Shown: piece by piece, positions 1 through 52,806 of the stretch
Layout: each line of letters opens with the position of its first letter
Numbering within the stretch: the stretch's first letter is position 1
Sequence record: MT446398.1
From: Escherichia virus TH24
DNA: 52,806 bases
Strand: one strand, 5' to 3'
The notes under the pieces: generated by a model
The model's input: only the letters and a program-made list of their open reading frames with translations
Databases searched by the model: none
Told to the model about the DNA's origin: nothing
Made by a program: the position numbers and the translations under genes

Positions 1-1
1 A

Positions 2-421
2 CGAGTACACCCTAATGCGAAATTACCTGTGTATGCTACAGCTGGCGCTGCTGCTGCTGATGTTTGTACTGTATCCGATACCACTGTTGTTATCAATCCC
101 GGCTCTTCTGTTGTTGTCGATACTGGCCTCCAGTTCGAAGTACCAATTGGATACGAACTCAAAGTGCATAGCCGTTCTGGTCACGGCTTTAAGTCTGGTA
201 TTCGCCTTGCAAACTGCACAGGCATTCTGGATTCCGACTATCGCGGTAATCTTATGGTTAAGCTGCACAACGACTCGGACACAGCCTTTGTTATTCAACC
301 AGGCGAACGTGTTTGTCAAGTGCAAGTTAGTAAAGCTACTCAACACCATTTCGTTGAAGTTGACCACTTAAATTCCACTGTTCGTGGTGAAGGTGGGTTT
401 GGTTCAACTGGACGAGTTTAG
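2..421 (+). CDS. dut: dUTPase, 5'-truncated copy at window start (full copy at 51744-52196)
   Basis: dUTPase motifs SRSG, GILDSDYRG and RGEGGFGSTG; identical to the C-terminal 130 aa of the 51744 ORF. Confidence 0.85.
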   Translation, partial: RVHPNAKLPVYATAGAAAADVCTVSDTTVVINPGSSVVVDTGLQFEVPIGYELKVHSRSGHGFKSGIRLANCTGILDSDYRGNLMVKLHNDSDTAFVIQPGERVCQVQVSKATQHHFVEVDHLNSTVRGEGGFGSTGRV

Positions 422-450
422 TAATTAGTAACTATTTGGAACCTATCTGA

Positions 451-780
451 ATGAAACTGTCCTCACCTGTTATTGTAAATAATCGCAAAGTCAAGTTTGC
501 ATATTTGAAATCCACCGTCACTTCAACTGGCGGTGGTACTTATCTCACCCGTGCACTTGCAACGCGCAATGAAACAGGTGCGGATGTTATCGTTTTCATG
601 CTTCCTCGTGGTGAAAATACAATCAAGAACGTCGAACGTATCAAGCGTGGGCGCGAAGATTTAATGTCGGCTGTAAAGCCGCTGATACTGCCATTTAAGA
701 TTGTGGTGGTTGTTGGTTCTACCCAGCAGTATCTTGAAGATTTCTTTAAAGATATGGATTGGAGCGATATTAAATATTAA
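451..780 (+). CDS. Hypothetical protein (small terminase subunit possible by position only)
   Basis: 109-aa ORF upstream of the terminase large subunit; no recognisable motif. Confidence 0.5.
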   Translation: MKLSSPVIVNNRKVKFAYLKSTVTSTGGGTYLTRALATRNETGADVIVFMLPRGENTIKNVERIKRGREDLMSAVKPLILPFKIVVVVGSTQQYLEDFFKDMDWSDIKY

Positions 781-796
781 GCGGCACGCATAATAG

Positions 797-823
797 GGAG
801 GCTATCTGGCCTCCTATCTTATT
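797..823 (+). terminator. Weak terminator-like hairpin
   Basis: GGAGGC-tatctg-GCCTCC stem-loop followed by TATCTTATT. Confidence 0.3.
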
Positions 824-834
824 CGGAGTCGCTT

Positions 835-1020
835 ATGCGCACAATTCAATGTAGTAACTGCCATTACGAAGTGGCAGAGGATGATTTTATCACCCAACAA
901 TGTCCTATCTGTGATTCATTCATGCCGCTAAATCGGCTCATTTTAAAAGCTGATTCTAGTTTGGGCAACATCATCCGCATCAATCCCGTGCAAACTCAGC
1001 CATTAGTGGATTGTGATTAA
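835..1020 (+). CDS. Small zinc-ribbon protein
   Basis: 61 aa with CSNCH...CPICD (two CxxC pairs); GGAG RBS 6 nt upstream. Confidence 0.5.
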   Translation: MRTIQCSNCHYEVAEDDFITQQCPICDSFMPLNRLILKADSSLGNIIRINPVQTQPLVDCD

Positions 1021-1039
1021 AACCAAAGAGAACGAATCA

Positions 1040-3058
1040 ATGTCAAAGACTGATGACCTCGGACCGGAGTTTAATGATACAGTAGCCTCGTATCTTGCCA
1101 AACACTACGGTGACGTATTAAAAGTCTCAAGAGAAAGATTCTGCATTCTATCTTTGCCATTGCTCCGTCGATATATTTCAGAAAATACTGCAATAGTTGA
1201 CAGCTATGAAGAACAAATTCAAGCAGAGTTAGAAGGCCAGGGTCTGGAAAACGATGCTGTATTGCGTTCCGTTTTCCGAGCACAACTTGAGCGCCTTCGC
1301 TCTGGCGATAAGAAAGATTCAACTGCGTATGCCGACGAGTTGAAGAAAGGAATCCAAGCTGGTGTTTCAGACCGTGTAGCTGGTTCGACTTTAGAAGAGC
1401 CAACTTCTGAACACGACAATACACAAGAGCTTGTTGATAAAATCCTTTATGACCCACACAACGTTGACCCAACTGTAATCCCAGCCAAGGTTGCAGAGCA
1501 AGTCCGTAAAGTTTTGATGAAGAGTTTTGAAGCCTTCGGTAAATGGCAGTTCCACATTCAGATGGGATTCCCATTCCAGTCTCAAGACTTTCACGATGTA
1601 ATATTCAAAGTAGGTCAGAAAGTTGTTGATGGTGAGATTGACCGACTAATTGTCACCATTCCACCACGACATTCCAAGACTCAGCTTATGAGTATTGCAC
1701 TACCACTGTATTCATTTTGCCACAATGAATCAAGCCACAACATCATCACCTCCTATGCAGAAGACGTTGTATTGGAATCAAGTGGTTACATCCGTGCTGT
1801 AATGCTGGACCCACTATTCCAACGCATATTCCCAAAGGTGAGAATCGACCCCAACAAACGTTCCCTTGAACGCTGGGGTACGACCAAAGCTGGAGTTATG
1901 CACGCAGTACCTACTGGTGGTAAATTAACTGGTAAAGGTGCTGGACTTCTTGTCGCAAACTACTCCGGCTGCTTTGTGGTGGATGACGTTATCAAACCGA
2001 AGGATGCCTACTCTGACACAGTTCGGGCAGAAATCAACGACCGATTTGATAACACCTTTATGTCCCGTCTTGCCAATGATGGGTGCATAACTGATTCGCG
2101 TGGAAACCAAATTAAGTGCTCACGTACTCCAATGGTTATCATCATGCAGCGAGTTCATGACCAAGATTTAGTTGGTTATATACTCCGTGGTGGTTCCTCT
2201 GACAAATACCATTATCTCAACATCCCAGCGATTATTGAGAAAGGTGTTGGCAGTGCTCAGTGGTACGACAAATTAATTAAGAAGCAGAACTACACTCATG
2301 CTATCCCTATTCTCTATGATTTGAACAGGAAAGAAGAGAAGTCTGCATTGTGGCCTTCACGTAAGAGTTTAGAATCTTTGGAGGCAATGAAGGAGTCCAA
2401 CCCATACACATACAACTCACAGTATGCTGGCGACCCGTCTGCTCAAGGTCATGGCCTTGTTAAAGAAGACTGGTGGCAAGAGTATGAGCCAGACGCTTTC
2501 GACAGAAGTCGTATAGTTAGAAGTTTCATCACTGCTGATACGGCATCAACTGCCAAGTCTTATTCTGACTATTCGGTCCTTAAGCATTGGGGCGTGACTA
2601 AAGAGCGGGATGTTTATTGTTTAGATATCATGCTCGGTAAGTTTGAAACTCCAGAACTCAAGACTGCTATTATCGACTTCTGGAATAAATGCAATAAGTT
2701 GGATTTGAAATATGTAGGCTGCATTCCTCGTGCTTTGTACATGGAAGATAAGTCTGCTGGACAGTTCTTGAACCAACAATTTATTAGAGATGGGAGTGTC
2801 CGAGTTTTACCACTGCCTCGTGATGGCATTAACGGTAATGACAAGGTAACTCGATTCCTTAACGCAATCCCATATTTCTCCCAAAAGAGGATATTCTTCC
2901 CTGCTGGTCATGAACACATTGACCACGTTAGACGTGAAATACTTGGATTCACTTCTTTGGGTAGTGGTACTGGACACGACGATTGTGTCGATAACGTTTC
3001 AGATATGGTTGCAATCGAATTCTCCGGCCCAAGTGCCAACTACTCGGCATGGATGTAA
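1040..3058 (+). CDS. Terminase large subunit
   Basis: ATPase-like N-terminal region, nuclease-like C-terminal region ending GHDDCVDNVSDMV (typical catalytic Asp motif). ATG 1040 with AAAGAG RBS preferred over the track GTG at 1013. Confidence 0.85.
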   Translation: MSKTDDLGPEFNDTVASYLAKHYGDVLKVSRERFCILSLPLLRRYISENTAIVDSYEEQIQAELEGQGLENDAVLRSVFRAQLERLRSGDKKDSTAYADELKKGIQAGVSDRVAGSTLEEPTSEHDNTQELVDKILYDPHNVDPTVIPAKVAEQVRKVLMKSFEAFGKWQFHIQMGFPFQSQDFHDVIFKVGQKVVDGEIDRLIVTIPPRHSKTQLMSIALPLYSFCHNESSHNIITSYAEDVVLESSGYIRAVMLDPLFQRIFPKVRIDPNKRSLERWGTTKAGVMHAVPTGGKLTGKGAGLLVANYSGCFVVDDVIKPKDAYSDTVRAEINDRFDNTFMSRLANDGCITDSRGNQIKCSRTPMVIIMQRVHDQDLVGYILRGGSSDKYHYLNIPAIIEKGVGSAQWYDKLIKKQNYTHAIPILYDLNRKEEKSALWPSRKSLESLEAMKESNPYTYNSQYAGDPSAQGHGLVKEDWWQEYEPDAFDRSRIVRSFITADTASTAKSYSDYSVLKHWGVTKERDVYCLDIMLGKFETPELKTAIIDFWNKCNKLDLKYVGCIPRALYMEDKSAGQFLNQQFIRDGSVRVLPLPRDGINGNDKVTRFLNAIPYFSQKRIFFPAGHEHIDHVRREILGFTSLGSGTGHDDCVDNVSDMVAIEFSGPSANYSAWM

Positions 3059-3273
3059 ATATGGCGGTTATCACTCGCTTAGATGCCCGCTCACGCAAGA
3101 ACAACTCCCTCCAGATTCAAGATTTGGAAGGGAACATTTTGTGTGTGATTGAGGCAGTTTCTACCACAGAGAGTGACTGTGTTAAATTAAAACACGAGTC
3201 AAATCTGCGACTCCACACCTCCGACAACATTCAAATTGTTAAAGGTAATGGAACTGTTCTAAGGAAGAAATAA
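3049..3273 (+). CDS. Hypothetical protein
   Basis: 74-aa ORF between terminase and portal; its stop overlaps the portal ATG (TAATG). Confidence 0.4.
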   Translation: MDVNMAVITRLDARSRKNNSLQIQDLEGNILCVIEAVSTTESDCVKLKHESNLRLHTSDNIQIVKGNGTVLRKK

Positions 3274-4589
3274 TGACTTCCAAAAAGAAAAACAATCTCT
3301 CTGTTAAAGTTGCAGATGGGTTAGAAAACCTTGTAACAGGGTTGGGCGGTCAGGCAGATAAGTCTACTTTTAACCAGTGGTCTTTCTCCAACAAGAACGC
3401 GAACTATCGCGAACTGATGAACCGCTTCCGTGAGGATTGGGTATCACAGAAAGTGTGTACCGTTATTCCTCAAGACATGACGCGTAAGTGGCGACATATT
3501 GATAGTGAAGAAGGGCGCAAAGCTGATAAGAAACTTCGTATCCGCAAACTGTTCCGTGAAGCATATCAATGGGCCAGACTGTATGGGACTTCATTTGTAT
3601 TACTCGACCTGAAAGGGACGGGTAAACTTGATACACCATTGCGTCTGGATAACTTGAAGACTGGATGTATTAAATCCATGAGAGTTATTGACCGCTCACG
3701 CTTATTTGCCGCAGGAACTATGGTGCTGGACCCTTTGAGTCCTCATTATGGTTTGCCAGAGTTTTACACTTTGGCGGGGTATCCCGGCTATATCCATTAC
3801 ACTCGTTTCCTTCGGTTCGAGGGTACTGAACTTCCACTGTTCGAATTCCAACGTAACATGTGGTATTCTGATTCGGTACTTATTCCACTGCTGAAAACGA
3901 TTGACCAATTTTATACAACCGCTGCTGCTGCTGCCAGCCTTGCTCAAGAAGCCACAATTGATGTGGTAACTGTTGAAGGCTTACAATCTCTGCTTACATC
4001 ACCTGAAGGTGAAGCTGCTGTGATGAAGCGCTTCAAACTCATGAAGCTGGCAAAGAGTATTTATAATGTCCTAATTCTCGACAACACTGAGAAGTATGAC
4101 ACCAAGTCAATTGCACTATCTGGTGTGAAAGATTTGATTTGGGAATACTTAAAGATAGTTGCTGCCGCAGTTGGTATTCCGGCTACACGTTTCCTTTCTG
4201 CATCTCCAGACGGTATGAACGCTACGGGCGAATCTGACCTCGTAAACTATATCGACTTGTTGACAGGCTTGCAGACTTCTGTCTTTGACCCACGTTTAGA
4301 TGTGGTAGATAAGATTGTCCAGGCGCACTTTGGCATTGAAGAATATGACTATGAATGGTTAGATATCTTCCCTGAATCCAACGTTGAGAAAGCGAAGCGA
4401 GCTAAAGATTTGGCATTCGCTGTTGACCTGCTGGTTAACAATGGAACCATTACTACAGAAGTTGCAAACGAAGTCATGTTCCATTCGGGCGTGTTCGGAA
4501 CTTGCGACCTGGGCAAGCCAAATCCTAAACCTCCTAACATCCAAAAGGGTAACGCAAGTGAAGCAAAGCCAAAACCTGGTTCAGCTTAA
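3273..4589 (+). CDS. Portal protein (putative)
   Basis: 438 aa directly after terminase; AGGAAG RBS; N-terminal LENLVTGLGGQADKS resembles portal families. Confidence 0.6.
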   Translation: MTSKKKNNLSVKVADGLENLVTGLGGQADKSTFNQWSFSNKNANYRELMNRFREDWVSQKVCTVIPQDMTRKWRHIDSEEGRKADKKLRIRKLFREAYQWARLYGTSFVLLDLKGTGKLDTPLRLDNLKTGCIKSMRVIDRSRLFAAGTMVLDPLSPHYGLPEFYTLAGYPGYIHYTRFLRFEGTELPLFEFQRNMWYSDSVLIPLLKTIDQFYTTAAAAASLAQEATIDVVTVEGLQSLLTSPEGEAAVMKRFKLMKLAKSIYNVLILDNTEKYDTKSIALSGVKDLIWEYLKIVAAAVGIPATRFLSASPDGMNATGESDLVNYIDLLTGLQTSVFDPRLDVVDKIVQAHFGIEEYDYEWLDIFPESNVEKAKRAKDLAFAVDLLVNNGTITTEVANEVMFHSGVFGTCDLGKPNPKPPNIQKGNASEAKPKPGSA

Positions 4590-4602
4590 CGACGAAGATA
4601 CC

Positions 4603-5622
4603 GTGAATGAAGTAGTTTTGTTAACCGACAAGGCCACTCTGACGACCCGTCGTTTACGCGACTCTGGCGAAATGATTGCAGAATGCACCATTGCTCGTAC
4701 TGGCATTATGCTGTACAAAGCGAAAGAACTTGGTGAGATTGCAAAACATCTAGACCCAGAATCTATTTGCCGTGTTCGCACCAAGCCGGAAGTATTATTT
4801 GATGAGGCAACCATTGAAGGTTGTCGTTCAATTCCGGTTACTATCGGTCATCCAAAAGATGACGTCAATATTAAGAACAACAAAGAACTCCAGAAAGGGT
4901 TCATCGAAGGTCGTCCAATTGCAGACGGCTCTTTCTTGGCTGCATCAATCGTTTTGAATGACGAGCAAGCCATCCGATTAGTTGATTCTGGTGTTGACCA
5001 AATCTCCCTGGGCCATAATGCCGAACTGGCTGTTGCAGAAGATGCTGATGCAGACTTCGACAAAGTTCGTATTATCCCTAACCATGCTGCAATTGTTGTT
5101 CGTGGTCGTGCTCAGACTACTCGCATTGGTGACTCTGGTGAAGAGATTTCCATTGTTGATAAGGCAACCTTTGATGTTGTTGAAGCAGAGCGTGATGCGG
5201 CGCTTGACAAGATTAGCACCCTTGAGCAGAAACTTGCTGATGCAGAAACTGCACGACTATCAGATGAAGCCATTCAGGCTGAGGTAGACAAACGTGTTGT
5301 TGCTCGTACAGCACTTCTCATTGATGTGGCCCGTCTTGGCGACGAGTTCTCCAGTCTTGATTTCTCCGGCAAGTCCGATTCGGAAGTTAAGTTGGCTGTA
5401 GTTAATAAATTGCATGACAAGGATTTCAGCGACAAGAGTGAAGATTATATCTCCGCTCGTTTCGATGCAGCACTTGAAGATTGTGATTCCATTACTTTGG
5501 GCGATGCCCTGAGCCAATCTATGCAATTCACTGCTAAGAAAGATTCAGAAGCTCGTAAGCCTAAAGTTTCTATTTCCGAAGAAGCTAACAAACGTCGTTT
5601 AGAACGCTTCAACTCTTTATAA
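4603..5622 (+). CDS. Scaffolding or prohead maturation protein (putative)
   Basis: Position between portal and capsid genes; C-terminal coiled-coil-like EAERDAALDKISTLEQKLADAE. Start uncertain: GTG 4603 or ATG 4672 (track start 4384 overlaps portal by ~200 nt). Confidence 0.45.
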   Translation: MNEVVLLTDKATLTTRRLRDSGEMIAECTIARTGIMLYKAKELGEIAKHLDPESICRVRTKPEVLFDEATIEGCRSIPVTIGHPKDDVNIKNNKELQKGFIEGRPIADGSFLAASIVLNDEQAIRLVDSGVDQISLGHNAELAVAEDADADFDKVRIIPNHAAIVVRGRAQTTRIGDSGEEISIVDKATFDVVEAERDAALDKISTLEQKLADAETARLSDEAIQAEVDKRVVARTALLIDVARLGDEFSSLDFSGKSDSEVKLAVVNKLHDKDFSDKSEDYISARFDAALEDCDSITLGDALSQSMQFTAKKDSEARKPKVSISEEANKRRLERFNSL

Positions 5623-5631
5623 GGTAAGACA

Positions 5632-6105
5632 ATGCCAAAGCAAGATTGGTCTATTAATACTGGTGCAGCATATGCGGGTGAGCAATATGGCCTGGCTACC
5701 ACTAACTCTCAGCGCCTGACTTTCAATGCTGAAACTGAAATGGCTAACTTTGGTTTAGCTGTTGTTCAGGGTACTGCTTCCAACCAGGTTAAGCCTGGTA
5801 TTGAAGCCGACGGCACTGTTCTGGGCATTACTATGCGCCAGATTAACATCGAATCTGCAACCCGTCCTGGTGACGGCACTGTTGCAATCAAAGCTGGCTG
5901 GCCTCTGGGCGTCATGCTGTCTGGCCCAATCATGGTTAAACTGGTTACTGCAATCACTGACAAGAACATTGGCGTGTCTGCCACTGGTCAATTTGGTGGT
6001 GTTGGTGCTGGCTATACTGCTGCTACCAACCTGACTGCACTTCGCTATCCGGCTGCTGCTGGTGATGTTGTTCCTGTCATGATTAACGTAGTCCCAAAGT
6101 CGTAA
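5632..6105 (+). CDS. Capsid decoration-like structural protein
   Basis: 157 aa, AAGG RBS, host-optimal codon usage suggesting high expression; sits just upstream of the major capsid gene. Confidence 0.5.
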   Translation: MPKQDWSINTGAAYAGEQYGLATTNSQRLTFNAETEMANFGLAVVQGTASNQVKPGIEADGTVLGITMRQINIESATRPGDGTVAIKAGWPLGVMLSGPIMVKLVTAITDKNIGVSATGQFGGVGAGYTAATNLTALRYPAAAGDVVPVMINVVPKS

Positions 6106-6398
6106 CGCCACCTCCAGCACCGACCGTTACTGCGGTAGCGGCGGCTGTGACTGCTGATGCTTCAACTACGGATGCTACCGTAACTGCTGATAAACTGTTT
6201 ACGTTTGCAAACTCTGTTGCTAGCGACTACAACTTCACTGTTGACCCAGCGGTCACTGGAGTCTCTGTGGCGGCTAATGGTACTGTAACTGTTGCAACTG
6301 CGACGATTGGTACTGCGACCTCTGCAACAATCAAAGCAACTCATAAGACTGCATCTGGTGTAACTGCTACTAAAGCAATCACCATTACGCACCCTTAA
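6087..6398 (+). CDS. Frameshift extension (-1 frame) encoding a Pro-rich linker and Ig-like domain
   Basis: The -1 frame opens right after TAA 6084-6086 and overlaps the slippery heptamer C_CCA_AAG (6093-6099) in the last codons of the upstream gene; encodes PPPAP then a Thr/Val/Ala-rich beta-like domain. Confidence 0.45.
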   Translation, partial: RSPKVVTPPPAPTVTAVAAAVTADASTTDATVTADKLFTFANSVASDYNFTVDPAVTGVSVAANGTVTVATATIGTATSATIKATHKTASGVTATKAITITHP

Positions 6399-6406
6399 GT
6401 TTAATT

Positions 6407-6426
6407 GGCGTAGAATAATCTGCGCC
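6407..6426 (+). other. Stem-loop upstream of major capsid gene (terminator or RNA processing site)
   Basis: GGCGTAGA-ataa-TCTGCGCC, 8-bp stem. Confidence 0.3.
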
Positions 6427-6442
6427 TAATGGAATAAATTTA

Positions 6443-7450
6443 ATGCCAAAGATGATTAAACTGGCCGACGGTTCTGAATTTGAACTGAATGATGCCATCA
6501 CCCGTATCCAGGACTCTGGCACCGTTGTTTTGAATGACGACGACGCAGTGTTCTTTCAACGTCAGCTTGAGTTCATTGAAGCTCAAACTTACGACACCCT
6601 GTATCCTGAACTGGAAGCTCGTGCTGCTTTCGGTGTTGATACTACTGGCGGCGCTGGTGTTAACACGCTGACCTACCGTTCATACAACCATGTTGGTAAA
6701 GCTCAGGTAATTAACGCCCGTGCAACCGACCTGCCGAAGTCCAGCATTTCTGGCAAAGAATACAGCGTAACAGTTAAGTCTGTTGGTACTGCATTCGACT
6801 ATGATATTGACGAAGTTGCATCTGCTGCTGTAACCGGTCTGCCGCTGGAAACTCGTAAAGCAAATGCTGCGATTCGTGGTTACGAGCAGTATGTAAACTC
6901 CGCTGCATGGTACGGCGACCAGGCTAACGGCTTCGTTGGCTTCTTCGAAAACCCAGACGTTACCAAAGCAACTGTTGCTCAGGGCGCTGGCAGTTCTACC
7001 AAGTGGAACGAGAAGACTCCGACCGAAGTTATTGCTGACCTGACCACTGCTGTGTCTGCAATGTACGCATCTACTCTGAAAATCATGCGTCCTTCTGAAA
7101 TCTGGATGCCTGTTGAGCATGAGCAGTACATCTTCAACACCGCACGTTCTGAGCAGTCTGACAAGACTATCGGTCAGTTCTTCATTGACAACAACCAGTT
7201 CATCAACTCCCGCGACAAAATCAAGGGTCTGAACGCAATCAAAGGTCACGGCGCTTCTGGTGCAGATTGCTTCGTAGTTGTATGCCGCGAAGCTATGGGC
7301 AACCGCACCTTCCGTCTGCGTGAACCGCTGCCGTTAACTTGGCAACCCGTTCAGCTGCATGGTCTGGTTTATGAAGTACCTGGCCGTGGCCGTTTCGCTG
7401 GCTTCCAGGCAATGTATCCGGCAGCAATCTCCATCAACTCCGGTATTTAA
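6443..7450 (+). CDS. Major capsid protein (putative)
   Basis: 335 aa at the capsid position, strong host-optimal codon usage, flanked by hairpins. Confidence 0.65.
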   Translation: MPKMIKLADGSEFELNDAITRIQDSGTVVLNDDDAVFFQRQLEFIEAQTYDTLYPELEARAAFGVDTTGGAGVNTLTYRSYNHVGKAQVINARATDLPKSSISGKEYSVTVKSVGTAFDYDIDEVASAAVTGLPLETRKANAAIRGYEQYVNSAAWYGDQANGFVGFFENPDVTKATVAQGAGSSTKWNEKTPTEVIADLTTAVSAMYASTLKIMRPSEIWMPVEHEQYIFNTARSEQSDKTIGQFFIDNNQFINSRDKIKGLNAIKGHGASGADCFVVVCREAMGNRTFRLREPLPLTWQPVQLHGLVYEVPGRGRFAGFQAMYPAAISINSGI

Positions 7451-7457
7451 TCCCGAT

Positions 7458-7482
7458 GGCGGGAGAAATCTCGCCTAATTTA
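7458..7482 (+). terminator. Rho-independent terminator after capsid gene
   Basis: GGCGGGA-gaaa-TCTCGCC (GNRA loop) followed by TAATTTA. Confidence 0.5.
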
Positions 7483-7493
7483 AGAGAAATGTA

Positions 7494-7934
7494 ATGCAGC
7501 TTAAGAACAACGAAACTCGCAACCTCCAATTCTTCTTCTACAAGAAGGATAAATCTGGCAAACCTGTGCTGGATTTTGTACATATTCCTGGCGGTGCAAC
7601 TGTTGAAATTGATGATGAAGTGTATAAAGCAATTACCTCTTCTGTCACTGAAGTTGAAGTGATGCGTGAAGAAGTAGTTAAGCTGGACGACTCCAACATC
7701 GGTGCTGACGTTAAGTCTGGCAAAGAAGCACTCGTGATTAAGGAATATTACACCACGGGTAAAACTCGTAAAGTAAACCTGGTCAAAGAAGCTATCAAAG
7801 CTGGCAGTCTATCTATTGTTGAACGCGTGAAAGTTGGTATGCCTGACATTGATAAAGTGTTGGTTGCTAATGGTGTGAACATCAAAGATATGCCGGAAGA
7901 AGCTAAACTGGCCCTCTACGATAAGTTGGCATAA
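7494..7934 (+). CDS. Hypothetical structural protein
   Basis: 146-aa ORF in the head module. Confidence 0.5.
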   Translation: MQLKNNETRNLQFFFYKKDKSGKPVLDFVHIPGGATVEIDDEVYKAITSSVTEVEVMREEVVKLDDSNIGADVKSGKEALVIKEYYTTGKTRKVNLVKEAIKAGSLSIVERVKVGMPDIDKVLVANGVNIKDMPEEAKLALYDKLA

Positions 7935-8323
7935 TGATTACACTGACCGATTTGGTGAAACGTTATCCGGCTATGGCTGACATGACCCAAGGCCGTTTTG
8001 ATATCTTAGTTGAAGATGCAAAACTTGTGATGGGTACAATCGAATCGCGTTGGTGTGGGTTTTATGACCCAGCTATGGCATCACTTGTCGCGCATTGGTC
8101 TTCAACAATTGACGACATAATGCCTGGTGATGCCGCAATGCCAGCTATGCCTGTAAGTCGTACCGATGTGGACGATGTACAGGTAGAGTTCAGCGACCGA
8201 ATCATTTCGACTATTCCATATATCGAAGCTGATTTCATGTCAACCGTATACGGTCAACGTTATTTGCAATGGCGGCGCATGGCATTTGCTGGGCCGAGGG
8301 TAAGTCCTGGGTTCCAGTTTTGA
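7934..8323 (+). CDS. Head-tail connector or neck protein (putative)
   Basis: 129 aa, TAATG coupling to the upstream gene. Confidence 0.5.
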   Translation: MITLTDLVKRYPAMADMTQGRFDILVEDAKLVMGTIESRWCGFYDPAMASLVAHWSSTIDDIMPGDAAMPAMPVSRTDVDDVQVEFSDRIISTIPYIEADFMSTVYGQRYLQWRRMAFAGPRVSPGFQF

Positions 8324-8685
8324 TTAATCAACGCTTAGCTTTCAACAAATACACAACCACTGGTCGTCCCACCCTTGCAGTATATGTAGAAGGTCATTAC
8401 GACAATCTTAATAATTGGGTGGAAGATTCCTGGAAACCTCCGAAGAAGTTCCGCTGTACTCCTATTGCATATGGTGACAGGGATTCGGGTGTAGCTGGTC
8501 AACAGCTTAAAGCAACGGATGTTGGAGAACGTCAACCATCATTCATGAAGATTCATAGTCGTACTGAGATGCCGATGAAATCAATCATCACTGTTTATGG
8601 CATTCAGTATAAAGTTATAGCAATAAACGATTATGAAGATGCCGGATTCTTCTCTGTAATTGCCGCTCGTGTACTGGAGAAGTGA
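8269..8685 (+). CDS. Hypothetical neck or tail-completion protein
   Basis: 138-aa ORF overlapping the previous gene by 55 nt; an alternative TTG start at 8320 would overlap the upstream stop. Confidence 0.45.
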   Translation: MAAHGICWAEGKSWVPVLINQRLAFNKYTTTGRPTLAVYVEGHYDNLNNWVEDSWKPPKKFRCTPIAYGDRDSGVAGQQLKATDVGERQPSFMKIHSRTEMPMKSIITVYGIQYKVIAINDYEDAGFFSVIAARVLEK

Positions 8686-9200
8686 TGGATATTCGACTCG
8701 AAGAACTACAATCCATGAAAGAGATTGTAGATGTATGTGTGGGCATCCCACAATTTACATACAACATGCAGATTAACGCTCCCCGACCCCATGGTGAGTA
8801 TGCTGCAATCAAATGTTTATCAAGCACCAACCCAGGTTTTGACGAGAACAGGATAGTAACCATTGATGGTGAAGAAATGTTCCGTACTCGTGGTGTTCGT
8901 ATTCTGACATTTGCAATATTGTTTTCTCGTGAGGGTGATGAATTTATCAAGTTTGATAATTCGTTTTACCGTCCCGATGTTCAAGCCAAATTGAAGCAGG
9001 AGAAGTTTGCTGCTCTTGGTAAAGAACCTTTAAATCTTGCCACCATACAAATGGAAACCAATTGGGAAGTTCGCCAAGCGGTTAAAATGCAATTCAATAT
9101 TATTCGTGGAGATTTGAGTCCTATCGGAGTCATGTCTGGCGCATATGTTGGTGGCAACTTCTATGATGGTAATACACTTATCACAACCAAAAAGGTTTAA
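8682..9200 (+). CDS. Hypothetical tail-completion protein
   Basis: 172 aa, GGAG RBS, GTGATG overlap with upstream stop. Confidence 0.5.
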   Translation: MMDIRLEELQSMKEIVDVCVGIPQFTYNMQINAPRPHGEYAAIKCLSSTNPGFDENRIVTIDGEEMFRTRGVRILTFAILFSREGDEFIKFDNSFYRPDVQAKLKQEKFAALGKEPLNLATIQMETNWEVRQAVKMQFNIIRGDLSPIGVMSGAYVGGNFYDGNTLITTKKV

Positions 9201-9202
9201 TA

Positions 9203-10651
9203 ATGTCAATCCCAATTTCTGATTTAGTTCAGGTTGATATCGCAATCTCCCCGAACGCCATTGCGACCGATGGTTTTGGGCCATTGCTCTTTATGAGCAA
9301 AGAGTTTGTACCGACCGTTGATGTATATCCGGTTCGTTCCTATACCAGTTTGAAAGAAGTTCTCGCAGACTTCCCTGGTGGTGAGATTGCTAAAGCTGCT
9401 ACCTCTTGGTACTCGCAGAAGCCAACTCCGAAGACTTTCCTGGTTGGTGCTATCAAGTACGATACTTTGACTCCAGCAACTCCTGCCACTGTTACTGCTG
9501 CAACTGCTGCTGTATTGGCAACCATTAAGCTGGAAACTGCTGCAACCATGCAGTTAAGTGTTAGCGGTGTTCAGTATGTTACTGACCCGATTGATTTCTC
9601 TGCTGCTGCTGACTTCGAAGAAGTTGCAACTCTAGTAACTACTGCACTATCTTCTGTTGGTGCTGGCGTAACTGTTACCCAGGAAGCTGGCAAGTTCAAG
9701 CTGACCACTTCTGCAACTGGCATCAACGCAACTATCAGCAACGTTGGTGGTAAAGTTGGTGAAGTGTTGAAGCTGCAATCTTCTGACAGTGCAGTTATTG
9801 TTGCTGGTAAGAACGAGCTATCCATCTCTTCCGACCTGTCTAATATTGCAGACGCTCCATTCAACTTCTTCTATGTAGGCCTTGACCGCCAGTATCGTGG
9901 CAAAACCTCTCCAGTAGACAACCAAATGTCTGTGGCGAAGTGGTGTGAAGCATCCAGCAAAGTATTTGGCTGGGGTGATAACGACAAGAACATTCTTATC
10001 AACGGCACTGATAACAGCTTCCGTCGTGCTAAGAACCAGAACCTGCGTAACACTCTGTGTGTTTACGATGCTTCTGCGAATGGTGATGAATATCCGGAAA
10101 TTTCTATCCTGGGTCGTGCATCAACTGTTAACTTTAACGTTGCAAACTCTGTTCTTATTCTGGCATACAAGAAAGGTCCAGGTATCGCCACTGCTGACCT
10201 GTCTTCTGGTCAGGTAAGTGCGCTGCTTTCTTGTGGTGGTAACGCATTCATTTCTGTTGCTGGCAACGTAATGTTCTACAACGGTCGTATGGCTGACGGC
10301 ACATGGTTCGACTCCGTACAAGGTGTTGAATGGCTGACTCAGAAAGTTCGACTGAACGTGTTCAACTTGTTCTACACTTCCACTACCAAGATTCCTTGGA
10401 CGGACACTGGTGTAGCAATGGTTAACCAGCAAGTAACTCTGGCGCTTGAACTCGCTAAGACTAACGGCCTCATTGCCCCTGGCTTTGATAACGAAGGTGT
10501 CTTCTATCCAGAAGGCTACAAAGTTATCTCTACTCCGTTAGAACTCTTGCAGTCGCAGAAGGGTGAACGTATTTGGGAAGGTACTTCCTTTATTGCTATC
10601 GGTTCCGGTGCAATCCAGGGTGCTGTAATCTCTGGCAACTTCATTCAGTAA
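9203..10651 (+). CDS. Tail sheath protein (putative)
   Basis: 482 aa, immediately upstream of tube, chaperone and tape-measure genes. Confidence 0.55.
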   Translation: MSIPISDLVQVDIAISPNAIATDGFGPLLFMSKEFVPTVDVYPVRSYTSLKEVLADFPGGEIAKAATSWYSQKPTPKTFLVGAIKYDTLTPATPATVTAATAAVLATIKLETAATMQLSVSGVQYVTDPIDFSAAADFEEVATLVTTALSSVGAGVTVTQEAGKFKLTTSATGINATISNVGGKVGEVLKLQSSDSAVIVAGKNELSISSDLSNIADAPFNFFYVGLDRQYRGKTSPVDNQMSVAKWCEASSKVFGWGDNDKNILINGTDNSFRRAKNQNLRNTLCVYDASANGDEYPEISILGRASTVNFNVANSVLILAYKKGPGIATADLSSGQVSALLSCGGNAFISVAGNVMFYNGRMADGTWFDSVQGVEWLTQKVRLNVFNLFYTSTTKIPWTDTGVAMVNQQVTLALELAKTNGLIAPGFDNEGVFYPEGYKVISTPLELLQSQKGERIWEGTSFIAIGSGAIQGAVISGNFIQ

Positions 10652-10660
10652 GGGTGAACA

Positions 10661-11116
10661 GTGAAGCAATATTCGTTTTATAATACAGACCTCCTGATTG
10701 ACGGTGCTCGTGTAGACGGTTTTCAGGCTGGACAATCTGTAATTACGGCACGCTACAACGTGCCACAGCATGTTCCTGTCATGGATGCATACGGCAAACT
10801 TGCTGTAGCAACCACTGCCGACCAGTCTGGGGTTATCACTTTCCCACTGCTGCAAACGGCAGACTGGAACGAAATCCTTTACCAACGTGCACAGCTTACT
10901 CGTGCAACTGGTTTGTCTGGTAACAAATCCCTCTGGGAACCTTTGCAGTTGCAATTGGTTGACAAGATGGGTGACGTACTGGTTAACGGTGTCAACGGTG
11001 CAATTCTGCAACAGCCAGCAATCGTTCGTGGTGTAACCTTCACTTCGAATATGTGGGCTGTGTTTGTAGAACGCCTCACCATCGTAACTGGCCAGTATCC
11101 AGAAATCGGCGTTTAA
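10661..11116 (+). CDS. Tail tube protein (putative)
   Basis: 151 aa between sheath and chaperone genes; GTG start with AGGGTGA RBS. Confidence 0.5.
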   Translation: MKQYSFYNTDLLIDGARVDGFQAGQSVITARYNVPQHVPVMDAYGKLAVATTADQSGVITFPLLQTADWNEILYQRAQLTRATGLSGNKSLWEPLQLQLVDKMGDVLVNGVNGAILQQPAIVRGVTFTSNMWAVFVERLTIVTGQYPEIGV

Positions 11117-11130
11117 TATAAGGTAAGAGC

Positions 11131-11589
11131 ATGGCTTGTGAACTTCGCCAACGCGAGTTGCAAGCCGACTCTGGTGAGATAGTTTTGGTTGGTACACGAC
11201 AACTCGGTGCCAGCCAAGCCCTTGACCTCCAAGTCGAGCTTGTTCAGAAACTCGGTATTTCGATATTCCCATTCGTTGAGAACAAATATAACTTTGCAGA
11301 CATTATTCATTTGATGCAGCAGGGTGGAACTCATACGGAAGTAACAGAATTAATTAAACGTGTAGTGTGTATGGCGACCATTGATGGTGTCGAAGTTAAT
11401 CCACGCACTATGCAGATGAAGTACAACGGCAATTTAATGCTCATGCACCATGTGTTTGCATTTGTTCTTGAATCGAACTTCCTTGATTTTTTCAAGCAAG
11501 GGCTCGAACTCAACGAACGCAGACAATTGGAGGCGGTGGAAGCATCCAAAATGGCCGAGCAGAAGAATTCGAGTCCGGAAACGATTTAA
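11131..11589 (+). CDS. Tail assembly chaperone (short, unshifted product)
   Basis: 152 aa between tube and tape-measure genes; contains slippery TTTTTTC at 11487-11493. Confidence 0.55.
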   Translation: MACELRQRELQADSGEIVLVGTRQLGASQALDLQVELVQKLGISIFPFVENKYNFADIIHLMQQGGTHTEVTELIKRVVCMATIDGVEVNPRTMQMKYNGNLMLMHHVFAFVLESNFLDFFKQGLELNERRQLEAVEASKMAEQKNSSPETI

Positions 11590-11765
11590 CTCAGAAGTTC
11601 CCGGAAATAAAATACTTCCTGCACCGTCCTGTAATAGAGGACAGTTCTCTCTGTTCTCTTAAAGAACTCTCGGACGGGACCTACTCTATTATGGATTTGT
11701 TAACTTTCCACGCAATACTTGATTTGCGTAATGAACTAAAACCTAAAGAAGAAGACAATGGCTAA
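11487..11765 (+). CDS. Tail assembly chaperone -1 frameshift extension
   Basis: The -1 frame has TGA at 11484-11486, then stays open 93 codons from the T_TTT_TTC heptamer to TAA 11763-11765, spanning the apparent intergenic gap and overlapping the next ATG. Confidence 0.5.
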   Translation, partial: FFQARARTQRTQTIGGGGSIQNGRAEEFESGNDLTQKFPEIKYFLHRPVIEDSSLCSLKELSDGTYSIMDLLTFHAILDLRNELKPKEEDNG

Positions 11766-14700
11766 GAACTTAAAAGATTTAATGAAGCTATCCGAGGCCG
11801 AACTAATCGGCATGGGTGCTCAGTACGGTCTGTCCTTCAATCCTGGTATGCGCAAACGAGATATGGCCCAGCAACTTGAATCGAGTGCTGCGTCAGGTTG
11901 GATGGAAACAAATTCACAGCTTTTGGGCGAACCAGATTCCCAGATGTATGAGGATGAAACTTCATACGGGACTTCTGATATGATTTCAGATGCAGCACAT
12001 GTAGCACAGATGATTTCTGGCGCTGGGCTGGCTGAAACATTCCATGCTGCAATGAACGGACCAGGACACCATGTAGAAGCAGTTCACGCATACATGGAAC
12101 AACTTGGTGTATCCACTGATGATGTTTGGATGCACATGCCTAAAGCCAACCCCAACAAGCCGGAAGGTCATTGGGGAATGCTTAACTCGTACATGCGAGA
12201 TACTCTTGCAGGTCATCAAGATATAATGCCTGAACTTGCCGGACACTACACCGGTAATATTATGGATGAATATTCCACAAACCGTGGAGATATTGCCAAG
12301 TCATTTGGTTATCTTGCTCACATGTATGTTGACCGTGAACAATACGACAACCCAGACCGCTATGCACGAGATGTTTATCGTGTAGCCAAACGTTTAGAAT
12401 CAGAATTACCGCAAAACTTCCGAGAAGTTGCTGCCGTATCTGCAATGAATGTAGGAAATAAGTCGGGGCCAAAACTTTCATACATGGATTCGTTGCCTCA
12501 ACTTGGCTCTGAATCTGTTGTTGGTGGGATTCAGCATCCCCGTCAACCTCTTAACGCATCTGGTTTACCTCTTGGTTCGTTTGGTGGCGGCATTAAGGCT
12601 GAATATTCTTTATCTGCATCCTTATCTGGTTCTCCAGGTTGGTCTGATGCAAGCAAAACGCTCTACCAAGATGTTTCTGGCGTAGTTAAATCTGCGGCAA
12701 AGGTTTATTCTGGTGGTGCTGAAAGAGGAATGAATGCATATCGCACTCAATCTTCTGACAGAGATTTAATCCTGGACTCTGCTTCTCGTTATGCAGACAT
12801 TGCAGATGTTCGTTCCGGTTACGATAACCTTAAGAAAGATATTGGTGACGACCCTCGATACTCTGGTTCATCTATTCGTGGCGTTCTTGAGAATGCTCAC
12901 CAATATAATGAGGCAGAAGTCGCTCGAACATTCGACCCTGCTGAACGTTTAAGGAATACTGGACCTGTAGAACTGAGTCCCTCTACAGAGTTTCTTGCAC
13001 AACTTGATTCTCCAACAAGTTGGAACTCTGCTCGCGCCCGTCGCGAGAGCATTGCTATATCTAATTTGGACTCTGCTCCACAACCAGCTCCGCAAGAAGG
13101 TCCAATCCGTTATCACAACATGGAACAGGGCACTCAGGAATGGTTAGACTTCCGCAAGCAATATGACATTACTGGCTCAACTGTCGGTTCATTTCTTGGT
13201 AACAATGAATATACTCGACCTTGGGCTGCAATGGTTGATAAAATTGGCCTACAACGCGGAAAGGGGCCAAGTGAATTTACCCAACGAATGTTCGAAGCAG
13301 GTCATCGGACGGAAGAAGTTGCTCGTAACCGTGTCGCCAAAGAGTTTGGATTCGACATTGAGCAAGCTGGCGCAATAACAAATGACAATTATCCGTCGTT
13401 CATGTATTCCCCAGATGGCCTTATCGGTGATGACGCGATTTGGGAACACAAGAACCCTGAAAGGGCTAAGAAGTTTTCTAACCTATCTGCTGGTGAGCAT
13501 AAGGATTACCTCGACCAAATTCAATTTGGTATGCTTGTATCTGGCCGTAGTCGTGCATTGTTCTCTCAGACAATCGGAGACAAGACGGTATCGGAATGGA
13601 TTGAGAAAGACGAGGGATGGTACGAACGCAACAAAGATAAGATTGATTCTACTATTGGTCGTCTTAATGCTGGTCGAGAGTTTGTTGAAGCTAATTCAGA
13701 CTTGTCCAATGATGATTTAATCAAAGGTGCTCGTGCTGCAATGACTGGCGATGGCATCTGGAAGGATGTTAAGCAGAAGTCAACGCGTGGTTACTCTGCC
13801 GCTGCTGGTACAGCCGATGACCCATTCATAGGCAACCGTACCAGTGTTGGAGTTGGTGAAGCCACAGCCTCTGCCGTAGGCTCTGACAGCACAACTGGCA
13901 ATGACCTGATGGCAGTATCTGTCAAGAAAGGTATCCTCGCTGCTCAGGAAGAAAACAAGCTGCGCGGACAAGATGCCGACTTCGGGGACAATGGTTGTCG
14001 TGGCGGTGGTGGCGGCTTCTGGGACACCTTCGATGCTAGTAGTTATGGCATTGGTGGAGGTGGTTCCGGTGGCGGTGGCGGTCGTGGTTGGAATACTGGT
14101 GGCAGCTTCTCAGATGACTTCGGTCGTGCTGGTGGCGCATTGGCTGCTGGCGTAGCTGGCGGTAGCATAGGCTCACTATCCAATGGTGCAATGAATGCCC
14201 TCATGATGACTCCGTGGGGACGTGTGGCGGGTATGGCTATCGGTGCTACCCAGATTGGTAACGAGGCGCTCGAAGGTCTGAACGATTTCTACGGAAACTC
14301 TTTAGACGCTGGTGTCAATAACCCTAACGAATATTCTTCCATGTCACAGGGCTTGGAGATGTTAGGGCTTAATCAGCAACAAGCTGGCCGACTCAATCGA
14401 ACCACACATAGTGCCTATAACACCCTCCTAAATGGCGACCCTAGTGGCGCTGTCAACATCGTTCAAGGAACCCGTGGTCTTATCACCATTGGCGACATTC
14501 GTGCGGCACAGGGCGACCCTGTAGCCTTAGCGCGGGTAATGCGTGAACGTGGTCAGGAGCGGGGCTGGAGTCAGGCTCGTATCGCTGGGGCTATGGAGAT
14601 GGCAGGTCTGGATGGCATGGCTCGCGCCTATGACCGCACAGATTACAGCGTGAACGAGGCTCAGGAGAACGTAAGCCGTGGAGCCAGCTCACAGTATGCC

Positions 14701-15435
14701 GATGGTATTGCACAGCTAGGAATAGCGCAGACGGAGCGTGCTGGGGTGCTGCCAGGATACGCAGTCCCGCAAGCTGCAATATCCTACGGGAGTTCATTTA
14801 TCGAAGCAGGTGGAGATGCGGCCAGAGTAGCGCGTACAGCGTCAAATGGTTTAGCTGATACTACCAGAACGGTATATGACTTTATCGCAGGAGAAGAGTC
14901 AGGGAACCGCGATTTGAACGCAGATGGTTCGGTGGTTACATCTCCGACTGGTGCCAAAGGTCGTATGCAGGTTCTTGATTCAACTTCCCGTGACCCAGGA
15001 TTCGGCGTTAAACCTGCACGTGATAACTCACTGGAAGAGCGTGCTCGCGTTGGTCGTGACTACTACGATGCAATGCTCAAGCGTTATAATGGTGACGCTG
15101 AGAAGGCTATGGCGGCGTATACGGATGGTGCTGGAACTGTTGATGATGCTATCAACAAACACGGAACCGACTGGCTCAATGCTGTTCCTCTACAGGCACA
15201 GAACCGCGTCAAGAAGTACCGTGAATGGGCTTCTCAGGGCGATTCTATTGCAGAAGGTGCAACTGGCTTCACCAGAAATGGACTGTCTTATGGTCAGACA
15301 CAGGCCACTGTAGTTAACGTTGAAGTCAAAGCTACTGTGAACAATAAGCAAGCGTCTGCAACCGTGTCAACTCCGAACGGTCAAACTGTTACCCAAACAA
15401 TCAACATGGGTAATGGTGCAATGGAACGTAGATAA
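11758..15435 (+). CDS. Tape-measure-position multidomain virion protein with YqaJ-like nuclease and lytic transglycosylase domains
   Basis: 1225 aa. EQGTQEWLDFRKQYDITGS...SPDGLIGDDAIWEHK...YLDQIQFGMLVSG (PD-(D/E)XK YqaJ-like, ~13120-13700); Gly-rich stretch; C-terminal GEESGNRD...GAKGRMQV...AAYTDG (SLT-like, ~14880-15250). Confidence 0.7.
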   Translation: MAKNLKDLMKLSEAELIGMGAQYGLSFNPGMRKRDMAQQLESSAASGWMETNSQLLGEPDSQMYEDETSYGTSDMISDAAHVAQMISGAGLAETFHAAMNGPGHHVEAVHAYMEQLGVSTDDVWMHMPKANPNKPEGHWGMLNSYMRDTLAGHQDIMPELAGHYTGNIMDEYSTNRGDIAKSFGYLAHMYVDREQYDNPDRYARDVYRVAKRLESELPQNFREVAAVSAMNVGNKSGPKLSYMDSLPQLGSESVVGGIQHPRQPLNASGLPLGSFGGGIKAEYSLSASLSGSPGWSDASKTLYQDVSGVVKSAAKVYSGGAERGMNAYRTQSSDRDLILDSASRYADIADVRSGYDNLKKDIGDDPRYSGSSIRGVLENAHQYNEAEVARTFDPAERLRNTGPVELSPSTEFLAQLDSPTSWNSARARRESIAISNLDSAPQPAPQEGPIRYHNMEQGTQEWLDFRKQYDITGSTVGSFLGNNEYTRPWAAMVDKIGLQRGKGPSEFTQRMFEAGHRTEEVARNRVAKEFGFDIEQAGAITNDNYPSFMYSPDGLIGDDAIWEHKNPERAKKFSNLSAGEHKDYLDQIQFGMLVSGRSRALFSQTIGDKTVSEWIEKDEGWYERNKDKIDSTIGRLNAGREFVEANSDLSNDDLIKGARAAMTGDGIWKDVKQKSTRGYSAAAGTADDPFIGNRTSVGVGEATASAVGSDSTTGNDLMAVSVKKGILAAQEENKLRGQDADFGDNGCRGGGGGFWDTFDASSYGIGGGGSGGGGGRGWNTGGSFSDDFGRAGGALAAGVAGGSIGSLSNGAMNALMMTPWGRVAGMAIGATQIGNEALEGLNDFYGNSLDAGVNNPNEYSSMSQGLEMLGLNQQQAGRLNRTTHSAYNTLLNGDPSGAVNIVQGTRGLITIGDIRAAQGDPVALARVMRERGQERGWSQARIAGAMEMAGLDGMARAYDRTDYSVNEAQENVSRGASSQYADGIAQLGIAQTERAGVLPGYAVPQAAISYGSSFIEAGGDAARVARTASNGLADTTRTVYDFIAGEESGNRDLNADGSVVTSPTGAKGRMQVLDSTSRDPGFGVKPARDNSLEERARVGRDYYDAMLKRYNGDAEKAMAAYTDGAGTVDDAINKHGTDWLNAVPLQAQNRVKKYREWASQGDSIAEGATGFTRNGLSYGQTQATVVNVEVKATVNNKQASATVSTPNGQTVTQTINMGNGAMERR

Positions 15436-15440
15436 GAAAG

Positions 15441-15469
15441 TGCCGGGATTCGTCTCGGCATTCTTCTTT
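15441..15469 (+). terminator. Rho-independent terminator
   Basis: TGCCGGGA-ttcg-TCTCGGCA stem-loop followed by TTCTTCTTT. Confidence 0.5.
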
Positions 15470-15510
15470 AATATTATTTGAATATGTATTAATTTCAATA
15501 GGTGTATAAC

Positions 15511-16608
15511 ATGCCGTGGATGCGTGGTATAGAGATAGTTGTCTCAAGAAAGGATGACCCAGAAACCAAGTCTGTGTTTAAAGCGCACAAGATTGATTTC
15601 ACCATCCGGTCAACTGTTGGTTGGCCAGCAGATACTGCCGATATTACTCTATACAACCTGGGCGTCGATGAAGTTAAGTTCCTTCAAGACAAGTCTTATG
15701 GTGATATGTATGTTGAAATTCGTGCAGGATACTATGAAGACGAGCGTATTGTTAATGCTGGTCATAGTAAGTATCAAAGCCCAAGCCAGGCTGATTCGGA
15801 AGTAAGGGTTGAAATTGGCCAAGTCCTGCCAACAATCTTCTCTGGCATAGTAACAAACGCAGTTGGATTCAGACGTCCTCCAGAACACGTAACACAATTG
15901 TTTTGTATCTCCAAAGCCTATGGTGCATCTACTGAATTTACTCAGATGAAAGATATTCCAAATGGTGCAACTTTGGAAGACGCCATTCGTTCTATGTGTG
16001 CAGACTATGGCTTCTCCACCATTTCATCTTTTGGTGTTGAAGAATCTGTATTCAAATCTCAGTTGAAGTTGGGTCGAGTATTCCATGACACATTCTTGGA
16101 AGAGTTCCGAACCCTGCTTGGAGAATACAATTTACTATTCTCTGTAACCACTGGTGAGATTCAAATCTTCCCAGATACCTACGGCAACAAAGATGCTGTA
16201 GATAGAATGTCAAAAGACCGTGAACCAATCAAGCTGGATGCCAACCAGGTTATTGGAAACCCTATTGCTGGAATTGCAACATACTCCTTGAATACATTTC
16301 TGAATGCCAGTTATCAACCAGGTATGATTCTGGATGTATCTCCTTTGCTGGGAGAACAATTGCTGGCGAATGGTGTTACTTCTGTAACTGGAAAGGGTGT
16401 TGTTCTTAACACAGACCAAAGCGTGTTCCGTTGGGCGATGGAAGATAAATACTTCATCACAGAAGTTGTCCACCATGGCTCAACCCATGAAACTGTTTTC
16501 CAAACAACCATCACTGCAATGCTTGGTGGCAATACTGCAATGGGCGGTAAAGAAGCGGCTTGGCAGCAAGCCTACTTAAACAGTGGAATGGCTATGGAGT
16601 CTTTCTAA
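15511..16608 (+). CDS. Tail or baseplate protein (putative)
   Basis: ATG 15511 with AGGTG RBS (track start 15502 is GTG); first gene after the tape-measure-position gene. Confidence 0.5.
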   Translation: MPWMRGIEIVVSRKDDPETKSVFKAHKIDFTIRSTVGWPADTADITLYNLGVDEVKFLQDKSYGDMYVEIRAGYYEDERIVNAGHSKYQSPSQADSEVRVEIGQVLPTIFSGIVTNAVGFRRPPEHVTQLFCISKAYGASTEFTQMKDIPNGATLEDAIRSMCADYGFSTISSFGVEESVFKSQLKLGRVFHDTFLEEFRTLLGEYNLLFSVTTGEIQIFPDTYGNKDAVDRMSKDREPIKLDANQVIGNPIAGIATYSLNTFLNASYQPGMILDVSPLLGEQLLANGVTSVTGKGVVLNTDQSVFRWAMEDKYFITEVVHHGSTHETVFQTTITAMLGGNTAMGGKEAAWQQAYLNSGMAMESF

Positions 16609-17510
16609 TGGCATTAATTGATACAAGTCTTTTAGGGGATGGATTGTCATCCCTGTCAAAAGCATTTAGCTACGGGCATAACCCGTCTGTAATCATGTGG
16701 TCAAATGGCCCATCGGTTCAGAAAGAAGATGAAGGATTGTTTGGTAAAGCCTTTGGCGGCATTGCCAAGACAATGGAATCTCTTGTCGTTTCTTCGGTTC
16801 CAGAGAGCTTCAACTCTTTCAAGTTTGATGCAATGGTTAGTGAAGAGCACGATGCTCAATCAATCGTTACCAAGTTCCCTGTAAGTTCGGGCTTCATGGT
16901 CAGTGACCACATCATCAAACAGAACCGAATCTTAAAGCTAACTGCTGTTGCAACAAACATGCAGAACGCCGCAATGTGGACTGCTTCTGTTCAGGGTTTA
17001 TCTGTTGCCACTGGTGCAATCTTTAACAACCCAATCATCCCAATCATTGGTGCTGCTGCTGGCGCTGTTGCCTCTGCATTTGAAACAAGCAACCGAATCC
17101 AGTCTACTTATGATTTGTTCAACAACTTCCGTTCGACCGGAACCAAGCTGTACATCTCCACCATCATTGGGCCTTATTTGAATTGCGTAGTAACGGGCAT
17201 TCGAACAAAGACCGACAAGATGACTTCTGCAATCCTGGCTGTTGAAGTTACGCTGGAAGAGTTGCAAGTTATCGGTGAAGATGTTCTGGCAATAGAGGCC
17301 CGTAAAGCAATGCAGTCCATGACAGACTATTCAGAGTTTGGGAAGATTGCTCAAAGTGCTGGAATAGGTGCTCTCGGTGGTGCTGGTATAACTCTCCCAG
17401 GTCTGGGTGCAGTTGGTGCTACGGCAGTGAGTCAACTTGGTACGTTGAAAGATAAACTTGCCAAACTTGAATCCCCACTGTCCTCGGTTAAAGGAAGGCT
17501 GTTCAAATGA
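16608..17510 (+). CDS. Baseplate hub-like protein (putative)
   Basis: ATG overlaps the upstream stop (TAATG); position within the baseplate cluster. Confidence 0.5.
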   Translation: MALIDTSLLGDGLSSLSKAFSYGHNPSVIMWSNGPSVQKEDEGLFGKAFGGIAKTMESLVVSSVPESFNSFKFDAMVSEEHDAQSIVTKFPVSSGFMVSDHIIKQNRILKLTAVATNMQNAAMWTASVQGLSVATGAIFNNPIIPIIGAAAGAVASAFETSNRIQSTYDLFNNFRSTGTKLYISTIIGPYLNCVVTGIRTKTDKMTSAILAVEVTLEELQVIGEDVLAIEARKAMQSMTDYSEFGKIAQSAGIGALGGAGITLPGLGAVGATAVSQLGTLKDKLAKLESPLSSVKGRLFK

Positions 17511-17869
17511 CAGAACAACAAGCACTGCAAGAAATATTATCACTACTCCCACCGGGATATGTGAAGACTGTTCCATACGATATCTCAAAGGATGTATCTT
17601 TTGAGTTCCGTGGAATCACAGTCAAAATGTCTGCATTGTATTTAAACGAGTATTTGAACTGTTATATGTTTGACCTTGCTTGGGGTTCCTCCGAAAAGAT
17701 TTATGGAATCCCTATTCGTGGTGGTATTGATATTCTTAAACAATACAGTACACCACTGCCGAACATGTACGTTACGAATACTGTAAGCCCAGGAGAAGAG
17801 GTTTACACTTGGCGACAAATGTTTCTCTTCATCGTAGATGCGAGTGTACTTGAACGTGGCGAGTCATAA
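17507..17869 (+). CDS. Hypothetical baseplate protein
   Basis: 120 aa, ATGA overlap with upstream stop. Confidence 0.5.
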   Translation: MTEQQALQEILSLLPPGYVKTVPYDISKDVSFEFRGITVKMSALYLNEYLNCYMFDLAWGSSEKIYGIPIRGGIDILKQYSTPLPNMYVTNTVSPGEEVYTWRQMFLFIVDASVLERGES

Positions 17870-18629
17870 CAACGATGTAAAGTCTGCAACTGTTAACACA
17901 GGATACCCAGGCCATATTTACAACTTCGATGCTGTAACTCAAACATGTGAGGTACAGCTTGCAATCGAAAACTTATTCACAGGCTACACCAATGCCTACA
18001 CCCTGGAGAAGAAGAAGCGGCTCAGAAATGTTCCCGTGCAATTCATTCAGGGTGGTGGCTGGAGTTTAACGCATCCAGTCCCGGATGGTACTCCTTGCTA
18101 TGTTCATTTTGCTCAACGTGGAATCGAACATTGGCTGGCAGAGAATAAAGATTCTGCTGGCATGGTTGGTGGAAGACCTGCCCCAGCATTCAGTCAACTG
18201 TTCTCTCACAACTCTGCTGTGTGCATTATTGGGACACAACCAATTCCAGGTGCAATACCAGGATTTAATGCAGGAGTTGCTGAACTCCGAAATGCAAGTC
18301 GTGACCAACGTCTGACTCTTCATGGTGACGGAAAGGTAGAACTTATCACTGGTGCTGCAAAGATTACAATCACGAAAGATTCGGAGATAGTAATTGAAGC
18401 GACAGAAAAAGCGTCTGTTATCGCGCCGCAAATCCTTTTGGATGGTGACACTACAGTTACCAAATCACTTACAGTCCTCGGTGGAATGTCAGTGTCAGGC
18501 GGCAGTGGTGGAACAATGTCCATTACAGGCGACATGGTTCAACAAGGTACGTTCACCATTAACGGGGTCACGGTTAACGAACACACTCACACTAACCCAG
18601 AAGGCGGCGATGTAGGGCCGATGAAATAA
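17838..18629 (+). CDS. Baseplate central spike (gpV-like, putative)
   Basis: 263 aa; C-terminal Gly/Ser-rich beta-helix-like stretch ending NEHTHTNPEGG, as in spike tips. Start ambiguous (ATG 17838, GTG 17844 or 17856). Confidence 0.5.
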   Translation: MRVYLNVASHNNDVKSATVNTGYPGHIYNFDAVTQTCEVQLAIENLFTGYTNAYTLEKKKRLRNVPVQFIQGGGWSLTHPVPDGTPCYVHFAQRGIEHWLAENKDSAGMVGGRPAPAFSQLFSHNSAVCIIGTQPIPGAIPGFNAGVAELRNASRDQRLTLHGDGKVELITGAAKITITKDSEIVIEATEKASVIAPQILLDGDTTVTKSLTVLGGMSVSGGSGGTMSITGDMVQQGTFTINGVTVNEHTHTNPEGGDVGPMK

Positions 18630-19000
18630 TGGCTGGAAACTTACTATTAGATTCTAACCACGATATTATTATTGGTCGTGGTGCAACCAGGGTTGGTGGT
18701 GTAGAAGAAGTTGCTCAAATAGTTAAGTGCAGATTACTGACGGTGTTCGGAGAATGGAAACATGACCCGTCCACTGGTCTTCCTTGGTTTGAGGGAATCT
18801 TCACTAAGACTGTTCGAACTGCTGACATTGAGGCAGCTATTGCCAACGTCATTCGAAGCACTCCTGGTGTTCAACAACTTATCTCTATAAATATTGATGC
18901 TGATTTCCGTGAGCGTGAAGTAAGAATTTCATTCATTGCTATCTCCGATTATGGGAATCTTGAGGATTACTTAACATGGCAACAATCCAGTACGGCGTGA
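18629..19000 (+). CDS. Baseplate wedge protein (gpW/gp25-like, putative)
   Basis: 123 aa, TAATG coupling, position between spike and gpJ-like genes. Confidence 0.5.
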   Translation: MAGNLLLDSNHDIIIGRGATRVGGVEEVAQIVKCRLLTVFGEWKHDPSTGLPWFEGIFTKTVRTADIEAAIANVIRSTPGVQQLISINIDADFREREVRISFIAISDYGNLEDYLTWQQSSTA

Positions 19001-20130
19001 CTGAAAACGGGTTCGTACAGAAGCCTGTTCAAGAAATCGTGTCGCACATTAATAGCAGATTCCTTAGCGTGTTTGGTGCCAACTTCGACATTAGTCCAGA
19101 AGGCCCAGATGGTCAGGTTATAGGAATCATATCAGAAGAAATTTCCAAGTGTTGGCAACAGGCTGAAATGGTGTTCAATGCCTATCGTCCTGGTGCAATG
19201 CAGAAGATTGGTCTGGACAACATCTGCGAACTAACCTTCACTAAACGGCTGGTCGACTGGCCTTCTCGTGTTGGTGTTCGTTGTGCTGGTCAGTCCGGCA
19301 CTCTTGTTCCTGCTGGCTCTATTGTCAGTGATGGGACAATGGATTTCGAAACACAGTATGATTGTGTCATTCCAGGAACTGTTACGGCAGTGGCAACTGA
19401 GACTGGCGAATACTATATTGCTGCCAACACTGTTAATAAAATCAATACACCAGTCGCAGGTTGGGAATCAGTTAACAACCCAGAGATTGGTCAAACAGGT
19501 GTGGATTATGAGTCTGACCCAGCACTTCGTACTCGCCGTGACAGGACTACTGCGCACAGCGGTTCGGCCTTTGTTGAAGCTATTTACGCTGCACTCGCTG
19601 ACCTTAATCTATCTTACCTTCGTATTCGTGATAATGATACCGGCGCTCCTATTGGGACTCAGCCTTCGGGTACAGTCTTTGTTGTCGTAGAGGGTGGAAC
19701 AGAAGACGAAATTGCTCGTCGAATCTACTCTTCCAAAACGGGCGGTGTCCCAACTCATGGGACTACATCTGTGTCTATTTATGACAGTAAAGGTTATCCA
19801 CACGAAGTTAAGTTCAGCCGTCCAGAAGATGAAATCATTTATGTAGCTGGTACATTCAAGCGTCGCCCTGGTTCTAACATTAGTTCCAATGATGCTGCCC
19901 GTCAGTTGCAAACGGCTATGATGGATTACATCAACTCCCTGAACCCAGGTGATTCTGTTATCTGGTCAGAATGTTTCAAGCCTATTATGGATGCCACCAA
20001 CGGTGTTCAGGTTGACTCATTGTTCATTGGTACTTCTGCGAGTCCTGCTGGAATTGCTACAATCGAACTGGACATTGATAAGAAAGCGGAAGCTACAACT
20101 GCATCTGTAATTTTCACTGAAACACCATAA
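18976..20130 (+). CDS. Baseplate J-like protein
   Basis: 384 aa, GAGGA RBS; gene order V-W-J-I as in P2/Mu-like baseplates. Confidence 0.6.
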   Translation: MATIQYGVTENGFVQKPVQEIVSHINSRFLSVFGANFDISPEGPDGQVIGIISEEISKCWQQAEMVFNAYRPGAMQKIGLDNICELTFTKRLVDWPSRVGVRCAGQSGTLVPAGSIVSDGTMDFETQYDCVIPGTVTAVATETGEYYIAANTVNKINTPVAGWESVNNPEIGQTGVDYESDPALRTRRDRTTAHSGSAFVEAIYAALADLNLSYLRIRDNDTGAPIGTQPSGTVFVVVEGGTEDEIARRIYSSKTGGVPTHGTTSVSIYDSKGYPHEVKFSRPEDEIIYVAGTFKRRPGSNISSNDAARQLQTAMMDYINSLNPGDSVIWSECFKPIMDATNGVQVDSLFIGTSASPAGIATIELDIDKKAEATTASVIFTETP

Positions 20131-20138
20131 GGTTAATC

Positions 20139-20783
20139 ATGGCTGGTAAATCTGGTTTAGATATGCTGCTAATGCAGTATAGCGATTCTCCAAACTTACG
20201 GGCATATATCCAGATTTTCTTGGACGAGTTAAAGCTCGTTCAAAATGCTCAAGAAGAGTCTGTTAAATATCGCTACCTTGCTGATTCATTCGGCGTCATG
20301 GTTGATGATATTGCATATCTCATTGGTGCCAGCCGTACTATCTATGGTGCTGCACCACTTGGGTACTTCGGTTTCTATTCTGACCCAAGTGCATTCCCTG
20401 CTGGAGATGACAATAATCCTGGCGTTGGTGGTGTCTTGAAGTCAGATAGTGACCGAGACTCTGGTGACTTTGTTCGTACCGACACTCAGCTTAAAGATGC
20501 GATACGTGCTCGTATTCGCAAGATTGTCGGAAGCTGTACAATCGAAGAACTGATTGTTTATGTAGACCTTGTTCTTGGTCGTAACTTGAATCTTGAAATT
20601 GTTGAAGGGTTCCAGACGTTACACTATCAGGTTCATAATACCTTGTCAGTTGCTGAGAAAGTCTTGTTAGCTTACATGCTGCCAGACTTTAAACCTGTTG
20701 GCATCTCCATAACCCTTGCAGACAATGGTGGTGCTATTGACCTTCCATACGTCTCTAAAGTTTATCCACCGGAGAACCAATGA
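20139..20783 (+). CDS. Baseplate or tail protein (gpI-like, putative)
   Basis: 214 aa after the J-like gene; AAGG RBS. Confidence 0.5.
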   Translation: MAGKSGLDMLLMQYSDSPNLRAYIQIFLDELKLVQNAQEESVKYRYLADSFGVMVDDIAYLIGASRTIYGAAPLGYFGFYSDPSAFPAGDDNNPGVGGVLKSDSDRDSGDFVRTDTQLKDAIRARIRKIVGSCTIEELIVYVDLVLGRNLNLEIVEGFQTLHYQVHNTLSVAEKVLLAYMLPDFKPVGISITLADNGGAIDLPYVSKVYPPENQ

Positions 20784-21979
20784 CAAATCGTTTGAATTAC
20801 CCAGAATATTGGGCGCAGGATGGCGAAGCACTTGACCCCGACTTGGATACAACTGCACCATCCTATATTCCAGACCGATATGCCACTGTTGGTTGGGAAG
20901 CTGAAAAGCCTCCTGAACAATGGCAGAACTTCTTAACTCAAATCACTGACGTCAAGATTCGAGAGATGTTGCTTGGTGGCATACTTCAATGGTGCGACAC
21001 TGTAACATATTCACTCGGTGCTTTTGCATTAGTTGATGGTAAGATTTATCAGAAGCGGGAAGAGATTCCTGGGAATATAAATCCTTCAACCTCTGGAAGT
21101 GGGTGGCAGGAAGTTCTTGAGACTAACCTCGTTCAGTATAATGAAAAGGTCCAATATCTCAAGAACACGTTCAATGCCCACATGGCAGAACAGAACCCGC
21201 ACAAGGATACTGTAGACACAATTGTTGATGGGACATACCTTCAAGATTATGTGTATGACAGGTTTGCCAGTGACGAACGAGTTACAACAATCCCGTATCA
21301 CATCCCCAGAACTGGTGCATCTGTTCACAGGGTAACTCCAGAACAACTTGGAACACTTCCAACATCTGGTGGAACCTTCACAGGTCCGATAGTCTTCACC
21401 GAAGAAGCATATGCTGGTAGCGGTGTTTCACAATATGCACATCGAAATGATTCGACTGGCGTATTTGAATTGGTCAACGGAACTACTGCAATCGGTGTGG
21501 ACAGTGGTGGACACGCGTGGTTCATCAACTCTGCGGGTGCTTTTGAAATCATTACGGAAGCAAACTACAACAGCTTCAACATTAAGTATGGTAATCAGTT
21601 TGCACTTCCTGTGCCAATGCTCCGTGCCAACTTCCATGAAGATATTAATGACGCAGAGTCTGTTGGTTTGTGGACTGTCGAGACAACCATTGACCCAGAG
21701 TTTTGGTATGGTGGATTTAAAATCTCTGACAATGGGTTGAAATTCTTTGGTCCGATTCTGAACATACCTACTACTGTGGTTGTTGTAGTTACTACCGATG
21801 AAGTTGACGTGGTCATGCGAACTGCCAATGGAGATTCTTTCAACTTTCCTGACGGACTTGATTTGAAAGACTACATTGATAATAACTTATTTGCAGATAA
21901 GACTGTGATGGCTCTAAGATTCTTTGCCGTATATCCAAGACTTTCTGCCAACCAAATCTCTATGCTTGCGAGACGATAA
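20780..21979 (+). CDS. Tail fibre protein
   Basis: 399 aa; fibre-like NPHK motif; GGAGA RBS. Confidence 0.55.
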   Translation: MTNRLNYPEYWAQDGEALDPDLDTTAPSYIPDRYATVGWEAEKPPEQWQNFLTQITDVKIREMLLGGILQWCDTVTYSLGAFALVDGKIYQKREEIPGNINPSTSGSGWQEVLETNLVQYNEKVQYLKNTFNAHMAEQNPHKDTVDTIVDGTYLQDYVYDRFASDERVTTIPYHIPRTGASVHRVTPEQLGTLPTSGGTFTGPIVFTEEAYAGSGVSQYAHRNDSTGVFELVNGTTAIGVDSGGHAWFINSAGAFEIITEANYNSFNIKYGNQFALPVPMLRANFHEDINDAESVGLWTVETTIDPEFWYGGFKISDNGLKFFGPILNIPTTVVVVVTTDEVDVVMRTANGDSFNFPDGLDLKDYIDNNLFADKTVMALRFFAVYPRLSANQISMLARR

Positions 21980-23370
21980 TGTTAAGACCAAAACTTAATA
22001 GAGTCTGGACTTCGAACAACGCCAACTTACGGCGTGACCCAGGAGATGCTAAATATCTTCAAGGGTGGATTGCAGAAATCCCAACCTTCCAGGTTCTTAA
22101 CTATTTGCAGTATAAGGTTGACACTACTCTTCTGGCATTAGCTGAACGTGGTGTCTTCGAATGGGGAACCGATGTTCAGTACGGACTTGGTTCCCTTGTG
22201 TGGGATGATGCAACTCGAACTGTTTATGTTGCAACTGTTGGTTCTCCTAGTCGTACTCTGCGCCCTAGTCAGAACTTAGGGCAGTGGGCTGCAAGTGCGA
22301 TTCAAGTATCTCGTTATGACTACGACGATATTGTTAGTAAGATTTCTGCACACATTGCAGATGTTACTTCTAACCCGCACAGACTAACAGCCAACATGAT
22401 TGGTGCATACAACAAAGCACAAATTGATTCGTTGATTGCTCAATATAATGCCCTTGTTGCAAGTCATGCCAACGACCGAAACAATCCCCATCAAGTAACT
22501 GCTGCTCAGGCAGGTGCTGTACCTGTCATTGGCGGCACTTATACCGGACCTGTTACATTCCAGCAAGGTATGTTGTTTGATGCAAGTGGAACCACAAAGT
22601 TGTCATTCGGTCCTGCTGGCTTCTACATGCAGTCTGGTGATACACGTATTGGCCTGGATGCCAGTGGTGTTCCAGTTGTTGGAAAGGTTTCAACAAACAC
22701 CAACTCTCGAATCATTACTGATGCAACATTTGCAGAAGTTAAGGCTCGTGAAGAACCAAAGTATGCTGTACCAGAACCAAACTTCTGCCAGCATTTGATT
22801 GGTGACTTCAACATTAACTATGGAAAGGGTGCAATTAACGCCTCCGACAATTTGTATTTTAACAATGCTTATGGTGGTGCTCTGTACAGAACTGCTGGCC
22901 AGGATGTTCGAGAAACTTTGTACGAAGGTAGTGGGTACGGATTTAAGGATTGCACAATCTGTGTTGATGTTCTTTCTAACACACCTCGTGCACCAGATAG
23001 CGACGACAGTGTTGGCATCTACTTCTCGCTTAATGGTGTTAGTGGTGAGAACATAGACTTCTTTTTGAAGAACAAAGGACAACTCAGTGTTAGCCGAAGC
23101 TCTGCTGCTGGTCCTGACTGGATTTACTACACCATCCCTGGGCAGGTGAATAAATGGTATCGTATAGCTGCAACATTAAGTACGACCTCTGGCCTTGAAA
23201 TCTATGTTGATGGTGTGCGTGTGGCAGTGGATACATCACAGAACGTTGCTGCTGCATGTGTTGGCAGGTATCCGCAGATTCACTTCCACCCAACATCAAG
23301 AAACTATGCTGTTCGCAACTTCCGAGTTTGGGACTTTAAGATGACCCCGAACCAGGTATCAACTTTATAA
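21979..23370 (+). CDS. Tail fibre protein with C-terminal lectin/LamG-like domain
   Basis: N-terminal fibre repeats (SNPHRL, NNPHQVTAAQAGAVP); C-terminal jelly-roll-like segment (YFSLNGVSGENIDFFLKNKGQLSV...LEIYVDGVRV). Confidence 0.55.
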   Translation: MLRPKLNRVWTSNNANLRRDPGDAKYLQGWIAEIPTFQVLNYLQYKVDTTLLALAERGVFEWGTDVQYGLGSLVWDDATRTVYVATVGSPSRTLRPSQNLGQWAASAIQVSRYDYDDIVSKISAHIADVTSNPHRLTANMIGAYNKAQIDSLIAQYNALVASHANDRNNPHQVTAAQAGAVPVIGGTYTGPVTFQQGMLFDASGTTKLSFGPAGFYMQSGDTRIGLDASGVPVVGKVSTNTNSRIITDATFAEVKAREEPKYAVPEPNFCQHLIGDFNINYGKGAINASDNLYFNNAYGGALYRTAGQDVRETLYEGSGYGFKDCTICVDVLSNTPRAPDSDDSVGIYFSLNGVSGENIDFFLKNKGQLSVSRSSAAGPDWIYYTIPGQVNKWYRIAATLSTTSGLEIYVDGVRVAVDTSQNVAAACVGRYPQIHFHPTSRNYAVRNFRVWDFKMTPNQVSTL

Positions 23371-23379
23371 GGTAATGTA

Positions 23380-24732
23380 ATGGCTAAAGGTTGGTCATTT
23401 GGCGGCTTAGTTGCCGCCTTAAAGTCTGCTGCATTCTTAAATGCAGGTACTGCTCGTGGTGAAGTAATCACTGTTGGACAAAAGAATGCCCAGATTCCAA
23501 CCACAGCATTTGTAACTGGCTTCAACTTCAATACCTACACTTTTGTAAATGGTGAGGTTCTGTACGTTGAAATAGGCTCTGCTGTTAACGTTCCACCAGA
23601 GTTGCAGAAGTGGGACTTGTCTTCTGTAAGCGGTGCGTATGTAATCATTACTGTTCTTGGCGTGTCTGATAACAGCAATGCTTCAATCTTGGTAACACAT
23701 GGTCAGGCAGCACGTCCTCCGATTATGTATTATTCTCAAGGTGCATCTGGTAGCAGGTCGTATACAGCACATGCTGTAATAACTTGCAAGAGTGCCGGAA
23801 CCATGAACATTAACGCGCTTACAAGTTCGTCAGACGTTGGTATCTACTATCAAGAGTCTGATGCTGTTGCTGGCTCCGCTGGTGGCTATCCGGCAGCACA
23901 GGCTGGTACTTTGGAAGTTCTCCCAACTGCATACAATGTTCAGCAACGTTATACATCAATTTACGGAAACGTTTGGGTTCGAAGTCGTACACTTGATGCC
24001 ACACAAAACTGGACCAACTGGAGAGAGCTTGCACGAGTAATGCAGCGTGACCGCATCACAGAAGTTGGTGGGATAGAGATGTATAACAATTTACCATACA
24101 TCGACTTCCACTATGCAAACTCTGGTTTAGACTACACTGCACGTATTATCGCAGAAGGGCCCGACCAGCTGACTCTACGTGGTACTGGCCCAGGCTTCAA
24201 ACTCAACCTGGATGGCCAATATCGCGGCACAGCTTATGGTCGTGGTTGGGGCCAAGAAACTGACGGCAACGTTCCTTATGGGGTGTATGACTGTAAAGTG
24301 GCTCCAGGTGCCTGGGTCCCAATCTTGACACTACAAACTGTAACAAATGGTCAAGGGTATGGAACCCACATTTCATTTGGTGCCCTCACCAAAGATAATG
24401 ATTTCTCAAGTCCTGTAATCTCCCGACGCGGGGATAATGGTGCTGTACACAACTGGATATTCCAGAATGACGGCAACATTGATTACACTGGCAATGGTGG
24501 CCCATTCCGGTTTGCACGAGAGAAATGGGTAATCGATTCTTTCGTGATGGATATTCGCCTGGCCTCCTACCAAGAAACACAAGCCTGGCATGGCTATGGT
24601 TACTCCGATGCGTCTGGTTGGGTAATCACTGCCGTATATAACCAAACTGCTGACGAATTTATTGACATTGTTGGTCGTCGTAAACTTCAGAAATATATGA
24701 ATGGGACGTGGTATGACAGTTATTCTGTGTAA
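23380..24732 (+). CDS. Tail fibre or receptor-binding protein (putative)
   Basis: 450 aa after the fibre genes; AAGG RBS. Confidence 0.5.
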   Translation: MAKGWSFGGLVAALKSAAFLNAGTARGEVITVGQKNAQIPTTAFVTGFNFNTYTFVNGEVLYVEIGSAVNVPPELQKWDLSSVSGAYVIITVLGVSDNSNASILVTHGQAARPPIMYYSQGASGSRSYTAHAVITCKSAGTMNINALTSSSDVGIYYQESDAVAGSAGGYPAAQAGTLEVLPTAYNVQQRYTSIYGNVWVRSRTLDATQNWTNWRELARVMQRDRITEVGGIEMYNNLPYIDFHYANSGLDYTARIIAEGPDQLTLRGTGPGFKLNLDGQYRGTAYGRGWGQETDGNVPYGVYDCKVAPGAWVPILTLQTVTNGQGYGTHISFGALTKDNDFSSPVISRRGDNGAVHNWIFQNDGNIDYTGNGGPFRFAREKWVIDSFVMDIRLASYQETQAWHGYGYSDASGWVITAVYNQTADEFIDIVGRRKLQKYMNGTWYDSYSV

Positions 24733-25243
24733 GTATGAAGGGTTTGTTGAGAACACAGACCTGACTGAAAGCCAGCAAGTGCTCAAGGACGAGCACAAGA
24801 TTCTTTTCGGATGTGATAAGAATAGAACATGCTGGTATAAGATTCGCAAATCTTTAAAAGACGGCACGGCCAAAGTTGTTTATGAAGATGATGGCTCTAT
24901 CCGACACATTGACTTTGGTCCTGGCGACACTGTGGCTACTCCGCTCGGTGGAAACATAGTTGAGCTGGAGTCACTGCCAGATGGTGTTGAAGAAAACAGA
25001 CACTTCTGGAAGTTTGATGGCGAGAAGTTTGTTGAGCATAAAGAAAACCGTGTGAAATATAACGAGTTTATGCGTAAGAAGAAACTTGCGCCACTTACGG
25101 AAGAAATCGGCATCCTCACCGACATGGTTGAGCTTGGTATGGCTAAGAAGTCGGACAACGAATTGTTGATTGAACTTAAGAAGAAGCGTATCAAACTATC
25201 TCAACTCGACTCAACCGAAGTAATTGACTGGAAAGAACTCTAA
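24701..25243 (+). CDS. Tail fibre assembly chaperone (putative)
   Basis: 180 aa; C-terminal pattern (LAPLTEEIGILTDMVELGMA...IDWKEL) resembles fibre-assembly proteins. Start 24701 or 24713. Confidence 0.5.
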   Translation: MGRGMTVILCKYEGFVENTDLTESQQVLKDEHKILFGCDKNRTCWYKIRKSLKDGTAKVVYEDDGSIRHIDFGPGDTVATPLGGNIVELESLPDGVEENRHFWKFDGEKFVEHKENRVKYNEFMRKKKLAPLTEEIGILTDMVELGMAKKSDNELLIELKKKRIKLSQLDSTEVIDWKEL

Positions 25244-25584
25244 TGGATAGACAAACTTTCCAGATGGTATGGGAAGCAATGCACCAGTACGGAGTCCTGC
25301 ATGGACTTCTTGCTGGATTGACTGCACTTATTCGTGGAGCATACGAGAAGGAAGGCTTACTGAAGGCCATTCTCGATGCCCTATTATGTGTTGTCATTGG
25401 GACCTTCGTGTTCTCCCTCCCAGGTTTCGTAGACATATTCAAAGACGAACCTCGCTATGCAACAATCGCTGCAATGGTGATTGGACTGATTGGGGCTAAC
25501 CTAATCATTACAACGATTCGTGATTGCTTCACTGCTGCAATCAAACAACTCAACCCACTAAATTGGTTTAAGAAGGCCAAATAA
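25243..25584 (+). CDS. Holin (putative)
   Basis: 113 aa with two hydrophobic helices (LLKAILDALLCVVIGTFVFSL; YATIAAMVIGLIGANLIITTI) and a charged C-terminus; adjacent to a peptidoglycan hydrolase. Confidence 0.5.
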   Translation: MDRQTFQMVWEAMHQYGVLHGLLAGLTALIRGAYEKEGLLKAILDALLCVVIGTFVFSLPGFVDIFKDEPRYATIAAMVIGLIGANLIITTIRDCFTAAIKQLNPLNWFKKAK

Positions 25585-25602
25585 TGCAAACAAGGAACTT
25601 CA

Positions 25603-26160
25603 ATGCTACAAGCACAAGTTCTTGCATTTCTGTTGGTGAGTCTGTTTCACGCAAATGTCCCAGCTTCGGCTGGGGCAGTGAACACTACTATTACAGATTT
25701 TGCAAGTCATTCTTATTTAAATGGAAGTCTGAAACTATCTTCTTCACAACGCAAAGAGCTAGAATGCTACACTAAAGTTGTCTGGTATGAAGCTCGTGGA
25801 GAAGACAAACATGGAAAGATTCTGGTAGCTAATGTCGTCCGTAATAGAACTGAGTTCGGGAAGCCATTCGCTAACACCGTTTGTGATGTTGTCTATCAAC
25901 GCAATCAATTTGCATGGGCACGAGAAGCAAAGAAGAAGAATGCTCAATGGAAGCATGTAGCAAAGGTTAATTATGCCACAGAACAACAACAAGTTCTGGA
26001 CACCATTAACGTTGCAATCTCTTTTGTACTATTTAATCAACCCTCTGTCACCAAAGCAACTCACTTTTGTACAGCATCGGAGAAGTGCAACTTCAAGAAT
26101 GTTAAAGGTTTGGGTCGTTATGGTGGTCATAAATTCTATGAGTATCTAGGAAATCTGTAA
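25603..26160 (+). CDS. SleB-like cell-wall hydrolase with N-terminal signal/anchor sequence
   Basis: [51 protein letters not shown] matches the SleB/Hydrolase_2 core; N-terminal [23 protein letters not shown]. Confidence 0.65.
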
Positions 26161-27278
26161 TGGCTTACACTACCTTTTCACAAACCAAGAATAACCAACT
26201 ATTAGAACCAATGTTCTTTGGTCAGAACGTCAACGTTGCTCGCTATGACCAACAGAAGTACGGCATATTCGAGAAGTTGATTGAGAAACAATTGTCATTC
26301 TTCTGGAGACCGGAAGAGGTAGATGTTTCACAAGACCGTATTGATTATCAGAAGCTCCCACCAAATGAGCAGCACATTTTCACCAGTAATTTGCGCTATC
26401 AAATCCTTCTGGACTCCATTCAGGGACGTGGGCCTAACACAGTTTTGCTTCCAATCGTGAGCATTCCTGAGCTAGAAACTTGGATTGAAACTTGGTCTTT
26501 CTCCGAGACTATCCATTCACGTTCTTACACCCACATCATTCGAAACATTGTTACAGACCCAAGCATTATCTTTGATGAAATCGTAACTAACGAACACATC
26601 AAAGCACGAGCAATTGGCATCTCCCAATATTATGACGAACTTCAACAACTCACTGCATTATGGCAGTTGTTCGGAGAAGGGAATCATGCTGGTCATGAAA
26701 TTAGTCTGCGAGAGTTGAAGAAGAAGCTCTATCTATGCCTCATGTCTATCAACGCACTGGAAGCAATTCGCTTCTATGTTAGCTTTGCTTGCTCATTTGC
26801 CTTCGCTGAACGTAAGCTAATGGAAGGAAATGCCAAGATTATTCGACTGATTGCACGAGATGAAGCACTCCATTTGACCGGAACTCAGCACATGTTGAAT
26901 ATCCTGGCGAGTGGTAAAGATGACCCAGAAATGGGCGAAATTGCCCAAGAATGTCGTGAAGAATGCCAGAAATTATTCGAAGATGCTGCTCAACAAGAGA
27001 AAGATTGGGCCGATTATCTGTTCAAAGATGGCTCCATGATTGGCTTAAACAAGCAAATTCTGTGCGGATATGTGGAATATATCACGAATATTCGTATGCA
27101 AGCAGTTGGATTAGATGCTCCATTCAAAGGTGCAACTAACCCGATTCCGTGGATTAACGCATGGTTGAATTCGGATGCTGTACAGGTTGCTCCACAGGAA
27201 ACGGAGATTAGTTCTTACCTGGTCGGGCAAATTGACTCCGAAGTTGATACTGATGCGCTTGGTGGATTCGAGTTGTAA
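26160..27278 (+). CDS. nrdB: Ribonucleotide reductase class Ia beta subunit (orphan, enterobacterial-like)
   Basis: Near-colinear with E. coli NrdB as I recall it ([11 protein letters not shown]..., [54 protein letters not shown]-terminal [14 protein letters not shown]); no nrdA-sized ORF in the genome. Confidence 0.9.
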
Positions 27279-27300
27279 CGATTAAATGGGAGAAGAGATT

Positions 27301-27325
27301 CGATGCGTTAGCGTCGTTTCTCTTT
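27301..27325 (+). terminator. Rho-independent terminator after nrdB
   Basis: CGATGC-gtta-GCGTCG stem-loop followed by TTTCTCTTT. Confidence 0.5.
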
Positions 27326-27533
27326 GAGCTAGAATAAAATAAGTAAGTTTCCAATATTACTTATTCCCAATATTGCTACAATATTAAGAGTAATATTAGG
27401 AATGCGTAAAGTTCAAAACCAAATGGTACATGGTCGGTCAACTGTATCTAGCCGGAATTTGTTCGAACAGAAGTCCGACTATGTTATAAAATTTTTATAT
27501 AATTTTTTTTTTAATTTAAATATTGTTACAGAA

Positions 27534-27580
27534 TTAATGAGACTAGAATTGTTACGATATTAACGAGACTAGAATTGTGG
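27534..27580 (+). repeat. Tandem direct repeat (TAAYGAGACTAGAATTGT x2) beside an AT-rich tract; candidate early promoters or origin
   Basis: Two copies 26 bp apart, each with a TTGTTA...TAGAAT arrangement; preceded by a ~40-bp A/T tract (27488-27525). Confidence 0.45.
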
Positions 27581-27769
27581 CAATATTATAATTTTATTTT
27601 TGGGCCAGCGGGGAGGGGAAGCCCAACGTCCTATCGGACTTAAATACGGTCCCTACCCCAACTTTTTCCTGTAGCCTATCGGCTTTCAAACAACTCCAAG
27701 TTAGGCGCTTCGCTTATGAGTCAAGGTCAAAGTCTCCGTGCTGTTGTATCAATGGCACAGGTTTGTGGT

Positions 27770-27784
27770 ATTAGTTGGACGTGA
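27770..27784 (+). promoter_or_regulatory. Variant of the conserved ATTAGTTGGATGTGA motif upstream of the RNAP gene
   Basis: ATTAGTTGGACGTGA, one mismatch to the core, 77 nt upstream of the RNAP ATG; a TATAAT hexamer lies at 27806-27811. Confidence 0.3.
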
Positions 27785-27860
27785 ATTGTGTAATGGCTAC
27801 GCTATTATAATCCGTTTCATTCAAATCATACACAATCTTGGAGACTTACAAATGACTACT

Positions 27861-29792
27861 ATCACTACTCAAACTATCAAATCTGTTGTTCCTGCTATCA
27901 CTGCTCTGGTATACCGTGCCAAAGAGAAGCAGAACTATATGCAGCCTCAGACTTGTGCTATTGCTGCCTTAGCCATATTCAAGATGATGACGTCTTTCAC
28001 GCGTGATGACGTTATTCCGGCTATCTCGATGGTTGAACTGGCTTCTGCTTCCATTGCTGATGCCAACCGCTACAACAACGACTTAAAGTCAATGCACTAT
28101 GTTGACCCAGCTATCAACCTGATTGGTCTGGCTAAACACTTCGGTTTCATCACCATGAACGAGGACAAATCGTTCCAGATGACTGATGCATGGGTTGAAC
28201 TGGTTACAACCAAAGATACCTCAGTTCCATTCACTGAGCGTGTAACAAATGAATCTCGTCGTAAGCCTTTCGTTAAAGGTGGCAAAGTTAAGCCATCCAA
28301 GACTCTGAAAGCTGCGATTGAATTCCTGCAAGATACTGAATATCACGTTGATGCAACAATGGTTAAGGTTATCTCTTCCATGTTAGAACAACGTACATTT
28401 GGTGGCTTACAGATGCCAGAAGCAATCCAGACTGAACTCCATGTTTGGAACAATGCTGTAGCAATGGTTGGTCAGGACACTCTGTTCTCTGACTACTTTG
28501 CTGATAACCGTGGTCGTCTGTATCATGTAGCATGTGCTGGTCCTAACCCACAATCATCTGACTTTGCTCGTTGCCTGTATTCCCACAATGTTGAGAACAC
28601 TGTGAGCAAGTTTAATGCTGATGGTTCAACAACTCTGGCATACAACATGTTCATGCTTGAGCTGGAAGATATCGCTGGTGGAGACTGGACTTCTGCAAAA
28701 CGTTTAACTTATGTTGCTCAGAATCCAGCTGGTTCACTTGCTCGCATGTTGAATATGCCTAAAGGTGAGCGTCCTTCTAAGCCATTCACTTATGTTCGTC
28801 TGGCTCTGGATTGGTTCAAGTTTGAGACTACAGGTGAGTGCGATTCTCGTGTAGGCTTTGGCTTAGATGCTAAATGTTCTGGTACTCAATACTTGGCATT
28901 CATTGCTGGTAATATGGAGATGGCTCGTGCAACAGGTCTGGTTGATTCTGAGACTAAAGCATCTGACCCATACCAGTTATCTCTTCGTGAACTGTTGAAG
29001 TTGCTTGACCGTTCTTCAATGAAACCATCCGCTGAAATTATGGATGAATTCTTGAATCCGAAAGCTGGTCGTAAGTTTATCAAAACTCCATACATGGCTA
29101 TCCAATATGGTGGTGGTAAAGCTGCACTAACTGGTTCTTCTGATTTCATCGCATACATGACAGAAGCTCTCCAGATTCCTATGGAGAAAGCTGATGCATT
29201 TGCTGAACTTTGTGTAGAAGCAATCCATAACGCATTGGGTGCTAAGATTAACATGTTCATCGAGAAAGCTGCTGATGCTGCATTTGCTCGTTGTGTTGAA
29301 CTCAACAAAGAGTACATCACATATAAGCACACTGATGGCCAAGTTGTAATGAAGCCTTGCTTCCCATCTCGTGATGTTTGTGATGCGTTCAGCATTCGTG
29401 TTGACTCTCAAACTCGTGTCATCTTTGGTCAGATTCAGGAGAATAAGCCTTGGACCATTCGTGAGTCCAATCCAACTAAGGAAGAATTCAAGCGTACTTT
29501 CGTTGTTAACTACATTCAAGGTATTGACGCATTGGTTGCTCGTACTGTTGCAGTCAAAGCTAAAGAAGCTGGTCTTCGTGGCTTTACTTCAATTCACGAT
29601 TGCTTCCGTTGCTGCTTGGCTGATGCTCCTAAAATGATGGAAGTGATTCGTTCTGCTTATATTGAAATCTTTGTTCATAATAATCAGTTTGAATCTTTGT
29701 CTAAGCAACTTGGTGGCATCAACATGTACCATGAGAACATCGTAACAGAAGAGCTTCTGATGAGCGAACACGCTTACTATTTCTGTCAATAA
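27861..29792 (+). CDS. Single-subunit (T7-like) DNA-dependent RNA polymerase, compact form
   Basis: GFGLDAKCSGTQ (motif A Asp), RKFIKTPYMAIQYGGG (motif B), FTSIHDCF (motif C Asp). ATG 27861 with GGAGA RBS; 643 aa versus 883 in T7. Confidence 0.8.
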   Translation: MTTQTIKSVVPAITALVYRAKEKQNYMQPQTCAIAALAIFKMMTSFTRDDVIPAISMVELASASIADANRYNNDLKSMHYVDPAINLIGLAKHFGFITMNEDKSFQMTDAWVELVTTKDTSVPFTERVTNESRRKPFVKGGKVKPSKTLKAAIEFLQDTEYHVDATMVKVISSMLEQRTFGGLQMPEAIQTELHVWNNAVAMVGQDTLFSDYFADNRGRLYHVACAGPNPQSSDFARCLYSHNVENTVSKFNADGSTTLAYNMFMLELEDIAGGDWTSAKRLTYVAQNPAGSLARMLNMPKGERPSKPFTYVRLALDWFKFETTGECDSRVGFGLDAKCSGTQYLAFIAGNMEMARATGLVDSETKASDPYQLSLRELLKLLDRSSMKPSAEIMDEFLNPKAGRKFIKTPYMAIQYGGGKAALTGSSDFIAYMTEALQIPMEKADAFAELCVEAIHNALGAKINMFIEKAADAAFARCVELNKEYITYKHTDGQVVMKPCFPSRDVCDAFSIRVDSQTRVIFGQIQENKPWTIRESNPTKEEFKRTFVVNYIQGIDALVARTVAVKAKEAGLRGFTSIHDCFRCCLADAPKMMEVIRSAYIEIFVHNNQFESLSKQLGGINMYHENIVTEELLMSEHAYYFCQ

Positions 29793-29799
29793 GAGAATC

Positions 29800-29843
29800 A
29801 GGGCTGTCATCGAAAGGTGATGGCCCTTTCTTTATTCTTTATT
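29800..29843 (+). terminator. Rho-independent terminator after RNAP gene
   Basis: AGGGC(tgt)CATC-gaaaggt-GATGGCCCT followed by TTCTTTATTCTTTATT. Confidence 0.5.
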
Positions 29844-29859
29844 AATTAAATCCTTTAAT

Positions 29860-30570
29860 TCCCAATATTCAAGCAATATTGCTGCATGTAATATTGTTTC
29901 AATATTCGACATTAGTTGGATGTGAAGTAACAGAATACGGAGAAATATTCCGCATGTCATGTTGAAATCATTCTAGAAACATTTCAGCATGTCAACTAAA
30001 CACACAGTGTTGTAATGATGTGGCAATCATTGAACTCCCTGTCTTTGGCCGGACAAAGTTCCAGCAACCATGTGTGAAGTAGGATTATCATTCGAAACTG
30101 TTCTTCAACTAAAGCATGACCAATTGTTCCGATGGTTGTCGTCGTCCTATTATCAAGGCCCACCCACAAGCCGGGATTATCATAGACAAGTTGGAACTTT
30201 TGGACATGCTTCTTTCTTTCAATCAGAATTCGAAAGAAGAGAAGAGTCGGAGCAAAGCCTCTCGTTTTCACACAGAAGCCGCCCCGATTTTGAGCAACAA
30301 ATATTGTGACAATATTGTCGCAGTATGGCATGTAAATATTGCTACAAATTGGCATGTTAGAATGTGGCAGAATTGTTAGAGGACTAATCACCTCGAAGAT
30401 ACAATTGTCTACCAATCCGGCATGTTAATTTTGTAACAGTATTTGTGCCAATTTCGCATGTAATAGCTGTATCAGTATTGACCCAATATTCTTGCAACCC
30501 GCATGAATACTGGCTTCCAGCCAAGCGAAGGCTTTATCATCGCATGTAAATATTGTGACAATATTGGGAT
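29860..30570. repeat. Cluster of palindromic CAATATTG / GCATGTAAATATTG motifs (operator- or iteron-like array)
   Basis: At least ten copies of (C)AATATT(G), several as GCATGTAAATATTG[C/T][T/G]ACAA[T/A]ATTGG, within ~700 bp lacking a convincing ORF; further copies at 27337-27590. Confidence 0.45.
29909..29927 (+). promoter_or_regulatory. Candidate phage-RNAP promoter (motif ACATTAGTTGGATGTGAAG)
   Basis: Perfect copy of the recurring 17-bp motif, directly after the RNAP terminator. Confidence 0.4.
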
Positions 30571-31065
30571 AAAACCCTTTATTTAGTTAGTTTTATTATG
30601 CTGTACATGGTCGGTTTTCCGTACCTGTTGCGCCACTTCTTGATGTGCCAAATACATTCCAAGATAGGAGCAAACCTGTAATTAATGATGCATGTTTGAT
30701 TGTGACTAAATTCGTCTATTTGGCAGATGAATTGGTTGCAATTAAGCATGTCCATTTATCATTAGTTGCATGTGAATAAGACCAAATCTCTGTAAATTCT
30801 GCTGAAATTGTGTGACAGATTTTAGAGAGATTATGTCTCCAAGCTAATCATTGTAGTTTTCGGCACTTAATGTGTCACATATATAGCCTGTGAAAAACGT
30901 GTGGTTTATTGCTGGATTGCAACGCGCCCACCAGACTAGGAAGTCCATGATGGCGGCACACACAGGAATACTATATAACTCCCTACAACTTTAAGGTGGA
31001 TTAAGGTAATACAGGACCTCCACAATCGTTCTGTAGGGAGTTTTCTTTTAACTTTGGAGAATAAA

Positions 31066-31314
31066 ATGGATACTGTTACTAAAGCGGCTTACTTTAAAGA
31101 CCTGCAAGATGGACAAATCTTTACTGTTCGTTCTGTGAAGTGGATTAAAGTAAATGAGTCAGATAAGTATAATGCTGTAAAGTTCTTTGATTCAAGTAAG
31201 GCATGTACTTTTAGCGACAATATTGTTGTCAATATTGAAATCGAATTAGAGCCAGATGATTCAAATGATGAAATCATTCTGCGCAAAACTGTTGGGTACA
31301 CTAAAGGATTCTGA
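31066..31314 (+). CDS. Hypothetical early protein
   Basis: GGAGA RBS 5 nt upstream of ATG 31066 (track start 31054 is TTG). Confidence 0.5.
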   Translation: MDTVTKAAYFKDLQDGQIFTVRSVKWIKVNESDKYNAVKFFDSSKACTFSDNIVVNIEIELEPDDSNDEIILRKTVGYTKGF

Positions 31315-31315
31315 A

Positions 31316-31558
31316 ATGAATTATGCACTGTATCAATATATCAATCGTGATGGTGTTGTTTCTCATGCTTTGGTTAATACTGAAACCAGAGCAATAATGT
31401 TGGCAGACTTAATGTCTTATACATCAATTTACGAAAACAAGCTGGTGTGGAAGAATGCCGCATATCCTGAATATGTTTGGCAAGCAATCCAGAATGACAA
31501 ACATCACAAAGTTGTGGCAACTGCCGCACATCCAGATTTCTTGAAAGTAAGAGGTTAA
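31316..31558 (+). CDS. Hypothetical early protein
   Basis: ATG 31316 just after the upstream stop, AAGGA RBS. Confidence 0.5.
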   Translation: MNYALYQYINRDGVVSHALVNTETRAIMLADLMSYTSIYENKLVWKNAAYPEYVWQAIQNDKHHKVVATAAHPDFLKVRG

Positions 31559-31560
31559 CA

Positions 31561-31749
31561 ATGGACTTCATCGTCTACTTTAAGTTAAATGGTGTAGAGC
31601 AAAGTTTGTACTTCAATTCTTTACTTCGTTTACAGCAGTGGGCGGAGAAGTTTGTTGGTTATGACTTTGATTACATCAATGCATGTACAACTGACGAACA
31701 TGAGGAAATCGTGTTCAGTTCTTTAAGCCAAATTCTGGAGGCAAAATGA
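31561..31749 (+). CDS. Hypothetical early protein
   Basis: 62 aa, AGAGG RBS. Confidence 0.5.
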   Translation: MDFIVYFKLNGVEQSLYFNSLLRLQQWAEKFVGYDFDYINACTTDEHEEIVFSSLSQILEAK

Positions 31750-31919
31750 ACGACCAGCAATTCAACACATTAATGCAGCAGATTAATCATCAAGAACTGA
31801 TGAATGCCATCGAAGGCAAGAAGCCAGTCGAACGTAAATATCGTAAAATTGATAATTATATGCCAACAATCATTGCATGTGTTGGTGTTGCCCTTGTTCT
31901 CTACTTCCTGGTGAAATAA
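31746..31919 (+). CDS. Small membrane protein (57 aa, C-terminal TM helix)
   Basis: ATGA overlap with upstream stop; C-terminal hydrophobic IIACVGVALVLYFLV. Below the 60-aa track threshold, translated manually. Confidence 0.4.
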   Translation: MNDQQFNTLMQQINHQELMNAIEGKKPVERKYRKIDNYMPTIIACVGVALVLYFLVK

Positions 31920-32002
31920 TGGATATCGTAAAGAAATTAGTATTCTGTATTCTGATGTTCCCACTTGTGCTACTTACTATTGGCGCATTCATGTACTTTT
32001 AA
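31919..32002 (+). CDS. Hydrophobic 27-aa peptide (MDIVKKLVFCILMFPLVLLTIGAFMYF)
   Basis: TAATG coupling to the upstream ORF; single predicted TM helix. Confidence 0.3.
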   Translation: MDIVKKLVFCILMFPLVLLTIGAFMYF

Positions 32003-32015
32003 TATTGGAGTTATT

Positions 32016-32279
32016 ATGGCTACTAAAACAGGCATGATGATTGTCCCAAGCCGTAATAACTCTTTAAGCGGCTTTACACCGTATCGCATCTATCGTGTAA
32101 TCTCAGGGACTGGCGAAGCGAATCTTTCAGAAGTTGCTTTGAAGCTAGGCAGGATGGTCCACTCCGACATTTCCTGTAACGTAGTTGATGATGAAGGTAA
32201 AGTCCGATTTGTAACAATGGATTTCTTCCGTGAATTTAAATTAGAATCTGAATTAGGGGTTTTGTACCATGAAATTTAA
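32016..32279 (+). CDS. Hypothetical early protein
   Basis: ATG 32016 with GGAG RBS. Confidence 0.5.
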   Translation: MATKTGMMIVPSRNNSLSGFTPYRIYRVISGTGEANLSEVALKLGRMVHSDISCNVVDDEGKVRFVTMDFFREFKLESELGVLYHEI

Positions 32280-32496
32280 ATGTGTTGCTTCAACCAAAGA
32301 CTACGTTCCAGTTGGCTCAATCATTGAAGGTGAAGCTATTTCGCCTTTGGAATTTAAAGTAACCAAATCTGCTGAAAGTATTTCTCCAGCATTTCGTAAA
32401 GGTGCTGTCGTTCCCATGAATGGTGCATTCTGGACATGGCAGCGTGACCATCGTGCAGAGTTTGCAGACATTTGTGAACAAGGTGTACTTCAATAA
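32269..32496 (+). CDS. Hypothetical early protein
   Basis: 75-aa ORF overlapping the previous stop. Confidence 0.45.
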   Translation: MKFKCVASTKDYVPVGSIIEGEAISPLEFKVTKSAESISPAFRKGAVVPMNGAFWTWQRDHRAEFADICEQGVLQ

Positions 32497-32559
32497 TTTC
32501 CTCAACCATTCTTATAATGAGAGTGGTTGCTGAATATTATTAATTAACTTGGAGCATTT

Positions 32560-32862
32560 ATGAAACAACGTACTCGTTTACAACGTGACCCAGCCACAGG
32601 TCGCCTGTTGCCAGCATATTTGAAAGTTGGTGACTTAGTTTACACTCGTGACTTTGCTTTTGATATTTGCCCAAGCAAAGTTTATGTGGTTCTTGCCACC
32701 AGCTTGTCAAAACCTAAAGTGTTGTTTGGCGCACTTGAGCCGATTCAACTGACAGGAACTCAATTTGTCATTAAAGATGAATCTGGTTGTAACCGAATCT
32801 TCAGTCTTGAAGGTGGTTTGTCTAAATGGGAGAAGATGAAACCGTGGGTAAGAACTATATAG
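32560..32862 (+). CDS. Hypothetical early protein
   Basis: 100 aa, GGAG RBS. Confidence 0.5.
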   Translation: MKQRTRLQRDPATGRLLPAYLKVGDLVYTRDFAFDICPSKVYVVLATSLSKPKVLFGALEPIQLTGTQFVIKDESGCNRIFSLEGGLSKWEKMKPWVRTI

Positions 32863-33077
32863 AAATGTTTAAAAGACTCAATGTCAATGGACAGGGGTTC
32901 TTATTAAATGATGCAAGACAAGATGTAGAGCTGTCTGATAAATACAGCTACTCATATCAGAGGACTATTGTAAAATGGACGTTCTCTTACATATCCTACA
33001 ATCTTCCAGGAGAAACGCTTGTGATTAGCGGTTCTGGTGATTCCGTATTATCCGCTTTGGAGAAACTAAAGCAATGA
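32826..33077 (+). CDS. Hypothetical early protein
   Basis: Start ambiguous (ATG 32826 or ATG 32865). Confidence 0.4.
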   Translation: MGEDETVGKNYIEMFKRLNVNGQGFLLNDARQDVELSDKYSYSYQRTIVKWTFSYISYNLPGETLVISGSGDSVLSALEKLKQ

Positions 33078-33361
33078 ACAAGAATTCGATTTTACGTTAT
33101 GTTGGTGAAACTAATTACAACTTCACCAAAGGTAAGAAATACAAAATCGTCGCTGGTCGTGGTGACGGAGTTCCTCGCAACAATGGTACACTCGGTGCGT
33201 ATATTCAATCTCCTTTGGGTTTTGTCGTTAATGATGATAACCGCAGTTTATCTTATCGTACATTCTCCGATAATTGGGAACTTGTGAAAGATTCTGGCGA
33301 AGTAAGCTGGTATAAACCTGAATCAAATATGGACCCGATTCCTATATCGAAGGTGATGTGA
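33074..33361 (+). CDS. Hypothetical early protein
   Basis: 95 aa, ATGA overlap. Confidence 0.5.
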   Translation: MNKNSILRYVGETNYNFTKGKKYKIVAGRGDGVPRNNGTLGAYIQSPLGFVVNDDNRSLSYRTFSDNWELVKDSGEVSWYKPESNMDPIPISKVM

Positions 33362-33518
33362 GGATTGAATATTAAATACCTAATACTGACACTTACTATT
33401 AGCGTTGTTATACTTACGATTGTTGTAGGCTTTGCCAACCTGCTGCTATTACAAGCAGGAATATAAACTGGCGCGTTAAATTAACAAGGAGCATTCATTG
33501 AGTGTTCCTGATTAATTC

Positions 33519-33537
33519 AACATTAGTTGGATGTGAG
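33519..33537 (+). promoter_or_regulatory. Candidate phage-RNAP promoter (motif ACATTAGTTGGATGTGAGAG)
   Basis: Perfect motif copy ~75 nt upstream of the 33610 ORF. Confidence 0.4.
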
Positions 33538-33609
33538 AGACAAAGCTATTCCGTGGTTAGCAATGTCACTGAAACTTAAACCGTAAATTAACTTAAGAGA
33601 ATCTTAATC

Positions 33610-33987
33610 ATGGCACAATATTCAGACGTAAACACTGGCATCATCGGTTCCAATGGCTTCAAGAAAGACCCAAAACATCCTGACGTTCGTGGACGTATTA
33701 ACGTTGACGGAGTCTGGTATTGGGTGTCCGGTTGGAACAAGCAAGCCAATGGTAATGAATTTACCTCGCTGGCCCTCACCATCATGACCCAAGAACAGGT
33801 CGATGAAATGATGCGTAAGCGTGAAGAGAAAGCTAAAGCCAAAGCTCAACCTCAAGCCGCTGCACAACAGCAACAGCAACGCCAGCAACCTGCTGCACAA
33901 CAGCAAGCACCTGTTCAGCAACAGACGCAGAACAGTAACTATAATCCGAACGAGCCGAAAGACTTCGACGACGACATTCCTTTCTAA
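33610..33987 (+). CDS. Small protein ending in the bacterial SSB C-terminal tip DFDDDIPF (SSB-tail mimic or minimal SSB)
   Basis: 125 aa; Gln/Ala/Pro-rich linker (QPQAAAQQQQQRQQPAAQQQAPVQQQ) then DFDDDIPF at the extreme C-terminus; N-terminal region is too short for a canonical OB fold. Confidence 0.6.
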   Translation: MAQYSDVNTGIIGSNGFKKDPKHPDVRGRINVDGVWYWVSGWNKQANGNEFTSLALTIMTQEQVDEMMRKREEKAKAKAQPQAAAQQQQQRQQPAAQQQAPVQQQTQNSNYNPNEPKDFDDDIPF

Positions 33988-34000
33988 TTGGAGATGCCCT

Positions 34001-34120
34001 ATGAAAATTTTATGTTTTATAGGGCTACATAATTGGGAAATTTCGCATGAAAACGATTATGTAACCTTTTGGGTGTGTAAGCACTGTTCAGCAATGCGTG
34101 AGGAATATCATGGCAACTAA
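34001..34120 (+). CDS. Small Cys/His-rich protein (39 aa)
   Basis: GGAGA RBS; MKILCFIGLHNWEISHENDYVTFWVCKHCSAMREEYHGN. Confidence 0.35.
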   Translation: MKILCFIGLHNWEISHENDYVTFWVCKHCSAMREEYHGN

Positions 34121-35015
34121 CGTTATTGAAATACCTGCCAATTTGGTCAAAACTGGCGACGTGGTAATTCATGAAGATAAAGAGTATCTGATTGGATATG
34201 TCTTTAGATTGGGTGTAGTTCAACTGCAATATTCTGGTGGATGTTTCAATTTTGAGTGGGACCAGGCAGTCAAAATCTTGGATAAACGTCCTACTACAGA
34301 CTCCTTTGCAAAACCGGGCGCAACAACACGCGCAGTATTGGCAAGCCAAGTTCGACCTGGAAACACCCTATCTTACGGAATCAAATTCTTTGAGATAAAG
34401 GAAGTTAAAGACCTTGGGGAAATTCCTGAAAGTGCGGTTCGCTTAATACATGAAACAGGCTACTTTGACTTTTCACTTAACCGTATAGTCCACATTGTTA
34501 ACGAGCCACCAGCTTTGGAAACTCCAACAGCAACATACAATACGCAGATAACACCGGTATTTCTTCCTTATGAGGAAGCAGTGAAACCATTCTCAGATGA
34601 AGAGGATGTTAAAGGCGCTGATGTAGAAGTTGGTGATGTTATTTGGTACAAAGGCAATTGGGCAACTGTTACAAATGTGTACAAGCACCCAAACTCACCA
34701 TACAATAAAGTCAATGTTGACTACGGCGACGTAAAAGGTTTGCAAGTACGTCTGGTATTAACTGGAACTTATTCGAGAAAGGTAAGAGCAGTAATGGAAA
34801 CTTTAAATATCCAAAATGCAATCGAAGCACAGCGTATTCTTCTGCAAAAGCTGGAGCAAATGCTAGACTTACAGCAACTTGCACCAACAGCAGATGGCAA
34901 GATTGCAATCGGCAACTGCAACATTCGCGTGGACAAGGCATCAATCGTTAAAGCCGCACGCGATGAAATGAAAGCTGCCGCAAGCAAATCAACAGAGCTT
35001 ATCAAGAAGCTGTAA
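34110..35015 (+). CDS. Hypothetical protein (301 aa)
   Basis: ATG 34110 with GAGGA RBS (track start 34098 is GTG). Confidence 0.55.
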   Translation: MATNVIEIPANLVKTGDVVIHEDKEYLIGYVFRLGVVQLQYSGGCFNFEWDQAVKILDKRPTTDSFAKPGATTRAVLASQVRPGNTLSYGIKFFEIKEVKDLGEIPESAVRLIHETGYFDFSLNRIVHIVNEPPALETPTATYNTQITPVFLPYEEAVKPFSDEEDVKGADVEVGDVIWYKGNWATVTNVYKHPNSPYNKVNVDYGDVKGLQVRLVLTGTYSRKVRAVMETLNIQNAIEAQRILLQKLEQMLDLQQLAPTADGKIAIGNCNIRVDKASIVKAARDEMKAAASKSTELIKKL

Positions 35016-35071
35016 TTAACAGAGGTCATTCCACTTCGAGTGGCCTCGATTAATTATTATTAGGAGGAATT

Positions 35072-35293
35072 ATGGCAAGTTATTATGCAACAATGCTTAC
35101 ACGAGACTTGAAAGGTGAGTTGAGCGATGCTTGTGGTAGCTTTGGAAATATTGCTATCGACGGAAGATTGACTTTGCAAAATGCTATCTCAGTTGCTGGA
35201 GAAAGTCTTTCAAAAGAGAGTGGATACGAGGGATTTAAAATAGAACTCTTATCCAGACCTTGGGCATATAGAAATCCACTTGTAACGAAGTAG
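35072..35293 (+). CDS. Hypothetical protein
   Basis: 73 aa, strong TAGGAGGA RBS. Confidence 0.5.
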   Translation: MASYYATMLTRDLKGELSDACGSFGNIAIDGRLTLQNAISVAGESLSKESGYEGFKIELLSRPWAYRNPLVTK

Positions 35294-35295
35294 TC

Positions 35296-35646
35296 ATGAA
35301 AACTTTATACATTGCACTCACAATTTTGTTCGGAGTATTCGCATTCAAATCAGAGGCATCTGTTCGCAGCTTCCAGTGTGGCGGGTACAAAATGTCTGTT
35401 GAAACAATTACAATGAGCCAGCCACTCATTGCAACAATTTCTTTGCACGAAGGTACATGGATTGAGATTCCAGATAATGGAAATCCTAACCCAATGTCAA
35501 CAGTGTTCTACAATACACAGAGCAGTAAGCTGGCCTTAGTTGGTGTTGACGCTGAGGAACGTTTGGTGCTACAGATTTATCGTGACATTGACTTCTTTCA
35601 TGCCAAATTTCCATTGTTATCAACCTATTGTAAGGAAGTTAAATGA
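35296..35646 (+). CDS. Secreted or periplasmic protein with signal peptide
   Basis: N-terminal MKTLYIALTILFGVFAFKSEA signal-peptide-like sequence. Confidence 0.5.
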   Translation: MKTLYIALTILFGVFAFKSEASVRSFQCGGYKMSVETITMSQPLIATISLHEGTWIEIPDNGNPNPMSTVFYNTQSSKLALVGVDAEERLVLQIYRDIDFFHAKFPLLSTYCKEVK

Positions 35647-35870
35647 CGTCATCCGAATTTACCATTGATGGAGTACCATACTTACTTGAATCCAGTTGTG
35701 AATATCGCCACTGGTCAGTAGTTCGCGAAAGAGTTATCAAATTCTTAGAGCGAGTGGGGAAAGAGGGAGCGATTCTGACTACGGCCACTGTAGAAGGAAC
35801 AACCGAGATTAATCGGGAGCTTGTATCTTTCAAATTAACTATCTATCCATCAGGAAATACTTTCCAATGA
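35643..35870 (+). CDS. Hypothetical protein
   Basis: 75 aa, ATGA overlap. Confidence 0.45.
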   Translation: MTSSEFTIDGVPYLLESSCEYRHWSVVRERVIKFLERVGKEGAILTTATVEGTTEINRELVSFKLTIYPSGNTFQ

Positions 35871-36244
35871 ATATTGATATTAAAGATTTACCAGCCTATG
35901 CCAAGTCCGTGGAAACATCAGTACTTCGTCAGCAAGAATATGTAGCACGTCTTGCAGCAATGTTCGAAGCAGGTTCTCGTGAAATTCGTCTGTTTGACCA
36001 GGTGAACGACGAGTGGACCTATGTTCCTTTGCAGGAATATTGGCAAATGCAGCAAAATATTCTGTTAGCACAGATGACCTTTCATGGTCAAATCACTGCT
36101 GCTCATACGGCAGGCCAAGCGGCAGTTAACACAGCCCTTGAGGGTGTAGAAAAGCCAATTGGTGGTATGGGTGAGCTTTCCGGTATTGCATTATCAGCAG
36201 GAAACTCCTTTAAAGTAGCTGGTTTATATGCGGGGGCCAAGTAA
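35867..36244 (+). CDS. Hypothetical protein
   Basis: 125 aa, ATGA overlap. Confidence 0.5.
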   Translation: MNIDIKDLPAYAKSVETSVLRQQEYVARLAAMFEAGSREIRLFDQVNDEWTYVPLQEYWQMQQNILLAQMTFHGQITAAHTAGQAAVNTALEGVEKPIGGMGELSGIALSAGNSFKVAGLYAGAK

Positions 36245-36523
36245 TTGATTTCTATTGACCAAGTTCCAGTTGAGTTGGGCAAGGCAAAAAGTAAGTTGGA
36301 TGGTGCCAAATCAGACCTTCTCACCTTTGAAGAGTGCTCAACCCACGATAAGACGAAAGTTTTCATCGAGTGTATTAATGGCTGGGTCTTAATTGATTCG
36401 GCGGTAATACAATCACTCCTCACTAAAGAGGTTGAAACTGCACAAGCAGGTTTTGACGAGTTAGAAAGCATCAATACTTTGCTAAATAACACTCTGAGTG
36501 ACGCATTAAAGGGCAAGCAATGA
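36245..36523 (+). CDS. Hypothetical protein (non-ATG start)
   Basis: Frame opens with TTG directly after the upstream TAA; ATGA overlap with the M15 peptidase gene at its 3' end. Confidence 0.35.
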   Translation: MISIDQVPVELGKAKSKLDGAKSDLLTFEECSTHDKTKVFIECINGWVLIDSAVIQSLLTKEVETAQAGFDELESINTLLNNTLSDALKGKQ

Positions 36524-36915
36524 ATGTTAAGTTAGGTCAACGCTCAATCGACCGACTTAAGGGAGTAAATCCTTCATTAGTTGCAGTTTTCAAACGGGCA
36601 TGTGAAACCATGCCTTTTGATGTGACTGTTTTGGAAGGTTTACGCTCTTATGAACGTCAACAAGAGCTTTTAAAGCAAGGTGCAACCAAAGTCTCAGTTA
36701 GCCGACACATGTCAGGCAACGCTTTGGACATTGCACCGTATCCAATTGACTGGAATGACCTTGAACGATTCCAAATTGTAGCTGAACACATGTTCAAAGC
36801 CGCAGAAGAGCTTGGAATTGTTATTCGTTGGGGTGGAACATGGGAACGTTCATTCACTAAGCCAGTGAAATGGGCTAAATTCCTCGACGCACCGCACTTC
36901 GAACTTCCAACATAA
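36520..36915 (+). CDS. Peptidase M15 family peptidoglycan hydrolase (T5-endolysin-like)
   Basis: VSRHMSGNALDIAPYPIDWNDLERF matches the SxHxxGxAxD...DWND zinc-peptidase motif of L-alanyl-D-glutamate peptidases. Confidence 0.65.
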   Translation: MNVKLGQRSIDRLKGVNPSLVAVFKRACETMPFDVTVLEGLRSYERQQELLKQGATKVSVSRHMSGNALDIAPYPIDWNDLERFQIVAEHMFKAAEELGIVIRWGGTWERSFTKPVKWAKFLDAPHFELPT

Positions 36916-36923
36916 CTTCATCA

Positions 36924-37214
36924 ATGGAGCATCCGATGGAATATCAGGAAATACCGAAAGAATTAGAGCGTATGCAGGAGCGTACGTCTCGTGCAGAGGC
37001 AGAACTCCACCAACATTTGTCAAATCATGTGCAAGATTCCCGTAGTCTGAGACACGAAATTGAGGTTGGCAGATGCTGTTATCTAGTAACATATGAAGAG
37101 AAGACCGCCATCCTGGACATACTAGTAAAGGGCGGGAAAGGGCGAATCGAACAGCTCAAAATCCTTAATATGGAACTTCAAGGTATGTGGGAGAAACTCA
37201 ATGCAAAACGATAA
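36924..37214 (+). CDS. Hypothetical protein
   Basis: 96 aa, charged and helical-looking. Confidence 0.45.
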   Translation: MEHPMEYQEIPKELERMQERTSRAEAELHQHLSNHVQDSRSLRHEIEVGRCCYLVTYEEKTAILDILVKGGKGRIEQLKILNMELQGMWEKLNAKR

Positions 37215-37749
37215 CATTACTAAAGCAGTGGAACAACTTAAGTCCTGGCGTAGAGATGAAACCTTATTGGTTCGTTTCTACACAGGCGAAAACAATTCCG
37301 AGTATGAAGATGCTTGGATTGATGGCCTGGCATGGCGGCTCTATGACTTCAACATGCCAGAATATTTGCACGAAGAATATGGCATCGAGTACCCAGAAAC
37401 AGGGACTTACGACATTCTCGAATCAAGAGATGAGGATGTTACAGAAGTTTGCTTTGTTGATGGCCTATTCAGCCTACGCAAGTATGACAAATTCAATGAA
37501 CTTTTAAATGATACTGATTTGTTTGTAATTCTTGCTGCATTCCGTAGTGGTGAGATTGATATTTTCACTGTGAATGATTTGAACGACATGTTCATCACTC
37601 GTTGCGACTCAATTGCAGACTACTTAAAGCAAAGTGAGGCATTGGATATTCCAGGCCGTCTTGCTCCATATATTGATTGGGAAGCTATTGTCCGAGATTA
37701 CGGAAGCGACTACATCTTCTCCGAAGGAGTATTGTTCTTAAATGTGTGA
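37201..37749 (+). CDS. ArdA-like antirestriction protein (putative DNA mimic)
   Basis: 182 aa, strongly acidic; C-terminal LAPYIDWEAIVRDYGSDYIFSEGVLFLNV resembles the conserved ArdA C-terminal block. Confidence 0.45.
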   Translation: MQNDNITKAVEQLKSWRRDETLLVRFYTGENNSEYEDAWIDGLAWRLYDFNMPEYLHEEYGIEYPETGTYDILESRDEDVTEVCFVDGLFSLRKYDKFNELLNDTDLFVILAAFRSGEIDIFTVNDLNDMFITRCDSIADYLKQSEALDIPGRLAPYIDWEAIVRDYGSDYIFSEGVLFLNV

Positions 37750-37978
37750 TTTAAATATTAACTCAATCAAGCCAGAAGATATTCTCTTCCACCAGCCACG
37801 CGGCCACTACTATCGAATCCTGTTTGCTACGAAGATTAAAACCCACTGCGGTCAGTGGGTAGATGGTTTTGCTTACCAGGAAGTTAAGAAGTATGGAAAT
37901 CATACCTTCTTTGGTGTTGATTCAGTAATTTATTCAAGACCAAAGGAGTTGTTTGACTCAGATTGGAAAACACTATAG
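37742..37978 (+). CDS. Hypothetical protein
   Basis: 78 aa. Confidence 0.45.
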   Translation: MCDLNINSIKPEDILFHQPRGHYYRILFATKIKTHCGQWVDGFAYQEVKKYGNHTFFGVDSVIYSRPKELFDSDWKTL

Positions 37979-38844
37979 TTCCAGGCGGGTTTCTTCGAAG
38001 TGCCAAGCGGGTTTTGTACTCGCATTGGCCTTCGGCTTTAGTCTGAAACATTAGTGGGATTTGATTCTGACCTCTTAGGGAAGAAAGGCATTATAACCAA
38101 TCGCCAAATTGGTGTCAAGCACTTTCTTCATTTATTTTAATTTATTCTTATTATTCTTTTTGTTTGGAATATTGGAATAATTCTGAAACATTAATTGGAA
38201 TTGAAGAAACAACATCAGATAATAGCTTTGTAACTCGGTAGACCGTTACGGCCGATAACGTGCGAGAATGTTCGACTCATTCTACAAAGTTATTTTCGAT
38301 GGAATGTTTCCATCATATACATTTATCTTTTAACATAGGCCATAGGGCCGGAATACTTCTTCGCAGAAAAGCTATTCACTTGTTATAGGCGATGTATTGG
38401 GATGAATTGGAACTAAATAAGCAAGCTGTTAGGGCTGAATAATTAGAGGGTTGTGCCTCATGCTTATGTTAGTCATTCGAAAATAGGTTTGTGCCACAAG
38501 CCGCTGGTGCTCCGAGGAAGTCGGACAAACAGGGCTTAGAGTGGCATAATCCGCACAAAACCAAGCCACCAGCCACGCCAACGCTGGGATTTGGGTGAAT
38601 GTATTGGGAAGGGTTACAAAGCCTCTGTGACCTCCGTAGCTTGCCAGGCTGCGGCGCAGTTATGATACGCAGGTCGCACCCTAACGGGAGTAATCCTTCG
38701 CCAATGCAGTTATCCAGAATTGACACAAACGGTAGGCAGTGGCCCGATTTTCGGCCTTCCTGCGCTACTCTGTGGCCTGTTTCATAGGCCAAAAGATGAG
38801 AAGAGAGAAGTCACAAACACTGAATCGAAAATTGGAGAGTTCCT
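37979..38844. other. ORF-free region with motif variants and a GC-rich segment (candidate structured RNA or regulatory region)
   Basis: 866 bp without RBS-supported ORF; promoter-motif variants at 38048 and 38188; the 38460-38800 segment is visibly GC-richer than the genome. Confidence 0.35.
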
Positions 38845-47909: not shown

Positions 47910-48773
47910 ATGGCATTTGCTGCTCCTACTCTGGCCTCGAACAAGACTCCTTCTGCTGCACCATTACTGGAAGCGGGTGGTTATCCTGCTCGTGTCTGCC
48001 GTATTATCGACCTGGGCTTACAGCCAGGCTCTGCTAAATATCCAAACCCATCCCTGAAACTTCTGGTTACTTTCGAACTGCTCGACGAGTACATGAAAGA
48101 GGTTGATGGCAATGGTGCTATGGTCATGGTCCAAGACCCGGACGAAGATGACGGCGTAATGATGGCGAAGAATCTTGAAGACAAGCCGCGTTGGTTTGAC
48201 TTTGAGTTTACCTACAACGCTGACGGCTTCATGGGTGACAACTCCCACATCTACAAATTCGCTAAAGCGATTGATGCTCTGGAAGTTAAACAGAATCTGG
48301 AACAAAGTATCCAGGGCCACCCTGCTAAGAACCTGCCAGATTGGTTGGGCGAACCTCTGGTTGTTGGCATTGTCCAGTACACCAAACAGTCTGGCAAGAA
48401 CGCTGGTCAGGTTGCGAACAAGGTTGCTACCTTCTCCCCAATGAAGTCCAAAGAGAAGAAAGAAGCCAAAGCTCTGGTTAACCCGACTGTGTTCTTCGAC
48501 ATGTCTGAGCCAGACCTGGAAGTATTCAACAAACTGCCTGGTGGTGATTCTCCTTACGCAATCAAGAACCGCATTACTGGTGGTGTTGACTTCTACAAAA
48601 CCAAACTGTCTACCCTGCTGGGCGGTAAACCTGCTGATGATTCTGTTCCGAATCAGGCTTCTGATGAAGAAGTTGATGCAGCAATGAAAGCTGAACTGGA
48701 AGCTCAAGCTGCTGCAAAAGCACAGCGTGAAGCGGAAGGTGGTGCTGCTGGCGGTACTGGAATGCCGTTCTAA
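47910..48773 (+). CDS. Putative ssDNA-binding protein (T7 gp2.5-like architecture)
   Basis: 287 aa, host-optimal codons, acidic C-terminal tail ending in Phe (DEEVDAAMKAELEAQ...GTGMPF), located in the replication module. Confidence 0.4.
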   Translation: MAFAAPTLASNKTPSAAPLLEAGGYPARVCRIIDLGLQPGSAKYPNPSLKLLVTFELLDEYMKEVDGNGAMVMVQDPDEDDGVMMAKNLEDKPRWFDFEFTYNADGFMGDNSHIYKFAKAIDALEVKQNLEQSIQGHPAKNLPDWLGEPLVVGIVQYTKQSGKNAGQVANKVATFSPMKSKEKKEAKALVNPTVFFDMSEPDLEVFNKLPGGDSPYAIKNRITGGVDFYKTKLSTLLGGKPADDSVPNQASDEEVDAAMKAELEAQAAAKAQREAEGGAAGGTGMPF

Positions 48774-48781
48774 TTGTAATT

Positions 48782-48805
48782 GGCTCCTTCGGGAGCCTTT
48801 AATTT
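48782..48805 (+). terminator. Rho-independent terminator
   Basis: GGCTCC-ttcg-GGAGCC followed by TTTAATTT. Confidence 0.55.
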
Positions 48806-48818
48806 GGAGCTTACCAAA

Positions 48819-49841
48819 GTGAGTAAGAAACGAGTATTGTTGCTGGTCGACGGCGACATGGTTGCATTTAGTCACTGTGCTGCCGAAGAGTATGGCAAAG
48901 ACCTTGAAGATATTAACTTTGCTAAGATTCAAATGTCGATGGATTCTAAAATGGAATTCCTCGCCAAACGTGCTGGTGCTACGGAAGTAATTACTTTCAT
49001 TTCACCATCTAAAACAATGCGCAACGAATTTGCTCCTGATTATAAGGGCAACCGTGATGGCGTATGGCGTCCAGAAAACCTTAAGAATGCGAAAGCACAT
49101 CTCATGGTTGCATGGAACGGAATGTGGATGAAGGGTCTGGAAGCAGATGACCTTCTGGCTGTATTCGCCCGTCATGAATACGAAGCAACAATGGGTAAAC
49201 GTAATAAGATTAAGAGCCTCACGCGTATTGGTCCGTGCACATATGATGAAGTTTGGATTGCGTCTCTTGACAAAGACTTGCGCCAAATCGGACAATTCGG
49301 TGACACTGGTCCAGTAATTAAGCACTACCAATGGGAGCGTGAATCCCAGGGTATTGGCGAGAAGATTGTAATCCCGAAGGATTATGGTGAACTCAAATTA
49401 ATTATCAAAGACAACGGTAAATCTAAGAAGAAAGAAGTCAAAGGCTGTGGCCCTAAATTCTTCTTGCATCAACTTCTTATCGGCGACTCAACGGATAACG
49501 TTATGGGTTGCGGTGTTCTGGAAGAGAAGATTTACAAGACTGGTGCCAAGGCTGGAGAAACATATTTCCGTCGAAGTGGTGTCGGTGCTGTCGAATCTTT
49601 CGAACTTTTGGATAAGACCACTACTTATGCAGAAGGTTTGAAGAAAGTTATTGGTGCATTTATCATGCGATTCGGAGACGGTTGGGAAGAAGAACTCCTC
49701 AAAGTTGGTCGACTCGTGTACATGCATCACCAAATTGATGATGGAAACCTCGTTCGCTTGTGGCACTACAAAGGTGTCATTGACCGATTCCATCTTAAAG
49801 AGAACCGTATAATCCCTCATGCAGAGTATCTCCAGAAATAA
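48819..49841 (+). CDS. 5'-3' exonuclease / flap endonuclease (T7 gp6-like)
   Basis: LLLVDGDMVAF, GLEADDLLA, IASLDKDLRQ, LIGDSTDNVMGCG. GTG 48819 preferred because the track start 48780 lies inside the terminator hairpin. Confidence 0.7.
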   Translation: MSKKRVLLLVDGDMVAFSHCAAEEYGKDLEDINFAKIQMSMDSKMEFLAKRAGATEVITFISPSKTMRNEFAPDYKGNRDGVWRPENLKNAKAHLMVAWNGMWMKGLEADDLLAVFARHEYEATMGKRNKIKSLTRIGPCTYDEVWIASLDKDLRQIGQFGDTGPVIKHYQWERESQGIGEKIVIPKDYGELKLIIKDNGKSKKKEVKGCGPKFFLHQLLIGDSTDNVMGCGVLEEKIYKTGAKAGETYFRRSGVGAVESFELLDKTTTYAEGLKKVIGAFIMRFGDGWEEELLKVGRLVYMHHQIDDGNLVRLWHYKGVIDRFHLKENRIIPHAEYLQK

Positions 49842-49852
49842 TTGGAGTTGAA

Positions 49853-50377
49853 ATGGCTTACGGTTATTGTGGTACGGAAGCCAAGTTTGTTTCTTGGCTC
49901 CAGTCTGCTATTCGCAGTGTTTGGTCTAAACATCCAAGCAAGCTATCTCTTATCCAGGCTCGACGTGTGGCGTTGAAAGTTGGTACATCCAACAAACCAA
50001 TATTCCACATTCAGTGCTATCACTGTAAGAAACTGTATAAGTTAAAAGAGATTGAAGTAAACCACAAGAAGCAGGTTGGAGGACTCCTTAAGTTAGAAGA
50101 CCTTCACCGTTTTGTGGACAACCTTTTATTGGTTCAGCCAGAAGATTTGGAACTGCTGTGTCATGATTGTCATGGCATCATCACATACATGGAACGATAT
50201 GGAGTATCTCGACGAGATGCAGTCATAGAGAAGAAGTGTATTGCATTTGCCAAATTGAAGGACGACGAGCAAATTGCTAAGTGCAAACTCGCCAAGATTG
50301 ACCCAATCCCTAAAACCAAAATCGGACGTAAGAATGCTGTCCGAGATTATTTGAGACTGAATCTTAATGACTATTAA
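49853..50377 (+). CDS. HNH endonuclease
   Basis: QCYHCKK...EVNHKK...LLCHDCHG, HNH-type Cys/His arrangement. Confidence 0.55.
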   Translation: MAYGYCGTEAKFVSWLQSAIRSVWSKHPSKLSLIQARRVALKVGTSNKPIFHIQCYHCKKLYKLKEIEVNHKKQVGGLLKLEDLHRFVDNLLLVQPEDLELLCHDCHGIITYMERYGVSRRDAVIEKKCIAFAKLKDDEQIAKCKLAKIDPIPKTKIGRKNAVRDYLRLNLNDY

Positions 50378-51122
50378 GCTTCTCGATGATGGTACAAGAT
50401 ATACGAAGGCTCATGCTCATGATTGGGAAGACCCAGAATGTCAAATCAAAGGACGCTGCGAACTCTTCATCAAGATTGACGGAATTCGAGCTATCCGTAA
50501 TAAGGCAGGTAGTGTCTGGAGTCGTAATTCCAAACCCTTACCTCATTTATCGCACCTGGAGTTCAGAGATGCTGAGATATTCCGTAATAGTTGGAATGAG
50601 ACTTCTAGCATCCTCGGTCGTATTGACCCGCCTACGGTTGCACTAACCCAAGAAAACGTGTATGAGTTGAGTGATGGTGCTGTTGACCCACGCTTGTACA
50701 TCGGCTGGTGCAAGGACCCAAGCAATGAAAACCTTAAGGCATTGATGGATAAATATCTGGCGCTTGGTCATGAAGGTATTATCGTCCGAGATGCAAAAGG
50801 TAAGTGGTGGAAGATTGTACCATACAAATACGCCGATGTGAAGATAACTGGTATGAAAGAAGGTACTGGTGCTCTCAAAGGTATGTGTGGCTCTATCTCC
50901 TCTAACTACGGCAGTGCTGGCTCGATGGTGAAAGATTGTCTGGCAGACCACGGTATTCCAGAATCAAACACTGCAATCCGTAAGTGGTTGTGGGAACATC
51001 GTAACGAGCTAGTTGGTTCGATTATGCAAGTTCGATATCGTGAGAAGACAGAGGCTGGTAAATTCCGCTTCCCTTCTTTGGTTCGCCTTCGCACAGATAA
51101 GAGCGAGGAAAGTTTTGATTAA
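50367..51122 (+). CDS. ATP-dependent DNA ligase
   Basis: Adenylation motif KIDGIR, GHEGIIVR, and C-terminal FRFPSLVRLRTDK. Confidence 0.7.
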   Translation: MTIKLLDDGTRYTKAHAHDWEDPECQIKGRCELFIKIDGIRAIRNKAGSVWSRNSKPLPHLSHLEFRDAEIFRNSWNETSSILGRIDPPTVALTQENVYELSDGAVDPRLYIGWCKDPSNENLKALMDKYLALGHEGIIVRDAKGKWWKIVPYKYADVKITGMKEGTGALKGMCGSISSNYGSAGSMVKDCLADHGIPESNTAIRKWLWEHRNELVGSIMQVRYREKTEAGKFRFPSLVRLRTDKSEESFD

Positions 51123-51741
51123 GCGTTTAGCTGTCATTCTTAGTGGCCCACCTGGCTGCGGTAAAGATACAATTGCCAACAAGATAGTTGCTGCCGAGGA
51201 ACCTTGCTTTCTCGGTAAGCGCCGATTCACTAAACACCAGTTTAAGGATGCCCTGTATGAGCATACTGCCAAACACTTTCAAGTTGATGTGGACAAGTTT
51301 ATCCACTACGCTTCGGACCGTGACCTCAAAGACTCTATATCCCTTGCAGGTCTGGGTGGCAGAACACCTCGCCAAGCTCTTATTCACGTTAGTGAAGATA
51401 TTTGTAAACCTCGTTACGGACAGGACTACTTCGGCAATGTTGAAGCTGCTCGTGTTAAAGAACTCGCGGGGCGTATGGGTGGCATTGTTAATGTCATTTA
51501 TCCCGATGGCGGTTTTGGCGATGAAGTCGTTGCCATTGAATCTGTTTATGATTTCGTTATCATTGTGCGTTTGCATCGTGATGGTTTTGATTTCACGGGC
51601 GATTCTCGCAGATACATCAACCTCCCAAATACACCTACCCGCGTAACAGTGGATGAACATCTAATTGATGGTAAGGTGGATGATTCCGTATTCAAAGTGT
51701 TCAATTGGATTGAACGCATAACTTATCAAGTAGAGAAATAA
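51115..51741 (+). CDS. P-loop deoxynucleoside monophosphate kinase (phage dNMP-kinase-like)
   Basis: Walker A VILSGPPGCGKDT, then KDALYEH; resembles T4 gp1-type kinases from memory. TTG 51115 with GAGGAAAG RBS (track ATG 51013 would overlap the ligase by 110 nt). Confidence 0.55.
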   Translation: MIKRLAVILSGPPGCGKDTIANKIVAAEEPCFLGKRRFTKHQFKDALYEHTAKHFQVDVDKFIHYASDRDLKDSISLAGLGGRTPRQALIHVSEDICKPRYGQDYFGNVEAARVKELAGRMGGIVNVIYPDGGFGDEVVAIESVYDFVIIVRLHRDGFDFTGDSRRYINLPNTPTRVTVDEHLIDGKVDDSVFKVFNWIERITYQVEK

Positions 51742-51743
51742 CC

Positions 51744-52196
51744 ATGTCTTGTATGACCCAAGTTGTTGCAGTTAAACGAGTACACCCTAATGCGAAATTA
51801 CCTGTGTATGCTACAGCTGGCGCTGCTGCTGCTGATGTTTGTACTGTATCCGATACCACTGTTGTTATCAATCCCGGCTCTTCTGTTGTTGTCGATACTG
51901 GCCTCCAGTTCGAAGTACCAATTGGATACGAACTCAAAGTGCATAGCCGTTCTGGTCACGGCTTTAAGTCTGGTATTCGCCTTGCAAACTGCACAGGCAT
52001 TCTGGATTCCGACTATCGCGGTAATCTTATGGTTAAGCTGCACAACGACTCGGACACAGCCTTTGTTATTCAACCAGGCGAACGTGTTTGTCAAGTGCAA
52101 GTTAGTAAAGCTACTCAACACCATTTCGTTGAAGTTGACCACTTAAATTCCACTGTTCGTGGTGAAGGTGGGTTTGGTTCAACTGGACGAGTTTAG
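51744..52196 (+). CDS. dut: dUTPase
   Basis: All five dUTPase motifs including SRSG, GILDSDYRG and RGEGGFGSTG. Confidence 0.9.
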   Translation: MSCMTQVVAVKRVHPNAKLPVYATAGAAAADVCTVSDTTVVINPGSSVVVDTGLQFEVPIGYELKVHSRSGHGFKSGIRLANCTGILDSDYRGNLMVKLHNDSDTAFVIQPGERVCQVQVSKATQHHFVEVDHLNSTVRGEGGFGSTGRV

Positions 52197-52225
52197 TAAT
52201 TAGTAACTATTTGGAACCTATCTGA

Positions 52226-52555
52226 ATGAAACTGTCCTCACCTGTTATTGTAAATAATCGCAAAGTCAAGTTTGCATATTTGAAATCCACCGTCACTTCA
52301 ACTGGCGGTGGTACTTATCTCACCCGTGCACTTGCAACGCGCAATGAAACAGGTGCGGATGTTATCGTTTTCATGCTTCCTCGTGGTGAAAATACAATCA
52401 AGAACGTCGAACGTATCAAGCGTGGGCGCGAAGATTTAATGTCGGCTGTAAAGCCGCTGATACTGCCATTTAAGATTGTGGTGGTTGTTGGTTCTACCCA
52501 GCAGTATCTTGAAGATTTCTTTAAAGATATGGATTGGAGCGATATTAAATATTAA
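52226..52555 (+). CDS. Hypothetical protein (repeat copy of 451-780)
   Basis: Identical 109-aa translation. Confidence 0.5.
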   Translation: MKLSSPVIVNNRKVKFAYLKSTVTSTGGGTYLTRALATRNETGADVIVFMLPRGENTIKNVERIKRGREDLMSAVKPLILPFKIVVVVGSTQQYLEDFFKDMDWSDIKY

Positions 52556-52609
52556 GCGGCACGCATAATAGGGAGGCTATCTGGCCTCCTATCTTATTCG
52601 GAGTCGCTT

Positions 52610-52795
52610 ATGCGCACAATTCAATGTAGTAACTGCCATTACGAAGTGGCAGAGGATGATTTTATCACCCAACAATGTCCTATCTGTGATTCATTCATGC
52701 CGCTAAATCGGCTCATTTTAAAAGCTGATTCTAGTTTGGGCAACATCATCCGCATCAATCCCGTGCAACCTCAGCCATTAGTGGATTGTGATTAA
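52610..52795 (+). CDS. Small zinc-ribbon protein (repeat copy of 835-1020, Thr to Pro variant)
   Basis: Identical apart from NPVQPQPL versus NPVQTQPL. Confidence 0.5.
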   Translation: MRTIQCSNCHYEVAEDDFITQQCPICDSFMPLNRLILKADSSLGNIIRINPVQPQPLVDCD

Positions 52796-52806
52796 AACCA
52801 AAGAGA

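What the first reader, a model, noticed from the sequence alone, without database searches (positions are those of the whole stretch)
37201..37749. Acidic early protein with ArdA-like C-terminal signature (candidate anti-restriction DNA mimic)
182 aa, rich in Asp/Glu, with a C-terminal YIDWEA...RDYGSDY...F block resembling the conserved ArdA region. It lies in the early region downstream of the RNAP gene, where anti-defence genes are expected.
Basis: partly seen in the sequence, partly recalled or inferred. Interest (0 to 1): 0.5.

Follow-up and report, generated by a model that had tools for sequence, protein, structure and literature searches.

The report
Divergent ArdA-like anti-restriction gene, already annotated
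This phage gene encodes a very acidic protein that is a distant but genuine relative of ArdA, a DNA-shaped decoy that blocks bacterial type I restriction enzymes; its counterparts in related phages already carry that label, though no test of it turned up in the papers I could search.

Summary
The ORF at 37201-37749 (+) is real: 182 aa, 21% Asp/Glu, net charge -24, pI 4.1, the most acidic long ORF in the window. The window is a phiEcoM-GJ1-like myovirus (Chaseviridae, Carltongylesvirus).

The ArdA reading holds at the level of homology and fold:
- The protein alone scores below Pfam's ArdA cut-off (19.9 vs 27 bits).
- 61 of 70 proteins recovered by its clade profile are Pfam ArdA members.
- Disjoint clade and canonical profiles align at 99.4% probability (E 5e-21).

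The "early region" claim is loose. The gene lies 7.4 kb past the RNAP, behind the third phage-type promoter, after the SSB and endolysin genes, and it is a syntenic core gene in three Chaseviridae genera.

Orthologues have been annotated "putative antirestriction protein" since phiEcoM-GJ1 (record EF460875), and PHROG 14321 carries the same label. I found no experimental test. Verdict: correct call, ordinary, already known. The molecular target is still unproven.

The parts
37201..37749 (+). CDS of the 182-aa ArdA-like acidic protein (stop codon included)
   Evidence: ORF list and sequence. PHROG 14321 'anti-restriction protein' E = 1.6e-50. Pfam ArdA 19.9 bits, E = 1.2e-3. dN/dS = 0.17 against phiEcoM-GJ1 gp22.
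37189..37194 (+). Shine-Dalgarno GGGAGA, 6 nt upstream of the ATG
   Evidence: Sequence. The same RBS is listed for the ST32 orthologue in PMC6266442.
37201..37254 (+). N-terminal extension (residues 1-18, predicted helix 2-15) with no counterpart in Tn916 ArdA
   Evidence: Alignment mapping puts 2W82 residue 2 at window residue 18. Secondary structure from the AF2 model.
37255..37464 (+). Domain-1-like region (residues 19-88): three strands (22-27, 35-40, 70-75) plus short helices; includes the family-wide W39
   Evidence: Domain borders mapped from 2W82 residues 3-61. W23 aligns with W39, which is invariant in the clade and present in 14 of 15 canonical sequences. Model secondary structure.
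37465..37587 (+). Domain-2-like helical region (residues 89-129)
   Evidence: Mapped from 2W82 residues 62-103. Helices 92-102 and 107-116 in the model.
37588..37746 (+). Domain-3-like region (residues 130-182): three helices and three strands; in ArdA this is the dimerisation and MTase-binding domain
   Evidence: Mapped from 2W82 residues 104-165. It is the best-aligned part in hhalign. Model secondary structure: H138-144, H152-157, H160-170, E131-134, E171-174, E177-180.
37639..37680 (+). Counterpart of the ArdA 'anti-restriction motif' / dimer interface (residues 147-160: ALDIPGRLAPYIDW)
   Evidence: Mapping 2W82 to window: E129-D149, V130-I150, P131-P151, L134-L154, Y137-Y157, I138-I158, D139-D159, Y140-W160. 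Motif defined as residues 126-140 in PMC2731889.
37693..37698 (+). R165-D166, counterpart of ArdA R145-D146 (D146 hydrogen-bonds Y137 of the partner monomer)
   Evidence: R and D are invariant in the 15 canonical sequences. The role of D146 is from PMC2731889.
37732..37737 (+). L178-F179, counterpart of the essential ArdA 'VF motif' (I160-F161)
   Evidence: F is invariant in all 22 clade sequences and in 13 of 15 canonical ones. The motif is described in PMC2731889.
33518..33537 (+). Phage-RNAP-type promoter match (identical to the annotated 'putative phage promoter 3' of phiEcoM-GJ1); nearest such promoter upstream of the gene
   Evidence: Consensus search seeded with the eight promoters annotated in EF460875. 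Prediction only.
38046..38205 (+). Tandem phage-type promoter matches P4 (38046-38065) and P5 (38186-38205), which open the next transcription unit and so mark the 3' limit of the unit holding the gene
36924..37214 (+). Upstream 96-aa ORF that overlaps the ArdA-like start by 14 nt; function unknown; an ORF of similar size sits at the same position in Faunus and 4HA13
   Evidence: No Pfam or PHROG hit. Synteny.
37742..37978 (+). Downstream 78-aa ORF that overlaps the ArdA-like stop by 8 nt (ATGTGTGA); phrog_2652, function unknown
   Evidence: 42-73% identical across three genera.

Best explanation
The gene encodes a divergent homologue of the ArdA DNA-mimic proteins. It has the same three-domain elongated fold, the same domain-3 dimer-interface residues and a conserved acidic surface pattern.

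The most likely mechanism, inferred from the family and not shown here, runs as follows. Two monomers join head to head through domain 3 to form a bent, DNA-like rod. The rod's carboxylates imitate phosphates. It occupies the DNA-binding groove of the HsdS-HsdM2 core of host type I restriction-modification enzymes, so the enzymes can no longer bind and cut unmodified phage DNA.

In this phage the gene is a vertically inherited core gene. It sits in the SSB-to-endolysin transcription unit behind a phage-RNAP-type promoter, so the protein would be made after the phage RNAP rather than as the very first product.

Shown here: ORF, composition, homology, predicted fold, motif conservation, purifying selection, synteny. 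Inferred: dimerisation, DNA mimicry, type I enzymes as the target, timing of expression.
For: Homology:
- Pfam ArdA E = 1.2e-3 across most of the profile.
- All 11 clade members hit ArdA.
- The clade profile searched against 1.84 billion representatives returns 86 hits. Of the 70 aligned, 61 are PF07275 members (best E = 1.9e-39) and no other family appears.
- Disjoint clade and canonical profiles: hhalign 99.4%, E = 5e-21, 140 columns.

Fold:
- AF2 pLDDT 93, pTM 0.82.
- Foldseek against the PDB gives one significant hit, 2W82 ArdA, over 175 columns.
- The top BFVD hits are phage 'antirestriction' proteins.
- The secondary-structure order matches the description of three domains in PMC2731889.

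Motifs: Y157 I158 D159, L154, P151, D149, R165 D166 and L178 F179 align with ArdA Y137 I138 D139, L134, P131, E129, R145 D146 and I160 F161.

Charge:
- Net -24, the most acidic long ORF in the window.
- Net charge stays between -15 and -29 in all 22 clade members despite divergence to about 25% identity.
- Per-column acidity correlates with canonical ArdA: r = 0.57, reached by 0 of 5000 permutations.

Real and constrained gene: dN/dS = 0.17; syntenic in Carltongylesvirus, Faunusvirus and Sabourvirus.

Need for protection: the genome does not avoid type I sites. Across nine specificities there are 118 sites against 103 +/- 10 expected, with 5 EcoKI sites.

Prior from the literature: six diverse ArdAs work in E. 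coli against families IA-ID (PMC2731889). Diverse ArdAs all bind M.EcoKI (PMC3969726). Even one-third-size ArdA fragments relieve EcoKI and EcoR124II restriction (PMC12548430).
Against: I found no experiment for any Chaseviridae member.

The single protein is below Pfam's gathering score: 19.9 against 27 bits. Neither the protein nor a clade-only profile reaches 2W82 in a sequence search of the PDB. The clade profile against the single 2W82 sequence aligns only 26 residues.

The protein is less acidic than canonical ArdA: -0.13 against about -0.175 net charge per residue, and 15 basic residues against 6 in Tn916 ArdA.

Of the seven acidic residues said to carry the phosphate mimicry across the dimer interface:
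- D109 is Arg (R134).
- E122/E123 fall in a 4-residue deletion specific to this sub-clade.
- Only D111, D115 and E129 are clearly kept.

The gene sits 7.4 kb past the RNAP, behind a phage-type promoter. EcoKI and EcoAI sites lie upstream of it. The protein would therefore appear later than T7 Ocr or leading-region plasmid ArdA, which is awkward for protecting DNA that has already been injected.

Dimerisation and surface geometry could not be modelled here.
Confidence: 0.6

Rival explanations
1. It is an ArdA-fold DNA mimic whose main target is not a type I enzyme. Instead it blocks another host DNA-binding machine during the replication phase, for example BREX PglX/BrxX, RecBCD, H-NS, endonuclease V or host RNA polymerase. 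Alternatively it is a multi-target decoy.
For: - Position and likely timing: the gene lies in a phage-RNAP-driven unit with the SSB gene, not at the leading end.
- It is a core, syntenic gene across genera rather than a variable accessory gene.
- Clade-specific changes at the mimicry surface: R134 in place of D109, loss of the E122/E123 segment, more basic residues, and conserved clade-only basic positions such as R25.
- Precedents in the literature: the Fletchervirus ArdA-like gp119 inhibits endonuclease V (PMC13091555). ArdA and Ocr show selectivity that depends on the system tested, and DNA mimics are reported to affect H-NS-dependent transcription (PMC10149784 and its reference list). Ocr inhibits BREX (PMC7261183 abstract).
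Against: - The dimer-interface and VF motifs are kept, and the acidic columns are shared with canonical ArdA.
- Every ArdA tested so far from very different sources, including fragments, acts on type I enzymes.
- Even gp119 is modelled to fit a type I enzyme as well.
- Nothing in the sequence points to one particular alternative target.
Confidence: 0.25
2. It is an acidic protein that keeps the ArdA fold but has no decoy function, for example a structural, chaperone or regulatory partner of the two small overlapping ORFs or of the adjacent endolysin.
For: - The gene is tightly packed and probably translationally coupled with conserved flanking ORFs of unknown function.
- It lies next to the endolysin gene in all genera examined.
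- No functional data exist.
Against: - Strong acidity is maintained across the whole clade while the sequence drifts to about 25% identity.
- The acidic positions coincide with those of canonical ArdA. This is what selection for mimicry would predict, and it has no obvious reason in a structural partner.
- Neither flanking ORF has a recognisable lysis or structural family.
Confidence: 0.07
3. It is a decaying or non-functional remnant, or a chance ORF.
For: None beyond the sub-threshold Pfam score.
Against: - dN/dS = 0.17.
- The full-length ORF is conserved in 52 phage records and in three genera with the same synteny.
- It has a good RBS and a confident fold prediction.
Confidence: 0.02

Closest known systems
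phiEcoM-GJ1 gp22 (ABR68734.1, 'putative antirestriction protein') and its Carltongylesvirus orthologues; PHROG 14321
   Same: Orthologue: 79% identical, same length, same position between the endolysin gene and the P4/P5 promoter gap. The PHROG match is full length, E = 1.6e-50. The closest public proteins are 94-95% identical.
   Different: Nothing of substance. This is another allele of the same gene. In several records the orthologue is mislabelled 'tail fiber protein' or 'hypothetical protein'.
ArdA of conjugative transposon Tn916 (Orf18; PDB 2W82, also listed with the identical sequence in entries 7BTO and 7BTR)
   Same: - Dimer-interface motif YID, RD pair, VF motif and W23 equivalent all kept.
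- Strongly acidic, with shared acidic columns.
   Different: - Only about 18-22% identity.
- An 18-residue N-terminal helix is added.
- Longer helical inserts in domain 1.
- Net charge -24 with 15 basic residues, against -31 with 6.
- D109 becomes Arg, and the E122/E123 segment is deleted.
- It is carried by a virulent myovirus as a core gene behind a phage-RNAP-type promoter, not in the early-expressed region of a conjugative element.
T7 Ocr (gp0.3)
   Same: Phage-encoded acidic dimeric DNA mimic against type I enzymes, in a phage that also encodes a single-subunit RNAP. The resemblance is in function only, and the mechanism is taken from the literature (PMC3439906 abstract; PMC3969726).
   Different: No sequence relationship: an Ocr family did not appear even at E up to 10 in the Pfam scan. 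Ocr is a different, smaller fold (116 aa). From my own knowledge, ocr is the first gene to enter and is transcribed by host RNAP. Here the gene lies 7.4 kb beyond the RNAP gene.
Fletchervirus NCTC 12673 gp119 (ArdA-like phage protein that inhibits endonuclease V)
   Same: A phage-encoded ArdA-like acidic protein in a virulent myovirus. It shows that the fold can be pointed at other DNA enzymes (PMC13091555).
   Different: According to that paper, gp119 matches only ArdA domains 2-3, whereas the protein here aligns over all three domains. This Chaseviridae genome gives no indication of a deoxyinosine-type DNA modification. No direct comparison was made here.
Small ArdA proteins (sArdN, sArdC)
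   Same: Homologous to parts of ArdA. sArdC covers the dimer-interface region that is also the best-conserved part here. Both are active against EcoKI and EcoR124II (PMC12548430).
   Different: They are about one third the size. The protein here is full length plus an N-terminal extension.

Membership tests
ArdA (Pfam PF07275; prototype Tn916 Orf18, PDB 2W82) | Operational: the single sequence scores above Pfam's gathering cut-off (27 bits) | tested here: not met
   19.9 bits, E = 1.2e-3, residues 32-172 to profile positions 39-146 of 155. This is a curated cut-off, not a biological property. I therefore file the protein as an ArdA homologue ('ArdA-like', PHROG 14321) lying just outside Pfam's present boundary.
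ArdA (Pfam PF07275; prototype Tn916 Orf18, PDB 2W82) | Demonstrable common ancestry with bona fide ArdA sequences | tested here: met
   61 of 70 proteins retrieved by the clade profile are PF07275 members, and no other family appears. Disjoint profiles A3 and A4 give hhalign 99.4%, E = 5e-21 over 140 columns. The mixed profile A2 reaches 2W82 over its full length at E = 5.9e-9.
ArdA (Pfam PF07275; prototype Tn916 Orf18, PDB 2W82) | Three small domains in a row: a three-stranded sheet with a short helix, then a helical bundle, then three strands with three helices | tested here: met
   [not shown]
ArdA (Pfam PF07275; prototype Tn916 Orf18, PDB 2W82) | 'Anti-restriction motif' / dimer-interface residues (L134, Y137, I138, D139, D146 in Tn916 ArdA) | tested here: met
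   L154, Y157, I158, D159 and D166 align with them, as do P151 (P131) and R165 (R145). Definitions are from PMC2731889. The L127 equivalent is uncertain: A147 in one alignment, and L148 is adjacent.
ArdA (Pfam PF07275; prototype Tn916 Orf18, PDB 2W82) | Essential VF motif (I160-F161) in the middle strand of domain 3 | tested here: met
   L178-F179. F is invariant in all 22 clade members, and the model places it in strand 177-180.
ArdA (Pfam PF07275; prototype Tn916 Orf18, PDB 2W82) | Large excess of Asp/Glu, placed at conserved positions | tested here: met
   39 acidic against 15 basic residues, pI 4.08. Acidity is kept across the clade. Per-column acidic fraction correlates with canonical ArdA: r = 0.57, reached by 0 of 5000 permutations. 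Charge density is lower than canonical: -0.13 against -0.175 per residue.
ArdA (Pfam PF07275; prototype Tn916 Orf18, PDB 2W82) | Conserved acidic residues that continue the phosphate mimicry across the dimer interface (D109, D111, D112, D115, E122, E123, E129) | tested here: inconclusive
   Kept: D136 (D111), D140 (D115), D149 (E129). Changed: R134 (D109). S137 (D112) is also Ser in 13 of the 14 other canonical sequences used. E122/E123 fall in a 4-residue deletion specific to the Carltongylesvirus sub-clade.
ArdA (Pfam PF07275; prototype Tn916 Orf18, PDB 2W82) | Head-to-head homodimer that mimics about 42 bp of bent B-DNA | not testable with these tools
ArdA (Pfam PF07275; prototype Tn916 Orf18, PDB 2W82) | Binds the type I MTase core and relieves type I restriction (and modification) in vivo | not testable with these tools
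   This needs an experiment. No published test of a Chaseviridae member was found.
Ocr (T7 gp0.3) | Sequence membership of the Ocr family | tested here: not met
   The Pfam scan at E up to 10 lists only ArdA, DUF6429 and HTH_33. The structure searches give ArdA as the only significant match.

The most novel reading that the evidence does not exclude
The Chaseviridae ArdA-like protein is a core DNA mimic transcribed by the phage RNAP. Its altered interface charges (Arg at the D109 position, loss of the E122/E123 segment, more basic residues) and its late position would mean it has been retargeted from type I enzymes to another host DNA-binding machine that matters during replication, such as BREX, RecBCD, H-NS or a repair nuclease. 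This would parallel Fletchervirus gp119, which inhibits endonuclease V.
Probability: 0.2. Interest if true: 0.5.

Novelty: already known. Interest (0 to 1): 0.15.

Why it matters
If it is active, the protein helps explain how these coliphages and Yersinia phages infect strains that carry type I restriction systems, even though the genome holds the expected number of type I recognition sites. That bears on host-range prediction for candidate therapeutic phages.

The annotation is old but rests on similarity alone, so a simple plating assay would turn a label carried by dozens of genomes into a fact. The one point of genuine curiosity is timing. A decoy made only after the phage RNAP, in a phage with a contractile tail, would have to act later than T7 Ocr or plasmid ArdA. 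That leaves room for a different or additional target.

Tried and rejected
Searches that gave nothing:
- Single-sequence and clade-only profile searches of PDB sequences did not reach ArdA. The top weak hits (LPXTG surface protein, PriL primase subunit) have E > 0.01 and cover short stretches, so I treated them as noise.
- hhalign of the narrow clade profile against the single 2W82 sequence aligned only the 26-residue C-terminal motif (probability 14.7%). This was resolved by building two broader, disjoint profiles.
- NCBIfam gave nothing relevant.
- Rfam at gathering thresholds gave no hit anywhere in the window.
- PADLOC was not searched.

- The AFDB50 fold library was unavailable.

Literature:
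- The original phiEcoM-GJ1 genome paper is not held.
- Searches for any restriction or anti-restriction experiment on Chaseviridae or Carltongylesvirus found only annotation tables.

Ideas considered and set aside:
- Type I site avoidance as an alternative protection strategy: not seen, with 118 sites observed against 103 +/- 10 expected.
- A nearby sigma-70 promoter that could give immediate-early expression: consensus matches in 33300-38900 are no more frequent than in shuffled sequence (10 against 12.2 +/- 3.6), so this carries no evidential weight.
- A role in the lysis cassette: neither flanking small ORF matches a holin, spanin or any annotated family.
Full report
**1. What is in the sequence**

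An ATG-initiated ORF runs from 37201 to the TGA ending at 37749 on the + strand and encodes 182 aa. A GGGAGA ribosome-binding site sits 6 nt upstream.

The protein has 39 Asp+Glu (21.4%) and 15 Lys+Arg, a net charge of -24 and a pI of 4.08. It is the most acidic of the 72 ATG-started + strand ORFs of at least 80 aa in the window. R165-D166-Y167-G168-S169-D170-Y171 ... F179.

**2. Genome and context**

The window is a phiEcoM-GJ1-like myovirus of the family Chaseviridae, genus Carltongylesvirus. The best nucleotide match over 36500-38500 is Escherichia phage MLP1 at 92.4% (taxonomy).

- The single-subunit RNAP gene is at 27738-29792 (Pfam RNA_pol E = 2.7e-18).
- A consensus built from the eight 'putative phage promoters' annotated in EF460875 finds matches in the window at 29907, 30757, 33518, 38046, 38186, 39821 and 40153.
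- The candidate therefore lies 7.4 kb past the RNAP gene, in the unit that begins at the 33518 promoter.
- That unit contains the SSB gene (33610-33987), several small ORFs, an M15-peptidase endolysin gene (36520-36915) and a 96-aa ORF that overlaps the candidate's start by 14 nt.
- The candidate is followed by a 78-aa ORF that overlaps its stop by 8 nt.

The order SSB ... endolysin - small ORF - ArdA-like - small ORF - non-coding gap also holds in phiEcoM-GJ1, Erwinia phage Faunus (Faunusvirus) and Escherichia phage 4HA13 (Sabourvirus). Across these genera the protein has drifted to roughly 30-35% identity.

So this is a vertically inherited core gene. If the promoter predictions are right, it is transcribed by the phage RNAP.

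**3. Is it ArdA?**

Direct profile tests:
- Pfam ArdA (PF07275) matches residues 32-172 to profile positions 39-146 of 155. The score is only 19.9 bits (E = 1.2e-3), below the 27-bit gathering score.
- PHROG 14321 'anti-restriction protein' matches end to end at E = 1.6e-50. That family is essentially this clade.
- NCBIfam gives nothing.
- Neither the protein nor a profile of close relatives reaches the solved ArdA in a sequence search of the PDB.
- The narrow profile against the single 2W82 sequence aligns only the 26-residue C-terminal motif.

Transitive and profile-profile tests settle the question:
- A profile of 11 clade members was searched exhaustively against 1.84 billion representatives and returned only 86 proteins at E <= 1e-3.
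- Of the 70 that were aligned, 61 are PF07275 members in their own right (best E = 1.9e-39). No other Pfam family appears.
- I then built two disjoint alignments. A3 holds 22 phage-type clade sequences, none of which hits 2W82 on its own. A4 holds 2W82 plus 14 sequences that do.
- hhalign gives 99.4% probability, E = 5e-21, over 140 columns.

**4. Fold**

With the 70-sequence alignment, AlphaFold2 gives mean pLDDT 93.0 and pTM 0.82.

The order of secondary-structure elements fits the three ArdA domains described for Tn916 Orf18 (PMC2731889), apart from the extra first element:
- helix 2-15 (extra, not in Tn916 ArdA);
- strands 22-27, 35-40 and 70-75 with short helices;
- helices 78-84, 92-102 and 107-116;
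- then H127-130, E131-134, H138-144, H152-157, H160-170, E171-174 and E177-180.

Structure searches:
- Foldseek against the PDB returns a single significant hit, 2W82_B (E = 1.4e-4, prob 1.00, TM 0.56/0.61, 175 columns, 20% identity). Everything else has E > 1.
- In BFVD the top hits are 'antirestriction' proteins of other phages, led by other Chaseviridae.

**5. Residue-level comparison (definitions)**

Kept (Tn916 ArdA to window):
- Y137, I138, D139 to Y157, I158, D159: heart of the 'anti-restriction motif' 126-140, which forms the dimer interface.
- L134 to L154, P131 to P151, E129 to D149.
- R145-D146 to R165-D166. D146 hydrogen-bonds Y137 of the partner monomer.
- The essential VF motif I160-F161 to L178-F179.
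- W23 to W39.

Different:
- D109 to R134, a charge reversal.
- E122/E123 fall in a 4-residue deletion peculiar to the Carltongylesvirus sub-clade (visible).
- An 18-residue N-terminal helix is added.
- Charge density is lower: -0.13 per residue against about -0.175, and 15 basic residues against 6 in Tn916 ArdA.

Acidity is nevertheless maintained in all 22 clade members, with net charge from -15 to -29. The per-column acidic fraction correlates with that of canonical ArdA (r = 0.57; none of 5000 column permutations reaches this). One caveat applies: an aligner tends to place like residues together, so part of that correlation is built in.

dN/dS against phiEcoM-GJ1 gp22 is 0.17.

**6. Mechanism**

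The best-supported reading is a divergent ArdA-type DNA mimic. It would form a head-to-head dimer through domain 3, with an acidic surface that imitates bent B-DNA. The dimer would occupy the DNA groove of the type I HsdS-HsdM2 core and so block restriction. The mechanism is taken from PMC2731889 and PMC3969726.

Supporting considerations:
- The genome does not avoid type I sites. Nine specificities (site sequences recalled from my own knowledge of REBASE) give 118 sites against 103 +/- 10 expected, including 5 EcoKI sites. The phage is therefore a substrate.
- The family's activity is robust. Six diverse ArdAs work in E. coli on families IA-ID. Diverse ArdAs all bind M.EcoKI. One-third-size fragments still work.

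Weaknesses:
- No experiment exists on this clade.
- Expression is late.
- The interface charges are altered.
- I could not model the dimer or its surface.

I put 0.6 on this reading. Homology to ArdA on its own I put at about 0.95.

**7. Rivals**

- (a) The same fold aimed at another DNA-binding target, or at several: 0.25. Supporting points are the position, the core-gene status and the clade-specific surface changes. Precedents are Fletchervirus gp119, which inhibits endonuclease V, the system-dependent selectivity of ArdA and Ocr, and Ocr, which inhibits BREX (abstract).
- (b) An acidic partner of neighbouring genes with no decoy role: 0.07.
- (c) A relic or chance ORF: 0.02. Conservation and dN/dS contradict this.

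**8. Known or new?**

Orthologues are labelled 'putative antirestriction protein' in phiEcoM-GJ1 (EF460875, ABR68734.1; the record's note cites similarity to NP_511210 and NP_857871). The same kind of label appears in ST32, Mangalitsa, flopper, Bp7, Bp10, PO103-1, SKA49, Faunus, 4HA13 and others. PHROGs carries the label too. The closest public proteins are 94-95% identical.

I found no functional study. The BASEL collection papers do not mention Chaseviridae.

What remains open is experimental confirmation and the true target, given the late position of the gene. Interest 0.15.

Noticed in passing
window 38090-38118 (- strand), within the ORF-free gap 37979-38845: A perfect sigma-70 consensus (TTGACA-17-TATAAT, 12 of 12) on the minus strand, lying between the tandem phage promoters P4 (38046) and P5 (38186). 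It is the only such site in the window, and phiEcoM-GJ1 has one at the same place (10569). Both hexamers are invariant in Carltongylesvirus, Faunusvirus and Sabourvirus while the spacer varies. It points leftward, towards the 78-aa ORF and the ArdA-like gene. It could drive an antisense or small RNA, or act as a host-RNAP binding site.
   Followed up: partly
window 38125-38205: An AT-rich block that is almost invariant across the three genera (TAATTTATTCTTATT...TTTGGAATATTGGAATAAT) lies immediately upstream of phage promoter P5, with P4 about 140 bp to its left. From my own knowledge, tandem phage promoters plus an AT-rich stretch resemble the T7 primary replication origin. Not tested.
   Followed up: no
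window 37742-37978 (+): A 78-aa ORF overlaps the ArdA-like stop codon (ATGTGTGA). It belongs to phrog_2652 (function unknown, E = 5.7e-16). At 42-73% identity across genera it is better conserved than the ArdA-like protein, with invariant HxPR, W, YQEV and RP..LFD.DW positions. It may be a functional partner.
   Followed up: partly
window 36924-37214 (+): A 96-aa ORF overlaps the ArdA-like start by 14 nt and has no Pfam or PHROG match. An ORF of similar size occupies the same slot in Faunus and 4HA13.
   Followed up: no
public records matching window 37201-37749: Inconsistent annotation of the orthologue. It is called 'tail fiber protein' in MLP1 (confirmed by the protein's own name). The same label overlaps the match in PYps3T, PYps4T, PYps16T, PYps23T and FXie-2024a. 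It is called 'replication inhibitor protein' in a record named Staphylococcus phage Pel53, which is 82% identical to these coliphages, so the host label of that record looks doubtful.
   Followed up: no
window 36520-36915 (+): The M15-peptidase endolysin gene sits in the SSB / early-middle transcription unit, directly upstream of the ArdA cassette rather than next to the structural genes. The arrangement is conserved in all Chaseviridae examined.
   Followed up: no
whole window, densest at about 12-27 kb: Sites matching CCAN7RTGC (EcoprrI specificity, recalled from memory) occur 28 times against 14.5 +/- 3.8 expected and are concentrated in the structural-gene half. EcoBI sites are somewhat scarce (6 against 11.4 +/- 3.4). 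This may be a codon or composition effect.
   Followed up: no
window 35022-35047 (+): A 10-bp-stem hairpin (GAGGTCATTCCACTTCGAGTGGCCTC) lies in the gap between the ORFs ending at 35015 and starting at 35296, inside the transcription unit that holds the ArdA-like gene. It could be a terminator, attenuator or processing site that would affect how much transcript reaches the gene.
   Followed up: no
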